Source: a virus | Taxonomy: Duplodnaviria; Caudoviricetes | Length of the DNA stretch: 56,730 nucleotides | Direction: 5' to 3' (one strand) | IMG/VR virus record: IMGVR_UViG_3300025121_000062 | Location: 1-56,730 of that record | Shown: in pieces, positions 1 to 56,730 of the stretch | Numbering within the stretch: the first letter of the stretch is position 1 | How the letters are laid out: every line of letters begins with the position of its first letter | Notes under the pieces: model-generated | Told to the model about the DNA's origin: nothing | Seen by the model: the letters and a program-made list of their open reading frames with translations, nothing else | Databases searched by the model: none | Position numbers and translations under genes: made by a program

Positions 1-207
1 GGGAACTACTCGAAGGCAGCCAGCAGTGGGGACTCCTCGACGGCAGCCAGCAGTGGGGACTACTCGGCGGCAGCCAGCAGTGGGGACTACTCGAAGGCAG
101 CCAGCAGTGGGAACTACTCGAAGGCAGCCAGCAGTGGGGACTCCTCGACGGCAGCCAGCAGTGGGGACTACTCGGCGGCAGCCAGCAGTGGGGACTCCTC
201 GAAGGCA
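1..207 (+). repeat. 27-bp coding tandem repeat, ~7.7 copies
   Basis: Unit GGG(G/A)ACT(A/C)CTCG(AA/AC/GC)GGCAGCCAGCAGT repeated head to tail with no spacers. Confidence 0.95.
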
Positions 208-408
208 GAAGCGTCTGGTGAGCAGGCCATAGCGATGGTCGCCGGACTGAATGGCAGAGCGCGCGCTGGCATGGGCGGGGCGTTCGCGCTGGCATGGCTT
301 GACGACAAGCAGGTCCGTATTACTGTCGGCGTCGTCGGGGAAGGCGGAATCAAGCCTGACGTTTGGTATTCCGTTATCGGCGGTAAACTCGAAGAGGCAG
401 CATTGTGA
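1..408 (+). CDS. 5'-truncated phage repeat protein (GDYSxAASS repeats, DUF7666-like C-terminus)
   Basis: Frame 1 is open from base 1: GNYSKAASS/GDSSTAASS/GDYSAAASS... then VGEGGIKPDVWYSV. The stop TGA at 406-408 overlaps the next GTG. Not in the ORF track because the start lies outside the window. Confidence 0.75.
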   Translation, partial: GNYSKAASSGDSSTAASSGDYSAAASSGDYSKAASSGNYSKAASSGDSSTAASSGDYSAAASSGDSSKAEASGEQAIAMVAGLNGRARAGMGGAFALAWLDDKQVRITVGVVGEGGIKPDVWYSVIGGKLEEAAL

Positions 409-812
409 TTCCCCTCTCCACCGCCATACTGCGTGGGGTTGAGCGGTCATCCGACTGGACCAAGGGGGAGTTCACGTCCGACATCCTCGGCGCTGCGCTA
501 CTCGGTGCGGTACCTGCTGGTGCTGTGCCTGACTTCCTGCTGCGCGTCAATGGCATGACGCATCCACAGCGCTGCAAATTCACGCTCCACGAACTTCACC
601 GCGCCTGGCCGCACATCGGTCAGTCCGTGCGCTACTGGCCGAAGCTCGCCGAGGAACTGGAACGCGACCGCCTCATCCCGCGAATCAAGCCGCTGCAGGA
701 TAAGTACCAGGCTGCGATCCACGTCAGCCTGTGGAAAGTGATTACCGACATGCACGACGCCGGCGAGTCGCGGGCGGCCACTGCTGAATTCCTGGGGAGG
801 CACGGGCTGTGA
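405..812 (+). CDS. hypothetical phage protein
   Basis: GTGA overlaps with both neighbours, consistent with translational coupling. Confidence 0.65.
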   Translation: MIPLSTAILRGVERSSDWTKGEFTSDILGAALLGAVPAGAVPDFLLRVNGMTHPQRCKFTLHELHRAWPHIGQSVRYWPKLAEELERDRLIPRIKPLQDKYQAAIHVSLWKVITDMHDAGESRAATAEFLGRHGL

Positions 813-1165
813 GTTTCGTCTACCTCGCGTCACCCTACACCAACCCCGACGACCCGGCCGATCGGCTGTACTGCGAGCTTCGGTTCGCCGAGGCATGCCA
901 CGCAGCCGCACGGCTGATGGAAGGTGACCGGGCCGTGTTCTGCCCCATCGCCCACTCGCACCTCGTCGCTGCCTACCTGAACCCTGACTTGCGTTGTAGC
1001 CACCAGTTCTGGCTGGCGCAGGACTTCGCGATGCTGGCCAAGGCCGAGCGGCTGATCGTGCTCAAGCTGTATCAGTGGGAGCGTAGTTACGGCATCCAGC
1101 AAGAGATTCAGTTCGCCACGAAGCACGGCATACCGGTCCATTACTTCGACCCGGCGGAACTGTGA
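809..1165 (+). CDS. DUF1937 / nucleoside 2-deoxyribosyltransferase-like protein
   Basis: YLASPY...FCPIAHSH...W..QDF.ML...WERSYGIQQEI pattern. Confidence 0.8.
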   Translation: MSFVYLASPYTNPDDPADRLYCELRFAEACHAAARLMEGDRAVFCPIAHSHLVAAYLNPDLRCSHQFWLAQDFAMLAKAERLIVLKLYQWERSYGIQQEIQFATKHGIPVHYFDPAEL

Positions 1166-1515
1166 CCCTCCCCCTCACCCCTCACATGCTGGCAGGCTGC
1201 TACGAGTTCCTGCGCACGACGCCGCCCTTCCGGGGGTGGCACCTGCCACATGCCGATCAGGTCGAGTTCGCCGTCACCAAGCATCAGATGCACATGGGCG
1301 CCCACTGCCACAAGCCGCCGCACCTGATCGATGTGTCGGCGTCGCTGGTGGGGCACACTAGCACCCTAGTCTGGATCGTGGGGCACGAGATGATCCACGT
1401 ACACCAGACGGTCGCAGGGTTGAACACCCCGAACGCTGTGCACAATACTGACTTCCGGCGCAAGGCCGCGACTGCCTGCCGGTATCACGGCTGGGATCCG
1501 AGGATTTTCATCTGA
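1162..1515 (+). CDS. SprT-like zinc metalloprotease domain protein
   Basis: HEMIH zincin motif followed by H...F. Confidence 0.65.
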   Translation: MTLPLTPHMLAGCYEFLRTTPPFRGWHLPHADQVEFAVTKHQMHMGAHCHKPPHLIDVSASLVGHTSTLVWIVGHEMIHVHQTVAGLNTPNAVHNTDFRRKAATACRYHGWDPRIFI

Positions 1516-3608
1516 TGGACACCCTCGTCCTGGATTGGGAAACATTTTTTTCATCCGAGTTCACCCTCTCGAAACTCACGACCGAAGCGTATGTCCGCGA
1601 CCCACGCTTCGAGGAGATACTGCTCGGCGTCAAGGTGAACAGCAGCCCGGCGTTCTGGATCATGCCAGAGCGGGCGAGGTACTTCCTCACTGAAGAGATC
1701 GACTGGGCGAGCACGGCGCTGATCTGCCACCACAGCCACTTCGACGGCCTCATACTCTCGCACCACCATGGCATCAAGCCTGCCATGCACATCGACACCC
1801 TGAGCATGGCGCGAATCCTCGACGGCCCGAAAGCCGGAAACTCACTTCATGATCTCTGCCTGCGCCACGGCGTTGGGACGAAGGGCGACTATGTGACGTT
1901 CGCCAAGGGCAAGCATGCGGCAGACTTCACCGGTGCCGAGCGAGCGGAGTATGGGCAGTATTGCATCAATGACTGCGAGCGCACCTACGACCTGGCGCAG
2001 ATATTCATGGAACAGATGCCAGCGGAGGAACTGCAAGTCATCGACACCGTGATCCGCATGTTCACCGAGCCGGTATTCATGGGCGATGCCGAGAAGCTAA
2101 AAGGCGCGGTCGCGACGGAGCGCCAGCGCAAGATCGACGTGTTGCGACGCATCGGGCTGCTATGCCCGACGTGCGGCGGGCGCGGGGTCGATCAGCAGGA
2201 CGTATTCGCTGCGACTGAACAACTGCATCGCGGGGTCGGGCTCCCCGAGCCAATTCCGCCATGTAAGAAGTGCGCTGGCACTGGCGTTGACAAAAAGACG
2301 ATCGGGTCCAACGAGAAACTCGCCAACATGTTCCGCGAGTGCGGCATCGAGCCGCCGACCAAGACCAGCAACACGACCGGCGAGCAGATTTACGCCTTCG
2401 CCAAGACCGATCCCGGTATGCAGGAACTGCTGGAGGATGAGTACGAAGACGTGCGCTTCCTCGCTGAGGCGCGTATCGCCGTGAAGAGCACCATCGTCGA
2501 GACGCGGGCCGAACGGTACCAGCACTGCGCCGAGCGCGGCAGTATGCCGGTCTATGTGTCCTATGGTGCCGCGCACACCTTCCGCATGGGCGGAGGGGAC
2601 TCGATGAACTGGCTTAACATATCCTCGAAGCACAACGAGAATCGGCCTGAGTTATCCGTGATCGCGGCATCCATCCACGCGCCGCCGGGGCACAAGATTG
2701 TCAGCGCCGACTCAGGCCAGGGCGAGGCGCGTATCAACGCATGGCTGTCCGGCCAGCAGGATCTGGTCGAGGCGTTCCAACAGGGCCGTGATGTGTACAG
2801 CGAGCACGCCTCGACTATCTACGGTCGCCCTGTCGATCGGAAGCGCGTCAAGGCGGATCACATCCCCGGCCAGCTCGGGAAGGTGTCCATCCTCGGCATG
2901 GGCTTCGGGATGGGGTGGGCCAAGGCCAGTGCTGAATTGTTGAAGGGCATGCTCGGTGCGCCACCTATTCAATTCACCATGGCGGACATGGAAACGCTAC
3001 AAGTCGACCCGAGTCGGTTTTTCAACAATCCCGGCAAGGTCAAGCAGGTTGCCGAGATGCCCAGCCGCTTAGGGCTCAACGATATGCTGATCCACTGCGC
3101 CGTGACCAACGCGCTGATCGATCGCTACCGCGCCAAGTACGCCCGCATCGTCGCCTACTGGGGGGTGATGGAGGAAGTCATCGGCGCTATGATCGAAGGC
3201 CGTGAGATGGTGTTCGGCGCGCACGGCGTCATGCGCACAGCGAAGGATAAAATCTGGATGCCGAACGGGTTGGCTATGCGATATGATGGCATCTCTCGCG
3301 ACGAGCACGGACAGGCCAGTTACTTCAACGGGCGCAACCGGACTAAAATCTACGGCGCGCTACTCGTCGAGAACACAGTCCAGTCGATCCACTACTGCAT
3401 CGTCAGCCGGCAGATGCTGGAGATAGGGAACTTATTGAAGGTCGCGCTGTCAACGTATGACGACGTGGTGACTGCGGTTCCAGAAGCCGCAGCCGACGAC
3501 GCGCTGGCGTTCATGGTTCAGGAAATGAGCAAGACCCCCGCCTGGGCGACCGGGTTGCCGCTGATCGGCGAGGGTAAGATCGGGGATACTTTGAAAGGAG
3601 CATCATAA
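1515..3608 (+). CDS. phage DNA polymerase, family A, with 3'-5' exonuclease domain (divergent)
   Basis: ExoI DWET, ExoII FD, ExoIII YCIND; motif A DSGQGEAR; motif B GKVSILGMGFGMG; motif C TYDD. Confidence 0.9.
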   Translation: MDTLVLDWETFFSSEFTLSKLTTEAYVRDPRFEEILLGVKVNSSPAFWIMPERARYFLTEEIDWASTALICHHSHFDGLILSHHHGIKPAMHIDTLSMARILDGPKAGNSLHDLCLRHGVGTKGDYVTFAKGKHAADFTGAERAEYGQYCINDCERTYDLAQIFMEQMPAEELQVIDTVIRMFTEPVFMGDAEKLKGAVATERQRKIDVLRRIGLLCPTCGGRGVDQQDVFAATEQLHRGVGLPEPIPPCKKCAGTGVDKKTIGSNEKLANMFRECGIEPPTKTSNTTGEQIYAFAKTDPGMQELLEDEYEDVRFLAEARIAVKSTIVETRAERYQHCAERGSMPVYVSYGAAHTFRMGGGDSMNWLNISSKHNENRPELSVIAASIHAPPGHKIVSADSGQGEARINAWLSGQQDLVEAFQQGRDVYSEHASTIYGRPVDRKRVKADHIPGQLGKVSILGMGFGMGWAKASAELLKGMLGAPPIQFTMADMETLQVDPSRFFNNPGKVKQVAEMPSRLGLNDMLIHCAVTNALIDRYRAKYARIVAYWGVMEEVIGAMIEGREMVFGAHGVMRTAKDKIWMPNGLAMRYDGISRDEHGQASYFNGRNRTKIYGALLVENTVQSIHYCIVSRQMLEIGNLLKVALSTYDDVVTAVPEAAADDALAFMVQEMSKTPAWATGLPLIGEGKIGDTLKGAS

Positions 3609-4372
3609 TGTTGATTATTGGCCTAGCCGGCGGCGCCGGAACGGGAAAAGATTCCATCGCCGACTACCTTGTCCAGCGATACGGGTTCGTCAAGTTCTCA
3701 TTCAGCGACGCCCTCTACCGCGAAGTGGCGGAGGCGTTCAGCCTGGAGAACGAAGACCTGCTGCGCGACCGGGCGACGAAGGAGGTGGTGACCCAACTGC
3801 TGGCATTGGAGAGGTGCAAGGACTTCGACTTCGCCGAATGCACGAGCCCTGTCTTGCGCTACCCTCGCTACGCGCAGCACTCCCCCCGCCAGATTCTCCA
3901 ATGGTGGGGCACCGAGTACCGACGCGCCCAAGACCCCGACTACTGGCTCAAGAAGGCTGAGGAGTGGCTGGAGGCCGTGGTTATGGCCGCGCCGTACCCC
4001 GAACTCCGACCTCAGTTGTTTGTGAATACCAGCGTCCGGTTCGAGAATGAGCGAGACTGGATCAAAGACCCGAACGGTAGCATCTGGCACCTGCGCCGCG
4101 CAGCTGCCACGCCGGTTCGCGCCCACGCCTCAGAGAACGAACTGCCAGTGCTCGACGACGAGCGGGAAATCTACAACAACCACACCCTCGATTACCTGCA
4201 CAAGGGCGTCGATCAACTGCTGTCGAGCAGCGCACAGTACGTGCGGCTGGAACCGCCGGCGCCGATGGTCGAGCCTATGGTATACGATGGGTTCCAGAAC
4301 ATCGATCCGAACTCCACAGGCGCGAAGAATATGCTGAACTTACTCGGGTATGGGTCCGAAGGGGGAAACTGA
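3608..4372 (+). CDS. deoxynucleoside monophosphate kinase
   Basis: IIGLAGGAGTGKD P-loop, FSDAL, PRQILQWWGTE, VRFENE, HASE (T4 gp1 / T5 dnk-like). Confidence 0.9.
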   Translation: MLIIGLAGGAGTGKDSIADYLVQRYGFVKFSFSDALYREVAEAFSLENEDLLRDRATKEVVTQLLALERCKDFDFAECTSPVLRYPRYAQHSPRQILQWWGTEYRRAQDPDYWLKKAEEWLEAVVMAAPYPELRPQLFVNTSVRFENERDWIKDPNGSIWHLRRAAATPVRAHASENELPVLDDEREIYNNHTLDYLHKGVDQLLSSSAQYVRLEPPAPMVEPMVYDGFQNIDPNSTGAKNMLNLLGYGSEGGN

Positions 4373-5598
4373 TGGCCACGCCCCCACTTTCCGACACCCT
4401 CGTACAAGAAGCCATCAACGCCCTTGCCGCCCGTGGTGGGAACACTGTCCACGCCGCCGCCATGCTTGGGATAGGGCGCGGCGCACTACAGGGCCGCATC
4501 AGGGTGGGAAAAGAGCGCGGCATGACCCCCAGCGCCGGAACGCCCGACGCCGACGATGTCCAGGGCCTGAAGTCCAAGGTCAAGCGGCTCGAAGCCGCGC
4601 TCAAGTCGCACGAGAACCAGTCCGAGCAGGGCTGCCAGATCAAGGCCGTCATCGGTGCCATGGGCAGGCAGGTCGAGGAACTGGACCCACCCCCCTGGAC
4701 AGTGACGCCGCAGAAGAAGGCCACCTCCCCCGGCGTGCCGACGCTGTTCCTGTCGGACCTGCACTGGGGCGAGACTGTGTTCCCATCGCAGATCAACAAC
4801 GTCAACGAGTACAACGTCAAGATCGCCCACAAGCGCATGGACACCTGCGTCAGCTCAGCCATTCACCTGCTCAAGATCATCTCACCCGGCATGGACTACC
4901 CTGGCATCGCGATCCCGCTCGGCGGCGACATGATCAGCGGCAACATCCACGACGAGCTGACCGCCACGAATGAGATCAATTCGATGCCTGCGGTGCTCGA
5001 CCTGTACGGTGTCCTGGTCGGCGTGATCAGCGCGATGGCGGATCAGTTCAAGCATGTGTTCCTACCGTGCGTCAGCGGCAACCACGGCCGCGACACCAAG
5101 AAGATATGGAACAAGGACCGACACCATACCTCGTTCGATTGGCTGCTCTACCGCTTCTTGGCGAAGCACTTCGATGGCGACAAGCGCGTCACGTTCTTCA
5201 TTCCCGACAGCTCGGACGCCTACTACAAGGTCTACAACCATGCCTACCTACTCACCCACGGCGATCAGTTCCGCGGTGGCGATGGCTTGATTGGCTGCCT
5301 CGGGCCTATCATCCGCGGGGACCACAAGAAGCGAAGCCGCAACGCGCAGATCGACATGGAGTATGACACCATGCTGCTCGGCCACTTCCACCAGTATCTG
5401 CACCACGGTCGAGTGATCGTGAATGGCAGCCTGAAGGGCTACGACGAGTACGCCTACTCGGGCAATTTCGGTTTCGAGCAGCCCCAGCAGGCGCTGTGGA
5501 TTACCCACCCGTGCCACGGTCAGACGTTCCGCATGCCGGTGTTCGTCGGGAATCAGCAGGCCGGGGCGAAGACTGAATGGGTCAGCGTGCCGAAATGA
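4372..5598 (+). CDS. calcineurin-like metallophosphoesterase with N-terminal HTH and coiled coil
   Basis: SDLHWG, GGDMISG, GNHGR, THGD and GHFH motifs. Confidence 0.85.
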   Translation: MATPPLSDTLVQEAINALAARGGNTVHAAAMLGIGRGALQGRIRVGKERGMTPSAGTPDADDVQGLKSKVKRLEAALKSHENQSEQGCQIKAVIGAMGRQVEELDPPPWTVTPQKKATSPGVPTLFLSDLHWGETVFPSQINNVNEYNVKIAHKRMDTCVSSAIHLLKIISPGMDYPGIAIPLGGDMISGNIHDELTATNEINSMPAVLDLYGVLVGVISAMADQFKHVFLPCVSGNHGRDTKKIWNKDRHHTSFDWLLYRFLAKHFDGDKRVTFFIPDSSDAYYKVYNHAYLLTHGDQFRGGDGLIGCLGPIIRGDHKKRSRNAQIDMEYDTMLLGHFHQYLHHGRVIVNGSLKGYDEYAYSGNFGFEQPQQALWITHPCHGQTFRMPVFVGNQQAGAKTEWVSVPK

Positions 5599-5711
5599 AC
5601 GGCTACTTTCTTTCGCTCCAGACTGCTGTGCTCGGCGAACTGATTCGCCGTGACGATTGGACGCATTGGGTATGTGTCCTGCAAGACCTTGCCGACGAGG
5701 AAAACCAATGA
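5595..5711 (+). CDS. small hypothetical protein (38 aa)
   Basis: MNGYFLSLQTAVLGELIRRDDWTHWVCVLQDLADEENQ; ATGA overlaps at both ends fill the gap exactly. Confidence 0.55.
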   Translation: MNGYFLSLQTAVLGELIRRDDWTHWVCVLQDLADEENQ

Positions 5712-6736
5712 ACAAGCCCCTTGTGATTTACCATGACAACCGTGCCGATGGGTTCGGTGCCGCCTTTGCCGCATGGCTGAAGCTCGGTGACAGCGCTGAG
5801 TATCTGCCGCAGCAGTACAACAGCGCCGATTTCGCACGCCCGTTCGACATCCGTGAGAACGTCGACGGGCGCGACGTGTACATCCTCGGCTTCTCGTTCC
5901 CCCGCCTAGTGATGGATGAGTTGTTCCGTTCTGCCAAGCGCGTCGTCTGGCTGGATCACCACAAGACGGCGTTCGAGATGTGGTGCGGTGGAGTACCCGA
6001 AGGCGGGGGATATCGCGAGTTGTTCAGCCCCGCTGGTCGCTCGGGGGGTACCGCTGGTTGGCATTGCACGCACGACATCCGCCTCAACAACAACAAATCC
6101 GGCGCCATGCTCACATGGGAGCACTTCCACCCCGAAACCGAAGTACCGATGCTGATCCGCCATATCGACGACTACGACCGCTGGCAGTTCAAGATCGACG
6201 GCACTAAAGAGTTCAACAAGGCGCTGTGGAGTTACGCGCCTTGGAACTTCGGGCAGTGGAAACGTGAGTTCCTCCCGGCTGACATGGGGAAGCGGAATCT
6301 CACGTTCGCGCAGACCGCAGCATATTCTTCGCTGATAAAAGAAGGCGCCGCCATCCTCCGCGCCCACGACCAGAACGTGCAATCTGTGGTGAAGGGCGGG
6401 GCGAGGAAGTGCGAAATCGTGCAGCACATCCCATATGGCCCCCCAGGAACGGTGGACATTTACTGTGATGGCCCTGCCCCTCTGCACTCCCCCGGCCTCG
6501 CCGCCAACTGCCCGCACCATCTGGCCTCCGACGTTGGGCACGAACTCGCCACGCAGTCGGGCACCTTCGGGTTGTGCTGGTGCCTGAGCAAAGAAGGCAT
6601 GATCGCTAACTGCTCCCTGCGTTCCAACGGTGACTACGACGTAAGCGCGATCGCCAAGGCTTTCGGCGGGGGTGGTCGCAAGAACGCCGCGGGGTTTGAA
6701 GTTCCGATCGATACCCTGCTGGGGTGGCTGGTATGA
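5708..6736 (+). CDS. DHH/DHHA1 family phosphoesterase (some motifs degenerate)
   Basis: YH...DG, WLDHHK, D.DRW, SLRS...DVSAIAKAFGGGG.KNAAGF; start taken at MNKPL. Confidence 0.85.
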   Translation: MNKPLVIYHDNRADGFGAAFAAWLKLGDSAEYLPQQYNSADFARPFDIRENVDGRDVYILGFSFPRLVMDELFRSAKRVVWLDHHKTAFEMWCGGVPEGGGYRELFSPAGRSGGTAGWHCTHDIRLNNNKSGAMLTWEHFHPETEVPMLIRHIDDYDRWQFKIDGTKEFNKALWSYAPWNFGQWKREFLPADMGKRNLTFAQTAAYSSLIKEGAAILRAHDQNVQSVVKGGARKCEIVQHIPYGPPGTVDIYCDGPAPLHSPGLAANCPHHLASDVGHELATQSGTFGLCWCLSKEGMIANCSLRSNGDYDVSAIAKAFGGGGRKNAAGFEVPIDTLLGWLV

Positions 6737-7434
6737 CTGATTTCATCGCATGGTCCCACTCCCGTCGCAAGACATGGATGGAGTGCCCCAAACAGTTCTA
6801 CCACGCCAACGTCGCGCCGAAGGGCAGCCCGGATCGTGTCGAGTTCATCCAGTCTGCCGCGATGATCGCCGGCAACTTGGTCGATGATGCCCTCACCCAG
6901 CGCATCGCCAAGGGCAAGCCGCTGCCCCCGCAGTACGCGCCCTATGAACCCATGGCGGCGGCGGTGCTCGCCGCACCGGGGGCCAAGTTCACCCAGCTCA
7001 AGGTCACGCTCGACCAGTCGTTCAAGCCGTGCGGCTACTTCGACTCGCAGGCGTGGTGCCGCTCGATCTATGACGTGGCTGTGATCGATGGCAGCCATGC
7101 GTTCATCGGGGACTGGAAGAACGGTATGATCTGGCCGGACAGCGACCAGCTTGCGCTGTTCGCCGCGACTGCGTTCCACCAGTTCCCCGAACTTGAAGTC
7201 ATCGACACCGCGTACATCTGGCTCAAGCATGGCCAGACCAGCGACGAGACGTACCGACGCAAAGAACTTCCTGAGATATGGGCCGGTCTACTCCCTGAAG
7301 TCGAGCAGTTGCAAGTCGCGTTCAGGACAAACCACTGGCCGGCGGCCCCAAAGCGCGGGGCCAAGTCGTGCAAGCAGTGCGGGGCGAATCAGGCTGGAAT
7401 CTGCAACAAGGCCCAAGGGCCGTATGGAGGGTGA
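6733..7434 (+). CDS. PD-(D/E)XK (Cas4/RecB-like) exonuclease
   Basis: WSHS...CPKQF, D...DWK.G, QL, C-terminal CxxC...C. Confidence 0.8.
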   Translation: MTDFIAWSHSRRKTWMECPKQFYHANVAPKGSPDRVEFIQSAAMIAGNLVDDALTQRIAKGKPLPPQYAPYEPMAAAVLAAPGAKFTQLKVTLDQSFKPCGYFDSQAWCRSIYDVAVIDGSHAFIGDWKNGMIWPDSDQLALFAATAFHQFPELEVIDTAYIWLKHGQTSDETYRRKELPEIWAGLLPEVEQLQVAFRTNHWPAAPKRGAKSCKQCGANQAGICNKAQGPYGG

Positions 7435-7437
7435 GTA

Positions 7438-7563
7438 GTGGAACCGAAGTTCAAAGGCTGGTCGCTGCGCCTCGCCATCAACGCCCTGCTGCGAGAGAAC
7501 GCCAGGCTGCGTCGCCGCCTGATCGCCGCGATCAATCGAATCACACAACTGGAGGGGAAATGA
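7438..7563 (+). CDS. small coiled-coil protein (41 aa)
   Basis: GGAGG RBS; MEPKFKGWSLRLAINALLRENARLRRRLIAAINRITQLEGK; ATGA overlap with the ligase. Confidence 0.55.
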   Translation: MEPKFKGWSLRLAINALLRENARLRRRLIAAINRITQLEGK

Positions 7564-8246
7564 CTGAATTCAGATCATTCGGCAAGATCGCGCGGCTCAA
7601 CCGCGAGGTCGTCGTCACCGAGAAAATCGACGGCACAAACGCGCAGGTGTTCATCGGCGAAGATGGCGAGTTCCTCACCGGCAGCCGCACGCGCTGGATC
7701 ACGCCCGAGGATGACAACTTCGGTTTCTCGCGGTGGGCGCACGAGCACAAGGACGATCTGCTCACCCTCGGCCCCGGTCATCACTTCGGCGAGTGGTGGG
7801 GCAAGGGCATCCAGCGCAACTACGGCTTGGAAGAGCGGCGGTTCAGCCTGTTCAATGTCGGGCGGTGGGCTGACCCGAAAGAGTACAGCAATGTCGAGGC
7901 TCCGCCGGATGGGCGAGCATGGTGCCCCGCCTGCTGTCATGTCGTGCCGGTGATTCGCGTCGGGACAGTGTCTGGTATCGACTGGAATGGCATCATGTCC
8001 GGGTTGTCGCTGTTCGGTAGCTGGGTGGTCCCAGGATTCATGAACCCCGAAGGCATCGTCGCCTACCACACGGCGGGCGGGCACTACTACAAGCGCACCT
8101 GCGAGCATGACGACGTGCCGAAGGGCGCGCATGTCAAGAAGGAGCAGGCGCCGAAACCCCCGCGCGCTGGTGGCATCATGTGGACAGGCGGGCGCAGGAA
8201 AGGTGCAACGGTTGGATACGCTGGGCCGGAACGGAGGCAAGGATGA
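7560..8246 (+). CDS. RNA ligase (Rnl2-like nucleotidyltransferase domain)
   Basis: TEKIDGTN motif I, GSR, FGEWWG, FSLFN, PEGIV; GGAGG RBS before ATG 7560. Confidence 0.8.
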   Translation: MTEFRSFGKIARLNREVVVTEKIDGTNAQVFIGEDGEFLTGSRTRWITPEDDNFGFSRWAHEHKDDLLTLGPGHHFGEWWGKGIQRNYGLEERRFSLFNVGRWADPKEYSNVEAPPDGRAWCPACCHVVPVIRVGTVSGIDWNGIMSGLSLFGSWVVPGFMNPEGIVAYHTAGGHYYKRTCEHDDVPKGAHVKKEQAPKPPRAGGIMWTGGRRKGATVGYAGPERRQG

Positions 8247-8722
8247 ACCAAGAACGCATACAGCAGCCCGTCGCTGAATATGTAGTCGGGTATTGTTTCC
8301 GGGAAGGATTCGATCGGGTGGCGCTGATCGAAAAACTCAAGCCTGCTTGGCAAGCGGGGAAATTGAATGGTATCGGCGGCAAGGTGGAGCCAGGAGAGTC
8401 TATAGCAGAAGCGATGGCCCGCGAATTCGAGGAAGAGGCAGGAGTTCGCATCGACGAGTGGCTTCACATCCGGACCGAACAGTTCGGGGTGGAGCAAGAA
8501 GCGCAGCGCGCCCAGCCTGTCGGAGCGCGGGTGCACCATTTCGCGTGCTGTATACCTGCCGCCGCGTTCGCCCGCATCTCCACCATGGAAAAAGAACGGG
8601 TCCGAAAAGTGACGTACCCAATCCCGACACCGTACCCGCCCATTATATACAACATCCCGTATCTCGTGCTCATGGCTGCTACCTTGTTGCAACAGCCCCC
8701 TGAGAATCGCCCCCTACCATGA
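8243..8722 (+). CDS. Nudix hydrolase
   Basis: Nudix box GGKVEPGESIAEAMAREFEEEAG. Confidence 0.9.
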   Translation: MNQERIQQPVAEYVVGYCFREGFDRVALIEKLKPAWQAGKLNGIGGKVEPGESIAEAMAREFEEEAGVRIDEWLHIRTEQFGVEQEAQRAQPVGARVHHFACCIPAAAFARISTMEKERVRKVTYPIPTPYPPIIYNIPYLVLMAATLLQQPPENRPLP

Positions 8723-9087
8723 AAACGCCAGTCACAGAGAACCACGTGAAAGATGTTATCCGCCAGTGGTGCGACAAGCACGGCGCGTTCCACTTCGCTG
8801 TCGTGCAGAACGGCATGGGTGTTCACGGAATCCCAGATCGCCTTGCCTGTCTCCCAGTCACCATCACCCCTGACATGGTAGGTAAGCGAGTAGGGGTTTT
8901 CCTCGGGATAGAAGCCAAGCGGCCGGGAAGGCGTGGTGAACCCGACCGGGGCATGTCGAAGCACCAAGTCATGTTCATGGAAGGCGTGCAGAAGGCCGGT
9001 GGCGTGTCGGCCTGCGTCGATGGGCAGGAGGACTTGCTTGCGTTGCAGTATTCGTTGCAAAGGTTGACGGGGGGATATCATGGCTGA
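8719..9087 (+). CDS. VRR-NUC domain nuclease (Holliday junction resolvase-like)
   Basis: E..VK, GIPD, IEAKRPG, Q..F...V..AGG. Confidence 0.85.
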   Translation: MKTPVTENHVKDVIRQWCDKHGAFHFAVVQNGMGVHGIPDRLACLPVTITPDMVGKRVGVFLGIEAKRPGRRGEPDRGMSKHQVMFMEGVQKAGGVSACVDGQEDLLALQYSLQRLTGGYHG

Positions 9088-9295
9088 TATCTTCGACACC
9101 GCCCAAGCCTTCCAAGCCAGGCTGAACTCCGACGCGGAGGCGCGCGCGAGGGGCAAGTCGGCGCCGGAAACGCACCCCGACTTCAACGGCCTGAACTGCG
9201 TGGACTGCGGCGAGGACATTCACCCCGCTCGGCTCGCACTCGGTAAGGTGCGTTGCTTCGAGTGTCAGGACTTTCTGGAGCGGGGGGTTAAGTAG
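9080..9295 (+). CDS. TraR/DksA C4-type zinc finger protein
   Basis: N-terminal DIFDTA (DxxDxA), CVDCGEDI...R...RCFECQ. Confidence 0.85.
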   Translation: MADIFDTAQAFQARLNSDAEARARGKSAPETHPDFNGLNCVDCGEDIHPARLALGKVRCFECQDFLERGVK

Positions 9296-10873
9296 GTGAC
9301 CGTCACCGTCCTCCCCGACGAGCGCGCCCTGGTCATCGAGACCGACGACCCTCGCATCCTCGCCACCATCCCCACAGCCGCGCAGCTCGCTCCGGGGTTC
9401 GTGTGCATGCCGCACGATGTGGACACGGGCATCCGGCTCGCTCTGCTGGGCATTGACGCCCCGAGCCCGATCGAACACTATTACGACTGGCCGCGCGACC
9501 ACATGACTATCCCGCAGCCATTCAACCACCAACCCGTGACGGCTGCGTTCATGGTATCGAATCCACACGGCTACGTCCTGAATGACATTGGCACCGGCAA
9601 GTCACTCACCGCGGCGTGGGCTGCCGACTACCTCATGGCCGCCGGCTACGGTCACCGCGCGCTGATCGTGGCGCCGCTCTCCACGCTGGAGCGCGTGTGG
9701 GGGGACACGCTGTTCGTTCACTTCACACATCGCAGCTTCGCCATCCTGCACGGCTCCGCCGAGCGGCGACGCCGCCTGCTGGCCCAGCCCTCCGACTTCT
9801 ATATCATCAACCATGACGGCATCGCCGTGATCGCCAAGGAACTCGCCAAGCGGCCCGACATCGACATCGTCATAATCGATGAGGTCGCGACATATCGCAA
9901 CAAACAGACTGGCCGGTGGAAAGTCGTCGAGGAGTTCCTCTACCCCACCGGCGGAACGCCGAAACCGTGGGTATGGGGCATGACGGGCACACCGACGCCC
10001 AACTCGCCTGAGGATGCCTACGGCCAGTGCCGTCTCATCACACCGACGACGGTGCCCAAGTTCTTCGGCCAGTTCCGCTCGATGGTGATGGATCACCAAT
10101 CGAACTACGTCTGGACACCACGCGACGAGGCTACCAAGATCGTGCATCAGGTCATGCGCCCGGCGATCCGATTTACGCGGGGTCAATGTGTCGATCTGCC
10201 CCCTACCACATACCAGACTCGTGACGTGCAGTTATCAGCCGAACAGACTAAGCACCTGAAGGATCTCATGCGCGAACTGGTCACTGAGGTCGAGGGTGCG
10301 CGCATCACCGCTGTTAATGAGGGGGTGAAAATTTCCAAGGCGATCCAACTGGCCGGCGGGTGTGTGTACGACACGGATAGCGTGCCCCACGAAATCGACA
10401 CAGGCAACCGAATGGAAGTACTGATGGAAGCGGTCGAAGAAGCGGGGGGTAAAATTTTGGTGTTCTGCCCCTTCACTTCCATGACTACAATGATTGCGAG
10501 AGAGCTTAACAAGCATTGGGAAACCGCGATAATCACCGGGGAAACTCCGGTCAAGGAGCGCAATGAAATTTTCATGCGGTTCGAGGATGAGAAGTCAGAC
10601 CTTGAGATCATCGTAGCGCATCCAGCAACGATGGCCCACGGGCTTACATTAGTGGCGAGCTCAGTCGTGATATGGTGGACAGCCATTGATAGCAACGACA
10701 CTTACACACAGGCATGTGGTCGCATCACGCGCCCAGGACAGAAGCGATCGACGTGCATCATCAACCTCTCAGGGTCTGCGATCGAGCGCAAGGTGTATAA
10801 GCGGCTTCAGGATAGGCAGAAGCACCAAGGACTCCTGTTGAGCATGGTAGAAAATGGGGAGAGCCTGATATGA
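9296..10873 (+). CDS. SNF2-like superfamily 2 helicase
   Basis: GTGKS, IIDE, MTGTP.PN, AHGLTL, QA.GRI.R.GQ. Confidence 0.9.
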   Translation: MTVTVLPDERALVIETDDPRILATIPTAAQLAPGFVCMPHDVDTGIRLALLGIDAPSPIEHYYDWPRDHMTIPQPFNHQPVTAAFMVSNPHGYVLNDIGTGKSLTAAWAADYLMAAGYGHRALIVAPLSTLERVWGDTLFVHFTHRSFAILHGSAERRRRLLAQPSDFYIINHDGIAVIAKELAKRPDIDIVIIDEVATYRNKQTGRWKVVEEFLYPTGGTPKPWVWGMTGTPTPNSPEDAYGQCRLITPTTVPKFFGQFRSMVMDHQSNYVWTPRDEATKIVHQVMRPAIRFTRGQCVDLPPTTYQTRDVQLSAEQTKHLKDLMRELVTEVEGARITAVNEGVKISKAIQLAGGCVYDTDSVPHEIDTGNRMEVLMEAVEEAGGKILVFCPFTSMTTMIARELNKHWETAIITGETPVKERNEIFMRFEDEKSDLEIIVAHPATMAHGLTLVASSVVIWWTAIDSNDTYTQACGRITRPGQKRSTCIINLSGSAIERKVYKRLQDRQKHQGLLLSMVENGESLI

Positions 10874-11361
10874 CATACAAAGTCGGAAACCGAGAAGGGC
10901 TCACCTCCAATCTCCGGCACGGGCATAACCGCGCCGGTAAGGTATCGCGTACCTACAAAGCATGGCGGGATATGCTCAATCGATGCCGCTACCCCGATCG
11001 CGCTTGCTACATAGACTACGCTGGAAGGGGCATAACTGTCTGCGCTGAATGGAACCCATCAATGGGAGGGGGCTTCATAGCGTTCCTCGCTGACATGGGG
11101 GAAGCCCCTGAACAAAGGTATCTCGACCGTAGAGATAACGAGAAGGGGTACTCCAAGGACAACTGTCGCTGGGCTACTCGGGTAGAACAGAATCAGAACC
11201 AGCGAAGTAATATCAATATCACGTTTGCAGGGGAGACGCACTGCGTAGCTGAATGGGCGCGAAATCTTGGGATTCATGAGCTTGTAATTTACAAGCGGCT
11301 GTATCGGGGCTGGACCCCAGAGCGGGCGTTGAGTACCCCTGTTAAGGGTAAGCAGTTATGA
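10870..11361 (+). CDS. free-standing HNH homing endonuclease
   Basis: Y..W..M..RC...Y.GRGITVC.EW...F..DMG...LDR.DN.KGY...NCRWAT..EQ..N. Confidence 0.85.
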   Translation: MTYKVGNREGLTSNLRHGHNRAGKVSRTYKAWRDMLNRCRYPDRACYIDYAGRGITVCAEWNPSMGGGFIAFLADMGEAPEQRYLDRRDNEKGYSKDNCRWATRVEQNQNQRSNINITFAGETHCVAEWARNLGIHELVIYKRLYRGWTPERALSTPVKGKQL

Positions 11362-11585
11362 ACCCCTTCGGCGCCACACCGGCAGGTGCAGCAGGACAAC
11401 GAGGCTTCGACTCCGCACAGAAGGCCCGCGACGCAGCGTTGGCGCAGCCTGCCACCAAGACCTTCGCCGTGCTCCAGTGCAAGGGCGAGTTCGCATGGGT
11501 TGCACCGGTGGAGGTTGTGCACAACAGGATCGGACTCGCCATGCTGGCGGGGATAAGCGTTGTCGAGTTCGGGCAGCGGCCATGA
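11358..11585 (+). CDS. hypothetical protein
   Basis: ATGA-coupled ORF in the operon. Confidence 0.6.
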   Translation: MNPFGATPAGAAGQRGFDSAQKARDAALAQPATKTFAVLQCKGEFAWVAPVEVVHNRIGLAMLAGISVVEFGQRP

Positions 11586-11746
11586 CCGCCCAGCACTGGC
11601 TACTCGGCATGCTCGCCACCACGGCGGTAATCTACGCAGCGACAGCGCTGGCCTATCACTTCAGCCTGCGGCCCGGCATGATGCTGGTGTTCGTGGGGTA
11701 CGCGGTGGCGAACGTCGGGCTGATCTGGGATGCGGCGGGGAAATGA
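11582..11746 (+). CDS. small two-TM membrane protein
   Basis: MTAQHWLLGMLATTAVIYAATALAYHFSLRPGMMLVFVGYAVANVGLIW; ATGA overlaps on both sides. Confidence 0.65.
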   Translation: MTAQHWLLGMLATTAVIYAATALAYHFSLRPGMMLVFVGYAVANVGLIWDAAGK

Positions 11747-12738
11747 AAATCCGGCTCACCCAGATCGACGGAGCGCTCCCCAACATCGCGCTGATGAAGC
11801 TCTCCGCATGGCATAAGGAGCAGGGCGATGATGTTCACTTCACCCGCGCGCTAGAGCCAGAACCGGGCGAGTCAGAGTACGACCTCGTTCTCGGCAGCTC
11901 GATATTCGATTTCAGCGAGGCCCGTCGTGCCCGGTTTCGGGCAGCATGGCCTACATCAATAACCGGCGGCACTGGAACCCCCCATAAGTTCACTGTGGAG
12001 GACGCGGTAGGCGAGGACTATGAGCGATACGACTACTCAGGATACCCAGAATTCACGGAGTCGATCGGGTTCGCTGCTCGCGGCTGCCGCTTGAAATGTA
12101 AGTTCTGCGTAGTACCCTCGAAAGAAGGAAAGCCACGCAGCGTGAACACTATCGAGGGCATCTGGCGCGGCGCGGGATTCCCAAAGAAGATACATCTGCT
12201 CGACAATGACTTCTTCGGCAACCCCAAATGGAAGGAGCGCATCGCTGAGATTCGTGACGGTGGATTCAGGGTGTGCCTCAGCCAGGGGATCAATGTGCGA
12301 TTGATCAATGATGAGGCCGCCGCCGCGTTGGCCACCATCCAATATCGCAATACGAAATTCAACGCGCGAAAGCTCTACACCGCATGGGATAACCTCGGCG
12401 ACGAGAAAGTATTCTTTCGCGGCGTAGACACTCTGGAGCACGCGGGCATCCCACCGAAGCACCTGATGGCATACATGCTCGTCGGGTATGACCCCACCGA
12501 AACGTGGGAGCGCATCTGGCACAGGTTCACTCTCATGCTGGAGCGGGGCATCCAGCCGTACCCCATGGTGTTCGACCGGTCTGTCAGCGCGATGAAAGTG
12601 TTCCAACGGTGGGTGCTTACCGGACTATACAGGGCCGTCCCATACAATAAGTATGATGAGGCCCGCCCCCGCAGCCCTGAGTCTGAAGTGGCATGGATGG
12701 CCTACGCCGACAGGATTGCGGCGGCCCTGCAAAAATAA
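11743..12738 (+). CDS. radical SAM protein
   Basis: RGCRLKCKFCVVP (CxxxCxxC), IDG..PNIALMKLS N-terminus, LLDNDF; start at MKIRL. Confidence 0.85.
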   Translation: MKIRLTQIDGALPNIALMKLSAWHKEQGDDVHFTRALEPEPGESEYDLVLGSSIFDFSEARRARFRAAWPTSITGGTGTPHKFTVEDAVGEDYERYDYSGYPEFTESIGFAARGCRLKCKFCVVPSKEGKPRSVNTIEGIWRGAGFPKKIHLLDNDFFGNPKWKERIAEIRDGGFRVCLSQGINVRLINDEAAAALATIQYRNTKFNARKLYTAWDNLGDEKVFFRGVDTLEHAGIPPKHLMAYMLVGYDPTETWERIWHRFTLMLERGIQPYPMVFDRSVSAMKVFQRWVLTGLYRAVPYNKYDEARPRSPESEVAWMAYADRIAAALQK

Positions 12739-12771
12739 AATTGAACTTGCCAAGAACTTTACTGTCTGACC

Positions 12772-12780
12772 TGCTACAAT
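12772..12780 (+). promoter_or_regulatory. possible extended -10 promoter (TGcTACAAT)
   Basis: Lies in the AT-rich gap before the GGAGG RBS of 12803; no properly spaced -35. Confidence 0.35.
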
Positions 12781-12802
12781 CACCAACCTGATGGAGGGAA
12801 CC

Positions 12803-13291
12803 ATGAGTGAAGAGATCAACCTCGACGAGGTAATGAGTCGCCGTTTCGAACTGGACGAGCAGATCACGGCGCGGCAACTCGCGCACAAGGCGGAGCTTCT
12901 GCCGCTGGTCGAGGAGATGCAACTGTGCGAGTCGTTCGTCAAGGCCGAACTCCTCAAGTCTGGCGCGCAGCAGTGGAAAAGCTCATCGACCGGGCACATG
13001 ACGTACTGGACTACCAAGGACAGCGTCACGGTCGAGGACATGGACGCCGTCATCGACTGCATCCTGACCGCCGCGCCGCTGCCCCCCAAGGATCCCGACT
13101 CGACGTACTTCATGTCCGATGACGGCTGGACGCGAATCCTGCGTCACATCCATGCCAACGGGCTGTGGATACTGCTCAACAAGGCCGTAAACAAGACAGT
13201 AGCGAAGGAGATGATCGAGGCCGCGACGCCGCCGCCGGGGATCAAGTACACGGCGTTCAAGGATCTTGCTTGGCGGAGGGGGAAGGTATGA
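12803..13291 (+). CDS. conserved phage replication-module hypothetical protein
   Basis: GGAGG RBS; coiled-coil N-terminus, LLNKAVNKT...PPGI C-terminus. Confidence 0.7.
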   Translation: MSEEINLDEVMSRRFELDEQITARQLAHKAELLPLVEEMQLCESFVKAELLKSGAQQWKSSSTGHMTYWTTKDSVTVEDMDAVIDCILTAAPLPPKDPDSTYFMSDDGWTRILRHIHANGLWILLNKAVNKTVAKEMIEAATPPPGIKYTAFKDLAWRRGKV

Positions 13292-13689
13292 AGCGCGACC
13301 GTAGCACCTTCGACAGCGCGTTCGCCGATGCTCTGTCGGGCATCCCCGCCCAACAATTTCCATCGCTGCTCGACTACTGGATGCTCCGGATGGCCGACGC
13401 CCGCCAGACCGAGTTCCACAATGCCAAAGGGGCGGTGCTCGTTTCGTTTCGCCTTCGCAGACGCCCATTCGATTCCGACGGGATCTCCAATCTGCGTATG
13501 CGGCTACGGGCGCATGAGTCTGTGGTTCTTCGTTCTGGCAAAGCTGTCCGACAGGCCATCACAGATTCGCGCGGTGTTGAGCTGTTTTCTGCACCGACCC
13601 ACCCGTCCACATTTGCGAAAGGCCCGCGACTGTCCAAGGGTGACTCTCTGGCGCTGAACATCTGCAACTTTCATATCCCATCTATCTAA
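13288..13689 (+). CDS. hypothetical protein
   Basis: ATGA overlap with the upstream gene; fills the gap to the next gene. Confidence 0.5.
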   Translation: MKRDRSTFDSAFADALSGIPAQQFPSLLDYWMLRMADARQTEFHNAKGAVLVSFRLRRRPFDSDGISNLRMRLRAHESVVLRSGKAVRQAITDSRGVELFSAPTHPSTFAKGPRLSKGDSLALNICNFHIPSI

Positions 13690-13711
13690 TACCCACCCAG
13701 GAGAACCAACC

Positions 13712-15190
13712 ATGAACGCAGTCGTCTCAGTCGTACCCAGCAACCTGCAACTCCCAGCCCACCTCCAATCGCCCGACATCGCAGCGTCCATCGCCGCAGC
13801 CAACGCGGCGGCGGCCGGCGGCGTCCGCGCCGGCGGGTTCCCCACCATTGGCATCAAGGCCAACAAGTTCTCGATCAAGGACGGCGACGAAACGACCGTG
13901 CTGATGCTGGCCCCCGCTGCGCCGGGCCAGCCTTCCTTGCCGATGATGTGCCTTGAGGTCGTGATCGTCGACGCCAACCCCGCACTCAGTCACACCTACT
14001 TCGAAGGCGAGTACGTCGAAGGCGAACATCTGGAACCGGCGTGCCGGTCGGCCAACGGCGTGACGCCGGACGCTGACGTGGCGGTGAAGCAGTCCGCCGT
14101 CTGCGCCACTTGCCCGCAGTATGCATGGGGCAGCAAGGTAAGTAAGCTGACCGGCAAGCCGGTGCGCGCCTGTGGCGACTCGAAGCAGCTCGCCGTCGTG
14201 CCGGCCAACGATCTGAACTACAAGATGCTCGGCCTGCAGGTCAAGGCGGGTTCGCTCAAGAACTGGGGCACCTACATCCAGGCGCTGTCAGGCCGTGGTT
14301 ATGGCGTCTCGACGCTGGTCACCAACATCACCTTCGACCAGACCGCCAACGGCGTACTCCAGTTCAGCTTCAACCGGTTCCTGTCCGAAGCCGAGTACAA
14401 CAAGGTCAATGAACGCAAGACTGGCGACGATGTGAAGCTCATCGTGGCACAGTCGCGCTCGCTGGCCTCCGCACCGGCACTCGCTGCTCCTGCTGCGAAC
14501 CTCGGACTGCCTGCGCCCGAAGTCGCCGCTCCTGCCGCTCCGGTTCAGACTGGTGGATTCGGCGCTGCTCCCGCACCCACCATTGCGCCAGAACCCCCCG
14601 CGCCTCCGCCCGTACCCACCAGCCCGACCGCCGAGTTTCCATTCGCCGGGCTCCAGGCCAATGTGGAGCTGACTGTCGCGGCGGTCGGCGGGTTGGAGAC
14701 TCACGCTGGGCAGCGCGCCTACCAGGCGCTCACTGGCATCGACTATATGACACTGGTCGCCGCACTCAGCGCCGCGCCGGCTGCCGCACCTGCCCCCACA
14801 GGGCCGCCGAAACGCAGCCGTCGCACCCGTGCGGAGATGGAAGCTGCCAAGCCAGTCACCGGCACTGTGCCGAACCTGAGCCATATCCCTGCGGATATCA
14901 TGGCAACCATCAACGCCGTGGGTGCCACGTCAGCCGCCGGGCAGGCGCTGATCGCTGCGTACCCCGCCCCTCAAGCCACAGCCCCGGTCGCTACCCCGCA
15001 GCCACAAGCCGCGCCCGCACCGACGCCCCTTCCCGTCGCTGCAGCACCGGCGGCTGTGGCCCCCACTACCGGCTTCGGTGCTGCTGCGGCGCCTCCGGTG
15101 CAGGCCGCTCCTACGGCACAGGTCGTGGCTGCCGGTGCCAGCCTGGCTGAGAAGCTGCGCGCCAAGCTCGGGTTGAACGGAGCGGCGTGA
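13712..15190 (+). CDS. putative single-stranded DNA-binding / annealing protein with long Ala-Pro tail
   Basis: AGGAG RBS; P.C.S.NG..PD...C..CP...WGS...RAC domain typical of phage replication modules; low-complexity C-terminal half. Confidence 0.6.
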   Translation: MNAVVSVVPSNLQLPAHLQSPDIAASIAAANAAAAGGVRAGGFPTIGIKANKFSIKDGDETTVLMLAPAAPGQPSLPMMCLEVVIVDANPALSHTYFEGEYVEGEHLEPACRSANGVTPDADVAVKQSAVCATCPQYAWGSKVSKLTGKPVRACGDSKQLAVVPANDLNYKMLGLQVKAGSLKNWGTYIQALSGRGYGVSTLVTNITFDQTANGVLQFSFNRFLSEAEYNKVNERKTGDDVKLIVAQSRSLASAPALAAPAANLGLPAPEVAAPAAPVQTGGFGAAPAPTIAPEPPAPPPVPTSPTAEFPFAGLQANVELTVAAVGGLETHAGQRAYQALTGIDYMTLVAALSAAPAAAPAPTGPPKRSRRTRAEMEAAKPVTGTVPNLSHIPADIMATINAVGATSAAGQALIAAYPAPQATAPVATPQPQAAPAPTPLPVAAAPAAVAPTTGFGAAAAPPVQAAPTAQVVAAGASLAEKLRAKLGLNGAA

Positions 15191-15471
15191 TGGACTTCGC
15201 CCGTGTGCTCGCTGAGTCCGGTCTGACCAAGATCGATCTGGCGAACCTGTACGGCGTCAGCCGGCAGACCATCCACGGGTGGGCCTTCATCGGCCCCCCG
15301 CGGGTGGGCAGCCTGCTGGCCCGGCACGCCGAAGTCATCACGCAAGCCTTGATCGCTGCCATCGAGCGGGGGTTACTCCCCCTCGAAGCGACGAGCAAGG
15401 CCGCCCGGCGCGAGCGTGTTGCGAAAATGGCCGCGCGGCTGCAAGGACTGAAACCCGCCCCTGTTCGTTGA
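15187..15471 (+). CDS. HTH DNA-binding protein
   Basis: GLTKIDLANLYGVSRQTIHGW (Cro/XRE-like HTH). Confidence 0.75.
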   Translation: MMDFARVLAESGLTKIDLANLYGVSRQTIHGWAFIGPPRVGSLLARHAEVITQALIAAIERGLLPLEATSKAARRERVAKMAARLQGLKPAPVR

Positions 15472-15496
15472 GGGGGCATAACAAGAAGGGGGCGGG

Positions 15497-15667
15497 ATGA
15501 AGGCGTGCGCGATGTGCAAGGCGATGCTGCTGCTATCGGAATTCCACAAGCAGCCGAGCGGGCCGAAAGGTCGGCATTCATACTGCAAGGGGTGCTACGC
15601 ATCACGATACAAGGGCATCCGAAAGCGGAACGAAGACCCCGCAAGATCCTCCCGGCGCACAGAATGA
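15497..15667 (+). pseudogene. zinc-finger-only remnant of a homing endonuclease (56 aa)
   Basis: MKACAMCK...EFHK...GRHSYCKGC resembles the N-terminus of the 47460-48116 HNH; no nuclease domain; ATGA overlap with the primase. Confidence 0.6.
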
Positions 15668-18471
15668 ACACTGCCGAGTTCCTCAAGAAAATTTTGCCCT
15701 CCGCTGGCCTGTATGTCATCGGCCGCCTGACTGCCAAGGGGATGTGGCATCAGGTATGCGAATCGGTCGAGGAGGCAGCAGCGTTCGCACTCCAATGTGA
15801 CGCACAGGGGGTTGCTACCTATCACGCAGTTGCGTCCTACCGCGAGCGCCAAGTCGAATCCGTGCGCCCCGACGGCACGGTATGGAAGCAAGTCCGCACA
15901 CACAAAAACGTGCAGTACCTTCGTAGCTTTTTCCTCGACCTTGATGTGAAGCCAGGTAACCCGGCGGCATTTGAATCCCAGGAGGATGCGTGCGAGGCGC
16001 TCCGCAAGTTCTGTGATGCGGCGGGGCTGTCGCTCCCCCTTTTGGTATCCTCTGGCACCGGGGTACATTGCTACTGGGTGCTCGCTCAAGACATCATCCC
16101 TGCAGCGTGGAAGCGCACGGCTGACGGGCTGAAACTACTCTGCGCTAGCCTCGCGTTCAAGGCGGACCCGGCGGTGACCGGCGACCTAGCCCGCATACTC
16201 CGCCCCGTAGGTACATGGAATCGGAAAGACCCACAGAATCCGCGCGCAGTTGAGATAGTCTATGACGCTGACCCCGTCGAGTACGCCGCTTTCGATGCTC
16301 GTGTTTCGGCAGCGTTAAAAGCGCATGGTGTCAAGCCCCCTGAAGGGGTTCGTCAAGTTGTAGCCCCGGCAGAGAAGATAAACCAGCAGTTCGACATTGC
16401 CAGGGACTTCCCACCATGCTCTATTACCAAGGTCGCAGAGAAATGCGCGCAGGTCCGGTCGGTTCGCGATTCTCGCGGGCTCGTATCAGAACCCGCGTGG
16501 TATAGTTTCATACAACTGGCATGCCATTCGACTGAAGGCGATGCCACAATTCATGAATGGAGTAACGGCCATGCCTCATATTCCGCTGAGAAAACAGCTC
16601 GCAAGATTACTCAGATACGCAGCCAGTCTCTTGGACCCACCCTATGTACCACGTTTGAAAGTCGCGTACCCGGCGGGTGCGACGGCTGCCCGTTCAAAGG
16701 GAAGATCAGCTCCCCTGCGCAGTTAGGCACCTACATCGTCAGTGCCCCGGCGCCGACCGTCCAGGTCACTGTCGCCAACGTCACGACCACCGTCACGCTC
16801 CCTCCACCGCCAAATGGGTATATCCGAGGAGAGGACGGCGGCATCTACGTCGAGGAGGATGGGGTTACGACGCGCATTTACGAGTTCGACTGCTTCCCGG
16901 TCGAGCTGGCGCATGACGAGCAGCTTGGCTACGAGACGATGCGGTGGCGGCACTGGCTCCCACAGGAGGGCTGGAAGGAGTGCACCCTGCGTTCGTCGCT
17001 GGTGGCCAAGCCGGCCGACTTCATGGTAGCCCTGATCGACAACCACATCCAACCCCTCATAAAGGCCAAGTTCATCATGTATGGAGATGCCTACATCCGC
17101 CGCTTGCGTAGCGACACCAAGCTGCGGCAACTGTTCAAGTCGCAAGGATGGAAGCATGACGACACCGAGTTCGTGCTGGGCGACAAGCTGTACCGCCCCG
17201 ACGAGGTGATCCAGGCGGGCTTCAGTCATGGCATGGCAGAGTTCCTTGCCCCCTTCCACGCCAAGGGCAGCATCGAGCCATGGCGTACCCTGACGGAGGT
17301 GTTCGACCATCCGGGCTTCGAGCCCCACGCCTTCATGCTGCTGCTCGCCTTCGCCGCCCCGCTGCTCAAGCTGGCCGGCCGCGAGGGGAGCACCATCAAC
17401 GCGCTGGGCGAGTCGGGCGTCGGCAAGAGCACCATGGCGCAGTTTATGTCCAGCGTCTACGGCTCGCCCAAGGGCGCGTGGGTCGGCCGCGACGACACCA
17501 AGCTGGCGCGCATGCAGCGGCTCGGCGCCCACTACAACCTGCCGGTGTACATGGACGAAGCCACGACGATCGACAACAAGGATCTGCGCGACCTGATCTA
17601 CTCCATCCCCACCGGCAAGAACCGCACCAGCATGAAGGCCGACTACACCATGCGGCCTGGCGCGGAGTGGGTCACGCTGTTCGTCACCTCGACCAACAAC
17701 TCACTCCAGACCAAGCTGCAACTGGAGAACCAGAACGCCGAGGCCGAGACGCTGCGACTGTTCGAGTTCAAGTTCCCGCGGGTTTCAGCGTTTGCTGAAA
17801 TCGCCAAGATCATCCCGTCGGTCATTCAGGAGAACTACGGAGTAGCCGGGCCGATCTACATCCAGTACCTAGTGCAGAACCGCGACACCATTCGTGAGCG
17901 GCTGCGCGACTTGGAGAACGGCGTGGTGGCACAGGCCGAGCGCGGGATGCAGATGAACGACAAGGAGCGCTTCTGGTCGCAGATCGTTGCACTGGCCATG
18001 TACGGCGGCGAACTGGCGCGGGCGGCGGGCGTGATCAGCTTCGACCCGCGCCGCATCCACAACTGGCTGCTGGGCGAGACGCAGCGCATGCGCTCCACAC
18101 TGGACGAGAGTGTGGTCGGCCCGGTGGCCATACTGGCCAACTTCCTCAATGAGCACGTCGGCGAGAGGCTGGTGGTGAACCCGTTGAACGCCGACATGAG
18201 CGCGGTGCAGGACAAGCCCTACCGCGAGGTCAGCCAGCGGTACGAACCGAAGATCAAGACGCTGTGGATCAGCCGCAAGCGGATCAAGTTCTACATGGAC
18301 AAGAACCACTTCAACTTCGCTGAGACCGAGACGGCGCTGATCAAGATCGGTGTGCTGACTGAACCGCGCACCGTTCGGACCCTCGGTGCCGGGACCAACT
18401 ACGCCTCCGGCCCGACGCCGTGCTGGCAGGTGGATGTGGGGCATGCAGAAATGGAAGGGGTGGCGGTATGA
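15664..18471 (+). CDS. primase-helicase (AEP/RepB-like primase, Cys cluster, DUF927 helicase)
   Basis: FFLDLD, SSGTGVHCYW, RILRP.GT.N, C...CDGC, Walker A GESGVGKST, Walker B YMDE; start at MNTAEFL. Confidence 0.85.
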   Translation: MNTAEFLKKILPSAGLYVIGRLTAKGMWHQVCESVEEAAAFALQCDAQGVATYHAVASYRERQVESVRPDGTVWKQVRTHKNVQYLRSFFLDLDVKPGNPAAFESQEDACEALRKFCDAAGLSLPLLVSSGTGVHCYWVLAQDIIPAAWKRTADGLKLLCASLAFKADPAVTGDLARILRPVGTWNRKDPQNPRAVEIVYDADPVEYAAFDARVSAALKAHGVKPPEGVRQVVAPAEKINQQFDIARDFPPCSITKVAEKCAQVRSVRDSRGLVSEPAWYSFIQLACHSTEGDATIHEWSNGHASYSAEKTARKITQIRSQSLGPTLCTTFESRVPGGCDGCPFKGKISSPAQLGTYIVSAPAPTVQVTVANVTTTVTLPPPPNGYIRGEDGGIYVEEDGVTTRIYEFDCFPVELAHDEQLGYETMRWRHWLPQEGWKECTLRSSLVAKPADFMVALIDNHIQPLIKAKFIMYGDAYIRRLRSDTKLRQLFKSQGWKHDDTEFVLGDKLYRPDEVIQAGFSHGMAEFLAPFHAKGSIEPWRTLTEVFDHPGFEPHAFMLLLAFAAPLLKLAGREGSTINALGESGVGKSTMAQFMSSVYGSPKGAWVGRDDTKLARMQRLGAHYNLPVYMDEATTIDNKDLRDLIYSIPTGKNRTSMKADYTMRPGAEWVTLFVTSTNNSLQTKLQLENQNAEAETLRLFEFKFPRVSAFAEIAKIIPSVIQENYGVAGPIYIQYLVQNRDTIRERLRDLENGVVAQAERGMQMNDKERFWSQIVALAMYGGELARAAGVISFDPRRIHNWLLGETQRMRSTLDESVVGPVAILANFLNEHVGERLVVNPLNADMSAVQDKPYREVSQRYEPKIKTLWISRKRIKFYMDKNHFNFAETETALIKIGVLTEPRTVRTLGAGTNYASGPTPCWQVDVGHAEMEGVAV

Positions 18472-19175
18472 GAATCGAAGAAATAGGCAACGCCACGCTG
18501 ATCAACGCCGACTGCCGCGAAGCCATGCGAGCGATGGACGAGAACAGCATCGGCGCCATCGTCACCGACCCGCCCTACGGGTTGAACTTCATGGGCAAGG
18601 GGTGGGACCACGGCATTCCTGCGAAGGAGTTCTGGGTCGAGATGCTTCGCGTCGCCAAGCCAGGCGCACACCTGCTGGCGTTCGGCGGCACCCGCACGTT
18701 TCACCGGCTGATGGTGGCGATCGAGGATGCTGGGTGGGAGATCAGGGACACGATCATGTGGGTCTACGGGAGTGGGATGCCGAAAAGCAAGAACCTGCAC
18801 GGCGACTGGGAAGGGTTTGGGACCGCACTCAAGCCAGCATGGGAGCCCATCATCGTCGCCCGCAAACCCCTGATCGGTACGGTCGCTGCAAACGCGCAGC
18901 AACATGGCACCGGGGCGATCAACATTGATGGATGCAGGGTACCGACCGATCCGGACGACGACATCTTCGCCAAGAACCCGCACACGCACGGCGGCTTCGG
19001 CCACGCAAACGCGCAGGTCTACGGTGATGGTAAGGGGGCAGATTACAAACCGAAAGCGGGGCGCTGGCCCGCCAACCTAATCTTGACGTACCCGACAGAT
19101 GAGTTTATTCTGCGGGATGATGTTACACCAGAGCAACTTGAAGCACTAGCGGGGTGGCTTCGTGCGAACACCTAA
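18468..19175 (+). CDS. DNA N6-adenine/N4-cytosine methyltransferase, N-terminal (catalytic DPPY) half
   Basis: ADCREAM...IVTDPPY...GWEIRDTIMWVYGSG.PK...GTALKPAWEPI...GRWPANLI; ATGA overlap with the primase. Confidence 0.85.
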   Translation: MRIEEIGNATLINADCREAMRAMDENSIGAIVTDPPYGLNFMGKGWDHGIPAKEFWVEMLRVAKPGAHLLAFGGTRTFHRLMVAIEDAGWEIRDTIMWVYGSGMPKSKNLHGDWEGFGTALKPAWEPIIVARKPLIGTVAANAQQHGTGAINIDGCRVPTDPDDDIFAKNPHTHGGFGHANAQVYGDGKGADYKPKAGRWPANLILTYPTDEFILRDDVTPEQLEALAGWLRANT

Positions 19176-19764
19176 CACTGTCTGTATGATATGCGGGAAA
19201 CCCCTGTATCGCAGACCCTATGAACTCGCAAAGGTGCGCCACGCCGCTTGCATGGAACATCGCGCGGCGGCACAAGCAATCTCGGGTATTACACCTGCAC
19301 AACTTGCTGGATTATCCCTTGGGCGCGAGAAGGGGACAAACCATCGCACGGGGTACAAGCACCGGGAAGAATCCAAGCGCAAGGCGTCGGAGTCTCATAG
19401 AGCATTCTGCGCGGCCAACCCAGAACGGGTGGCACTGCGCAGCGCGAAAACGCGAGGTGAGGCTCACTATAGATGGAAAGGCGGAACTACCAAGCTGAAC
19501 AAGTCGATCCGACAGATGACGGAGAGCCGTCGTTGGATGGATGCGATCAAGGCCCGAGACGGATGCTGCACGCGCTGTGGGGGTGTTGAGGCCCTCGAAT
19601 CCCATCACCTTGTCGAACTGGCCGTGCTGATTGCGCAACTGGGTATCAAATCGCGTAACGACGCGCGTGCCTTCGCAGCAGTCCTCTGGGATATGGAGAA
19701 CGGTGTGACGTTGTGCCAGCCCTGTCACTACCAAGAACATGGACGGAAACGCTATGCAGATTGA
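19162..19764 (+). mobile_element. NUMOD3-HNH homing endonuclease gene inserted in the methyltransferase
   Basis: GYKHREESKRKASES (NUMOD3-like), H.RWKGG, RD..CTRCG...HH...NGVTLCQPCH..EH. Confidence 0.85.
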
Positions 19765-20374
19765 TGAATCCACTTACAAGGCGATGCCTGCGGGACTGCA
19801 GCGCCTATTCCTGCGTGTGCCGAACCCCGGCAGCGACGAGGTGCTCGCCCTGTTCCCTGACAGCAATGGGTCAGGCGGCTCGCTGCCCAACGTCAAGATC
19901 ACGGGGTATGGCGGCGGCGCGGTGGGTACGGGTAAGAGCGAATATTTCGGCGGGCCGCGTACCCCACACGATTCTGGCAGCGGCTCGGCGGCGCGGTTCT
20001 TCTACTGTGCGAAGGCGAGCAAGAAGGATCGGGACGAAGGTATGGAGGGGGAGCCGGGCAAAATTCTGGCACGATCATGCCAAGCCGAAGCCGAAGCCGT
20101 GCGGGGCAACACCGTCGCGACTGAGGGCGGCGCGTTCAACAAGGCGCGCGAGGTCAAGAACAACCACCCCACCGTGAAGCCGACCGAACTCATGCGTTAC
20201 CTCTGTCGGCTCGTCACGCCGCCCGGCGGCACGGTGCTGGATCCATTCATGGGTTCAGGTTCCACCGGTAAGGCTGCGCTCAAGGAGGGGTTCAGCTTCG
20301 TGGGTATCGAACTGGATGAGGAGCACGGCTACTTCGACATCGCCTGCGCGCGTGTCCGAAGTATGGTAAAGTGA
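19754..20374 (+). CDS. DNA methyltransferase, C-terminal (SAM-binding FxGxG) half
   Basis: GSDEVLALFP, SAARFFYCAKAS..DRDEG, NNHPTVKP..LMRYL, VLDPFMGSGSTG, GIE. Confidence 0.85.
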   Translation: MQIDESTYKAMPAGLQRLFLRVPNPGSDEVLALFPDSNGSGGSLPNVKITGYGGGAVGTGKSEYFGGPRTPHDSGSGSAARFFYCAKASKKDRDEGMEGEPGKILARSCQAEAEAVRGNTVATEGGAFNKAREVKNNHPTVKPTELMRYLCRLVTPPGGTVLDPFMGSGSTGKAALKEGFSFVGIELDEEHGYFDIACARVRSMVK

Positions 20375-20399
20375 AAGGGTAGTTGCCATATGGCGCTAC

Positions 20400-20440
20400 C
20401 CCCGGCCGGTGCCCCCTCCTCCACCGCGCCGGGGTTTTTT
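20400..20440 (+). terminator. Rho-independent terminator ending the + arm
   Basis: CCCCGGC-CGGTG...CACCG-C-GCCGGGG stem followed by TTTTTT. Confidence 0.75.
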
Positions 20441-20442
20441 AA

Positions 20443-20555
20443 GCAGGTACGTGGGCGCCGAGGTTCGAGACGGGGCTGTACAGCAGACACAACCTGCGAC
20501 CTGATAAGAGTTCGAGCGTCGGCTGGCCGGGAGAGGCCAAGCTCACGTTACCTGC
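20443..20555. ncRNA. candidate structured intergenic element
   Basis: Long closing stem GCAGGTACGTGGGC / GCTCACGTTACCTGC with nested stems (see findings). Confidence 0.35.
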
Positions 20556-20557
20556 CC

Positions 20558-20974
20558 CTACCGCGAACCTGAACACCGGGCTGCGACGGTCGTGGTATCC
20601 GCGACCGTACCCGACGCGCTGAACCGCACCTTGTAGATGCCGCGCACGTCCATGAGCAGCCAGCCGGTCGTGCCAGCCCCCTGCGAGGCTAGGGTGCCCG
20701 ACGCCGCGATGATGAGCGGACTCTCGGTCGGGGTCGCATCGACTGCGGCGTAGAGCTGCTGGAACGCGCCGTCGGGATGGAACTGCGCCGACACGACGAA
20801 GGTGTCCAGCGCATTCACACCCACGTCGAAGTCCACGCCGATGTTCTTGAGCCCCAGCGTCGGGACTTCGAGGATGACGGTGTTGCCTGTCGCCGGGATG
20901 GTGCCAGACGAACTGGCGAACAACAGCGGGCCGACTTGCGCGCCGGCCGGTTGGGTGGATTGGGTCATGGCCAT
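20558..20974 (-). CDS. hypothetical beta-rich protein, last late gene (possibly virion)
   Basis: AAGGAG RBS, own GATACAATA motif upstream, GC3-rich codons. Confidence 0.7.
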   Translation of the reverse strand: MAMTQSTQPAGAQVGPLLFASSSGTIPATGNTVILEVPTLGLKNIGVDFDVGVNALDTFVVSAQFHPDGAFQQLYAAVDATPTESPLIIAASGTLASQGAGTTGWLLMDVRGIYKVRFSASGTVADTTTVAARCSGSR

Positions 20975-20998
20975 GATGGAACTCCTTGGTAAGTGTCG

Positions 20999-21505
20999 TT
21001 ATTGTATCGGAAAGCCGATTCCTCGCGCCCAGTCCTGCCATGCGCCAATCATTGCGGCGTCTTCGGCGCAGTCTTCGATGAAGGCAGGAGCGGTTGTACC
21101 GGACCATCCAGCAGCCACTTGTTCTTTGCAGGCTGCATCAGTTCCACCGGAATCGACGGGAGTATGGGGCACGCCACCGCAACTGGTATCGGGGTGGCGC
21201 ACCCGGTAAGCAGCAACAGCGCCAGAACGAGCAGCAGCAATCTGTTTTGGTATTGCATCTTTGATCTCCTTGGTTGTCTTCGCATGAGCGGCCTCGGTAC
21301 GAGTCTTCTCTTTCGCCGCAGCCTCGCCTTCGGCCTTGGTCACTACAACGAAGCCGTCGAACTTGGCCTGCACTGCATCCAGCCGCCAGCCCTGTACCGT
21401 CCAGGCCGCCCCGCCGCCGGACACCGCGCCCGCGGCAAACGCCGCCAGTGCGATCCAAACAAGCAGTATCGGGTTACCGAGGATCTTCCCGAATAGCCAG
21501 TTCAT
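20999..21505 (-). CDS. Rz: i-spanin (Rz-like)
   Basis: N-terminal TM, periplasmic coiled coil, downstream of the endolysin, contains an embedded lipoprotein gene. Confidence 0.75.
   Translation of the reverse strand: MNWLFGKILGNPILLVWIALAAFAAGAVSGGGAAWTVQGWRLDAVQAKFDGFVVVTKAEGEAAAKEKTRTEAAHAKTTKEIKDAIPKQIAAARSGAVAAYRVRHPDTSCGGVPHTPVDSGGTDAACKEQVAAGWSGTTAPAFIEDCAEDAAMIGAWQDWARGIGFPIQ
21049..21258 (-). CDS. Rz1: o-spanin lipoprotein (Rz1-like), embedded in Rz
   Basis: MQYQNRLLLLVLALLLLTG-C lipobox and Pro-rich mature part, in an alternate frame inside Rz. Confidence 0.8.
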   Translation of the reverse strand: MQYQNRLLLLVLALLLLTGCATPIPVAVACPILPSIPVELMQPAKNKWLLDGPVQPLLPSSKTAPKTPQ

Positions 21506-21579
21506 TGTCTGTTCTCCCAGATGGTATATAGCCCGGAGGCAACGACGAGCATCAGCACAATGAGCAGGGTGACGATCAT
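21502..21579 (-). CDS. 25-aa single-TM peptide in the lysis cassette
   Basis: MIVTLLIVLMLVVASGLYTIWENRQ; ATGA overlaps at both ends. Confidence 0.55.
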   Translation of the reverse strand: MIVTLLIVLMLVVASGLYTIWENRQ

Positions 21580-21770
21580 ATATCAGTCGCGATCGGCTTC
21601 AGCGGCGCGCATGCGGCTGCATAGAATTGGGGCTCCTTACCGATCAGGTTCGGCAGGATATTGGGCATATCTATCTGCATGGCAATGCACGCTTCGGGGC
21701 TGTCCGTTTTTACCGCGAAGGTGCGAGCGTCCCCATCGAGAATGAATAACACGAGCAGGATAGTTATCAT
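21576..21770 (-). CDS. small hypothetical protein in the lysis cassette
   Basis: MITILLVLFILDGD...C...C; ATGA overlap with the endolysin stop. Confidence 0.6.
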   Translation of the reverse strand: MITILLVLFILDGDARTFAVKTDSPEACIAMQIDMPNILPNLIGKEPQFYAAACAPLKPIATDI

Positions 21771-22237
21771 GGTGAGTCTCCTTTGCATTGACGATACTCT
21801 GCCTGACGCCGGACTGTCAAGCCTTTCAGCGGCTTGCCTTTGAACTTGTCGTAGAGCAAGATGGCTTCGCACCCGCCTGCATAATCCCCGGCGTTCCACT
21901 TGCTGACGACGGACGACCGGCAGAACGCCGCGCCGCCGATATTGTAGGACAGCGAAACTGCAGCGTCGTACTCGTACTGGGCCAGGGGTGCCTTGACACA
22001 CTGCTTGATGGCCCCCTCGAACTTCTGCATGTCAGCCAGAGCGCGGGCGACGGCGCGGGGTGGAGTGATGTGGTCGCCAGGCTTCACGCCGCCGGTGGTG
22101 CCAAACCCGATCGTAGGTACATCGCCCGGCACGGGGATGATCGCGGTGTCGCTGTACCCTTCGTGCATCACGATGGCGACAAAGGCGGATGCCGAAACGG
22201 CAAGGCCAGCGATTCCGGCACGGCGATGGTCAATCAT
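21767..22237 (-). CDS. SAR endolysin, glycoside hydrolase family 24 lysozyme
   Basis: Gly/Ala/Ser-rich N-terminal TM, then HEG...GDVPTIGFGTT, YNIG, GL..RR..E. Confidence 0.9.
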   Translation of the reverse strand: MIDHRRAGIAGLAVSASAFVAIVMHEGYSDTAIIPVPGDVPTIGFGTTGGVKPGDHITPPRAVARALADMQKFEGAIKQCVKAPLAQYEYDAAVSLSYNIGGAAFCRSSVVSKWNAGDYAGGCEAILLYDKFKGKPLKGLTVRRQAEYRQCKGDSP

Positions 22238-22490
22238 TGTAATCCGCCTTCGCGCCGTCATGCTTATCCCTCGGCGCGGCCCGGCGATCTATCTGCGGCT
22301 GGGCCACCACACGAGCCACCCCAGCGCCGACAGCGGCCAGCATGGACAGAATGGCGAACGTGTTGCGCGGGATCGCGTCGTAAAATAGTGGGAGGACGAC
22401 TTCAATCCCTGACAGCACAGCCGACAGAACAACAAGACGAATACTCCACGTCTTGTGTATCAGGCGCTTCCAGTTGGGGAGAAGGTTCAT
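22230..22490 (-). CDS. putative holin
   Basis: Two TM helices, L.NWK....WSIR N-terminus, charged C-terminus, directly upstream of the endolysin. Confidence 0.65.
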   Translation of the reverse strand: MNLLPNWKRLIHKTWSIRLVVLSAVLSGIEVVLPLFYDAIPRNTFAILSMLAAVGAGVARVVAQPQIDRRAAPRDKHDGAKADYND

Positions 22491-22732
22491 TGCCCCGCCC
22501 GCTTATGAAAATGATCGGCAGATTCGTCGCACCGCGTCTCGACCTTCGTCAGTCGCAGATCAATGCCGTTGATCTTGTTGTGGAGTTCGCTGGCCATGAG
22601 GATGAGGTTCTTGCTCATTTCATCCAGCTTGGAGTAGAGCTTCGCGCCGAGCCACCCGAGGAGCATCGTCAGGATCCCGAACAGGGCCGCGACAAGGGAG
22701 AGCGCGAGAGCGGTGAGCGCATTATCAGTCAT
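22487..22732 (-). CDS. membrane protein with TM and coiled coil (holin/antiholin-like)
   Basis: N-terminal TM, IDLRLTKVE coiled coil, first gene of the lysis cassette. Confidence 0.6.
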   Translation of the reverse strand: MTDNALTALALSLVAALFGILTMLLGWLGAKLYSKLDEMSKNLILMASELHNKINGIDLRLTKVETRCDESADHFHKRAGQ

Positions 22733-22763
22733 GGTAGGCTCCGGTTGTAGGGGTTAGATGAGG

Positions 22764-23102
22764 TCAATCGGAAATGCGGAGTCGTGCGGAAAATTGGATT
22801 GCTTGACTGCCGTCATAGACATCTTCTGCCGGCATCCAGTTGAGATATTCAAGGGCATCAGCACCATAGACTTTTACGCCGAGATAGCCGCGCCAGCCCC
22901 ACAGATTCCAACTTAAGAATGGGATTGGAATATAAGAATAGAACCGCAGAATCTCAGTAAAGTATGGCGGCTTGAACCAGTTACCCTCCTGCCCGAGTGG
23001 ATGCAGCACATCACCCCATCGCAGGGCGAATGTGATGCCGAAGGTGCTGCGCTTCGGATTGGTGATGCCTTCGTCGCAAGTGGTGATCTGGAAGACTTTC
23101 AT
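22764..23102 (-). CDS. hypothetical protein
   Basis: ATGA-coupled; aromatic-rich; start at MKVFQ. Confidence 0.6.
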   Translation of the reverse strand: MKVFQITTCDEGITNPKRSTFGITFALRWGDVLHPLGQEGNWFKPPYFTEILRFYSYIPIPFLSWNLWGWRGYLGVKVYGADALEYLNWMPAEDVYDGSQAIQFSARLRISD

Positions 23103-23443
23103 TCCCTGTCCATCTCTATCCACGTTTTGCACATTTCATTCCAGATGTAATATCCGCCGTCTGTAGGCATTATTTCCGGCGCTTGCCAATCGTGATTCAC
23201 ATCCAGTGACCACGAAGGAAACGGCTGCGGCGCGACGAATACATCCGCCACCGGATCGTAGGTGTAGCCGATGCTCGGATACTGCTTTCGCATGCGGTTG
23301 TTGTAGGAGCACTGAATCCACGTTCCGCCAAGGCCGAGGTCAGCGGAGAGAAATTCCGCGCCGCGCTGCTCTTGGTCGTCGGCAACCACCAGCACGCGCT
23401 GGACGATGTTGTTGCTGCTGTCAATTTCTGCGAAGTGGCTCAA
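23099..23443 (-). CDS. tail-fibre-associated protein
   Basis: (M)SHFAEID...WIQCSYN..RK.Y..IGY.YD...D.F..PQPFPSW family, commonly paired with Gly-rich fibre genes; TTG start overlaps the upstream stop. Confidence 0.7.
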   Translation of the reverse strand: MSHFAEIDSSNNIVQRVLVVADDQEQRGAEFLSADLGLGGTWIQCSYNNRMRKQYPSIGYTYDPVADVFVAPQPFPSWSLDVNHDWQAPEIMPTDGGYYIWNEMCKTWIEMDRE

Positions 23444-24267
23444 AATGTAATACTCCCCGATCCGGTCCATTTATAGACTTTGTAGCCACCCGCATTGGTG
23501 TAGGTTGGCGAGCCTGTTGTAGCTACGGCATCGGGATAGGTGTCGGCATAGCGAATAATCACGACGCCGGAACCACCATCGCCGCCTCTCCCTACATTCG
23601 GTGTGTATCCGCCACCGCCACCACCACCACCAATATTTGTGGTGCCATTCGTACCATCTGGGGCACCATAATAGCCGCCAGCTCCACCACCGCCAGCGCC
23701 CCCCGCACCAGCCGGCGCGTCATATGTCGGATAATAGGCACCGCCACCGCCACCGCCGCCATAAGTAGTCGCAGACCCGCTGATAGAACTGGATAGACCA
23801 GCACCGCCAGCACCAGAGCTGGTACTCCCTACAGCATTAACTCCGACGGCACCCGCTCCACCTCCACCGCCAGAAGTGGCGAATGCCCCATTTCCTCCTG
23901 CGTATCCTTGACCACTAGGGGAGGCTGCGCCACCAGAGCCTGATGCGGACTGCCCGCCACCACCAGAGCCTCCACTAAGACCCGAGGCTCCACTGGAACC
24001 ACCGCCACCGCCTGTTGCTGTGATGCCGCTGAAAACTGAATTACTGCCGTTTGAGCCTGACGTACCCGTAGTCCCCGCCCCTCCATCGCCCACAGTGACA
24101 GTGATAGGGGTTCCAGATAAAACGGCAAAGCCAGCAGCAGTTAGATACCCACCACCGCCACCGCCACCACTAGGGCCACCACCACCACCACCACCGCCAG
24201 CGACGACGAGATATTCAACGGTCGGGGTAACAAACCTACCCATCATCGCTAGAAGTCTGCGCAGCAT
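23440..24267 (-). CDS. glycine-rich tail fibre / receptor-binding protein
   Basis: VEYLVVAGGGGGG...ITVTVG.GG...GGSGVVIIRY glycine-rich domain. Confidence 0.8.
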   Translation of the reverse strand: MLRRLLAMMGRFVTPTVEYLVVAGGGGGGGGPSGGGGGGGYLTAAGFAVLSGTPITVTVGDGGAGTTGTSGSNGSNSVFSGITATGGGGGSSGASGLSGGSGGGGQSASGSGGAASPSGQGYAGGNGAFATSGGGGGAGAVGVNAVGSTSSGAGGAGLSSSISGSATTYGGGGGGGAYYPTYDAPAGAGGAGGGGAGGYYGAPDGTNGTTNIGGGGGGGGYTPNVGRGGDGGSGVVIIRYADTYPDAVATTGSPTYTNAGGYKVYKWTGSGSITF

Positions 24268-24269
24268 GA

Positions 24270-24935
24270 TTAAACGCTCGCCATGCAGCGCCATTTGCTC
24301 GTCACCGAATTCCAGAGGAATCCGACTGAGAGCATGGCGGTAGTTACGGTAGTCGTCGGCAGCGAGACAGTGGAAGCCTCGAACGAGGCCCCCCAAGTAA
24401 TTGCTCTCGCCGCAGTCCCTGTAATCTGGATAATCAGCACCTGCCCGTCAGACGGAGTTCCTGAGAGATTCGTGGTGAATGACGTAATTGCTTCTGTCTG
24501 CGCAGTCAGCTTGTAGATGTCGACGTTGTCAGTGTTGATCGTTGGAGTAGCGTGTGAAGTCGTTGAGCCTACCCTCGGAGTTACACGTTTATTAGTAAGA
24601 GTATCCGTTGTAGCTTTTCCTACTAGAGTATCAGTCGCATCTGGCAGAGTTACAACTCTATCTGTTGTAGGTTCTCCAGCAGACAGAGTAGTTTCATAAG
24701 CATCTGCTGTGGTACCCTCGAATATAATCCCTAAAGCAGCTCCTAATTGAAGTGATCCAGTCATTACGACTGTACCATCTTTCATGAAATCACCAGCCCC
24801 AGAGGCTCCCATAAGGGTCTCTACACCAGCATCATCTTTGCTATAGAGAAGTCCATCGGCTTTTGCATAGAAGGTTACTTTGCCGGCAGCCGGAGTGCCC
24901 GCAGCCGCGCCCTCATCGAGAAGTATTTGAGACAT
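24270..24935 (-). CDS. tail fibre protein
   Basis: TPAAGKVTFYAK, MTGSL, FEG.T.D..ETTL..PT.DR..TLPD, TDTLTNK fibre motifs. Confidence 0.75.
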   Translation of the reverse strand: MSQILLDEGAAAGTPAAGKVTFYAKADGLLYSKDDAGVETLMGASGAGDFMKDGTVVMTGSLQLGAALGIIFEGTTADAYETTLSAGEPTTDRVVTLPDATDTLVGKATTDTLTNKRVTPRVGSTTSHATPTINTDNVDIYKLTAQTEAITSFTTNLSGTPSDGQVLIIQITGTAARAITWGASFEASTVSLPTTTVTTAMLSVGFLWNSVTSKWRCMASV

Positions 24936-25108
24936 TATCCTGTCACCATGAGGTTGCCGCTGATAGTTAAATCAGAGGTTACATTCAAGTACGAAACTAT
25001 CACGTATGACGCGTCAGTAGCTATTGTCATGGGCGACGCGACAAGATTGGACGCTACACTACTCCCGATGTCGGATGAATAGGCTAGTTTTTTCCAAGTC
25101 ACGGCCAT
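24935..25108 (-). CDS. 57-aa fibre linker protein (MAVTWKKLAYSS...)
   Basis: GGAG RBS; TAATG overlap with the next gene; N-terminus paralogous to 26305-26967; below the ORF-track cutoff. Confidence 0.75.
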   Translation of the reverse strand: MAVTWKKLAYSSDIGSSVASNLVASPMTIATDASYVIVSYLNVTSDLTISGNLMVTG

Positions 25109-25109
25109 G

Positions 25110-25334
25110 CTATTCTCCTAGATACAAAACAAACGCCTGGTCGAGAGTTTCGCGCTTCAGCATATCCAACACAAGCAGGACGTGAGGGAGCGGAATCTTC
25201 GCAGACGATATGAACGACACAAACTGGTTGTGCAGGCGCCCCATATCTTCGGAGATGTTGCCTTCGTACTCCTCCCGAAGCTTCGCAACCATCGCCGCTT
25301 GGCGCTCAAGTGCCTCGTTCAGGTCCGTGTTCAC
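25110..25334 (-). CDS. small helical hypothetical protein
   Basis: GTGA-coupled to the glycosyltransferase. Confidence 0.65.
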   Translation of the reverse strand: MNTDLNEALERQAAMVAKLREEYEGNISEDMGRLHNQFVSFISSAKIPLPHVLLVLDMLKRETLDQAFVLYLGE

Positions 25335-26308
25335 CCCGCGACCCTTTCGTAGATGGCTTTCATTGACTGTGCCGTATCCATGATGTCGGCAGGAACGGCT
25401 TTCTCCCTGGGTTCGACCTGACCGCGCAGGATCGCAAGCAATTCATCCGCCATACCGCGCTGATCGCCTTCCTTGATCCAGAAGTCCGAATACTCATTCC
25501 CGACATATGAGATGGTCTTGGCGCCGCAAGCGTTGGCTTCCAGTGAAATCTTGTTTGCATCGCCATAACGCACGAGGCCGATGTAGAAGTCATTTGAGCA
25601 GAAAGCGTTGCGGAGGTTCTCTGGGCTGAACAACTGCCCACCAGAGATTGTCTTGAATCCGCTGCTGTTCCGGTTCATCAGCGTGTACCACCACCTATGC
25701 TGATCCGTCGGCATGTAGATTGAGTGCAGGTGTGCCTTTGGCATCTCCGGCCATAGCCATCCCCAAAGGAACAGCAGATCGAGTGGCCATTTGGAATAGT
25801 CACAATTCTCGGCGGTGAACAGACTTGGCGATCCGAGATAATGCCCAGCGCTCTCGACAGGGTGCCAGAAGCTCTTGTCCAGCCCCATCGGCATACAGTC
25901 TACTTGCGTGTTCTTGTCGCACAGCGACTTCCATATTTTTTGATGCCTAGGCCAGAACGTCACTAAGGCATCTGCATGCTGCATCCAGTATTGGGCCAAC
26001 TGCCACGAGTCCGACGCGCCATATCCAGTGTGCAGCCCCCGTATGACGGAGCTAGTAAACACATGTTCCGGCGTCCCATGAGCGATCCATACAGTCTTGA
26101 ATGGTTTGGTCGCTCTGATCCGCACCTCGTCGGGGATGTGCGTGTGGCAGACGTGAACATCTGCATCGGCCATTTGCTCTGCATCTGCGTCATTCGAGAA
26201 GTCGCACAAGTATGACTCAAGGCCAATCATGCACTCCGCCTTGACAAACGACTCGGCCACGCGAAACATTCCGCTGGTGTTAAGCATCGTCCAATGAGCG
26301 ATCTTCAT
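25331..26308 (-). CDS. glycosyltransferase (GT-B / GT4-like)
   Basis: MKIAH...SG...V, ADVHVCH, HGTPE, PMGLD..FW.P, K, ISLEANACG, ..IYERV. Confidence 0.75.
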   Translation of the reverse strand: MKIAHWTMLNTSGMFRVAESFVKAECMIGLESYLCDFSNDADAEQMADADVHVCHTHIPDEVRIRATKPFKTVWIAHGTPEHVFTSSVIRGLHTGYGASDSWQLAQYWMQHADALVTFWPRHQKIWKSLCDKNTQVDCMPMGLDKSFWHPVESAGHYLGSPSLFTAENCDYSKWPLDLLFLWGWLWPEMPKAHLHSIYMPTDQHRWWYTLMNRNSSGFKTISGGQLFSPENLRNAFCSNDFYIGLVRYGDANKISLEANACGAKTISYVGNEYSDFWIKEGDQRGMADELLAILRGQVEPREKAVPADIMDTAQSMKAIYERVAG

Positions 26309-26967
26309 ACTGCGACCGTGCAAACGTAGGGGGAAAGGTCGGCGGAGCAGAACGCGAACTTACCTACAACTGCAGTAAGCCCTGTGAGTGAGGCCGTCGT
26401 CGCCGTCGTATGGATAACGAAGTCCGTAGCTTGGTACCCAGCGAAGGCCACGTTACCTGTAGCCGCGCCGAACTGGTTGAGCGGCTTCACAGTGAGCGAC
26501 GAGTCTGCCGTGGAACGGACGACGCCCTCTGATGTCGCCATTGAGGCCGCGCTGACAGCTTTGCTGTCGGCTGTCGAAACTGCAAGTGTCAGAGACGAGT
26601 CCGCAGTACTTCGCACGACCCCTTCAGACGTAGCCATACTGGCTGCCGAAACTGCTTTGCTATCTGCGACAACCGCCTTGCTATCCGCAGTGGATGCGAC
26701 AATCACCAGGGACGAATCAGCGGTACTGCGAACCACCCCTTCGCTTGTGGCCATGCTCGCAGCGCTGACGGCTTTGCTGTCTGCGACACTTGCAGCGGTG
26801 CCAGCGCTGACAGCCTTGCTGTCCGCCGTACTGACTGTCGCCGACGTTGCAGCGCTGGCTATCGATACAGTCAGGCTCGAATCTGCTGTCGACCTGACGA
26901 CGCCCTCGCTGGTTACGGCGCTTGTGACCTCACTCGAATACGCTAACGCTTTCCATGTCACAGCCAT
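26305..26967 (-). CDS. Ser/Thr/Ala-rich repeat fibre protein
   Basis: Four TSEGVVRSTADSSL repeats and five ADSKAV repeats; AAGG RBS. Confidence 0.8.
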   Translation of the reverse strand: MAVTWKALAYSSEVTSAVTSEGVVRSTADSSLTVSIASAATSATVSTADSKAVSAGTAASVADSKAVSAASMATSEGVVRSTADSSLVIVASTADSKAVVADSKAVSAASMATSEGVVRSTADSSLTLAVSTADSKAVSAASMATSEGVVRSTADSSLTVKPLNQFGAATGNVAFAGYQATDFVIHTTATTASLTGLTAVVGKFAFCSADLSPYVCTVAV

Positions 26968-26982
26968 GATTTTTCCCTTTCG

Positions 26983-27477
26983 TTATACCGCGTCGGTGCA
27001 AACTTGAATGTCCTTGCTGGCCAAATTGTAATATATCGCCCCCTCCGCCACAGACAAGGCTGCTACTGCTGGCGTAAGAATCAAACCCTCGAACGCCAAT
27101 GGTTCTGCTACAGCCTCCCAAACCCCCGATACTGCGTTGTATCTTGGGATGTCACCAGTCGTTACCCCTGCAGGTAAGTGGTAGTGCTGCCCAGCGGCGC
27201 CGCCTTGTAGATTGGTCAGCAGCGAGTGATCTCCCACCCCCGGCGGTCCTGCAGCGCCTGCCGCACCGGGCGGCCCAGCCTCCCCCACCGTAACGATCTG
27301 GATGTCACGAACCTCGTCTACTACGTGTACATCTTCCTCAATCGTGACGACCTCGACCGCCGGCGACTCAATGACGACCGGCTGCGCGGATGTCTCCGTC
27401 AGCACCTGAATGTCGGGCAGCGGGACCGCAATGACCTGCGGGTCGCTGGCTACCACGATCTGAAGGTCATCAGCCAT
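26983..27477 (-). CDS. proximal fibre protein with short collagen-like segment
   Basis: Acidic Val/Ile N-terminus, GEAGPPGAAGAAGPPG, DHSLLTNL..HYHL, GAIYYN C-terminal module. Confidence 0.7.
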   Translation of the reverse strand: MADDLQIVVASDPQVIAVPLPDIQVLTETSAQPVVIESPAVEVVTIEEDVHVVDEVRDIQIVTVGEAGPPGAAGAAGPPGVGDHSLLTNLQGGAAGQHYHLPAGVTTGDIPRYNAVSGVWEAVAEPLAFEGLILTPAVAALSVAEGAIYYNLASKDIQVCTDAV

Positions 27478-28074
27478 TTAGTACGTCACCTCGTCTGCTA
27501 CGACCACGTTGCCGCTCAGCAGCTTCGTGACGACGGGCACTACCGCCCCTGAGACCAGTTCGAGATCATAGACGCCAGCAGAGAACGTGTACGCTGCCGT
27601 GTCCGCCGCCGGGATCGTGACGGTGATCGTGTGATTCGTATCGTCGAGCACAATCTCGGCCGAGGATGTCAACGACGCCAGAACGGTAGTATCCGACGCG
27701 GTCGCACGGATCTTCATCCGGGCACTGAACCCGGACAAGCTGACTGGCGTGTAAGAACACAGCACGCCGCCGGAGGTGTACGCCGAGAACTCGGAGCTGT
27801 CGATATCGTTGAAGTTGACCTGCGTCGAGCCGACGAATGTGACCTTGTGGAAGTCACGCGCAGTCGGCGGGGCGTTCTTCGCGTTGATCTGGCGCATGCC
27901 TCCTGCCGACAGTATCGCCGCGCGCCAGCCGGTGACGAGCCCATGACCCGCCGCTGTAACGACCGCCGGCGCTGCCTTGCTGATCGCTGTGATGGGGGTA
28001 TATATGAATGGAAGCGACTCCCACCGGAGAACTCGGCTGAACGTGGAGCCCTTGATAATCGTGATGTCGGTCAT
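27478..28074 (-). CDS. tail fibre attachment / adaptor protein
   Basis: I.KGSTF...LSGFSARMKIR...GVYDLEL...LL.G.V (BppU-like) with an inserted ITAISKAAPAVVTAAGHGL domain. Confidence 0.65.
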   Translation of the reverse strand: MTDITIIKGSTFSRVLRWESLPFIYTPITAISKAAPAVVTAAGHGLVTGWRAAILSAGGMRQINAKNAPPTARDFHKVTFVGSTQVNFNDIDSSEFSAYTSGGVLCSYTPVSLSGFSARMKIRATASDTTVLASLTSSAEIVLDDTNHTITVTIPAADTAAYTFSAGVYDLELVSGAVVPVVTKLLSGNVVVADEVTY

Positions 28075-28087
28075 GAGAGTAAGCCCT

Positions 28088-31000
28088 TCATTCTATTATA
28101 TCCCTAAATTCGCCCTGCATCCGGCGACTGAGCATCATCTGCGCCCGGCGGTCGAGCGGCACGTTGGCCAACTGGATGGCCCTCCGGATCGCTGCGGGGT
28201 TGGGCACGAGGGGCATATTTGGGTACTGCGCGTTCCACTTGCGCGCGAACTCTGTGATCTCCTGCTGCTTCGCGGTGTCGCCGTCGCGGTAGGCTCGCAC
28301 CAGTTGCTCCTGCATGTCCTGGCTGACCTGCGTATGGAACGCCTTGGTCTGCACCACGATGGAGTTGTGGTCCTGCATGTTGGTCACCTTGGCCGACGAC
28401 AGCCCAGTGAGTTGGAGCAGGCCATCCAGCGTCGAGACATCGGCGACCTTGCGCCCCTTGGTGTCGGAGGCATACCCGCTGCTCAACTGCTCGGCGCCCT
28501 TGACAAGGTTGCGCAGTGCTATCGGGCCGCCGCCCCGCACGGCGTCCGCCGCCTTCGTCCAGTCGCCTGTTGCGACGCCGGACACGAAGCCGCCGACGTT
28601 GGACATCGTGGCCTTCACCATCGAGAACGGGGCACCGGCCATCTCGGACAGCACGCGCTCCGGCGCGGTGTCGGCGGTGCCGATGCGCGTACCAGGCAGC
28701 AAGCCGCTGGACACGCGGGTTGCGATGCCGACACCCGTGATCTCGTTGACCAGCCCGCGCATCACGGCGTCGGACAGGTCGGCCACGCCAATGGCGTCAG
28801 AAGCCGACTTGATGACGTTGCGCATCGCACGCCGACTGTTGAATGGCGAGCCGAACAGTTGCTGCGAAATGACATCGATCAGGTTCAGCAGTTCCTCGGC
28901 GAAGGGCAGCCCCTGCACGCCGGCCATGGCGGTGAGGCCCAGCAGCATGTACACCGCGCTCTTGGGGCTCTGCTTGTGCATCAGCGACACGGCTTCGATG
29001 ATGAACAGCGGGAACGACTTGAACTGGAACATCAGCGCACCGACCGGGTTGTTCATGATGCCGGGCCTGTTACTGACGTTGTAGTTGTTCTGCGTCGCAT
29101 CCACGACGTTGCTGGCGAAGCGGAACAGCGCCTGGTCAGTGAGCCCCTTGGCCGCGCCGACCTTGTACGCCGACATGAACGAGGCCAGCCGGTTGGTCTG
29201 TTCGGCCATGCGGAACGGTGCCATCCATGCTTCGGCGGCGCGCTGCAGGTTGCGACTCTTGGAGTAGAGCGTGCCCTGTGAGATGCCGAGCATCATGTGG
29301 ATCTCGGTATCGAAGATGTGATCCGCCGCGGCGACGATGGCGGCACGCATCTCCTTGGTGATGCCAGCGGCGTCGAGCTTGGCAGCGGTCTCGGCGTCCG
29401 GGTTCTTCATCCGGTCCATGTCGCGCAGGATGTTGTAGTGCTGCCACGAATCCTTCCACGATTTGAGCGCTGTCGTGGTCGCGTTGATGTAGTCCGTGTG
29501 CATGGACAGGTGCGGTACCAGCAGCATGGGGATCGACATCGCATTCACTGCGGCGCCGGAGATGGACCCGCCGATGAAGTACATCACGCCCATGGTGCGC
29601 AGCTTGGTCGCCCACGCGCTCTGCCGGTTCGGCACCAGTACGGCGTCGGCCAGCGCGTTGGCGCGGTCCTTGTGGAAGCCGGACATCGGGCCTTCGCGCT
29701 TCCACAGGTTGTTCTCTACCCCGTCCTCGCGCGTGCCGAACGACTCGCCGATCGTGATGACGGGCTCGCTCGTCACCGAGTTCACATCCGCCGTGACTTC
29801 GGCACCGTCGAGCGCGGCATCGAGCACCGGGGCGAACCGGGCATAAGCGATCTCGTTGGTCGTGTTCACGCCGAACTCATGCAGCACGCGCATGCTGTCG
29901 GTGGAGAAGCCTGCCAGCCCCTCGCGGCGCATCATCTGGGTGCGCACGATCGAGTCGGCGTTGGTCATGGCGACGACCAAACGCTCGCGTTCGGCCTGCG
30001 AGATGTCGATGCCCTGCCGACGCAGCGTGCCGAGGAACTGTTCCAGCGAGACCCCGCTGTCGCGTTCGTTCTTGCTGCGGCGGCCCAGCTCCACCTTCAG
30101 CGCCACGCCGGACCGTTCGATCTCGCGGGCGTAGGCAACGGACGCGGCCTTGGCGGCGCTGGGCGAGTTGAAGAACTCCAGCCCGGCCTTGACCCGCGTG
30201 CCGTCGGGCGACTCCATGAACACCGCCACGCTGTAGTCGCCGTAGCGGCGCAGCGGGACGTAACCGGTGTCGAGCAGCGAATCCACCTGCTCCTGCCGGT
30301 TGGCCAGCCACTTCTCATACTCGCCCGGCGTGGTGAGCTGGCGCCTGCGTGTTTCCTTCTGGCTGTCGAACTGGCGCTGAAGCACGCCGGCGATCATGCC
30401 TGTGGCCTGGTCGTAGAGGGTGCGCTGTGTGGGGGTGAGCGTGTTGAGCAGATCGGCCAGTTCGAGCGACTGCCTCGAATACTTCTCGACTGTGCGCTTG
30501 AGCATCACGTCGAACGCGGCTTTGCGGTCGGCGTCGCTGGCCTTGTACCAGCTGGGTAGCTTCTCACGCACCAGTTGCTCGTTCAGTATCTTGCCGTAGC
30601 GGATGTAGGTGTTGAACGCCTGATAGACGTTCTTGAACGCCGCGCTGGTCGCCGAGATGTAGTTCGGCGTCGACACATTGTTCGTCCACCAGCGACCCAG
30701 CCCGCCGGCGAAGTCATCCTTGGCGATGCCCAACAGCCGGGTCAGCAGGTCGCTCGGCACCTTCGCGTGCTGAATGATCTTCGCGTACTGCTCGCCCATC
30801 TGCATGGCTTCCAGATCCCCATCAGCCTTGCGGTTGTCCATCTCGACGGCGGCGCGGGAGAAGAGCGGCAGTCCGTTCGCTGCGTGTTCGGCCAGGGCAG
30901 GACTGATGGTGAAGCCGGGTTGACCCGTCGGCTCAATGGAGGTATTCTCATATGGGTCTATGAGGCTCGTATCGTATACGCCGTGCTGTATCGGGAGAAT

Positions 31001-34000
31001 TACTTCCCCAACCTTCCCCCCGCCGAGCTTGCGCAGTATCTCGTTGGCTACGCTCGGGACGATCTTGTCGTAGTAGCCCTTCATCCCCTCGCCGCCGACT
31101 CGCAACGCGAGCCCCTTCAATTCGTGGTTGCCAGCACCATTCAATTCCGTTGCGAGTAGCTTCTTCGCAGCGTCCTTGCCGACGTAATCCTCGATTTTCT
31201 CAGGGGGTACGTTTTGTTCCTTCAGAACCTGCTGGTCGCCCTTGCGCGCTGACAACTGCTTGTTGTAGGGGTCGTAGTGCAGCGAGTCGATGTGCTTACT
31301 CAAATCATACCGCTCCGCCTGCTGCTCGCCCGTCGTCCATGCGATCTTGTCGAAGCCGTTTTCAGCCGCGTAGCGGATCATCCGCTTGAGGGCGAGCGCG
31401 GTCCATGCTTCGGTCTTGCCGACGAAGGGGGCGGAGGGAACCATATTGCCGTGTAGCCCGCCGCTCAAGTGCCCCCGGTCGCGGCCCGCAACCAGTCTCA
31501 GTTCGAACTGGCTCGGGGTGATCCATAGCCCGCCCACGTCAAACTTCTCTCCCTGTACGGCTTGCACTTTCCCCCACCCAATTATTTCATCGCCGACAAC
31601 TATGTCTGCATACGTTGCGGGCTTGTTGGATAGTTTGCTATCGCTACGGAACCCCTCCTTCCTTCCCTTCTGCGCCCAGTCGCTCTGAAGTTCTTCCAAG
31701 AACAACACGCGCTTGCCGTCAGCGTCGGTGCGCTCGTTGAAGCGGACGTGTGCGAGGATGTTGGGCTGGTCGTAGTGGGGGGAGGTGAAAGTCTGCGCAC
31801 GCTCGCCAGCATTATTCGATTGGTACCTCGTGGCCTCTGCAATTGCCCCGGCTTCGGTTGTTGCATCTACCGCCCATTCACGCCCTGAAACTTCATCGCG
31901 GACACCCCACTCACCGTCTTCGCGGCGGGCTGCCCACTTAGGAGCGATGTCGTTGGGCGGCAACGTCAGCAGCAACTCGCGGTAATTCCCGCCGCCGGGC
32001 AGTTGGTAGCCAGAGAATTTGGTTTTGTTATCCGCTTGTTCTACGCTCGCGTAATACTCCTCCCACTCTTTCGCCAGTACTCGCGCCTGATCGGTGGATA
32101 GGGTGTTCCCGGAGGCGTCTGTCCACTTCGCACGGTCGTTATCAACATCCTCGCGGTAGGTAGATTGCGAGCTAGTCACAGATTGTTCCGCGTCGATCTG
32201 GATGGGGTTGTAGTTGCCCGTGCTGTGCACGAACCACAGCTGCGATGCTGGCCGGGGTAGCCCATCACCCAACACCACTTCCTCAACCCGCACCCCGTTC
32301 TCGCCGAGGAACGCCATCACCTGATCCTTGGTGACCTTGCCCTGCTGGAGGTTGAGCCAGTCGTTCAGCCCCACGGCGTCGAGTTCGACTTGCCTGGCCT
32401 TGCCGTTGCTGATCAGCCCCTTGATCTGGTCCTTCCACCCTTGCGCGCTGGCCTGCTTGCTGGCGATGCTGCCGACCGCTTCGGTCAGGGCGGAGCGGTA
32501 CCAGGACTGGCCGCCTGCGCCGGAGAACCTGATGTCAGGGTTGCTGGGGTCGAACGCGCCGGTGTTGCCGATAGCGGACTTGATTTGGGTGGGGGAGAAG
32601 GCGACGTATCGATCACCAGACCCTTCAACCCCTGTAGTCGGAGGCAACAAAACCCCTACGCGTCCGAGCACTCCGCGCATAGATGCCGGAACCTTGGCAA
32701 TCTCGTTCCGCACCACTCTTGGAACTACAATTCCGTCGTACCTGTCCTCAATCAGGGTATCGCGAAACTTACGTACCGCACCCCATTGAGCATTTTCGTC
32801 AAGTTTGGCCGTGGCCATCATTAGTTCGGTGAGCTTTGCGGCTGTCAGTCGATAAGGGTTCTGCACCGAAAGATATACCGGAATTACGTTTCCGCCTTCG
32901 TTACGCATATTGGCAAAAATGTTGGCTGATTGCGGGGATGCAGTGAACCAAAACCCCAACCCCGTTCCTCGGCCACGCCCTGTAGCCAGCCCAGATTTCG
33001 TATCGTCGAATTCGGTAACATCTGCATTTGTCCCATGGAATACCACCAACGGCTTGCCGTCCTTGTCCACCACCTTCGAGTCACCGAACCATTTCTTGAA
33101 CGCTGGGCTCTGAAGGTAGTCAGCCCCGCGCGACTCGTAACTCGCCCGGCCTTCCGGCGCGACCATCTCACGCTCCGCCATCTGACCGCGGTCCAGCGCG
33201 GTGAACACGTCCTCGACCGACTGAAAGCCCAACCCCTTGACCGCGTTGCTGATGCGCTCGAAGAACTGCTGGAGCTTCTGCCAGATCGCCGCGAGGTGCC
33301 CTTCGGCTTGCAGTTCGCCCCGCCGCCAGAACTCGAAGCCGTAGGCCCGCGCTTCGGCCGGGGTGCCGGTCACTTCGTCGGTCAGGCTGGTGCGGTTCTC
33401 GCGGTCGTACTGCTGGAGTTTCGACTTCAGCGCCTCGAACAGCGGGCGGCCGGGCTTCATGGCATTGTCAACGATTCGCCGCTCGGCGGTTGACAATAGC
33501 CAGTCCTCGGCGAAGTGGTAGCCCTCATGGTCGGCGACGCCGAGCAAGCTCTTGGCGTTGGTCGCCATGGCGATGACAGCCTTGAGCGGGCCGGTGCGGG
33601 TGTAGGAGCCGATGGGGCCGCCCGGCTCGGCGGCGAAGGTCATGACTTTCAGTTCGGGCCGGTCACCGATGATGCCCGCCAGTTGTGCGCGCAGGGCGAT
33701 GCCCTTCTCGCGGAAGATTCGGGCGTACTCGGTAGAGGCGGCTTCCTGCGCGGGTTCGGGGAGGGCGGCGAAGTCGTCTTGGGTTAGGGCGGCGTTGGAT
33801 TCGGATGGGGCTTGTGGGGTGTTCAGGTCACGCCATGCTGTGATGTTGCGGTCGTCGTAGTCTTGACCGAAGGCGACCTTGACTTGATTCGCCACGGTCT
33901 CGCGCTCGCCATCAATGACTATGGTGCCCTTGCCTAGCGCACGCCCAAACAACGCGCGTTGTTCGGCGGCGGACATCTTCCCTTTCCACCTGCCCAATAC

Positions 34001-36109
34001 TGTGCCTGTTTTCTCTTGGAGGAACATCGCTAGGCTGCCAGCATAGTCAACCGCCGCCCCGTCAGCGCCGACTTCTGTCGCCCCCTTCGAGAACCGTGTC
34101 GTGGTTTCTTGTTCGATATGCTTGGCAATTTCGCTCTGCACGTCCGCCGACACCTTACCGCCTATTCTGGTCTTCACCATCGCGGCAATCGCGCCGCCGC
34201 GCAAATCGGGGGGTAACGACCTTGCCGATGCTGTGATATCGGAAATCGCAGTGTCTATGCTCGCGGCGATTTTGAGTTTCCGCTCGGATGTTACGTTCTT
34301 CTTCGCTAACTCCTCAACGATATAGTCATGGACGTTCATAGCGGGCGCAGCAGCCGCCACCCCACGAGTTTGAGTTTCATGGGGTACGCCCCCAATGGCT
34401 GCCTGCACCCCCTTCACCGCACGGTCGATGTGCTCCGCTTCGGTCCGTGGCTTGGCTCGCGCGAATGCCTCGGCTATCGCAGTGGGGGTTTCGTCCGTGG
34501 CAACCGCCGCTGCGGCGATCTGCTGGTCTGGCGTGCGGCCAAGTTCTTCAGTACGTGCGGCAGCAATGGCGTCGAGGTCACGTTGCTTCTGTTGCCCGCG
34601 CTGCATCTCTGCGCGGCGGAACTCAACGTCGCGCGTTTCGCTTGTCGTGAAGTCAGCCAGTTCGGCGGCTTGCTGCACCGCGATGTCAGCAGGGCCGGCA
34701 CCAATGGGGTGATACGGCGTCGCGGGGGTTGGGTAGTCAAGGTCGGGGTATGTCAGTGGGGTCGGGTCGGCCGCGGGGGTGACTGCTGGCTGGAATGCCG
34801 ACCTTGCAGCCTCAAGCTGCGGGGTCAGTGTGTCGAGCGCGGTTCGGGCGGCGAACGCCTGACCGCCCAGTTCTTCGATCTTGGCCTTCGCAGCTTTGAC
34901 CTGTTCGGTTGCAGCCTTCTTGGCTTTCGTGATCTCACTCTTGGTGCGGCGCTCGCCGATGGGCAGCTTCGACTCATCATCGAGCGCGGCGCGGGCGCCG
35001 ACCAGTGCATCGTGCGCCTGCTGCGCCTGCGCGACGGCTGCGCCCAGCGTGGAAAGCTGCTCCGTCGCCGCCGCGTGCTGCGCTGTGAGGTCAGCGTGCA
35101 GGGTTTCGGGTGTACTAGTTTCTGGCACGATCGTACCCGAATCAGGTACGATCGGTCCCAAATCAGGGGCGGTTGTTCTCGTTTCTGCTTCGTTCGTTCT
35201 CAAATCTGCTACAGGGGCCGTCGCGCCACGAACCCCACCAACCGGGCCGCCGATCATTCCGCCGCCGATCATGCCGGTCAGCGTCGCGTTGATGTACTCC
35301 GATATCGCATCCGGACTGCTGATGTCCTGTCCGGCAGCCGCGCGTTCGATGAATGTCTGTGTCAGTTCCTGCACACCCTCGGCACCGGCAACCTTGCCGC
35401 CAGTCACCACGGCGCCCAACGCGGAGGACTTCAGCGCGCCGCCTAGGGTGCCAGCGCGCGTCGCGGCCCTGCCGGCGGGCATGAGCGCGCGCACGGCGGC
35501 GGGGATGGTGAGGAAGTCGATCGCTGCCGCGCCCGCGCCGCCGGCAACGGATCGCAGCGCGGGGTTCTCGACGCCGGTCTGCAGGGCTTCGGGGTAGATG
35601 CTACCTGCCTCCACAGCGAAGTCGGGAGCAACGGCACCGACCAGTGCGCCGGTTTTTATCGCAGCGGCACGGGCGGCTACTGTCATGGCACCCGCCCTGA
35701 GCGCACCGAGCCCTGCGCCAACCGCGCCGCCGGCTACCATCGTAGCGAGCGACGGAACTATGGACCCTGCGGCGTACTTGATGAACTCGCCGGCGCGCGA
35801 CGGGTCCGCAACCACGTCTTCGTAGGTGACTGCCCCCTGTGCAGCGATCTCATTCTGCGCGGCGACGTTCTTCAGCGCGGCGGCTTCGAGTCCGGTGGTG
35901 ATAGGCGCGGCGGCTGCCGGCAGCGCGTTCGTGGCGCCGCGGGCGGCGAGCGCACCGAAACCATACAGGCTCGACTTCACGCCGGCCACGCCTGACTTCA
36001 CGCCGCGGGCGAAGGGGCCGGGCGGCGGCATGTCCGTCAGTTGCGCCTGCGAGATGTCGTATTCTGGCGGCACCAGCGGTTGTGCCTGCGAGAGATCGAA
36101 CTCGGCCAT
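28088..36109 (-). CDS. giant polyvalent internal virion (ejection) protein
   Basis: 2673 aa; HEGYH metallopeptidase-like motif; ART-PolyVal-like FKKWFGDSKVVD..G.PLVVFHGT...QIKSA.GN.G.FD; EELQSDW domain; YVPLRRYG (PLxRFG-like). Confidence 0.85.
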   Translation of the reverse strand: MAEFDLSQAQPLVPPEYDISQAQLTDMPPPGPFARGVKSGVAGVKSSLYGFGALAARGATNALPAAAAPITTGLEAAALKNVAAQNEIAAQGAVTYEDVVADPSRAGEFIKYAAGSIVPSLATMVAGGAVGAGLGALRAGAMTVAARAAAIKTGALVGAVAPDFAVEAGSIYPEALQTGVENPALRSVAGGAGAAAIDFLTIPAAVRALMPAGRAATRAGTLGGALKSSALGAVVTGGKVAGAEGVQELTQTFIERAAAGQDISSPDAISEYINATLTGMIGGGMIGGPVGGVRGATAPVADLRTNEAETRTTAPDLGPIVPDSGTIVPETSTPETLHADLTAQHAAATEQLSTLGAAVAQAQQAHDALVGARAALDDESKLPIGERRTKSEITKAKKAATEQVKAAKAKIEELGGQAFAARTALDTLTPQLEAARSAFQPAVTPAADPTPLTYPDLDYPTPATPYHPIGAGPADIAVQQAAELADFTTSETRDVEFRRAEMQRGQQKQRDLDAIAAARTEELGRTPDQQIAAAAVATDETPTAIAEAFARAKPRTEAEHIDRAVKGVQAAIGGVPHETQTRGVAAAAPAMNVHDYIVEELAKKNVTSERKLKIAASIDTAISDITASARSLPPDLRGGAIAAMVKTRIGGKVSADVQSEIAKHIEQETTTRFSKGATEVGADGAAVDYAGSLAMFLQEKTGTVLGRWKGKMSAAEQRALFGRALGKGTIVIDGERETVANQVKVAFGQDYDDRNITAWRDLNTPQAPSESNAALTQDDFAALPEPAQEAASTEYARIFREKGIALRAQLAGIIGDRPELKVMTFAAEPGGPIGSYTRTGPLKAVIAMATNAKSLLGVADHEGYHFAEDWLLSTAERRIVDNAMKPGRPLFEALKSKLQQYDRENRTSLTDEVTGTPAEARAYGFEFWRRGELQAEGHLAAIWQKLQQFFERISNAVKGLGFQSVEDVFTALDRGQMAEREMVAPEGRASYESRGADYLQSPAFKKWFGDSKVVDKDGKPLVVFHGTNADVTEFDDTKSGLATGRGRGTGLGFWFTASPQSANIFANMRNEGGNVIPVYLSVQNPYRLTAAKLTELMMATAKLDENAQWGAVRKFRDTLIEDRYDGIVVPRVVRNEIAKVPASMRGVLGRVGVLLPPTTGVEGSGDRYVAFSPTQIKSAIGNTGAFDPSNPDIRFSGAGGQSWYRSALTEAVGSIASKQASAQGWKDQIKGLISNGKARQVELDAVGLNDWLNLQQGKVTKDQVMAFLGENGVRVEEVVLGDGLPRPASQLWFVHSTGNYNPIQIDAEQSVTSSQSTYREDVDNDRAKWTDASGNTLSTDQARVLAKEWEEYYASVEQADNKTKFSGYQLPGGGNYRELLLTLPPNDIAPKWAARREDGEWGVRDEVSGREWAVDATTEAGAIAEATRYQSNNAGERAQTFTSPHYDQPNILAHVRFNERTDADGKRVLFLEELQSDWAQKGRKEGFRSDSKLSNKPATYADIVVGDEIIGWGKVQAVQGEKFDVGGLWITPSQFELRLVAGRDRGHLSGGLHGNMVPSAPFVGKTEAWTALALKRMIRYAAENGFDKIAWTTGEQQAERYDLSKHIDSLHYDPYNKQLSARKGDQQVLKEQNVPPEKIEDYVGKDAAKKLLATELNGAGNHELKGLALRVGGEGMKGYYDKIVPSVANEILRKLGGGKVGEVILPIQHGVYDTSLIDPYENTSIEPTGQPGFTISPALAEHAANGLPLFSRAAVEMDNRKADGDLEAMQMGEQYAKIIQHAKVPSDLLTRLLGIAKDDFAGGLGRWWTNNVSTPNYISATSAAFKNVYQAFNTYIRYGKILNEQLVREKLPSWYKASDADRKAAFDVMLKRTVEKYSRQSLELADLLNTLTPTQRTLYDQATGMIAGVLQRQFDSQKETRRRQLTTPGEYEKWLANRQEQVDSLLDTGYVPLRRYGDYSVAVFMESPDGTRVKAGLEFFNSPSAAKAASVAYAREIERSGVALKVELGRRSKNERDSGVSLEQFLGTLRRQGIDISQAERERLVVAMTNADSIVRTQMMRREGLAGFSTDSMRVLHEFGVNTTNEIAYARFAPVLDAALDGAEVTADVNSVTSEPVITIGESFGTREDGVENNLWKREGPMSGFHKDRANALADAVLVPNRQSAWATKLRTMGVMYFIGGSISGAAVNAMSIPMLLVPHLSMHTDYINATTTALKSWKDSWQHYNILRDMDRMKNPDAETAAKLDAAGITKEMRAAIVAAADHIFDTEIHMMLGISQGTLYSKSRNLQRAAEAWMAPFRMAEQTNRLASFMSAYKVGAAKGLTDQALFRFASNVVDATQNNYNVSNRPGIMNNPVGALMFQFKSFPLFIIEAVSLMHKQSPKSAVYMLLGLTAMAGVQGLPFAEELLNLIDVISQQLFGSPFNSRRAMRNVIKSASDAIGVADLSDAVMRGLVNEITGVGIATRVSSGLLPGTRIGTADTAPERVLSEMAGAPFSMVKATMSNVGGFVSGVATGDWTKAADAVRGGGPIALRNLVKGAEQLSSGYASDTKGRKVADVSTLDGLLQLTGLSSAKVTNMQDHNSIVVQTKAFHTQVSQDMQEQLVRAYRDGDTAKQQEITEFARKWNAQYPNMPLVPNPAAIRRAIQLANVPLDRRAQMMLSRRMQGEFRDIIE

Positions 36110-36112
36110 AGT

Positions 36113-37354
36113 TTAATCAGGAACGAACTTGCCGCCGCGCATCGTTCCGGGAATGCGCTCCCCCTTCGCGTTCGGTACGGTGATCCGGTCGCCCTCTTTC
36201 GGGGTGAACGCTGGCGGCTTCGCTTGTTGGAGAGTCACATCACCCGTCTGTGCATTCCCCGCGAACACCTCTCCTGGGTTCATCCCTGGAACGAACCGGT
36301 AGGGTGCGTTCGCCCCCTGGGCATGACCAGTGAGGAGCGCGTTCCGTTCTTCTGGCGTCCTCGCCCCTCGTGCCGCTTCCAGGATGGCGCCCACCCGCGC
36401 AGCCTCGGCGGCATCCTTTGGCGATACCGCTTGCTTCGCAGTTGCTGCTGCCAGCGTCGCGTTGATCTTCTGCGCTTCCATATCGCGCGCAGCCTGGGCC
36501 TCGGCAGCAGCGGTATTCCGTGCCTCCTCAGTCGCCAGTTTCTTCTCGTTCATCGACGCACCGAAGAACGATGCGAGACTTCCGCCTGCCGCCTTGTTCT
36601 GGTAGGTGTCGCGCACCGGTGCAGGGGTCGCCATCGCGCCGAAGGCCGGCATGGTGCCGGGGCTGACAGCTCGCGCACCGCCTGCCGCAGCAGGGCCGGG
36701 CGGTGCGTTGGTGAGTACGAGGTTTCCATTGGCGTCGCGGCTGGAGGACACGCTGGGCGTCGCTGGACCAGCTTCGAGCTGCGCGCCGATGCCGGGGGAG
36801 GCGCCGTGTGGCGCGGCCCATGCACCATCAGCAACTTGTGAGGGGGCGTTCGCAGCGATGGCGTTGTCTGATTTACGCACATCGGCTTGGGTAGCCATAA
36901 CGGGCGCGGGCGTGATGGGAGATGCGGCAGCGAGGACCGCTCCGAACGATGGCGGTGCGCCGGGTGTAGCCCCAAAGAAATCCCCGCCGGACAGCGTCCT
37001 GCCAATGCGCGCGCCGAGCCCAGTCACGTCCGCGCCAGCGAGAATCTTCAGCGCCCGCTCGGGGCGGTTTTCCGGGGTGGCTCCGGCAGTTGTTGCTTCT
37101 GCCTGGTCGGCCATGCCGAACCCCATATCGCCAATAGCGAGCGCGGGAACCAGCCTCCCGCCGACCGCCTTGCCGACTGCCTTTCCTGCGCCATATGCCA
37201 CCCCCGTTGGTGCGGTCGGCGCCGCCATCTTAGCAGCCTTCAGTTCCTGCGCCCGCGCCCATGCCTCAGCGCCACGGCGGGTCTTTTCTGCGTCGGCACC
37301 AAACCCTTTGGTTTCTGTGGTGACCTGCGCGAGCGTGTCGAATATTCCTGCCAT
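36113..37354 (-). CDS. internal virion protein (putative)
   Basis: Ala/Gly-rich; position directly before the giant ejection protein. Confidence 0.65.
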   Translation of the reverse strand: MAGIFDTLAQVTTETKGFGADAEKTRRGAEAWARAQELKAAKMAAPTAPTGVAYGAGKAVGKAVGGRLVPALAIGDMGFGMADQAEATTAGATPENRPERALKILAGADVTGLGARIGRTLSGGDFFGATPGAPPSFGAVLAAASPITPAPVMATQADVRKSDNAIAANAPSQVADGAWAAPHGASPGIGAQLEAGPATPSVSSSRDANGNLVLTNAPPGPAAAGGARAVSPGTMPAFGAMATPAPVRDTYQNKAAGGSLASFFGASMNEKKLATEEARNTAAAEAQAARDMEAQKINATLAAATAKQAVSPKDAAEAARVGAILEAARGARTPEERNALLTGHAQGANAPYRFVPGMNPGEVFAGNAQTGDVTLQQAKPPAFTPKEGDRITVPNAKGERIPGTMRGGKFVPD

Positions 37355-37364
37355 CTCAATCTCC

Positions 37365-39170
37365 CTACGATGTCGTCGTCGAAACCGACAACGTGTTGAT
37401 TGTGGACATCAGCGCGGTGAGGATTGCGTAGAACTTCTCGCTCGCGTAGTGCGTACCTTCGGTCTTGAACTTGAGCGCCTCGACCGTGGCTTCCAGTTTG
37501 GCGCGCGCGCGGGCGATGTTGACGTCCATGGCCTTGATGTTCCAGTCGTTCGCCACCTTGAGAGCGTCCGAGTCCAGCCCTGCCTTCGCGATGGCGGCTT
37601 CGTTCACCATGCGGCTGACCGACGTGAGCGAGTTGTAGTAGTCGACCTGTAGGCGGCCGGACTGCACCTGACGCTCCACGTCGGCCTTGTACTGATCCAA
37701 CTGTCCTTGGTAGGTCAGCAACTGGATGCGCGCCTGCTCGGTTTCCTGCTGGAGTTTGCCGAGTTGAATCTTGGATCGGATCTCCGCAGCGCCGACTTGC
37801 CCGACGAACGCGCGAACTTCAGCCTCGAACGCCTGCACCTTGGAGGTCTCGCCCTCGATCTGCGCGCGGTACATGCCGAACTCGGCGACTTTGGCCTGCA
37901 CCTGCGCAGTGTAGGTCTCCACCTGCGAGCGGTAGGCTTCGAGCTTGATCCGTTCGATCTCAGCCTGTACCTTGGCAGCATCCATCTGCACGCGGAAGAT
38001 GTCGACCGAGGTCTCGACCCCCTTCAACTGCGCCAAATAGACCTCGACCTGCGTGCGCTGCATCTGCGAGCTGACGTTCACCGCCTCAACCTGTGTACGA
38101 TAGATTTCGGCCTTGGCCAGCTCCCCCCGGATGCGATCCGAGAACACTTCGGCTTCGACCCGGTAGGCCGCGACGCGCGCTGTGTAGCGCTCGACCAGCG
38201 CTTTGAAGATGACAACCGACATCTCAACGGTGAGGCGTGCGACGTTCAGCGAGCGTTCCTGCACCGCGTTGTGGAAGTTGAGCAGTACGCCTTCCAGTTC
38301 CTTGACCTCACGGATCGTGAACTGGCGGTTCTCGACGTAGAGCTTCGAGCGTTCCAGCGTGATGTCGCGTGACGCGGCGGAGACCTTATCCTGCATCTCT
38401 TGGTATGCGCGGTCAACGTGGACGCTCAGTTCGCCGGGCGGCAGGGGAAACCCGCGCGCCGCCATGGCGCGGCCGGCGTCGCTGATCCGTGACATCATGA
38501 CCTCGACCTCGCGGTCGCGCGCGCGGTTGAACAGCGCGATCTCGTCGGCCGTCTCGATACCATACCCACCATCGGTGAGGTCGGCCAGCAGTTTGGCTTT
38601 CAGCGGGTCGAGCAGCGTCGATTCGTAGGCAGCCTCGGCGAACTGGAACTGTGCGGTGGGCGCTACCAGGTCGTCATCCGGCGCAAAGGCAGCGAACGCC
38701 GGCAGGTCGATCGACGGCGCGGTGGGCAGCGACAACGACTCCAGCGTCGGCACTGCGGGTAGGGTGATGAGCGGCGCAGTCGGTATCGTGGGTGAGAGGA
38801 ACGCGGCTGCGGCGCCGGGGGCGTCAGGCAGCGCGCTGCTGGGGACCGTGGGGAACGCAAGCGTCGGTGCGACAGCGGCGAGGTCGGGAACCACGACATC
38901 CGTGATGGTGGAGAACTCGGCGGCCGGCGGCGTCGGCGGCGCGGCTGAGACGATCGTGATGCTGGGCGTGAACGCAGGGCGGTCTGCGGTTACTGCGCGT
39001 TCAGCCGCGCCCTCGAATCCAAGCTGCCATGGGAGAAGGCGATCGATATTGAAGTCGTCGGAGAACTCGACGTTCGTGACCGCCAACAGATCGTCGAGAT
39101 ACTGCTGCGCCTGATCCTGAATGGTCTGGACAGTAGCCTGTTGTGCGGCAAGATCAGCAGCGAACGTCAT
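37365..39170 (-). CDS. virion structural / internal protein with long coiled coil
   Basis: AAGGAG RBS; Pro-rich N-terminal part, ARGFPLPPG motif, helical repeats. Confidence 0.75.
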   Translation of the reverse strand: MTFAADLAAQQATVQTIQDQAQQYLDDLLAVTNVEFSDDFNIDRLLPWQLGFEGAAERAVTADRPAFTPSITIVSAAPPTPPAAEFSTITDVVVPDLAAVAPTLAFPTVPSSALPDAPGAAAAFLSPTIPTAPLITLPAVPTLESLSLPTAPSIDLPAFAAFAPDDDLVAPTAQFQFAEAAYESTLLDPLKAKLLADLTDGGYGIETADEIALFNRARDREVEVMMSRISDAGRAMAARGFPLPPGELSVHVDRAYQEMQDKVSAASRDITLERSKLYVENRQFTIREVKELEGVLLNFHNAVQERSLNVARLTVEMSVVIFKALVERYTARVAAYRVEAEVFSDRIRGELAKAEIYRTQVEAVNVSSQMQRTQVEVYLAQLKGVETSVDIFRVQMDAAKVQAEIERIKLEAYRSQVETYTAQVQAKVAEFGMYRAQIEGETSKVQAFEAEVRAFVGQVGAAEIRSKIQLGKLQQETEQARIQLLTYQGQLDQYKADVERQVQSGRLQVDYYNSLTSVSRMVNEAAIAKAGLDSDALKVANDWNIKAMDVNIARARAKLEATVEALKFKTEGTHYASEKFYAILTALMSTINTLSVSTTTS

Positions 39171-39200
39171 ATGGGCTCCTTTGGCCTATGCTCTATTGTA

Positions 39201-40994
39201 TCATGCAGAGAGAAGCAGGACAAACAGCGGGTAATCGCCGGGGGTCTCCTTGATCGCTACGGCTTGGCCTTTATATGTAGCATCAGTGAGCGGGTCGTCT
39301 TCAGTTACATCTGGCCACCCACTTGTTATACGACTGCGAAAGATAACAGCGCCGTCTGTCGTGTATGGAAGCGTGATAGGAGATATGTCTTCTCCTGATC
39401 CTGACCACGCACCGGTGTTGTAGTCATATGTATATGTCGCTTTCATGTCGACGCGCATTGTTAGTTTTGACACATCTCCAACATCGGCACCCTGCGGGAA
39501 CATCCCCAGGTCGCCGAAATCAGAATGTATTACGGACAGCGGGAATACGTCGACCCTTTCCCCATTCTGGTACGCAGAATCTAGCCATGTGGGGTCGCCA
39601 CTGTCGAGCGCGTATCCCCTCTGGGTCGCCATGCGATAGTCAATGTATAACTGAGGGTATGAGTAGGTACTCGAATCGGATGATTGTGGGTAAGGAGGGT
39701 CGTACAATCCGCCTACACTGTCGAACGTATCTCTGATATCTGCAGCGCCCGTCACTTGAACCCCATTGCGCACTTGGGCAAGCCCTGTTGCGTCGTCTAA
39801 TTGATACCGAAAATCTGTGGTATCCCCGGTGCTCCCCGATGCGTCGACAGGGAGCCAGTTAGTGAAGGTAATTGTAGTGTACATGGCCATGTCGGGGTCG
39901 CCTAAGCTATCCATGCAGTAAGTATTCACGGTACGCTGTGTACCAGTGATTACCTGCTGTAGCGTGATCGGGTTGCCGTTACTATCAGTGCTGTTGTAAC
40001 TGAGTGTCACGATCTTTGTATCCGTGGTATCGTCACCACCCCCTAATGAGGTATCTTCTACGAGCGCCGTCATCAAAGCCTTCTGATATGTGCCGCCGGA
40101 AATTGGGTGGGCTACCCTCAGTTCTGATAAAAGCTGGTCCTGGAGTACCCCAGATTTCAGGTTGGCTTTCATGTTATCAGAACAGAGTTTCGTGTTCGTG
40201 CGCTCTCGCACTATGGCTATGGCATGAGCCGCAGCCCAATCTGCTGCGAGCGCTGTATCGGGAATGTCCGGAAATCCGATACTAGCCGGCGTGAACGTAT
40301 AGCTCGGGCTTGTTCCATTTATGATAGTCGGCTGCGTGGCAGACATCGGGTAGGGGGTCTGCGGACCCCACGAGGCTGATAAGTCTAGGTAATTGGTATA
40401 CAGCCCGCCGCTCAACGTGCCTGCTTGCTCTGCTGACAGGCTCCCATCTGAGTACGCAACCTGCCATACCTGTGATGTCGGTGCCCCGGCGGGTACCGCC
40501 GATATAACATATATGCTGTACTGGCTTGTGCTCGGTAGCGCATCCAATGAAAGACATGCGTCATCGGGCGGCGTGAACGTTGCGCGGGTTCCTTTGGTTT
40601 GTATCAACCCCCCTGATATCGTGTCAAATAGCTGTATCCACCCGTCGCCACTCCATGACAGCACAGATGGGTAGTTTGTTCTAGTCCCTGCCCCATCATC
40701 GGTAAATGGAATACTAGCTAGTTGCGTCCCATCAGAGAGCATGACCAGCGTGTTCTGTGCTGTCTGGTCGATGACAAAGCTAACGCTTCGGCAGGAACAT
40801 GGAGATGCGGGGTACCCGTACATGTAATACGATAATGCGCCCCGCCTAACGAGAACGGCAGTGTTGGTGATTCGCACCATAACAGCAGGATCAGGGTACC
40901 GAGTGCCGCGCACCCCACGCCTATGCAGTATCCTGCCCCAGATGAGCCACTTGGCGTCGTCAACCTCTGAGGACAGGAAGTGGAGAGAGGGCAC
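39201..40994 (-). CDS. putative tail protein (variable, lower GC)
   Basis: GTG start overlapping the upstream TAG; acidic, Thr/Asp/Tyr-rich; structural-module context. Confidence 0.6.
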   Translation of the reverse strand: MPSLHFLSSEVDDAKWLIWGRILHRRGVRGTRYPDPAVMVRITNTAVLVRRGALSYYMYGYPASPCSCRSVSFVIDQTAQNTLVMLSDGTQLASIPFTDDGAGTRTNYPSVLSWSGDGWIQLFDTISGGLIQTKGTRATFTPPDDACLSLDALPSTSQYSIYVISAVPAGAPTSQVWQVAYSDGSLSAEQAGTLSGGLYTNYLDLSASWGPQTPYPMSATQPTIINGTSPSYTFTPASIGFPDIPDTALAADWAAAHAIAIVRERTNTKLCSDNMKANLKSGVLQDQLLSELRVAHPISGGTYQKALMTALVEDTSLGGGDDTTDTKIVTLSYNSTDSNGNPITLQQVITGTQRTVNTYCMDSLGDPDMAMYTTITFTNWLPVDASGSTGDTTDFRYQLDDATGLAQVRNGVQVTGAADIRDTFDSVGGLYDPPYPQSSDSSTYSYPQLYIDYRMATQRGYALDSGDPTWLDSAYQNGERVDVFPLSVIHSDFGDLGMFPQGADVGDVSKLTMRVDMKATYTYDYNTGAWSGSGEDISPITLPYTTDGAVIFRSRITSGWPDVTEDDPLTDATYKGQAVAIKETPGDYPLFVLLLSA

Positions 40995-42190
40995 TACATC
41001 ACCCGCCGCCGAAGTTTGGTTGGGTACGCGAGCACGTCCGATATCGAGAAGTCTGCACCGGCTACGTTCTCCAACTCGAACTGAAAGTATCTGCTCTTCA
41101 CGCCCTTGCCAATAGGCACCCTGCGCTGCTGGATACCACGGACAAAGTTGTCCGGCAGCGAGTATGTACGCGACCCGCCCTCGGTCGTGATGATGCGGAA
41201 CAGCATGTCGCCTGCAGTGTCGCACCCGACATACAGGCGGGGTACGCGCTTGTGGACTGACGAGCCGAAGGCGTCCTGCCCAGTCTTGACCCGGCCGGTG
41301 ATCGCGGTTCCAGCATCCGTTCCCTGGGTGCCGAGCGAGAACATGCCTGCTGGTCCAGCTGCGAGCACGACCCCGTTGAACATGGTGTAACTGTTGAAGG
41401 CGAACCCATCATACTCACTGAGCGCCCCCTTGCGGGTGTTCAGTACCCACGTCCGGTAGGTCGCCGCCAACGTCGTGCCCAAGGTCGCGTCGAGGTAGGG
41501 CGCGGGGGCGGTGTTTGCGAACGTGAGGGTATAGGCCGGGTACCCCGCCGCAGCCATGATCGGCGTTGCGGCGGTGAGCAGCGCTGTCGCAACCTCGCCG
41601 GTCAGCACCTGCGCGTTCAGCCGCGGCGCGCGAGCAGCGAGTATGGCGGCGAGGATGTTTCCCGATGCCAGCGCGGCCGCGAGTTGGGGTGCCGGCGCGC
41701 TGTTAGCGGCGGTGATGATCGTGGGGCTGAACAGCGTGGCATCGAGGATCGGCGCTGGCGCGGTCGCCGAGATGGTGATGATCGTGCCGGACAGGGCGCT
41801 GGCTGACAACTGCGGCGCCGGTGCAGCAAGCACGGCATCGACGGTGCCGATGAACAACGTAGGTGCCGGTGCCGAGTTGGCGAAAGTGGCCACCTCACCG
41901 GTGAGACCCTCTGATTCGAGCGTTGGCGGCGGCGGGAATAGATCGGCGAGCATCGCAAACGACGGCGCCCCCATCGTACTGCTGAGGGTAGGGGCTGGGA
42001 TGCTCAGTTCTGCGCTGCTCTGCCCGTCAGGTGCGGAGAGCGTCGGCACCGGCGCGGTGAGCGCCATGCCATTGTCGCCCGCCGCCAGGGTGGGGGCAGG
42101 GGCAGCGAGCGTCAGTGCCCCGTTCTCCCCGGCGGCGAGAGTTGGGGCGGGGAAGACTAGGCCGTCGCCCCAGAGGGTCTCAGCGCCCAT
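40994..42190 (-). CDS. virion structural protein with APAPxL repeats
   Basis: GGAG RBS; C-terminal WV.N....S.Y..FNS...GKG..SRY domain. Confidence 0.7.
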   Translation of the reverse strand: MGAETLWGDGLVFPAPTLAAGENGALTLAAPAPTLAAGDNGMALTAPVPTLSAPDGQSSAELSIPAPTLSSTMGAPSFAMLADLFPPPPTLESEGLTGEVATFANSAPAPTLFIGTVDAVLAAPAPQLSASALSGTIITISATAPAPILDATLFSPTIITAANSAPAPQLAAALASGNILAAILAARAPRLNAQVLTGEVATALLTAATPIMAAAGYPAYTLTFANTAPAPYLDATLGTTLAATYRTWVLNTRKGALSEYDGFAFNSYTMFNGVVLAAGPAGMFSLGTQGTDAGTAITGRVKTGQDAFGSSVHKRVPRLYVGCDTAGDMLFRIITTEGGSRTYSLPDNFVRGIQQRRVPIGKGVKSRYFQFELENVAGADFSISDVLAYPTKLRRRVM

Positions 42191-42203
42191 CAATCACTCC
42201 GGC

Positions 42204-43016
42204 TTACGCCGCAGGAATGGTGAAGCTGAAGGTGCTCAGGGTCTGCAACGCAGCGGAGGTGATCGAGGTGCTCGACATGTTGATGTTGGCGCCACTGGTC
42301 GCGATGTTTCCGTCCATTCTGAGATACACCGCGCTGGAGTCCAGTGCGCCGGCGTCAGCCACGCTACCCTTCATCCTGAACCAACCGGCCGTGCCGGTGT
42401 TCCCCGCGGTGCCCGACCAGGTTTGCGTCACGTCCTTGGTGATGACGCCGGCCGCCGCGTTGTAGTCCATCTTCAGGCCATTCACCGCAGTCACGCCAGC
42501 CGCGCTGCCGCCCGTACCCGAGCCGAACGTGGTGCTGGTGACCGTGGCGATCATGTTGCCGGCCACGCCGACAGCGATGGCGTCGGAGTTCATGGTGTCG
42601 CCGATGCCGGGGAGCGCAGTCAGTGTGATCACCGCGCCGGATGAGGTCGCGCGCACCAGCTTGTTGGCCGGGTTGCGGTTGATCTTGAGCGCGACATCGG
42701 CGGCGGTCTGGGTCAGCGAGGTATTCCATGCAGTCGTGCTGCCGGCGATCTCATTCCCATTCAGGGTGAAGGTAGTGACATCATCGCCCGTGGTGGCGCC
42801 GACGGACAGCGTGACGACGCCGGTGGCGCGCGTCTCGGCAGTGCGGGTGCCAGCGCTGGAGGTCAGCGTGCAGAGTAGAGTGCCCGTCACTGCGAGGTCC
42901 GGCGTTGCCGGCTGCGTGCCGGTGTATATCTCGATAGCACCGTTATCGAAAACATCCTTCCACGAACCTTCGGCGGCGATGAAGTTCTGTACTGCGGGAG
43001 AGAAGCGGAGGGCCAT
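42204..43016 (-). CDS. virion structural protein
   Basis: AGGAG RBS; IEIYTG.QP..D...G.LL and GTAGWFR...R.DG motifs of phage structural proteins. Confidence 0.75.
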   Translation of the reverse strand: MALRFSPAVQNFIAAEGSWKDVFDNGAIEIYTGTQPATPDLAVTGTLLCTLTSSAGTRTAETRATGVVTLSVGATTGDDVTTFTLNGNEIAGSTTAWNTSLTQTAADVALKINRNPANKLVRATSSGAVITLTALPGIGDTMNSDAIAVGVAGNMIATVTSTTFGSGTGGSAAGVTAVNGLKMDYNAAAGVITKDVTQTWSGTAGNTGTAGWFRMKGSVADAGALDSSAVYLRMDGNIATSGANINMSSTSITSAALQTLSTFSFTIPAA

Positions 43017-43062
43017 GATTTTTACTCCTGTTAAATGTGTTTGGGGGTACTAACTTATTGTA

Positions 43063-44310
43063 TCATGATGCAATGTTGCCCGCAGTCTCAGCCCCCTGCA
43101 TCGTGACGAGGAACTGAGTGGTGCCGCGATGACGCCGGGTGATACCTGCGCCCTGGGCCTGCACTGGGTAGGCAAACCGCGCTTCCGTCGCATTGATCAG
43201 CCGACCGCCGGGCATTCCGACACACAGGCCATGCTTCGACGCGAACAACGCAGCCATCTCGCCGCTGGACTGCCCGTCACCGAGCACGCCCGCATCAGCG
43301 AACCAGAGCGTTCCGGGGATCACCCCGTAGTCGGCTGCAGGCTTGAAATCCCACATCTCGGGGGTGTCGCCTGCGATCCAGCCGATCTGGTCGTCCAGCC
43401 CGACCCACACGCCGCCCTTCACCGGCGCGACCATGGTGATGCGGCCGGTGAAGGGTACGGCCTGGCGATAGTCGAACAGTTCGGGCGCGTAGGGCTCACT
43501 GGGGTACAGGCGTGCGCCGTTGGCCACCAGCAGGTAGCCGTTCTGGTAGGCGATGTGGTCGCCGGCGGGTGGCGGCTGGAGGAACTGGGTGAGCATCGGC
43601 GACGCGCCCATTCGCGGTTCGCGAATAGCGAATGTCGTGTCGGCGTTCGGGATCACGCCTGCCTGGTACAGCGTCTCGCCGCCGACCGAGGTGACGTAGA
43701 TAGCCTTGTGAGTTACGGTTGCGTCAGTCGATACGGAAACCGCTGACAGATCAATGCCGCCGGCGGCGCTGAGGGTGAGGGTGCCCGCGAGGCTGGCGCC
43801 ACTCTCCTGCCCGTCCGAACGCAGGTATGTGACAGCATATTGGTAGATGCCTGCCATCAACTCGCCAGAGCCAGCAGTGGCTACAGGCTGGTCAGGTACC
43901 TCAATACCCCATGAACGGTTCGCGCTGTTCTGGACGACGCCCTTCTGCGCTCCGTTCGACCAGAACACACGCTCGCCGACGGCGGTATAACTGACCGGGC
44001 GTTCCGCCGTGAGCCCGGTGAGCAGCGTCTTGGTTGTATAGTCAGGGTTGACCAATTTGAGCGAGTTCGAACCAACACCGAGGCAAACTGCGCCTGATGC
44101 CCATAGGCAGCGATCGATGGCGGTGGTGAGCGCTGGGGAAAATCCTTTGCGTCGGCTGACTGACAGATCATCTAACACGTCGACGTTCAGGGCGGCAACG
44201 AGATCCTCACGGCTGAAAGACGCCGCATCAACGTTGTTGCGTAGACCGAGGAACGAACTGAACTCGACCAGCCCCTCCCGCTCGTCGGTCTTATCGGCGT
44301 ACTCCGCCAT
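43063..44310 (-). CDS. tail nozzle / tail tubular protein B-like
   Basis: F.GL.N...NVD...RRKG N-terminus, beta-propeller-like; follows the adaptor gene. Confidence 0.6.
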   Translation of the reverse strand: MAEYADKTDEREGLVEFSSFLGLRNNVDAASFSREDLVAALNVDVLDDLSVSRRKGFSPALTTAIDRCLWASGAVCLGVGSNSLKLVNPDYTTKTLLTGLTAERPVSYTAVGERVFWSNGAQKGVVQNSANRSWGIEVPDQPVATAGSGELMAGIYQYAVTYLRSDGQESGASLAGTLTLSAAGGIDLSAVSVSTDATVTHKAIYVTSVGGETLYQAGVIPNADTTFAIREPRMGASPMLTQFLQPPPAGDHIAYQNGYLLVANGARLYPSEPYAPELFDYRQAVPFTGRITMVAPVKGGVWVGLDDQIGWIAGDTPEMWDFKPAADYGVIPGTLWFADAGVLGDGQSSGEMAALFASKHGLCVGMPGGRLINATEARFAYPVQAQGAGITRRHRGTTQFLVTMQGAETAGNIAS

Positions 44311-45080
44311 TACCGCAGTACCGCGGTGGTGCTGGCGAAGTTCCAGCGGTAGGTACTGGCTTCAGCCCGCTGGCGTTCCTGCCTGGCTTCCCTCACAACC
44401 TGGTCGAACTCGGCCAACAGCCGCCGGCCCTCTACTTTCTGGTCGGCATCAACATTGGGCAGTACGAGCGCGCGACCAGCGGCGTAGTGGCAGAGAGCCA
44501 TGTGGAATTCGGTGGGAACTTCCGGCTCGGCGCTCACGTCGTCGAGGGTGAGTTCGTTGATCGGCAGCCGCGCGATCTTCATGACCACCTTGAGACCATT
44601 CTGATCGACGGTCGGCGGCGGGAATACGCGGAGGGTGCGTGATGCAGCGTCAGAGGCAAACGCGAGCGGGGCGCCGGAGAGTGTGGCAGATCCGCCGGCC
44701 AGACTCGCGGCTGACCCAAGTTCGACAGCGTTGAAGGTATCCGCTGGGTACGGGGTTACAACGCTCGTGTCACGGAGGTTGATGTCCTCCGAGCGGCCGA
44801 GCGGCGCAGACTGCGTGGTTGGCGTTCCATCAAAGACGCGGAGCACCGACTTGTGCAGCGGGTAGACAGAGACGCCGGTGCGCAGCGTGATGCTGCCGGC
44901 TGGCACCGTGCCGTATTCGATGATGGCCCACGACCTGCGGCAGAGGATCCTGGCGGCCTCGTTGAACTGTCGGACGAGGTAGTCATCCGACCACAAATCG
45001 TCGTTCTCACCGTCGACCAAATCGGTACGGTCGTCGAGGAATTCGCTGGCCGTATAAACCAGCATTTCATCGAGCGTCAT
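44310..45080 (-). CDS. head-tail adaptor (tail tubular protein A-like)
   Basis: L.D...WSD..L...NEA...RR, PE.P..FH.AL..YAA.RA. Confidence 0.7.
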   Translation of the reverse strand: MTLDEMLVYTASEFLDDRTDLVDGENDDLWSDDYLVRQFNEAARILCRRSWAIIEYGTVPAGSITLRTGVSVYPLHKSVLRVFDGTPTTQSAPLGRSEDINLRDTSVVTPYPADTFNAVELGSAASLAGGSATLSGAPLAFASDAASRTLRVFPPPTVDQNGLKVVMKIARLPINELTLDDVSAEPEVPTEFHMALCHYAAGRALVLPNVDADQKVEGRRLLAEFDQVVREARQERQRAEASTYRWNFASTTAVLR

Positions 45081-45103
45081 GCCGTTCCCCTAGCCCCGAC
45101 GGC

Positions 45104-45646
45104 TTACGCCGCCAGAGCGGTCTCGCGTTGTGCCTTGTCCTTCTGCTGGACTTGGAACGCCCTGTACTCGTCGGGCGTGGCCTTACCCTTGAAGGAATAT
45201 GGGAACCGGTGGGCAGGGCGAATCTCGACGCCAGAAAGGTTCCCGCGAGCGTCGAATGCGGGGGTCGTGGTGTCTTCGATGCAGAGGTCGAGGCAGTCAG
45301 CCACGAAGGCGTGCGGCAGGATCACATCGACGCCGCGCGGCACCTTGATGACCAGGCCGTTGAGCGAGAGCGGGACGTAGTTCAGATCCTGCTTGGCGCC
45401 GCCGCGGAAGATGTTTATCCGGTCGTAGTCGGCCGGCAGGGCGCTGGTGTCAGCAGGGAGATCGACCTCGGGGTTCAGGATGCCAGCCTGACGCTTATCG
45501 CGCGCGTCAGCGAGCAGCTTGGCGTAAACGGCGTCCTCGTCGAATTCCTGCGCGGCTTGCAGTTCAGCTTTGGCGCGGAGGCGGGCGACGCGCTCGGCGT
45601 CGGTCTCTTCAACTGCGGCGGTGGCAAATGCGTCGTTCTGGTTCAT
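45104..45646 (-). CDS. conserved head-region hypothetical protein
   Basis: AGGAG RBS; V.LS.NG...VPRG..V.LP...RFPYS. Confidence 0.7.
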   Translation of the reverse strand: MNQNDAFATAAVEETDAERVARLRAKAELQAAQEFDEDAVYAKLLADARDKRQAGILNPEVDLPADTSALPADYDRINIFRGGAKQDLNYVPLSLNGLVIKVPRGVDVILPHAFVADCLDLCIEDTTTPAFDARGNLSGVEIRPAHRFPYSFKGKATPDEYRAFQVQQKDKAQRETALAA

Positions 45647-45684
45647 GGTTCAATCTCCTGTTTTTAGGTGTGTGGAGTCGGGCG

Positions 45685-45954
45685 TTACTTCATTTTCGCA
45701 GCCTCCGCAAACGCCTCGTCGAAGGTCGTCTGTGGGAGATTCTTGAGGGCGGGTTTGACTAGGGCGAGAACCTCCTCGACGGTCTTGGCCGCGTATGCCT
45801 TCATGAAGTCACCCATGTACGGAGAACAGCACCCCATACTGGATGACTTCTTGTCCTTCTTGGCCGCCGCATCGGCCTTGTTGTATGCCTCGATGTCCGG
45901 GATTTCGACTTGGTAGCCGTTCTCCAGGACTTCGATCTCAATGCGGAACTTCAT
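45685..45954 (-). CDS. small head-region hypothetical protein
   Basis: MKFRIEIEVLENGY.V...FDEAFAEAAK. Confidence 0.7.
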   Translation of the reverse strand: MKFRIEIEVLENGYQVEIPDIEAYNKADAAAKKDKKSSSMGCCSPYMGDFMKAYAAKTVEEVLALVKPALKNLPQTTFDEAFAEAAKMK

Positions 45955-45962
45955 GGACACAA

Positions 45963-46391
45963 TCAGCCCTCGGCGACCCATGCGAGCGTGTCGTTGTCGC
46001 CGGTGATGCCGGAGAACGTGAAAGTCACGACGCCGCTCGGGCTGGTATCTGCCGATCCGCCGGCCTGGCTTACCGACCCGCCGGCGCGGGTGGCCGGAGT
46101 GATGGTAAGCGCGTCGCCAGTCTCCAGCGTCGCGGTGCCGTCAGCGATCGTCTTGATGTAGTCGCCCTGGTTCATGCCGTCGTACCACTCGCACGCGATA
46201 CGGTCGGTCACGTTGACGAGCTTGAAGTACGTCGGGAGGAACCCTAGCGTGATGGTCAGGACGCCGGCGGCGACCGTCGCGTTGGTCGTGGTGGAAACGT
46301 CGGAGGCAGCCGTGTAGGTACCGCTGACGGAGCCTTGCGCGCGCTGGACAGGGCCACAGTTGCGCTTGTAGGTGCTGGTGGGTGCAGTCAT
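45963..46391 (-). CDS. putative capsid decoration / accessory protein
   Basis: AAGGAG RBS; immediately after the capsid gene; GF.P.Y..L.N.T....EW..GM. Confidence 0.65.
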   Translation of the reverse strand: MTAPTSTYKRNCGPVQRAQGSVSGTYTAASDVSTTTNATVAAGVLTITLGFLPTYFKLVNVTDRIACEWYDGMNQGDYIKTIADGTATLETGDALTITPATRAGGSVSQAGGSADTSPSGVVTFTFSGITGDNDTLAWVAEG

Positions 46392-46418
46392 GGTGAATCT
46401 CCTTGAAGTGGGGTTAGA

Positions 46419-46440
46419 GCAGAGGGCCGAAGCCCCCTAC
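46419..46440 (-). terminator. UUCG-tetraloop hairpin after the capsid gene (weak terminator or stabiliser)
   Basis: Minus strand GTAGGGGGC-TTCG-GCCCTCTGC; poor U-tract. Confidence 0.5.
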
Positions 46441-46448
46441 CGTGTCGA

Positions 46449-47450
46449 TTACAGCGTGACTGCGACCATCAGCCTGTATAACCAAAGGTCATTCAATATG
46501 AGACTGGTCTGCGCTGCCTTCCAGCCGAGCGTGCCGCGCTGGTTCAGCGGGTCGCCGGTACCGGACGAGCCGGGGTTGTGGGCGATCAGCGACATGGCGT
46601 TCGAGCCCTTCAGCGGCACGATGCCATAGGCGTCCTTGCTGATGTAGATGACCGGATACACGTCGGCGTAGCCGCCGGTGTTCCGCATCGTGGTCGAGGC
46701 GCCGCCATACACGCCGGTCGCGCCCAGGTACGGCGTGAAGAGAACGCTACGGCAGTAGCGCACGTCTTCGACAGCACCGACTTCGCCGGGGAACAGCGTG
46801 GTCTGGCCCGCATACTGCTTGGCCTCGATGAAGCCCTGCATGTTGCGGATGTCGTTGCTCACGTCGGGGTGATGGATGCCGATGAACCCGCCGGACACTG
46901 GCTCGGTACGGAAGTCCGGGCTGGACGACACGAACTCGGTGATGTAGTGCGCGCGCTGGCGGAGCATGGCAGCCGTCGCGGTGCGCTGCAGGGCCAGGCT
47001 GATCGGGGTGTTGACCGTGGTGATGCCGCCGTTGGCGTAGCCGACCTGCGAGCCAGCCTTGATCTTGTTCCAGCGCAGCGTTTCGATCGTCTCGGCGGCC
47101 TGCTGAACGCACAGGGAGCCGTACTCCTTGAGGATCGGGTCTTCGTGGGTATCCAGCATGAAACCGGAGTACGGGATGAAGTCGCCGAACTCTTCCAGCG
47201 TCGCGGTGTAGTCGGTGATGGTCGGCTTGGTGCCGGCCGGCGTCACACCTTCAACGAGCGCCGTGGTGGCCAGCGGCAGGGCTTCGTAGCGGCGGAACTT
47301 GGCGACGATGCTCGACTTGGTAGGCAACGGGAAGGTCTGGCCGAACTTCTCCAGAATCATTTCGGCGTCGTGGCGCTTCAGGAGTGGGGCGATCGCGAAG
47401 GCCGCAGTTCGAGGAGACAAATCTCCATAAGTTTGCAGGGGGGTGGTCAT
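46449..47450 (-). CDS. major capsid protein, N4-gp56 family
   Basis: YGDLSPRT, LEKFGQ..PLP, KFRRY, L.EGVTP, GEVG.VE.VR, DPLNQRGT.GWK. Confidence 0.92.
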   Translation of the reverse strand: MTTPLQTYGDLSPRTAAFAIAPLLKRHDAEMILEKFGQTFPLPTKSSIVAKFRRYEALPLATTALVEGVTPAGTKPTITDYTATLEEFGDFIPYSGFMLDTHEDPILKEYGSLCVQQAAETIETLRWNKIKAGSQVGYANGGITTVNTPISLALQRTATAAMLRQRAHYITEFVSSSPDFRTEPVSGGFIGIHHPDVSNDIRNMQGFIEAKQYAGQTTLFPGEVGAVEDVRYCRSVLFTPYLGATGVYGGASTTMRNTGGYADVYPVIYISKDAYGIVPLKGSNAMSLIAHNPGSSGTGDPLNQRGTLGWKAAQTSLILNDLWLYRLMVAVTL

Positions 47451-47459
47451 AATATTTCC

Positions 47460-48116
47460 TTATAGGTGGGGGTTGGGGTGATTGCTGTGCATCGATCCAC
47501 CTTTGGGGTCGATTATCTCGGCCGGCATATCTGGCCACACGCGATTGCCTTTTCGCTGATTGTGTATTGCGGGTATGACTTGTAGATTGTGCTCCACGTG
47601 CAGCCCCTGCACAAGCGGGTGCTGGAGCGGGACTATGTGATCGACTTGCCACTCGTCGGACCTGCCTGTTTTCTGCTGCGTGCGCAGCCGGGCGAGGTCA
47701 TATGCCTCCTCGATGAAGAACTGGTTCGCCCACGCGGGCGTGGCGTTCATCTTCCCTGCTTGACGCTTGCGGGTATGCGCGAGTGTCTTGGCTGGGTTGC
47801 GGGCCTTATATGCAGCCTTTGCTTTCCGAACATGCTCTGGGTGCGTCCGTGCGTACTCTGCCATCTTCTTCAGAGCAGCGGGCTTGTCCTTCTCGTACAC
47901 GCGCTTCGCAGAGGCGTTGCTTGCTGCCTTTCGTTCTGGCTGCTGGTATCGCGTAGTATCGTACTCGCGAAGTCGCTCGCCGTTTTCCACTCGATACTGC
48001 GCGTCCCTGACCTTCCTGCACTCCTTGCAGTGTGGGTACAGCCCGTCAGCAGCGTCCGCCTTTCGGTGGAACGCCGCCTCGATCTTCTCCAATTTGCAAG
48101 TAGTGCAGGTCTTCAT
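47460..48116 (-). mobile_element. free-standing HNH homing endonuclease upstream of the capsid gene
   Basis: MKTCTTC...CKEC zinc finger; ATP.WA; WQVDHIVPL...V.GLHV..NLQVI...N.RKGN. Confidence 0.85.
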
Positions 48117-48117
48117 G

Positions 48118-49230
48118 TTACGTCGTGGTGTAGTAACCGACAACAACGACATCCAGGCCGCTCGACGTTGCGTAAGGCGTGCCGCCTGTGCAGGTCACGA
48201 GCAGCCCCTTGTTGTCAGCGCTGGTCATGCCGCCCGCCGTGATGCCGGTGATAACCGGCGTGCCGGTAACGAGGTTGTGCCACACGCCGTCGGTGAGGTC
48301 GGCGGTGACGTGGCTCAGGAACACGGTCCCTGCCGTTTCCTCGATCACTTCCACAGTGGTCGGACCTGCGACGTTGCCGCCGCCGAGCGTGGCTGCCATC
48401 GAGATGTGCATCACCTGGAACCGCTGGCCGGCGACGGCAGGAACGACATACGATGCGGTTCCTGTATTGATCGCGGCAGCCGTGACAGTCGTGCGATAGA
48501 CAAGGGGGGTTCCGGCGACGGCGGCGTCGAGTTGCGCGGCGGTCGAGCTGACCAGCGTTCCGGCGCCGGCGCCGAGATACAGCGCAGCGGTGTGGAACTC
48601 ATCCAGGTTCTTGTTGGTGCCGAGGATCACAGCCTTGGATGCGGTCGCAACCCCGGCAGACAGCGTGTCCAACATCTCCATTTCAGCTTCGGTCAGAACC
48701 GCGCTGCCGATGCCGATCGAAGTGACTGCGGTCAGCGCCCCGCCGAGGGTCAGCGCACCGCCGGTTCCGAGGATCGCGGCTTTGTCAGCCACCAAGTTCG
48801 TCGAGAGTGCACCATCGAGGTATGCCAGTTCGGCGGTGTCGGCGGTGGCCGCAGTAGCAACAGCCGCATACCAGTGCCCGTTGGCGTCACAGTAAAATCC
48901 TGCGCTGGAGCCGCCCGGCATGGTGAGTGACGCGCCGGCGGTGATCGCGTTGATCTGATCAGCGGCGAGTTCAGGGAATACGATAAGCGCCTGTGTCGCG
49001 CTAGTGTTGACGACCTCGACCTTGGCGTCGACCTCGGCCTTGGGCAGCCGGACAGCCTTGGTGCCGTTGGCGGCGGTCACAACGTTGCGGCCATTTTTCA
49101 GCACGGCGGCGTCGCTGATCAGCGAGCCCGTGGCGGCGACGGTATCGATCTTCAGGAGATCGAAGAAAAACTTTTTGACAGCGAAATCGGCAATCGACGC
49201 AGCAACCGCAAGTTTGGACAGTATGCTCAT
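48118..49230 (-). CDS. putative head fibre / decoration protein
   Basis: AAGG RBS; modular beta-rich protein with TAELAYLDG / AEMEMLD / TAAQLDA fibre-like repeats. Confidence 0.6.
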   Translation of the reverse strand: MSILSKLAVAASIADFAVKKFFFDLLKIDTVAATGSLISDAAVLKNGRNVVTAANGTKAVRLPKAEVDAKVEVVNTSATQALIVFPELAADQINAITAGASLTMPGGSSAGFYCDANGHWYAAVATAATADTAELAYLDGALSTNLVADKAAILGTGGALTLGGALTAVTSIGIGSAVLTEAEMEMLDTLSAGVATASKAVILGTNKNLDEFHTAALYLGAGAGTLVSSTAAQLDAAVAGTPLVYRTTVTAAAINTGTASYVVPAVAGQRFQVMHISMAATLGGGNVAGPTTVEVIEETAGTVFLSHVTADLTDGVWHNLVTGTPVITGITAGGMTSADNKGLLVTCTGGTPYATSSGLDVVVVGYYTTT

Positions 49231-49287
49231 GATGGTTCCTTCAAATCAGGTTAGGTTGTGCGTCGACGTATGGCTACCCATAGAATT

Positions 49288-49320
49288 ATTCTGCCATGTT
49301 TCAAGAAGTTGTGCAACTTC
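49288..49320 (-). promoter_or_regulatory. sigma70-like promoter with overlapping palindrome
   Basis: TTGCAC-17 bp-CAGAAT on the minus strand; GAAGTTG-TG-CAACTTC inverted repeat at 49305-49320 covers the -35. Confidence 0.5.
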
Positions 49321-49322
49321 GT

Positions 49323-50225
49323 TTATTTCGCAGCCGCCGCAGCCTCGGCGAACGCGCCGTCGAAGTCGTTGGGATCCGGAGCCCCCGTCGGCGTAACGGC
49401 GACGCGGCGCGACCCTACCGGGGTCAGGTCATCGGCGCCGGCGGGCGCGGGCTTGAGTGCAGGTGCGGCAGGCGCTGGTGCGGGGGTTGTCATGGGGTTC
49501 GCTTTCTTGTAGTCATTCACCAATGCTATCACGTCCTGTGTCGTGCCCTGGTCATACACCGCCTGCGCGCCGGCCTGGGCATAGGACGGCAGCGTCTTGA
49601 TCCAGTCGGGCACCTTGGTAATCACAACATCGTAGTCGCTGTGCGCGGTATGCAGCGCGGCGGCGTGCTGCTCGACGGCTGACTTTGTGACGGTCTGCTC
49701 GACTGGGACAAGCCTCTGCTCCATGGCAGCCGCGTATTTCCGTACCGCCTCATACACCCGCGCGTTGATGTCACGATCGACCGACTTCAGCCGGGCTTCG
49801 ACCGCCATGGCCTCGCCGGGGAACTCGCGCTTGAACGCCTCCAACGCGGCGGCTTCGTCGGCGGTCGGGGTGTAGGGGGCGATGCTCTGCTCGAACGCCT
49901 CCCTCGCGGCCTTGGCTTCGGGGGTTTCGGCGGGCGCAGGTGCGGGCACTGGCGCAGGTGCGGGCACTGGCGCAGGTGCGGGCACTGGCGCAGGTGCGGG
50001 CGCAGGTGCGGGCGCAGGTGCGGGCGCAGGTGCGGGCACTGGGGCAGGCTCGGGCGCAGGTGCAGGCACTGGCGCAGGTGCGGGCGCAGGTGCGGGCACT
50101 GGGGCAGGTGCGGGCACTGGGGCAGGCTCGGGCGCAGGCGCGGGCACTGGGGCAGGCGCGACATCCAGCGAGGCTACAACCTCGGCGAACGCGGCATCAA
50201 AGCTGTCGTTGTTTTCAGCAGGCAT
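49323..50225 (-). CDS. capsid scaffolding protein (putative)
   Basis: GAGGAG RBS; lies between portal and capsid; acidic/helical, H.DY...W...P. Confidence 0.7.
   Translation of the reverse strand: MPAENNDSFDAAFAEVVASLDVAPAPVPAPAPEPAPVPAPAPVPAPAPAPAPVPAPAPEPAPVPAPAPAPAPAPAPAPAPVPAPAPVPAPAPVPAPAPAETPEAKAAREAFEQSIAPYTPTADEAAALEAFKREFPGEAMAVEARLKSVDRDINARVYEAVRKYAAAMEQRLVPVEQTVTKSAVEQHAAALHTAHSDYDVVITKVPDWIKTLPSYAQAGAQAVYDQGTTQDVIALVNDYKKANPMTTPAPAPAAPALKPAPAGADDLTPVGSRRVAVTPTGAPDPNDFDGAFAEAAAAAK
49933..50160 (-). repeat. 6/12/18-bp coding microsatellite-like repeat (PAPAPV/PAPAPE)n
   Basis: GGCGCAGGTGCG / GGCACT units in tandem. Confidence 0.9.
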
Positions 50226-50235
50226 GTCTATCTCC

Positions 50236-50469
50236 TCAAAGTGGTTGCTTGATTGTCGGGCCGATGTCGATCAACTTGATCATGTTGGCCACGGCGAACG
50301 CTTCGCCTTGCTTGCGGGTCAAGTCGTCACCGACCATCCCGACCCATTCGGTGTTTATTCGGTCGCGCCGTGCGTACAGCCAGTCGCGCATCGCGTGGAT
50401 ACCGGGTTCGTGTCGGCACGCAAATATGTCCAGTTCGGTTTTATGCTGCTCTGCCTTGATGATGCTCAT
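50236..50469 (-). CDS. small conserved protein downstream of the portal
   Basis: ATGA-coupled; helical with a QG.A motif. Confidence 0.7.
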   Translation of the reverse strand: MSIIKAEQHKTELDIFACRHEPGIHAMRDWLYARRDRINTEWVGMVGDDLTRKQGEAFAVANMIKLIDIGPTIKQPL

Positions 50470-52559
50470 TTCGTGCCTCCTGTCGGTGCCGGTTTTTCTG
50501 CCGCTATCCGCGCTGTGTCGGCGGAGTGCGCTGCCACGAGGTTCTTGGCCTGATCAGCGGCGTGCTTGTTGCCGGTGTTGATGGCGTCGATGATGGTCTG
50601 CAACACCGTCGTCCCGACCGCCGCCTGGTCTGACGCGGCCTTGGCCTCGTTGGCGAGCGCGGAGGTGAGCACTTCCTTGACCTGCGCGGCAACGAGATCC
50701 ATCTGTCCTTGCTGCATCTGCTGCTGCGCCGCGGCGTTCTGCTTGATGATCTCGGCAGCCTTATCCTCGTCCTCCATCAGGTCGTCGACAGGGATGTCGT
50801 TGGCCTTCGCGCGTTCGATCAGCAGTGCGCGGGTCTTGATGTACGGCAGTTCGTCTGGCGTGAGACTCCGCTTGAACTCAGCGAGCGACTGCGCCAGCAC
50901 CTCCTTCGCGATCAGGCTGGTGGAGCCGCGGGCGATGATGTTGTGGTCACCGTCGCGCGAGGCGTCCGGTGCGTATTTCTTGTTCCATGCGACGAGCGCC
51001 GAGATGAGCGAGATGGTGAATGTGTCATAGTTACGCACGGTGTCGCGCACCGGCAGTGCGGCCGCACCGAGGAACATGGATGCGTTGCGCTGGGTGCGCA
51101 GTGCCTCGCTGCCGCCCTGCGACGTGTCGCCGAGCGATGCCGGCGGCAGGCCGGACTCCTTGTCGCCGAAGCTGAGGAACAACTGTACCAGCGGGAGCAA
51201 CTCGCTCAGGTGGCTGTCAATACTGATGTTGCGTACTGCCGGTATCGCGTCGGACTGCCCGCCGTTGCTCTCGCGCATCCACGTCTTGTGCTTGCTGATC
51301 GAGTGGTTCTGCCCTGGTGTGAGCATGTCGGTGTTGATCTCCGCCATCGGGCCGATGACGCTGGCGTTGTCCAGTGCCGCGCGCACGGTTTCGTTGAGGC
51401 TCATCTGCGAGTCGCGCAGCGTGTCGCACAACCCGTTGCCGAGGATGGACAGGTCGTCGTCTTCGAACACGAAGTAGTGGTGGTGCTGGATGGCGTCGCC
51501 CAGCGGCGCGAGCTTGGCCTTGATCACGATGTTGTCGATCGTCCAGACGTTGCCGCGAAACGAGAGTCCGATCTGGCTGTCGGGGATGCTCACGCCAGCG
51601 CTGCGAAGCTCGTGGCCAGTGACGTGCCCCCAGTACGACAGCACCTCGTACTTGCGGCTCTCCTTACCCTGGACGCCGGCTTGTGCGCTCTTGGGCTCGC
51701 CCTTCATGACCGATTCCCACCACTGGGGCTGATAGTTTCCGGCGGCGTGGCGTTCGAGGTAGTCGGTCACCCGCTTCGCGAGGAAGTCGGGCCGCGCTGC
51801 AAGTTCCTCGACCTCAACGCGCGTCATGATGTGGCGGTCGAACGCGCCGTCCTGCTTGTCGAGTGAGGTCGCCGTCATATCGGGGTAGTGATTCCACACG
51901 GGGAGGAACTCGAACAGCGGCTTGTACTTGTCGATCTCGATCGCCTTGTATGCGCCCGTGTTGACATCGCGTTGCCATGTGCGGGCCTTGGTCTTCTCAT
52001 GGAACGGCCCGGTGAGAATGCCTACGTTGTAAATTGTGGCACTTCGTACAACCTTACGTGCAAGTGTGATGAATTCCATTTCCTGAAGGTCGTCGTCGAT
52101 CTTCAACTCCATCGCGCCAGCCTTGCCCTTGGCGTGCTCACGAATACCCTTCTCAATCTCCTCACCGGTGAGTTCGACCTGCGACGGGTCGCCGTCGCCC
52201 GCCTTCGCTGCAACGAGTTGATCCAGCACCTGCTGCAACTGCGCGGTCGAGAGATCGGGCAGCGGCGACGGGCGCACGCCGTAGTTCTTCTCGGTCTGGG
52301 GGAACAGCATCTGCATCAATCTTGCGATCGTGCCGCGCACCATCCATGCCGTCATGCCGGGATATGCTTTCGACCTGTCGGCCGGAATCATGGCCAAGAC
52401 TTTCGCGTCATAAATCTTCCTGACCTGATACAGGTTCTGGAGCCATCGCTCCTCGATCTGCTTGCGGTCGTCGCGATGCGTTGGCCAGAGTCCGAAGATG
52501 CGCTGTCCGAGGAGATTCAATCCAGCGTCGTTGAGGGTGGGGGGGATGAGGATGTCCAT
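50466..52559 (-). CDS. portal protein
   Basis: 697 aa directly after the terminase; E.RW..N, G.G....RD.Q..LN..R..LDN, Gln-rich C-terminal barrel. Confidence 0.85.
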   Translation of the reverse strand: MDILIPPTLNDAGLNLLGQRIFGLWPTHRDDRKQIEERWLQNLYQVRKIYDAKVLAMIPADRSKAYPGMTAWMVRGTIARLMQMLFPQTEKNYGVRPSPLPDLSTAQLQQVLDQLVAAKAGDGDPSQVELTGEEIEKGIREHAKGKAGAMELKIDDDLQEMEFITLARKVVRSATIYNVGILTGPFHEKTKARTWQRDVNTGAYKAIEIDKYKPLFEFLPVWNHYPDMTATSLDKQDGAFDRHIMTRVEVEELAARPDFLAKRVTDYLERHAAGNYQPQWWESVMKGEPKSAQAGVQGKESRKYEVLSYWGHVTGHELRSAGVSIPDSQIGLSFRGNVWTIDNIVIKAKLAPLGDAIQHHHYFVFEDDDLSILGNGLCDTLRDSQMSLNETVRAALDNASVIGPMAEINTDMLTPGQNHSISKHKTWMRESNGGQSDAIPAVRNISIDSHLSELLPLVQLFLSFGDKESGLPPASLGDTSQGGSEALRTQRNASMFLGAAALPVRDTVRNYDTFTISLISALVAWNKKYAPDASRDGDHNIIARGSTSLIAKEVLAQSLAEFKRSLTPDELPYIKTRALLIERAKANDIPVDDLMEDEDKAAEIIKQNAAAQQQMQQGQMDLVAAQVKEVLTSALANEAKAASDQAAVGTTVLQTIIDAINTGNKHAADQAKNLVAAHSADTARIAAEKPAPTGGTK

Positions 52560-52569
52560 GGCGGTCCTT

Positions 52570-54027
52570 TTATCTGGGTGTGGCGTATGGGTTCACGTTC
52601 GGTGGGGTGGCGATTGTACCGCGTTCTTTCAGGTCAGCTTTTGTCCGTTCGCCGCGGTGAAACCACATGTCCGCGTACTCGTTGGCCTCGCCCAGGTGGG
52701 AATCGTCATTCTTATCGACATCCTCAGTATTACGACCGTCCTTCGTCTTCTTGAACTGATACCCCCCGCCGAGCGCACGTACAAGGTCCGTGCAGCCTGG
52801 ATCAATGAGGTATGCTGGCATCCCCCGCTGCACAAGCATGGAGAGGAAATGGTCTGTAGCGCCTTGCCTGTGAACCGGACTGTTGCTCCATGCCAATTTT
52901 ACTTTGTTGATGCCTTTGCGCTTATACCTGCGGAATATATCGGCGCAACTGGCCTCCTCAGCCTGACCCCCGGCGTTGCCGCTCGGGTCGCCCGTTACGG
53001 CAATATCAAATCCATCGTACTTCTGGCGCAGGAGCGGGAGTAACTTCGTCTCGATCGCCGTTTCGATGGCCATCCCGAACGTGGATATGTTGTCGAATGT
53101 GAGCACCCGCCCGAATGCGTCCTGCTGCTTCAGTACCATCGCAGGGGTTCTGCCGAAGTCCGCCCCGACCAGAAGCAGAAGCTGCCTATTCGGGATCAGG
53201 ACTGATTTGGCCACATGTACGTCACGGTTGAACATGGGGTGCACCGGCTTCCCGCCCTTCGACCGGCCATACTCGCACATGACATACGTGCGGATGTACT
53301 CATCCGTCTTACCAGTGATCAGGTTGGTGTAGTACCCTGGCGGCAGGTTCTCGCGGTTCTCGGCGAGTGGGTTCTCGATATATGTGTCATCGACCAGTCT
53401 GATTGCGCCGGCTGGCTGCTTGAATATCTCCCAGTCGTTCGCCTGTTTGATCTTCATGTCGTCGGGCTTGAAGCCTTCGCACATCGCCCACCAGTACGAC
53501 ATCTCCTCTGGCATGTTCGAGTCGCCCCAGATGCCGGACCACGAGGGGCCGCCCTCATTCATTCGCGGGTATCGACCGATCCGGCCGTCGAGCGCTTCGA
53601 TGATGTCACGGTGGATATCGCGAAACTCGTTCACGTAGGCGCCGGTGAGTTCCAGTGATAGCAAGTTCTTCACGTCAGCGGCATCATCCAGCGCACGAAA
53701 AATGACCTCGCACTCGATATCGCCCTGCTTGATGAAGTAGGTCTTACCGGTCTCCTTGTAGTTCCCCAGCGAGCCGTTCGGGAACCAGTCGAAGAACGTC
53801 TTCATGGTCGTGTCGCGGAGCTGCGGCATCGTGTTGCGGACGACAGCGAACCGTGTCTTGCGCTTGCCGTCCGGGCCTTGCCGCTGCATGCTGGCCCGGC
53901 GCGGGATGTCCCATTGGCTGCCGACAGACTTGCCGGAGCCGAACGGCCCGAGGATGAACCGGTGTCGCGCGTCGCTCTGCATGTACGCAGAGACGACCGG
54001 TGGGAAGTTCGCGTTGAGGTCCATCAT
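52570..54027 (-). CDS. terL: terminase large subunit
   Basis: Walker A GPFGSGKS, VVRNT.PQL.DTT, Walker B YVNE, nuclease GADFG.TP, GDP.G. Confidence 0.92.
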   Translation of the reverse strand: MMDLNANFPPVVSAYMQSDARHRFILGPFGSGKSVGSQWDIPRRASMQRQGPDGKRKTRFAVVRNTMPQLRDTTMKTFFDWFPNGSLGNYKETGKTYFIKQGDIECEVIFRALDDAADVKNLLSLELTGAYVNEFRDIHRDIIEALDGRIGRYPRMNEGGPSWSGIWGDSNMPEEMSYWWAMCEGFKPDDMKIKQANDWEIFKQPAGAIRLVDDTYIENPLAENRENLPPGYYTNLITGKTDEYIRTYVMCEYGRSKGGKPVHPMFNRDVHVAKSVLIPNRQLLLLVGADFGRTPAMVLKQQDAFGRVLTFDNISTFGMAIETAIETKLLPLLRQKYDGFDIAVTGDPSGNAGGQAEEASCADIFRRYKRKGINKVKLAWSNSPVHRQGATDHFLSMLVQRGMPAYLIDPGCTDLVRALGGGYQFKKTKDGRNTEDVDKNDDSHLGEANEYADMWFHRGERTKADLKERGTIATPPNVNPYATPR

Positions 54028-54287
54028 ACTCCCGCAATAATCGGCCCGAGTGTGCAGCCGTCAGGGCAGTCGCCCGGCGTGAAGTCGCGCATGTCGGTGT
54101 GTGGTCCGCCGCAGAGGTAACAGTGCTCGTACTCATGGAGGCTGGCCGGTTTGTTACCGAACAACTCACGCACGCTCTGCACCTGAACGCCGAAGTACGT
54201 GTTGAACTCGGCGACGGACGTCTCGGCGAACTGGCGCGTCACGCCCATGTGAACCCATCCGCAGTGGTTGCAAGTGCGCAGGTTCAT
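54024..54287 (-). CDS. zinc-binding hypothetical protein
   Basis: CxxCGWVH...CxxCG; ATGA-coupled. Confidence 0.7.
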   Translation of the reverse strand: MNLRTCNHCGWVHMGVTRQFAETSVAEFNTYFGVQVQSVRELFGNKPASLHEYEHCYLCGGPHTDMRDFTPGDCPDGCTLGPIIAGV

Positions 54288-54538
54288 GCGGCCTCCGGTT
54301 CTGGTGCAGGACCGCCCGGCAGTACCTTATGCTGGAACCGGACCCCATCCAGCCGCTCAAGCGTGAGCAGGTCACCCTGCTTGTCGATCAGTCGAACCAG
54401 GTCACAGTGCCCCTTCGCGTTCGGCGGCCCGACCGCCAGTTCGCCGGTAACGAACCCATGGCTGTGCAGCACTGCTTCCAGCGCACCGGCGGCCGGGCCG
54501 TTGAGGCAGCGGGGATGGATGAGGACTCTGGCGGTCAT
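54284..54538 (-). CDS. hypothetical protein
   Basis: AGGAGG upstream; ATGA overlap downstream. Confidence 0.6.
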   Translation of the reverse strand: MTARVLIHPRCLNGPAAGALEAVLHSHGFVTGELAVGPPNAKGHCDLVRLIDKQGDLLTLERLDGVRFQHKVLPGGPAPEPEAA

Positions 54539-54604
54539 GTCGTAATGTACCTCCTGGCTACTATTAGGCGCATAAAAGCCCGATAACTAGGCGTATGTGA
54601 CCTG

Positions 54605-55036
54605 TTACACAAGGTCGAAGGCGTCCACGCCATTGCCGCAGCCGACAGCGAACAGACACGTCAGTTCGACTGCCTCACGGGCTGATTTACCGAGGTACAT
54701 CGCTGTGACAGCGAAGTCGGCGCCGGACCCCCATGCGCCGAACGCATCCTCAACCGCGAGGGGTATCGCCTGCTCGTAGAACTTGCACCCGCTCACATCG
54801 GCAACGATCAGCCGGACGCAGTCGTTCTCTTCGCTGTCGGGTATCGGCCATGTCGCCGGGTCGGCACCTTGCTTGTACCATTCCACCAGCATCTGCCCCA
54901 TCGCCTGCATGCCGGTGATCGCAGCGACTTCGCCGGTGTCGAGCCGCCATATCTTGGTCGTGGTGGAGCACCTGCCGCCGCACACCGACTGCTTGTCAGC
55001 GGCGAGGCTACGCCCGTCGTAGGCTACGACCGTCAT
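54605..55036 (-). CDS. Ntn-hydrolase, proteasome-beta/HslV-like protein
   Basis: N-terminal Thr after Met, AAD, K, G and GSG..A spaced as in the HslV/proteasome beta fold. Confidence 0.65.
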   Translation of the reverse strand: MTVVAYDGRSLAADKQSVCGGRCSTTTKIWRLDTGEVAAITGMQAMGQMLVEWYKQGADPATWPIPDSEENDCVRLIVADVSGCKFYEQAIPLAVEDAFGAWGSGADFAVTAMYLGKSAREAVELTCLFAVGCGNGVDAFDLV

Positions 55037-55320
55037 GATTCCTCCTGTACCCCGAACACTGGGTCGAACGGCCAGTTGAGCGTTGGGTTAACTTCTATGC
55101 CGCCGTCTTCCCCGCGCCGGACCCCAATGATGCAAGTCACCGTCGGGATCTGGCACCCCTCGACTGTCGGATACCCAGCGCCTTCGATCTTGATCTGCAG
55201 GCGACCGCGAACGCCGAACTCCGTGCGCGCGTCGACGATCTCCGCCGTCTCGGGTAACTGCAGGAGTTCTCGCAGCATGCCGGTATCGAACTCCAGGATG
55301 GCCATCAGCCTGTGACTCAT
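55033..55320 (-). CDS. hypothetical protein
   Basis: ATGA-coupled on both sides. Confidence 0.65.
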   Translation of the reverse strand: MSHRLMAILEFDTGMLRELLQLPETAEIVDARTEFGVRGRLQIKIEGAGYPTVEGCQIPTVTCIIGVRRGEDGGIEVNPTLNWPFDPVFGVQEES

Positions 55321-55727
55321 GTCGTCGGCCCCTCGACTGAATCGTTGTACCGCTCGGCGATCTGATCGTAGACCTTCATGTCCACCGGGCCTGCCGGCGC
55401 CACAGCACGCTCGCGCTCATAATCGTCAGGGATGGGGTATGGCGCCGGGTCGAGCGAGTCGAGGTACGCCTTGGCTTCGGTGGTCGGGGGCTCGATCGAC
55501 GTGGGTGCATCGGTTTTGGCGCACTCGTCAGGCCACGCTACATCAATCGGCGCAGGCGCATCGGTTTTGGTGCAGGCAAGCGCGATCATGTCCAGCGCCA
55601 TCTTGGCCCCGCGCATGGTGCCTTCGAGCTTGTAGCGGTTGTGCTCCGGGAACCCTCGGCTGGCGGCGCCCTCGAACGCGGCGCGGGCTGAATCGAACGC
55701 GGCCTGGGCTTCGGTGAGTTGGGTCAT
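55317..55727 (-). CDS. hypothetical protein
   Basis: AGGAGG RBS; contains a duplicated C.KTDAP..I. Confidence 0.6.
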   Translation of the reverse strand: MTQLTEAQAAFDSARAAFEGAASRGFPEHNRYKLEGTMRGAKMALDMIALACTKTDAPAPIDVAWPDECAKTDAPTSIEPPTTEAKAYLDSLDPAPYPIPDDYERERAVAPAGPVDMKVYDQIAERYNDSVEGPTT

Positions 55728-55731
55728 GGTT

Positions 55732-56256
55732 TTACCCCTCCTGTGTGATTGTGAGCGGTTCGTACTGTGCTGCAACTACCTGCTGCGGCGCCTGCCCCGC
55801 GAAAGTTATGCTGAGGGTCAGCCCGCCCCCGGTCCGGCCGTCGTCCTTGGCTTCCTTCGGCTCGAAGCCGGCGACTTTGGCCGACCACTTGATCAAGTCT
55901 GCCCGGACTGCTGCGCTCTGTAGCGGGTCAGTCGCTATATCGTGAGCGTAGGGAAGTAACTCCCCTGCGATTAACTTCGCTTTCGTCCGGAAGTTGAGTC
56001 CTGTCTCCTGAACTTCCTTGGCCGCGATGTGCATCAGCGCGATGAACGCCGGGCTTTCCAGCAGGTCGGCGGCGGCCTCGTCGGAGTATCCATACCGCTG
56101 GAATATCTCGGCGGCATCATCCACATGCAGGGCAAGTTCTACCGCCAGGCGTTCGTGCGTCTTGCGGTATATCTCCGGCACGTCCTCCAGCCGCGCGGCC
56201 TGGCGCAGGGAGGACGGCGTGGTGGCGTAGTCGATGGGCTGGGTGTCGTCGCTCAT
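55732..56256 (-). CDS. terS: terminase small subunit (putative)
   Basis: Helical; LAVELAL...F..KAK..A...VRADLIKW...G.TLSITF; upstream of terL. Confidence 0.55.
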   Translation of the reverse strand: MSDDTQPIDYATTPSSLRQAARLEDVPEIYRKTHERLAVELALHVDDAAEIFQRYGYSDEAAADLLESPAFIALMHIAAKEVQETGLNFRTKAKLIAGELLPYAHDIATDPLQSAAVRADLIKWSAKVAGFEPKEAKDDGRTGGGLTLSITFAGQAPQQVVAAQYEPLTITQEG

Positions 56257-56438
56257 TGCAGTTTCGGGAACGCAGCGATGATGCAGCCGACATTGAAGTT
56301 GACCCGCTCCGCGCTGTCGAGCGGGTAGGGGTTGAACACGAAGCCTTCGGGGTGATATGGCACACGCAGGTTCCTAGCAGCGATCATGGCATCATAGCCG
56401 CGCTGCTGGATGTGGGGGATAGTTTGGGCGCGGGTCAT
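56253..56438 (-). CDS. hypothetical protein
   Basis: ATGA-coupled; G......NPY...S.E...F..G (Rmf-like pattern). Confidence 0.55.
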   Translation of the reverse strand: MTRAQTIPHIQQRGYDAMIAARNLRVPYHPEGFVFNPYPLDSAERVNFNVGCIIAAFPKLQ

Positions 56439-56653
56439 ATCAGCGGCTCTCCAGTGTAGCGGCACCATGCCGACCGTGCCCTAGCCCATCGCCCGAGGAA
56501 CGCCTTGACTGCACAGGTCTGCGGGGTGGCGAAGTACCCGACGATCGCTGTCGCGAACGAGTCCGCGAGGGTTCTGAGTTCGTGTTCGGGCGGCAGACCG
56601 TCCTGGTCGGCGCGGGCGAACATTTTCTCAGGTAGGCTTTTGTCGATTGGCAT
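56435..56653 (-). CDS. hypothetical protein
   Basis: First gene of the minus-strand operon in the window; W..AR..W..YTGE. Confidence 0.65.
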   Translation of the reverse strand: MPIDKSLPEKMFARADQDGLPPEHELRTLADSFATAIVGYFATPQTCAVKAFLGRWARARSAWCRYTGEPLI

Positions 56654-56709
56654 GTGTAAAGCATGACATGGAACGGCGGAGCTGTCAAGCGGTAAAGACC
56701 TTTACACAT
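56652..56709 (-). promoter_or_regulatory. sigma70 promoter flanked by inverted repeats
   Basis: TTGACA (56688-56683), 17 bp, CATGCT (56665-56660); ATGTGTAAAG / CTTTACACAT inverted repeat; GTAAAG-AC-CTTTAC palindrome. Confidence 0.65.
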
Positions 56710-56730
56710 TACTGGTGGGCGGGCGGGCGG

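Follow-up and report, generated by a model that had tools for sequence, protein, structure and literature searches.

A phage DNA methyltransferase gene split in two by a probable non-splicing HNH homing cassette that brings a conserved tail for each half

Background

The gene order nrdA-a / mobE / nrdA-b was reportedly described for Aeh1 by Friedrich et al. in 2007. According to the available text of Crona et al. 2010 (PMC3045599), the tails of the split Aeh1 enzyme arose with the mobE insertion and are essential for RNR activity. For the T4-like MobA / gene 60 system, the available part of Manning and Atkins (bioRxiv 10.1101/2022.08.31.505936) describes a 50-nt ribosomal bypass together with the splitting of the gene as the remedy. 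The ShiLan element is a hidden out-of-frame HNH in actinophage DNA methylases (PMC11855218 and PMC9957025, available text), and gene halves that flank an endonuclease gene and carry ligating split-intein parts were described from metagenomic data as fractured genes (Dassa et al. 2009, PMC2677866, available text). The locus compared here with these systems is located in a tailed-phage record of IMG/VR (IMGVR_UViG_3300025121_000062, Caudoviricetes), of which the whole analysed stretch of 56,730 nucleotides is referred to as the window.

Organization of the locus

The methyltransferase is encoded in the window by two ORFs with an HNH gene between them that overlaps both, and the ORF coordinates are those of the original prediction (Table 1). 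The overlap is 14 nt with the N-half (kept in 11/12 loci) and 11 nt with the C-half (10/12). The ORF list also contains a longer GTG-start variant of the N-half from 18420 and an alternative ATG for the C-half at 19739; 19754 is the start that matches relatives. The host frame is closed by a TAA at 19173-19175, and the C-half lies in a different frame. Outside the HNH ORF, the insert comprises only 79 nt upstream of the HNH start and 64 nt downstream of its stop, and all of this sequence is coding. A Shine-Dalgarno-like sequence (GGAGG/GGACGGA) is found within the last HNH codons and is conserved among relatives, as is the C-half start codon. Given the two overlaps and this sequence, the three ORFs are probably translationally coupled in the manner of an operon. 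The GC content is 0.49-0.57 at 19100-19350 versus 0.60-0.68 in the flanks.

Table 1. Features of the split methyltransferase locus, in window coordinates
Feature	Coordinates	Strand	Description
Methyltransferase N-half ORF	18468-19175	+	235 aa; ATG start overlaps stop of upstream primase ORF
N-body of methyltransferase	18468-19082	+	DPPY at residues 34-37; ends in GRWPANLI; PF01555
N-tail, cassette part	19083-19175	+	30 codons LTYPTDEFILRDDVTPEQLEALAGWLRANT and TAA stop
HNH homing-type endonuclease gene	19162-19764	+	200 aa; GTG start; PF01844, PHROG 589
C-half ORF	19754-20374	+	206 aa; start aligned with relatives
C-tail, cassette part	19754-19828	+	start codon and 25 codons MQIDESTYKAMPAGLQRLFLRVPNP
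C-body of methyltransferase	19829-20374	+	GSDEV...ARFFY...NHPTVKP...DPFMGSG; AdoMet-binding half
Whole cassette (N-tail, HNH gene, C-tail)	19083-19828	.	746 bp; replaces CAC GAC (His-Asp) of unsplit alleles

The split enzyme and the HNH protein

By its profile matches and motifs, the split gene is a beta-class N6/N4 (N6-adenine/N4-cytosine) DNA methyltransferase. The N-half was aligned with positions 3-107 of the 221 positions of PF01555 (E 8.5e-10) and the C-half with positions 159-215 (E 1.8e-19). Profile matches of the N-half include DpnA, CcrM, and M.RsrI, with mycobacteriophage methylases also among its matches; PDB profile matches of the C-half are DpnA and CcrM (E about 1e-21) as well as M.RsrI and M.MboIIA. 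Catalytic motif IV, (D/S)PP(Y/F), is present as TDPPYG at N-half residues 33-38, in which D34, P35, and P36 are invariant among 33 N-halves, and the AdoMet-binding motif I (FxGxG) is present as DPFMGSG in the C-half, after the variable region. DPPY, NHPTVKP, and DPFMGSG are all intact, and the C-body has 78% amino acid identity to that of the syntenic unsplit locus L040. The His-Asp that is near-invariant in unsplit homologs is replaced by Asn-x in the split forms, which could mean altered or lost activity. When the halves were folded singly, pLDDT fell below 50 around the break, over residues 167-216 of the N-half and 22-77 of the C-half.

The middle ORF matches PF01844 (HNH) above the cut-off (E 7.9e-5; 23.2 bits, cut-off 21.4), and it also matches PHROG 589 (E 6e-10); PF01844 is found in 8/8 members of its family. 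Its protein has a Cys-rich, zinc-finger-like N-terminal region, and the H-N-H and CxxC residues are intact; C8, C11, C30, C136, C139, H149, N180, C185, C188, and H189 are invariant. The HNH gene is intact, with a pN of 0.23 versus a pS of 0.74-0.82 against relatives. The NUMOD3 label attached to it was not sustained: no NUMOD3 match was detected by Pfam in the window ORF at E<=0.1 or, with the limit raised to E<=10, in any of 8 members of the family, although HMMER filters may drop very weak matches.

Boundaries and recurrence of the cassette

The contiguous site, given in the original prediction as GRWPANLI-HD-GSDEV, can be read in two named phages (GRWPANLIHDGSEEV and GRWPANLIHDGSDAV), and in 69/80 related viral loci the frame continues for over 100 aa beyond AN[LI].HD. 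The cassette is inserted at the conserved GRWPANLI-HD-GS(D/E)EV, within the variable region that separates the DPPY half from the AdoMet-binding half. Homology to L040, which has no C-tail, ends before the insert and picks up again at 19831. A block of at least 97% identity common to L007, L008, and L009 consists of exactly the tails and the HNH gene; together with the L040 comparison, it delimits the insert as a discrete unit that carries both peptides, as had been proposed. The flanks of these three loci form a mosaic in which identity is 97-100% in some blocks and drops to 20-50% in patches, and the trio alone is therefore no proof of transfer between divergent alleles.

The three-ORF arrangement recurs far beyond chance, in 31 other records. 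Wherever the contig reaches, all 31/31 records that encode either an HNH relative or the N-tail have the order N-half with tail, HNH gene (where present), and tail with C-half; the HNH gene is full in 24, cut by the contig end in 1, N-terminally shortened in 1, and missing from 5. The cassette is patchily distributed: the genes that flank it in the window are shared only by the unsplit loci L040 and L024 and by none of the other split loci (0/21), and in a C-body tree the split state requires 10 changes, of which well-supported branches force at least 3. Two lineages, L129 (identical to L130-132) and L133, are without the HNH gene but still have the stop and restart as well as the two tails. 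Only about 40-65 nt lie between their tails, and the HNH remnant consists of the first 4-7 and the last about 16 codons.

Other insertions were also met in loci related to this methyltransferase, namely a LAGLIDADG insertion and an intein. A true intein is inserted between AWLYG and C in Awesomesauce gp76, and another is found in L126.

The two tails

Neither tail was found in the unsplit homologs. The N-tail is absent from 80/80 unsplit-type loci; the match to the N-half ends at residue 205/206 in 76/80 of these and never extends beyond 214. Run against 1.84 billion representatives, a profile of the N-tail, which is conserved in relatives, matched 236 protein clusters (E<=1e-3). Among the best 150 of these 236 clusters, 149 end 0-16 aa after the motif, the single exception being an unrelated repeat protein, and 37/37 individual N-tail proteins likewise stop immediately after it; the other 86 clusters may include forms that have the motif in an internal loop. 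P12, F19, and N24 are invariant in the C-tail, which is conserved across 21 C-halves. It had been asked whether the tails also flank HNH genes in unrelated host genes, which was not found: among the 9 long tail carriers with any Pfam match (6 reaching the Pfam cut-off and 3 below it), the sole host domain is this methyltransferase family (9/9).

The peptide sequences added at the break are as originally quoted. Each is predicted with moderate confidence to be partly helical (pLDDT about 72-77), with one helix in the N-tail (residues 221-233) and two in the C-tail (5-10 and 13-20). The N-tail is acidic and the C-tail mostly basic; the tail charges are anticorrelated (raw rho -0.64, n=20), a value that carries no statistical weight with only 2-3 phylogenetically independent contrasts.

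From the substitution patterns in 36 pairs, both tails are judged to be translated and under purifying selection: pN is 0.31 versus a pS of 0.87 in the N-tail and 0.37 versus 0.80 in the C-tail, and third codon positions vary most. This selection at the amino acid level spans the whole tails, beyond the overlapping nucleotides, and in the HNH-less lineages the tails have a pN of 0.27 versus pS of 0.57 and 0.86. Both half-bodies likewise have pN below pS, and the pseudogene-like substitution that had been considered is seen neither in the bodies nor in the tails.

Proposed mechanism and alternative explanations

The locus is best explained as a non-splicing HNH homing cassette that was inserted in a phage methyltransferase gene and left a two-subunit enzyme; from the sequence comparisons, we estimate the probability of this reading at about 0.7. 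The cassette would supply 30 codons and a stop that end the upstream half, encode the HNH enzyme in a second frame, and provide, in a third frame, the start codon and 25 codons with which the downstream half begins anew. It would stay in the mRNA and not be spliced out, and the enzyme would be made as two polypeptides that need non-covalent reassembly. Exiting the fold at neighbouring positions, the tails most likely pack against each other or against the other half, so that the break would be neutralised in the way demonstrated for the tails of Aeh1 NrdA-a/NrdA-b; we infer tail-mediated assembly and methyltransferase activity. The HNH enzyme, with the unsplit site as its presumed target, would spread the cassette to unsplit alleles, and upon later decay of the HNH gene the methyltransferase gene would remain split and the tails be retained.

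Phage group I introns commonly carry HNH genes (PMC3428280, available text), and the insert might accordingly be a self-splicing intron (group I or of unknown type) whose spliced mRNA restores one methyltransferase, the tails being inconsequential read-through. The highly conserved insertion site would fit, as would a loose likeness of the first N-tail residues to what immediately follows the site (I-x-x-x-[P/S]-E-[D/E]), similar to a resemblance noted for ShiLan in the available text of PMC11855218. An intron is nevertheless very improbable: Rfam gave 0 matches at E<=10 in 18800-20100 of the window and no intron family at E<=1 in five related loci (L129, L133, L007, L005, and L096), the C-half start codon and its Shine-Dalgarno-like sequence are conserved, the HNH-less forms consist of the tails and the short spacer only, and the insert has no terminal G if its end is set at 19828. 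The 79 nt and 64 nt outside the HNH ORF have the codon-position pattern of coding sequence and pN well below pS, in agreement with the original remark that no non-coding space is left for a ribozyme. What Rfam did report at E<=1 in the five loci was an unrelated tmRNA and a weak, sub-threshold snoRNA-like sR23 (E 0.31; L096 3912-3964, outside the cassette). It is scarcely credible that the tails are split-intein parts and that protein trans-splicing joins the halves, even though in metagenomic fractured genes a free-standing endonuclease gene does lie between the halves of a split intein (PMC2677866, available text). The N-tail begins with Leu in 12/12 loci and not with Cys or Ser. The last residues of the C-tail are Asn and a variable P/H/F/A/Y, followed by G/A/E/M/N, in place of His-Asn and Cys/Ser/Thr, and Pfam detected neither an intein nor a Hint domain in the two halves. 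Split-intein halves are far longer than the tails of 30 and 25 aa, which are far too short for such a role, and the true inteins of the family (Awesomesauce gp76 and L126) differ from them; the absence of intein signatures had been correctly noted.

The intact DPPY, NHPTVKP, and DPFMGSG motifs, the pN below pS in the bodies as well as the tails, the 236 clusters that keep the tail with an intact N-half, and the survival of the arrangement after HNH loss in two diverged lineages make it quite unlikely that the endonuclease killed a dispensable methyltransferase, leaving decaying halves with incidental tails. The loss of the conserved His-Asp would suit such an outcome, and phage methyltransferases are often dispensable, as argued in the available text of PMC11855218. 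Finally, the tails might serve the endonuclease or its expression (translational coupling, control of HNH synthesis, or HNH tethering) or the dimerisation of the heterodimer, without any clasp between the halves. Conservation of the 14-nt and 11-nt overlaps is consistent with the former, and for the latter the available text of PMC3045599 reports that the Aeh1 tails are dispensable for NrdA-a/NrdA-b contact and needed for the higher-order dimer. Both variants are considered unlikely, as purifying selection on the tails persists where the HNH gene is gone and acts on the amino acid sequence over their full length, beyond the overlapping nucleotides.

Comparison with described systems

As in the Aeh1 system of PMC3045599 (available text), a free-standing HNH gene splits an enzyme gene and overlaps its downstream half, active-site elements are placed on two polypeptides, and the tails are oppositely charged. 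Neither RNA nor protein splicing takes place in Aeh1 according to the same text, and the sequence of this locus suggests likewise. The host gene here is a DNA methyltransferase and not RNR, the charge polarity is reversed, with the acidic tail on the N-half, and tail function, proven in Aeh1, is only inferred here. Aeh1 is a single case, whereas here a conserved tail family travels with the HNH gene across many alleles and has HNH-less descendants. The HNH enzyme is no close relative of MobE: a tblastn search of 50,697 phage records yielded only 9 weak matches, none of them in T4-like phages.

The cassette resembles MobA / gene 60, as described in the available part of bioRxiv 10.1101/2022.08.31.505936, in being a mobile endonuclease cassette with repeated insertion at one site and its own sequence that offsets the damage there and would do so here; unlike the bypass there, the downstream half here has its own conserved start codon. 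With ShiLan (PMC11855218, available text) it has in common a phage DNA methylase host, an HNH insertion that is non-splicing there and probably so here, patchy distribution, and no detected intron or intein, and the LAGLIDADG insertion and intein also reported there for the methylase family complete a set of three types that is seen in loci related to this one. The ShiLan host frame remains open through the insert and gives one chain, whereas here the frame stops and restarts; a two-part split of the methylase is not described in the available text of PMC11855218 and PMC9957025, and no relation between the ShiLan HNH and the cassette HNH was detectable at E<=1e-3. Gene halves flanking an endonuclease gene, from metagenomic data, are shared with the fractured genes of PMC2677866 (available text), in which the halves carry ligating split-intein parts; the tails here have neither such length nor such terminal residues.

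Conclusions

Aeh1 nrdA/mobE was rightly named as the precedent, and its weight was underrated, since element-derived tails are already essential there (PMC3045599, available text); the principle is therefore not new. The methyltransferase locus is a second example in another enzyme and a far more widespread variant of the principle published for Aeh1 NrdA/MobE. At slightly under even odds, and thus tentatively, the tails of the HNH homing cassette may be a portable heterodimerisation module that is an integral, co-inherited part of it. If so, 'split and clasp' would stand beside introns and inteins as a third general route by which an endonuclease gene can colonise the conserved core of a protein-coding gene and leave it functional. 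Decay of the endonuclease would then leave a permanently two-subunit enzyme, and selfish elements would create heritable new quaternary structure.

Organization of the split locus

The window is an entire IMG/VR virus record of 56.7 kb. A primase/helicase-like ORF of 988 aa is found upstream of the three ORFs of the locus, which overlap successively by 14 nt and 11 nt. The first ORF (the N-half) matches the first half of the Pfam family N6_N4_Mtase (profile positions 3-107, E 8.5e-10) and includes the DPPY motif, and the third (the C-half) matches the last part of the same profile (positions 159-215, E 1.8e-19) and includes the DPFMGSG motif. Profiles of the two halves match, respectively, the N-terminal and the C-terminal parts of the solved beta-class enzymes DpnA, CcrM, M.RsrI, and M.MboIIA, which places the break in the variable middle region; it would thus separate the catalytic and cofactor-binding halves of a single Rossmann-type enzyme. 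The middle ORF is a predicted HNH endonuclease, based on its matches to PF01844 (23.2 bits, cut-off 21.4) and PHROG 589 (E 6e-10); comparison of this protein with solved structures gave weak matches only (E 0.03). The ORFs and Pfam matches confirmed the original prediction of a methyltransferase split by an overlapping HNH ORF. The NUMOD3 label given to that ORF was not confirmed, as no NUMOD3 was detected in the window ORF or in members of its family.

ORFs of the split methyltransferase locus in the window
Feature	Coordinates	Strand	Source
N-half ORF, 235 aa	18468-19175	+	ORF listing
HNH ORF, 200 aa, GTG start	19162-19764	+	ORF listing
C-half ORF, 206 aa	19754-20374	+	ORF listing

Break point and added peptides

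The genes of Cylindrospermopsis phage Cr-LKS3 (GRWPANLIHDGSEEV) and Pseudomonas phage Medea1 (GRWPANLIHDGSDAV) are unsplit and contiguous across the site. The N-half was compared with the 80 viral loci closest to it in sequence. In 76 of them the match ends at residue 205/206 (Ile of ANLI, or its successor), and in none does it continue past residue 214; 69 of the 80 contain the motif ...AN..HD followed by more than 100 aa in frame. The contiguous reading GRWPANLI-HD-GSDEV, originally given for homologs, was therefore upheld. In the window, 30 more residues and a stop codon come after ANLI (the N-tail), 25 residues precede GSDEV in the C-half (the C-tail), and the His-Asp pair of unsplit homologs is not kept. 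Together with the HNH gene, the tails form a cassette of 746 bp; the remainder of each half is referred to as its body.

The first residues of the N-tail, L-T-Y-P-x-D-E-F-x-L (19083-19112), loosely resemble the host stretch just downstream of the insertion site, x-x-G-S-D-E-V-x-x-L (19823-19852), and were paired with it by MAFFT, in an alignment with C-halves or with the junction misplaced. A like resemblance is reported for the ShiLan insert in section 3.1 of PMC11855218.

Recurrence of the cassette and of its tails

Queries with the HNH protein, an HNH alignment, and an N-tail alignment identified 31 further records, of which 30 are viral contigs and one is a MAG contig, and the order of parts is identical in all of them, as far as each contig extends. 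The HNH gene is full-length in 24 records, cut by the contig end in one, and absent from five; in the remaining record (L110), the first ~59 residues are missing and an extra Cys-rich stretch is present at the C-terminus. Of the 12 tabulated loci, 11 preserve the 14-nt overlap and 10 preserve the one of 11 nt. The arrangement was absent from named phage genomes, where 0 of 412 matching records cover at least 80% of the query.

At E<=1e-3, a 33-column N-tail profile searched against 1.84 billion representative proteins matched 236 clusters, and at E<=1e-10 it still matched 100. In 149 of the best 150 of the 236 clusters, the motif lies 0-16 residues from the C-terminus, the exception being an unrelated repeat protein. 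Unsplit homologs already containing the tails as a continuous internal loop, an outcome that would have spoken against the original prediction, were not found among these best 150. When ten longer matches were scanned, nine matched the methyltransferase family (six above the Pfam cut-off and three below), one of them also with a LAGLIDADG domain, which argues that the tails are confined to this host gene and would belong to it only; flanking of HNH genes in unrelated host genes, a check proposed with the original prediction, was not borne out by these carriers. A word search with the C-tail in a 5.8-billion-protein index, which is coarse for so short a segment, returned one protein, 100% identical over a 40-aa region.

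Two variants were observed. In one cassette lineage (loci L012 and L013, proteins P0111, P0124, and P0136), the stop codon of the N-tail is missing or has moved, and the N-half extends 16-21 residues into the HNH gene, with an overlap of 77 nt in L012 and L013; the extra tail (..HTMQNMQE..) is itself conserved. In locus L120 (1779-2596), the N-half matches in two frames, residues 4-110 and then 113-234, with a gap of ~140 nt, possibly a further break or a frameshift.

Probable mobility of the cassette

Among the fetched loci, the primase and the downstream gene of the window are common only to L040 and L024, both of which are unsplit (flank amino acid identity to the window 78% and 69%, then 90% and 64%), and the window flanks are shared by none of the 21 other split loci. 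The DNA of the window is 85% identical to that of L040 up to 18608, shows no identity over the variable loop and insert, and returns at 89% exactly from 19831. The divergent stretch 18609-19082 was considered as a co-conversion tract and dropped, because mosaicism is seen across these variable regions in related genes. In an unrooted tree of C-bodies (21 split and 51 unsplit rows), L040 is the row nearest to the window (78%), and the split state requires 10 changes, compared with a mean of 18.4 for shuffled labels; at least three of the 10 are forced by well-supported branches. For the lineage of the window, gain of the cassette would be the simpler reading, although an unrooted tree cannot separate gain from loss.

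In loci L007, L008, and L009, a block of at least 97% identity covers the whole cassette with a short margin on either side, and identity drops immediately outside it. The flanks of this trio are mosaic, not evenly diverged, so the trio defines the unit and is no proof of transfer. The HNH gene was more alike than either flank in 10 of 10 pairs compared, and GC is reduced within the insert. The methyltransferase genes of the trio are otherwise 97-100% identical apart from sharply bounded patches of 20-50% (in L008 at about 2495-2620, 2773-2889, 3669-3790, and 3851-3968); two patches directly adjoin the cassette, in presumed target-recognition loops, and the pattern suggests segment swapping.

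Constraint on the tails and descendants lacking the HNH gene

Selection on the tails was estimated from 36 pairs drawn from nine loci, with the N-tail counted outside the HNH overlap. Mean pN and pS were 0.31 and 0.87 for the N-tail and 0.37 and 0.80 for the C-tail, with most variation at the third codon position, and pN was also below pS in the half-bodies and the HNH gene; the pseudogene-like dN/dS that would have counted against the prediction was thus not seen.

The HNH gene is missing from two lineages, L133 and L129; L130-L132 do not differ from L129 over 4.8-5.1 kb. In both lineages the N-tail still ends in its stop codon and the C-tail still has its own start codon, and the two are separated by only ~40-65 nt, a fused remnant of the first 4-7 and last ~16 HNH codons. 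The DNA of the two lineages is only 66% identical in the adjacent N-half, and pN in their tails is 0.27 against pS of 0.57 and 0.86. This constraint in the absence of the HNH gene argues that the tails are kept for something besides the endonuclease, and the split appears to outlive the element that caused it. L129 also carries a full-length tmRNA gene (356-714; RF00023, 82.6 bits, E 6e-31) ~1 kb upstream of the split methyltransferase, which may be either phage-borne or the marker of a prophage end at ssrA.

With each half folded alone, helices were predicted at the end of the N-tail (221-233) and, as short segments, in the C-tail (5-10 and 13-20), with pLDDT of about 72-77. Of 20 distinct tail pairs, 19 have an acidic N-tail, and the C-tail is mostly basic. 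The net charges of the two are anticorrelated (raw rho -0.64), with only 2-3 independent contrasts behind the value, and charge complementarity was for that reason dropped as evidence for pairing. A complex prediction of the tail segments only (N-half 194-235 and C-half 1-36, an alignment supplied for each, no controls) scored 0.13 against a mark of 0.32, an outcome that counts neither for nor against binding.

Other inserts in the methyltransferase family

In L040 (3001-4650), which is unsplit at the cassette site, ARFFY...RDRNSGL and HPTVKP are separated by another insert, of ~440 nt. An inner ORF (4029-4454) codes out of frame for an HNH_3 endonuclease of 141 aa (E 3e-13), and the 549-aa methyltransferase frame is open through it, as in the "hidden HNH" of the ShiLan kind; no close relative was found in mycobacteriophages. 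Gaps of ~430-480 nt occur at the same position in L054, L098, L126, L128, L136, and L137. The cassette-carrying N-half of L096 (1369-2511; also L097 and L098) includes an in-frame LAGLIDADG_1 endonuclease domain (E 7e-16) immediately downstream of the DPPY motif, with no evident intein ends. A third site in the gene family, after AW(V/L)YG, holds an in-frame, intein-like insert beginning with Cys in L126 (753-2072) and L003 (Mycobacterium phage Awesomesauce gp76). The N-half inserts of L110 (1639-2262), L128 (808-1317), and L136 (1654-2253), through which the host frame is open, contain out-of-frame ORFs (170-208 aa) with zinc-finger-like CxxC...C..C motifs; these ORFs are possibly further hidden endonuclease genes. 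Some methyltransferase genes hold three or four selfish inserts.

Alternative explanations

Removal of the insert by a self-splicing ribozyme is unlikely, since Rfam gave no match in the window region (E<=10) and no intron-family match in five related loci (E<=1), nearly every insert base codes under selection, and the HNH-less forms are too short to hold one; the original reading of an insert free of ribozymes is supported. So is its reading of tails free of intein signatures: the tails have the wrong lengths and terminal residues for parts of a split intein, which appears to exclude this origin, and true inteins elsewhere in the family look different. A dead methyltransferase gene does not fit the intact catalytic motifs, the selection on the coding sequence, or the persistence of the arrangement. 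In L133, both halves are in one frame with a single TAG between them; reading TAG as Q lengthens none of the other ORFs that reach 70 aa there (four complete and one end-truncated), and stop-codon recoding therefore has no support.

We consider a non-splicing HNH cassette that leaves a two-chain enzyme the most probable reading (about 0.7), judged from sequence. The splicing-independent element proposed originally is retained as a discrete unit with its own tails; whether these act as the proposed two-part clasp is a narrower matter, and, given two chains, a role of the tails in assembly has roughly even odds.

Relation to known systems and significance

The principle of element-borne tails is already in print. 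In Aeromonas phage Aeh1, nrdA is split by insertion of mobE, and activity requires the unique tails that the insertion brought, which probably promote assembly; the authors, with one phage only, proposed that the principle may be general and predicted that similarity would make further cases difficult to detect (PMC3045599). The present cassette differs from that of Aeh1 in its host enzyme, a methyltransferase, and in its HNH lineage. The MobA/gene 60 cassette is a second endonuclease cassette supplying its own remedy (bioRxiv 10.1101/2022.08.31.505936). Inserts known from a phage methylase are an intein, a LAGLIDADG insert, and the ShiLan hidden HNH, which, unlike the present cassette, leaves the host frame open (PMC9957025, PMC11855218). 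Searches of these two papers and of an incomplete library gave no account of a methyltransferase split in this way and equipped with tails. What appears new to the topic is that the tails form a conserved, widespread family and demonstrably belong to the mobile unit, and, in addition, that natural HNH-less descendants exist.

One tail pair can now be compared in hundreds of natural variants across many divergent alleles of one enzyme, along with unsplit sister alleles and endonuclease-free descendants, and the tail hypothesis is therefore testable by comparison and by simple co-expression. Such halves are readily labelled in annotation as truncated genes or pseudogenes. Should the tails bind, split proteins could be reassembled with them as compact natural tags. 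For this methyltransferase family, the split with tails would be a fourth type of selfish insertion, beside inteins, LAGLIDADG inserts, and hidden HNH genes.
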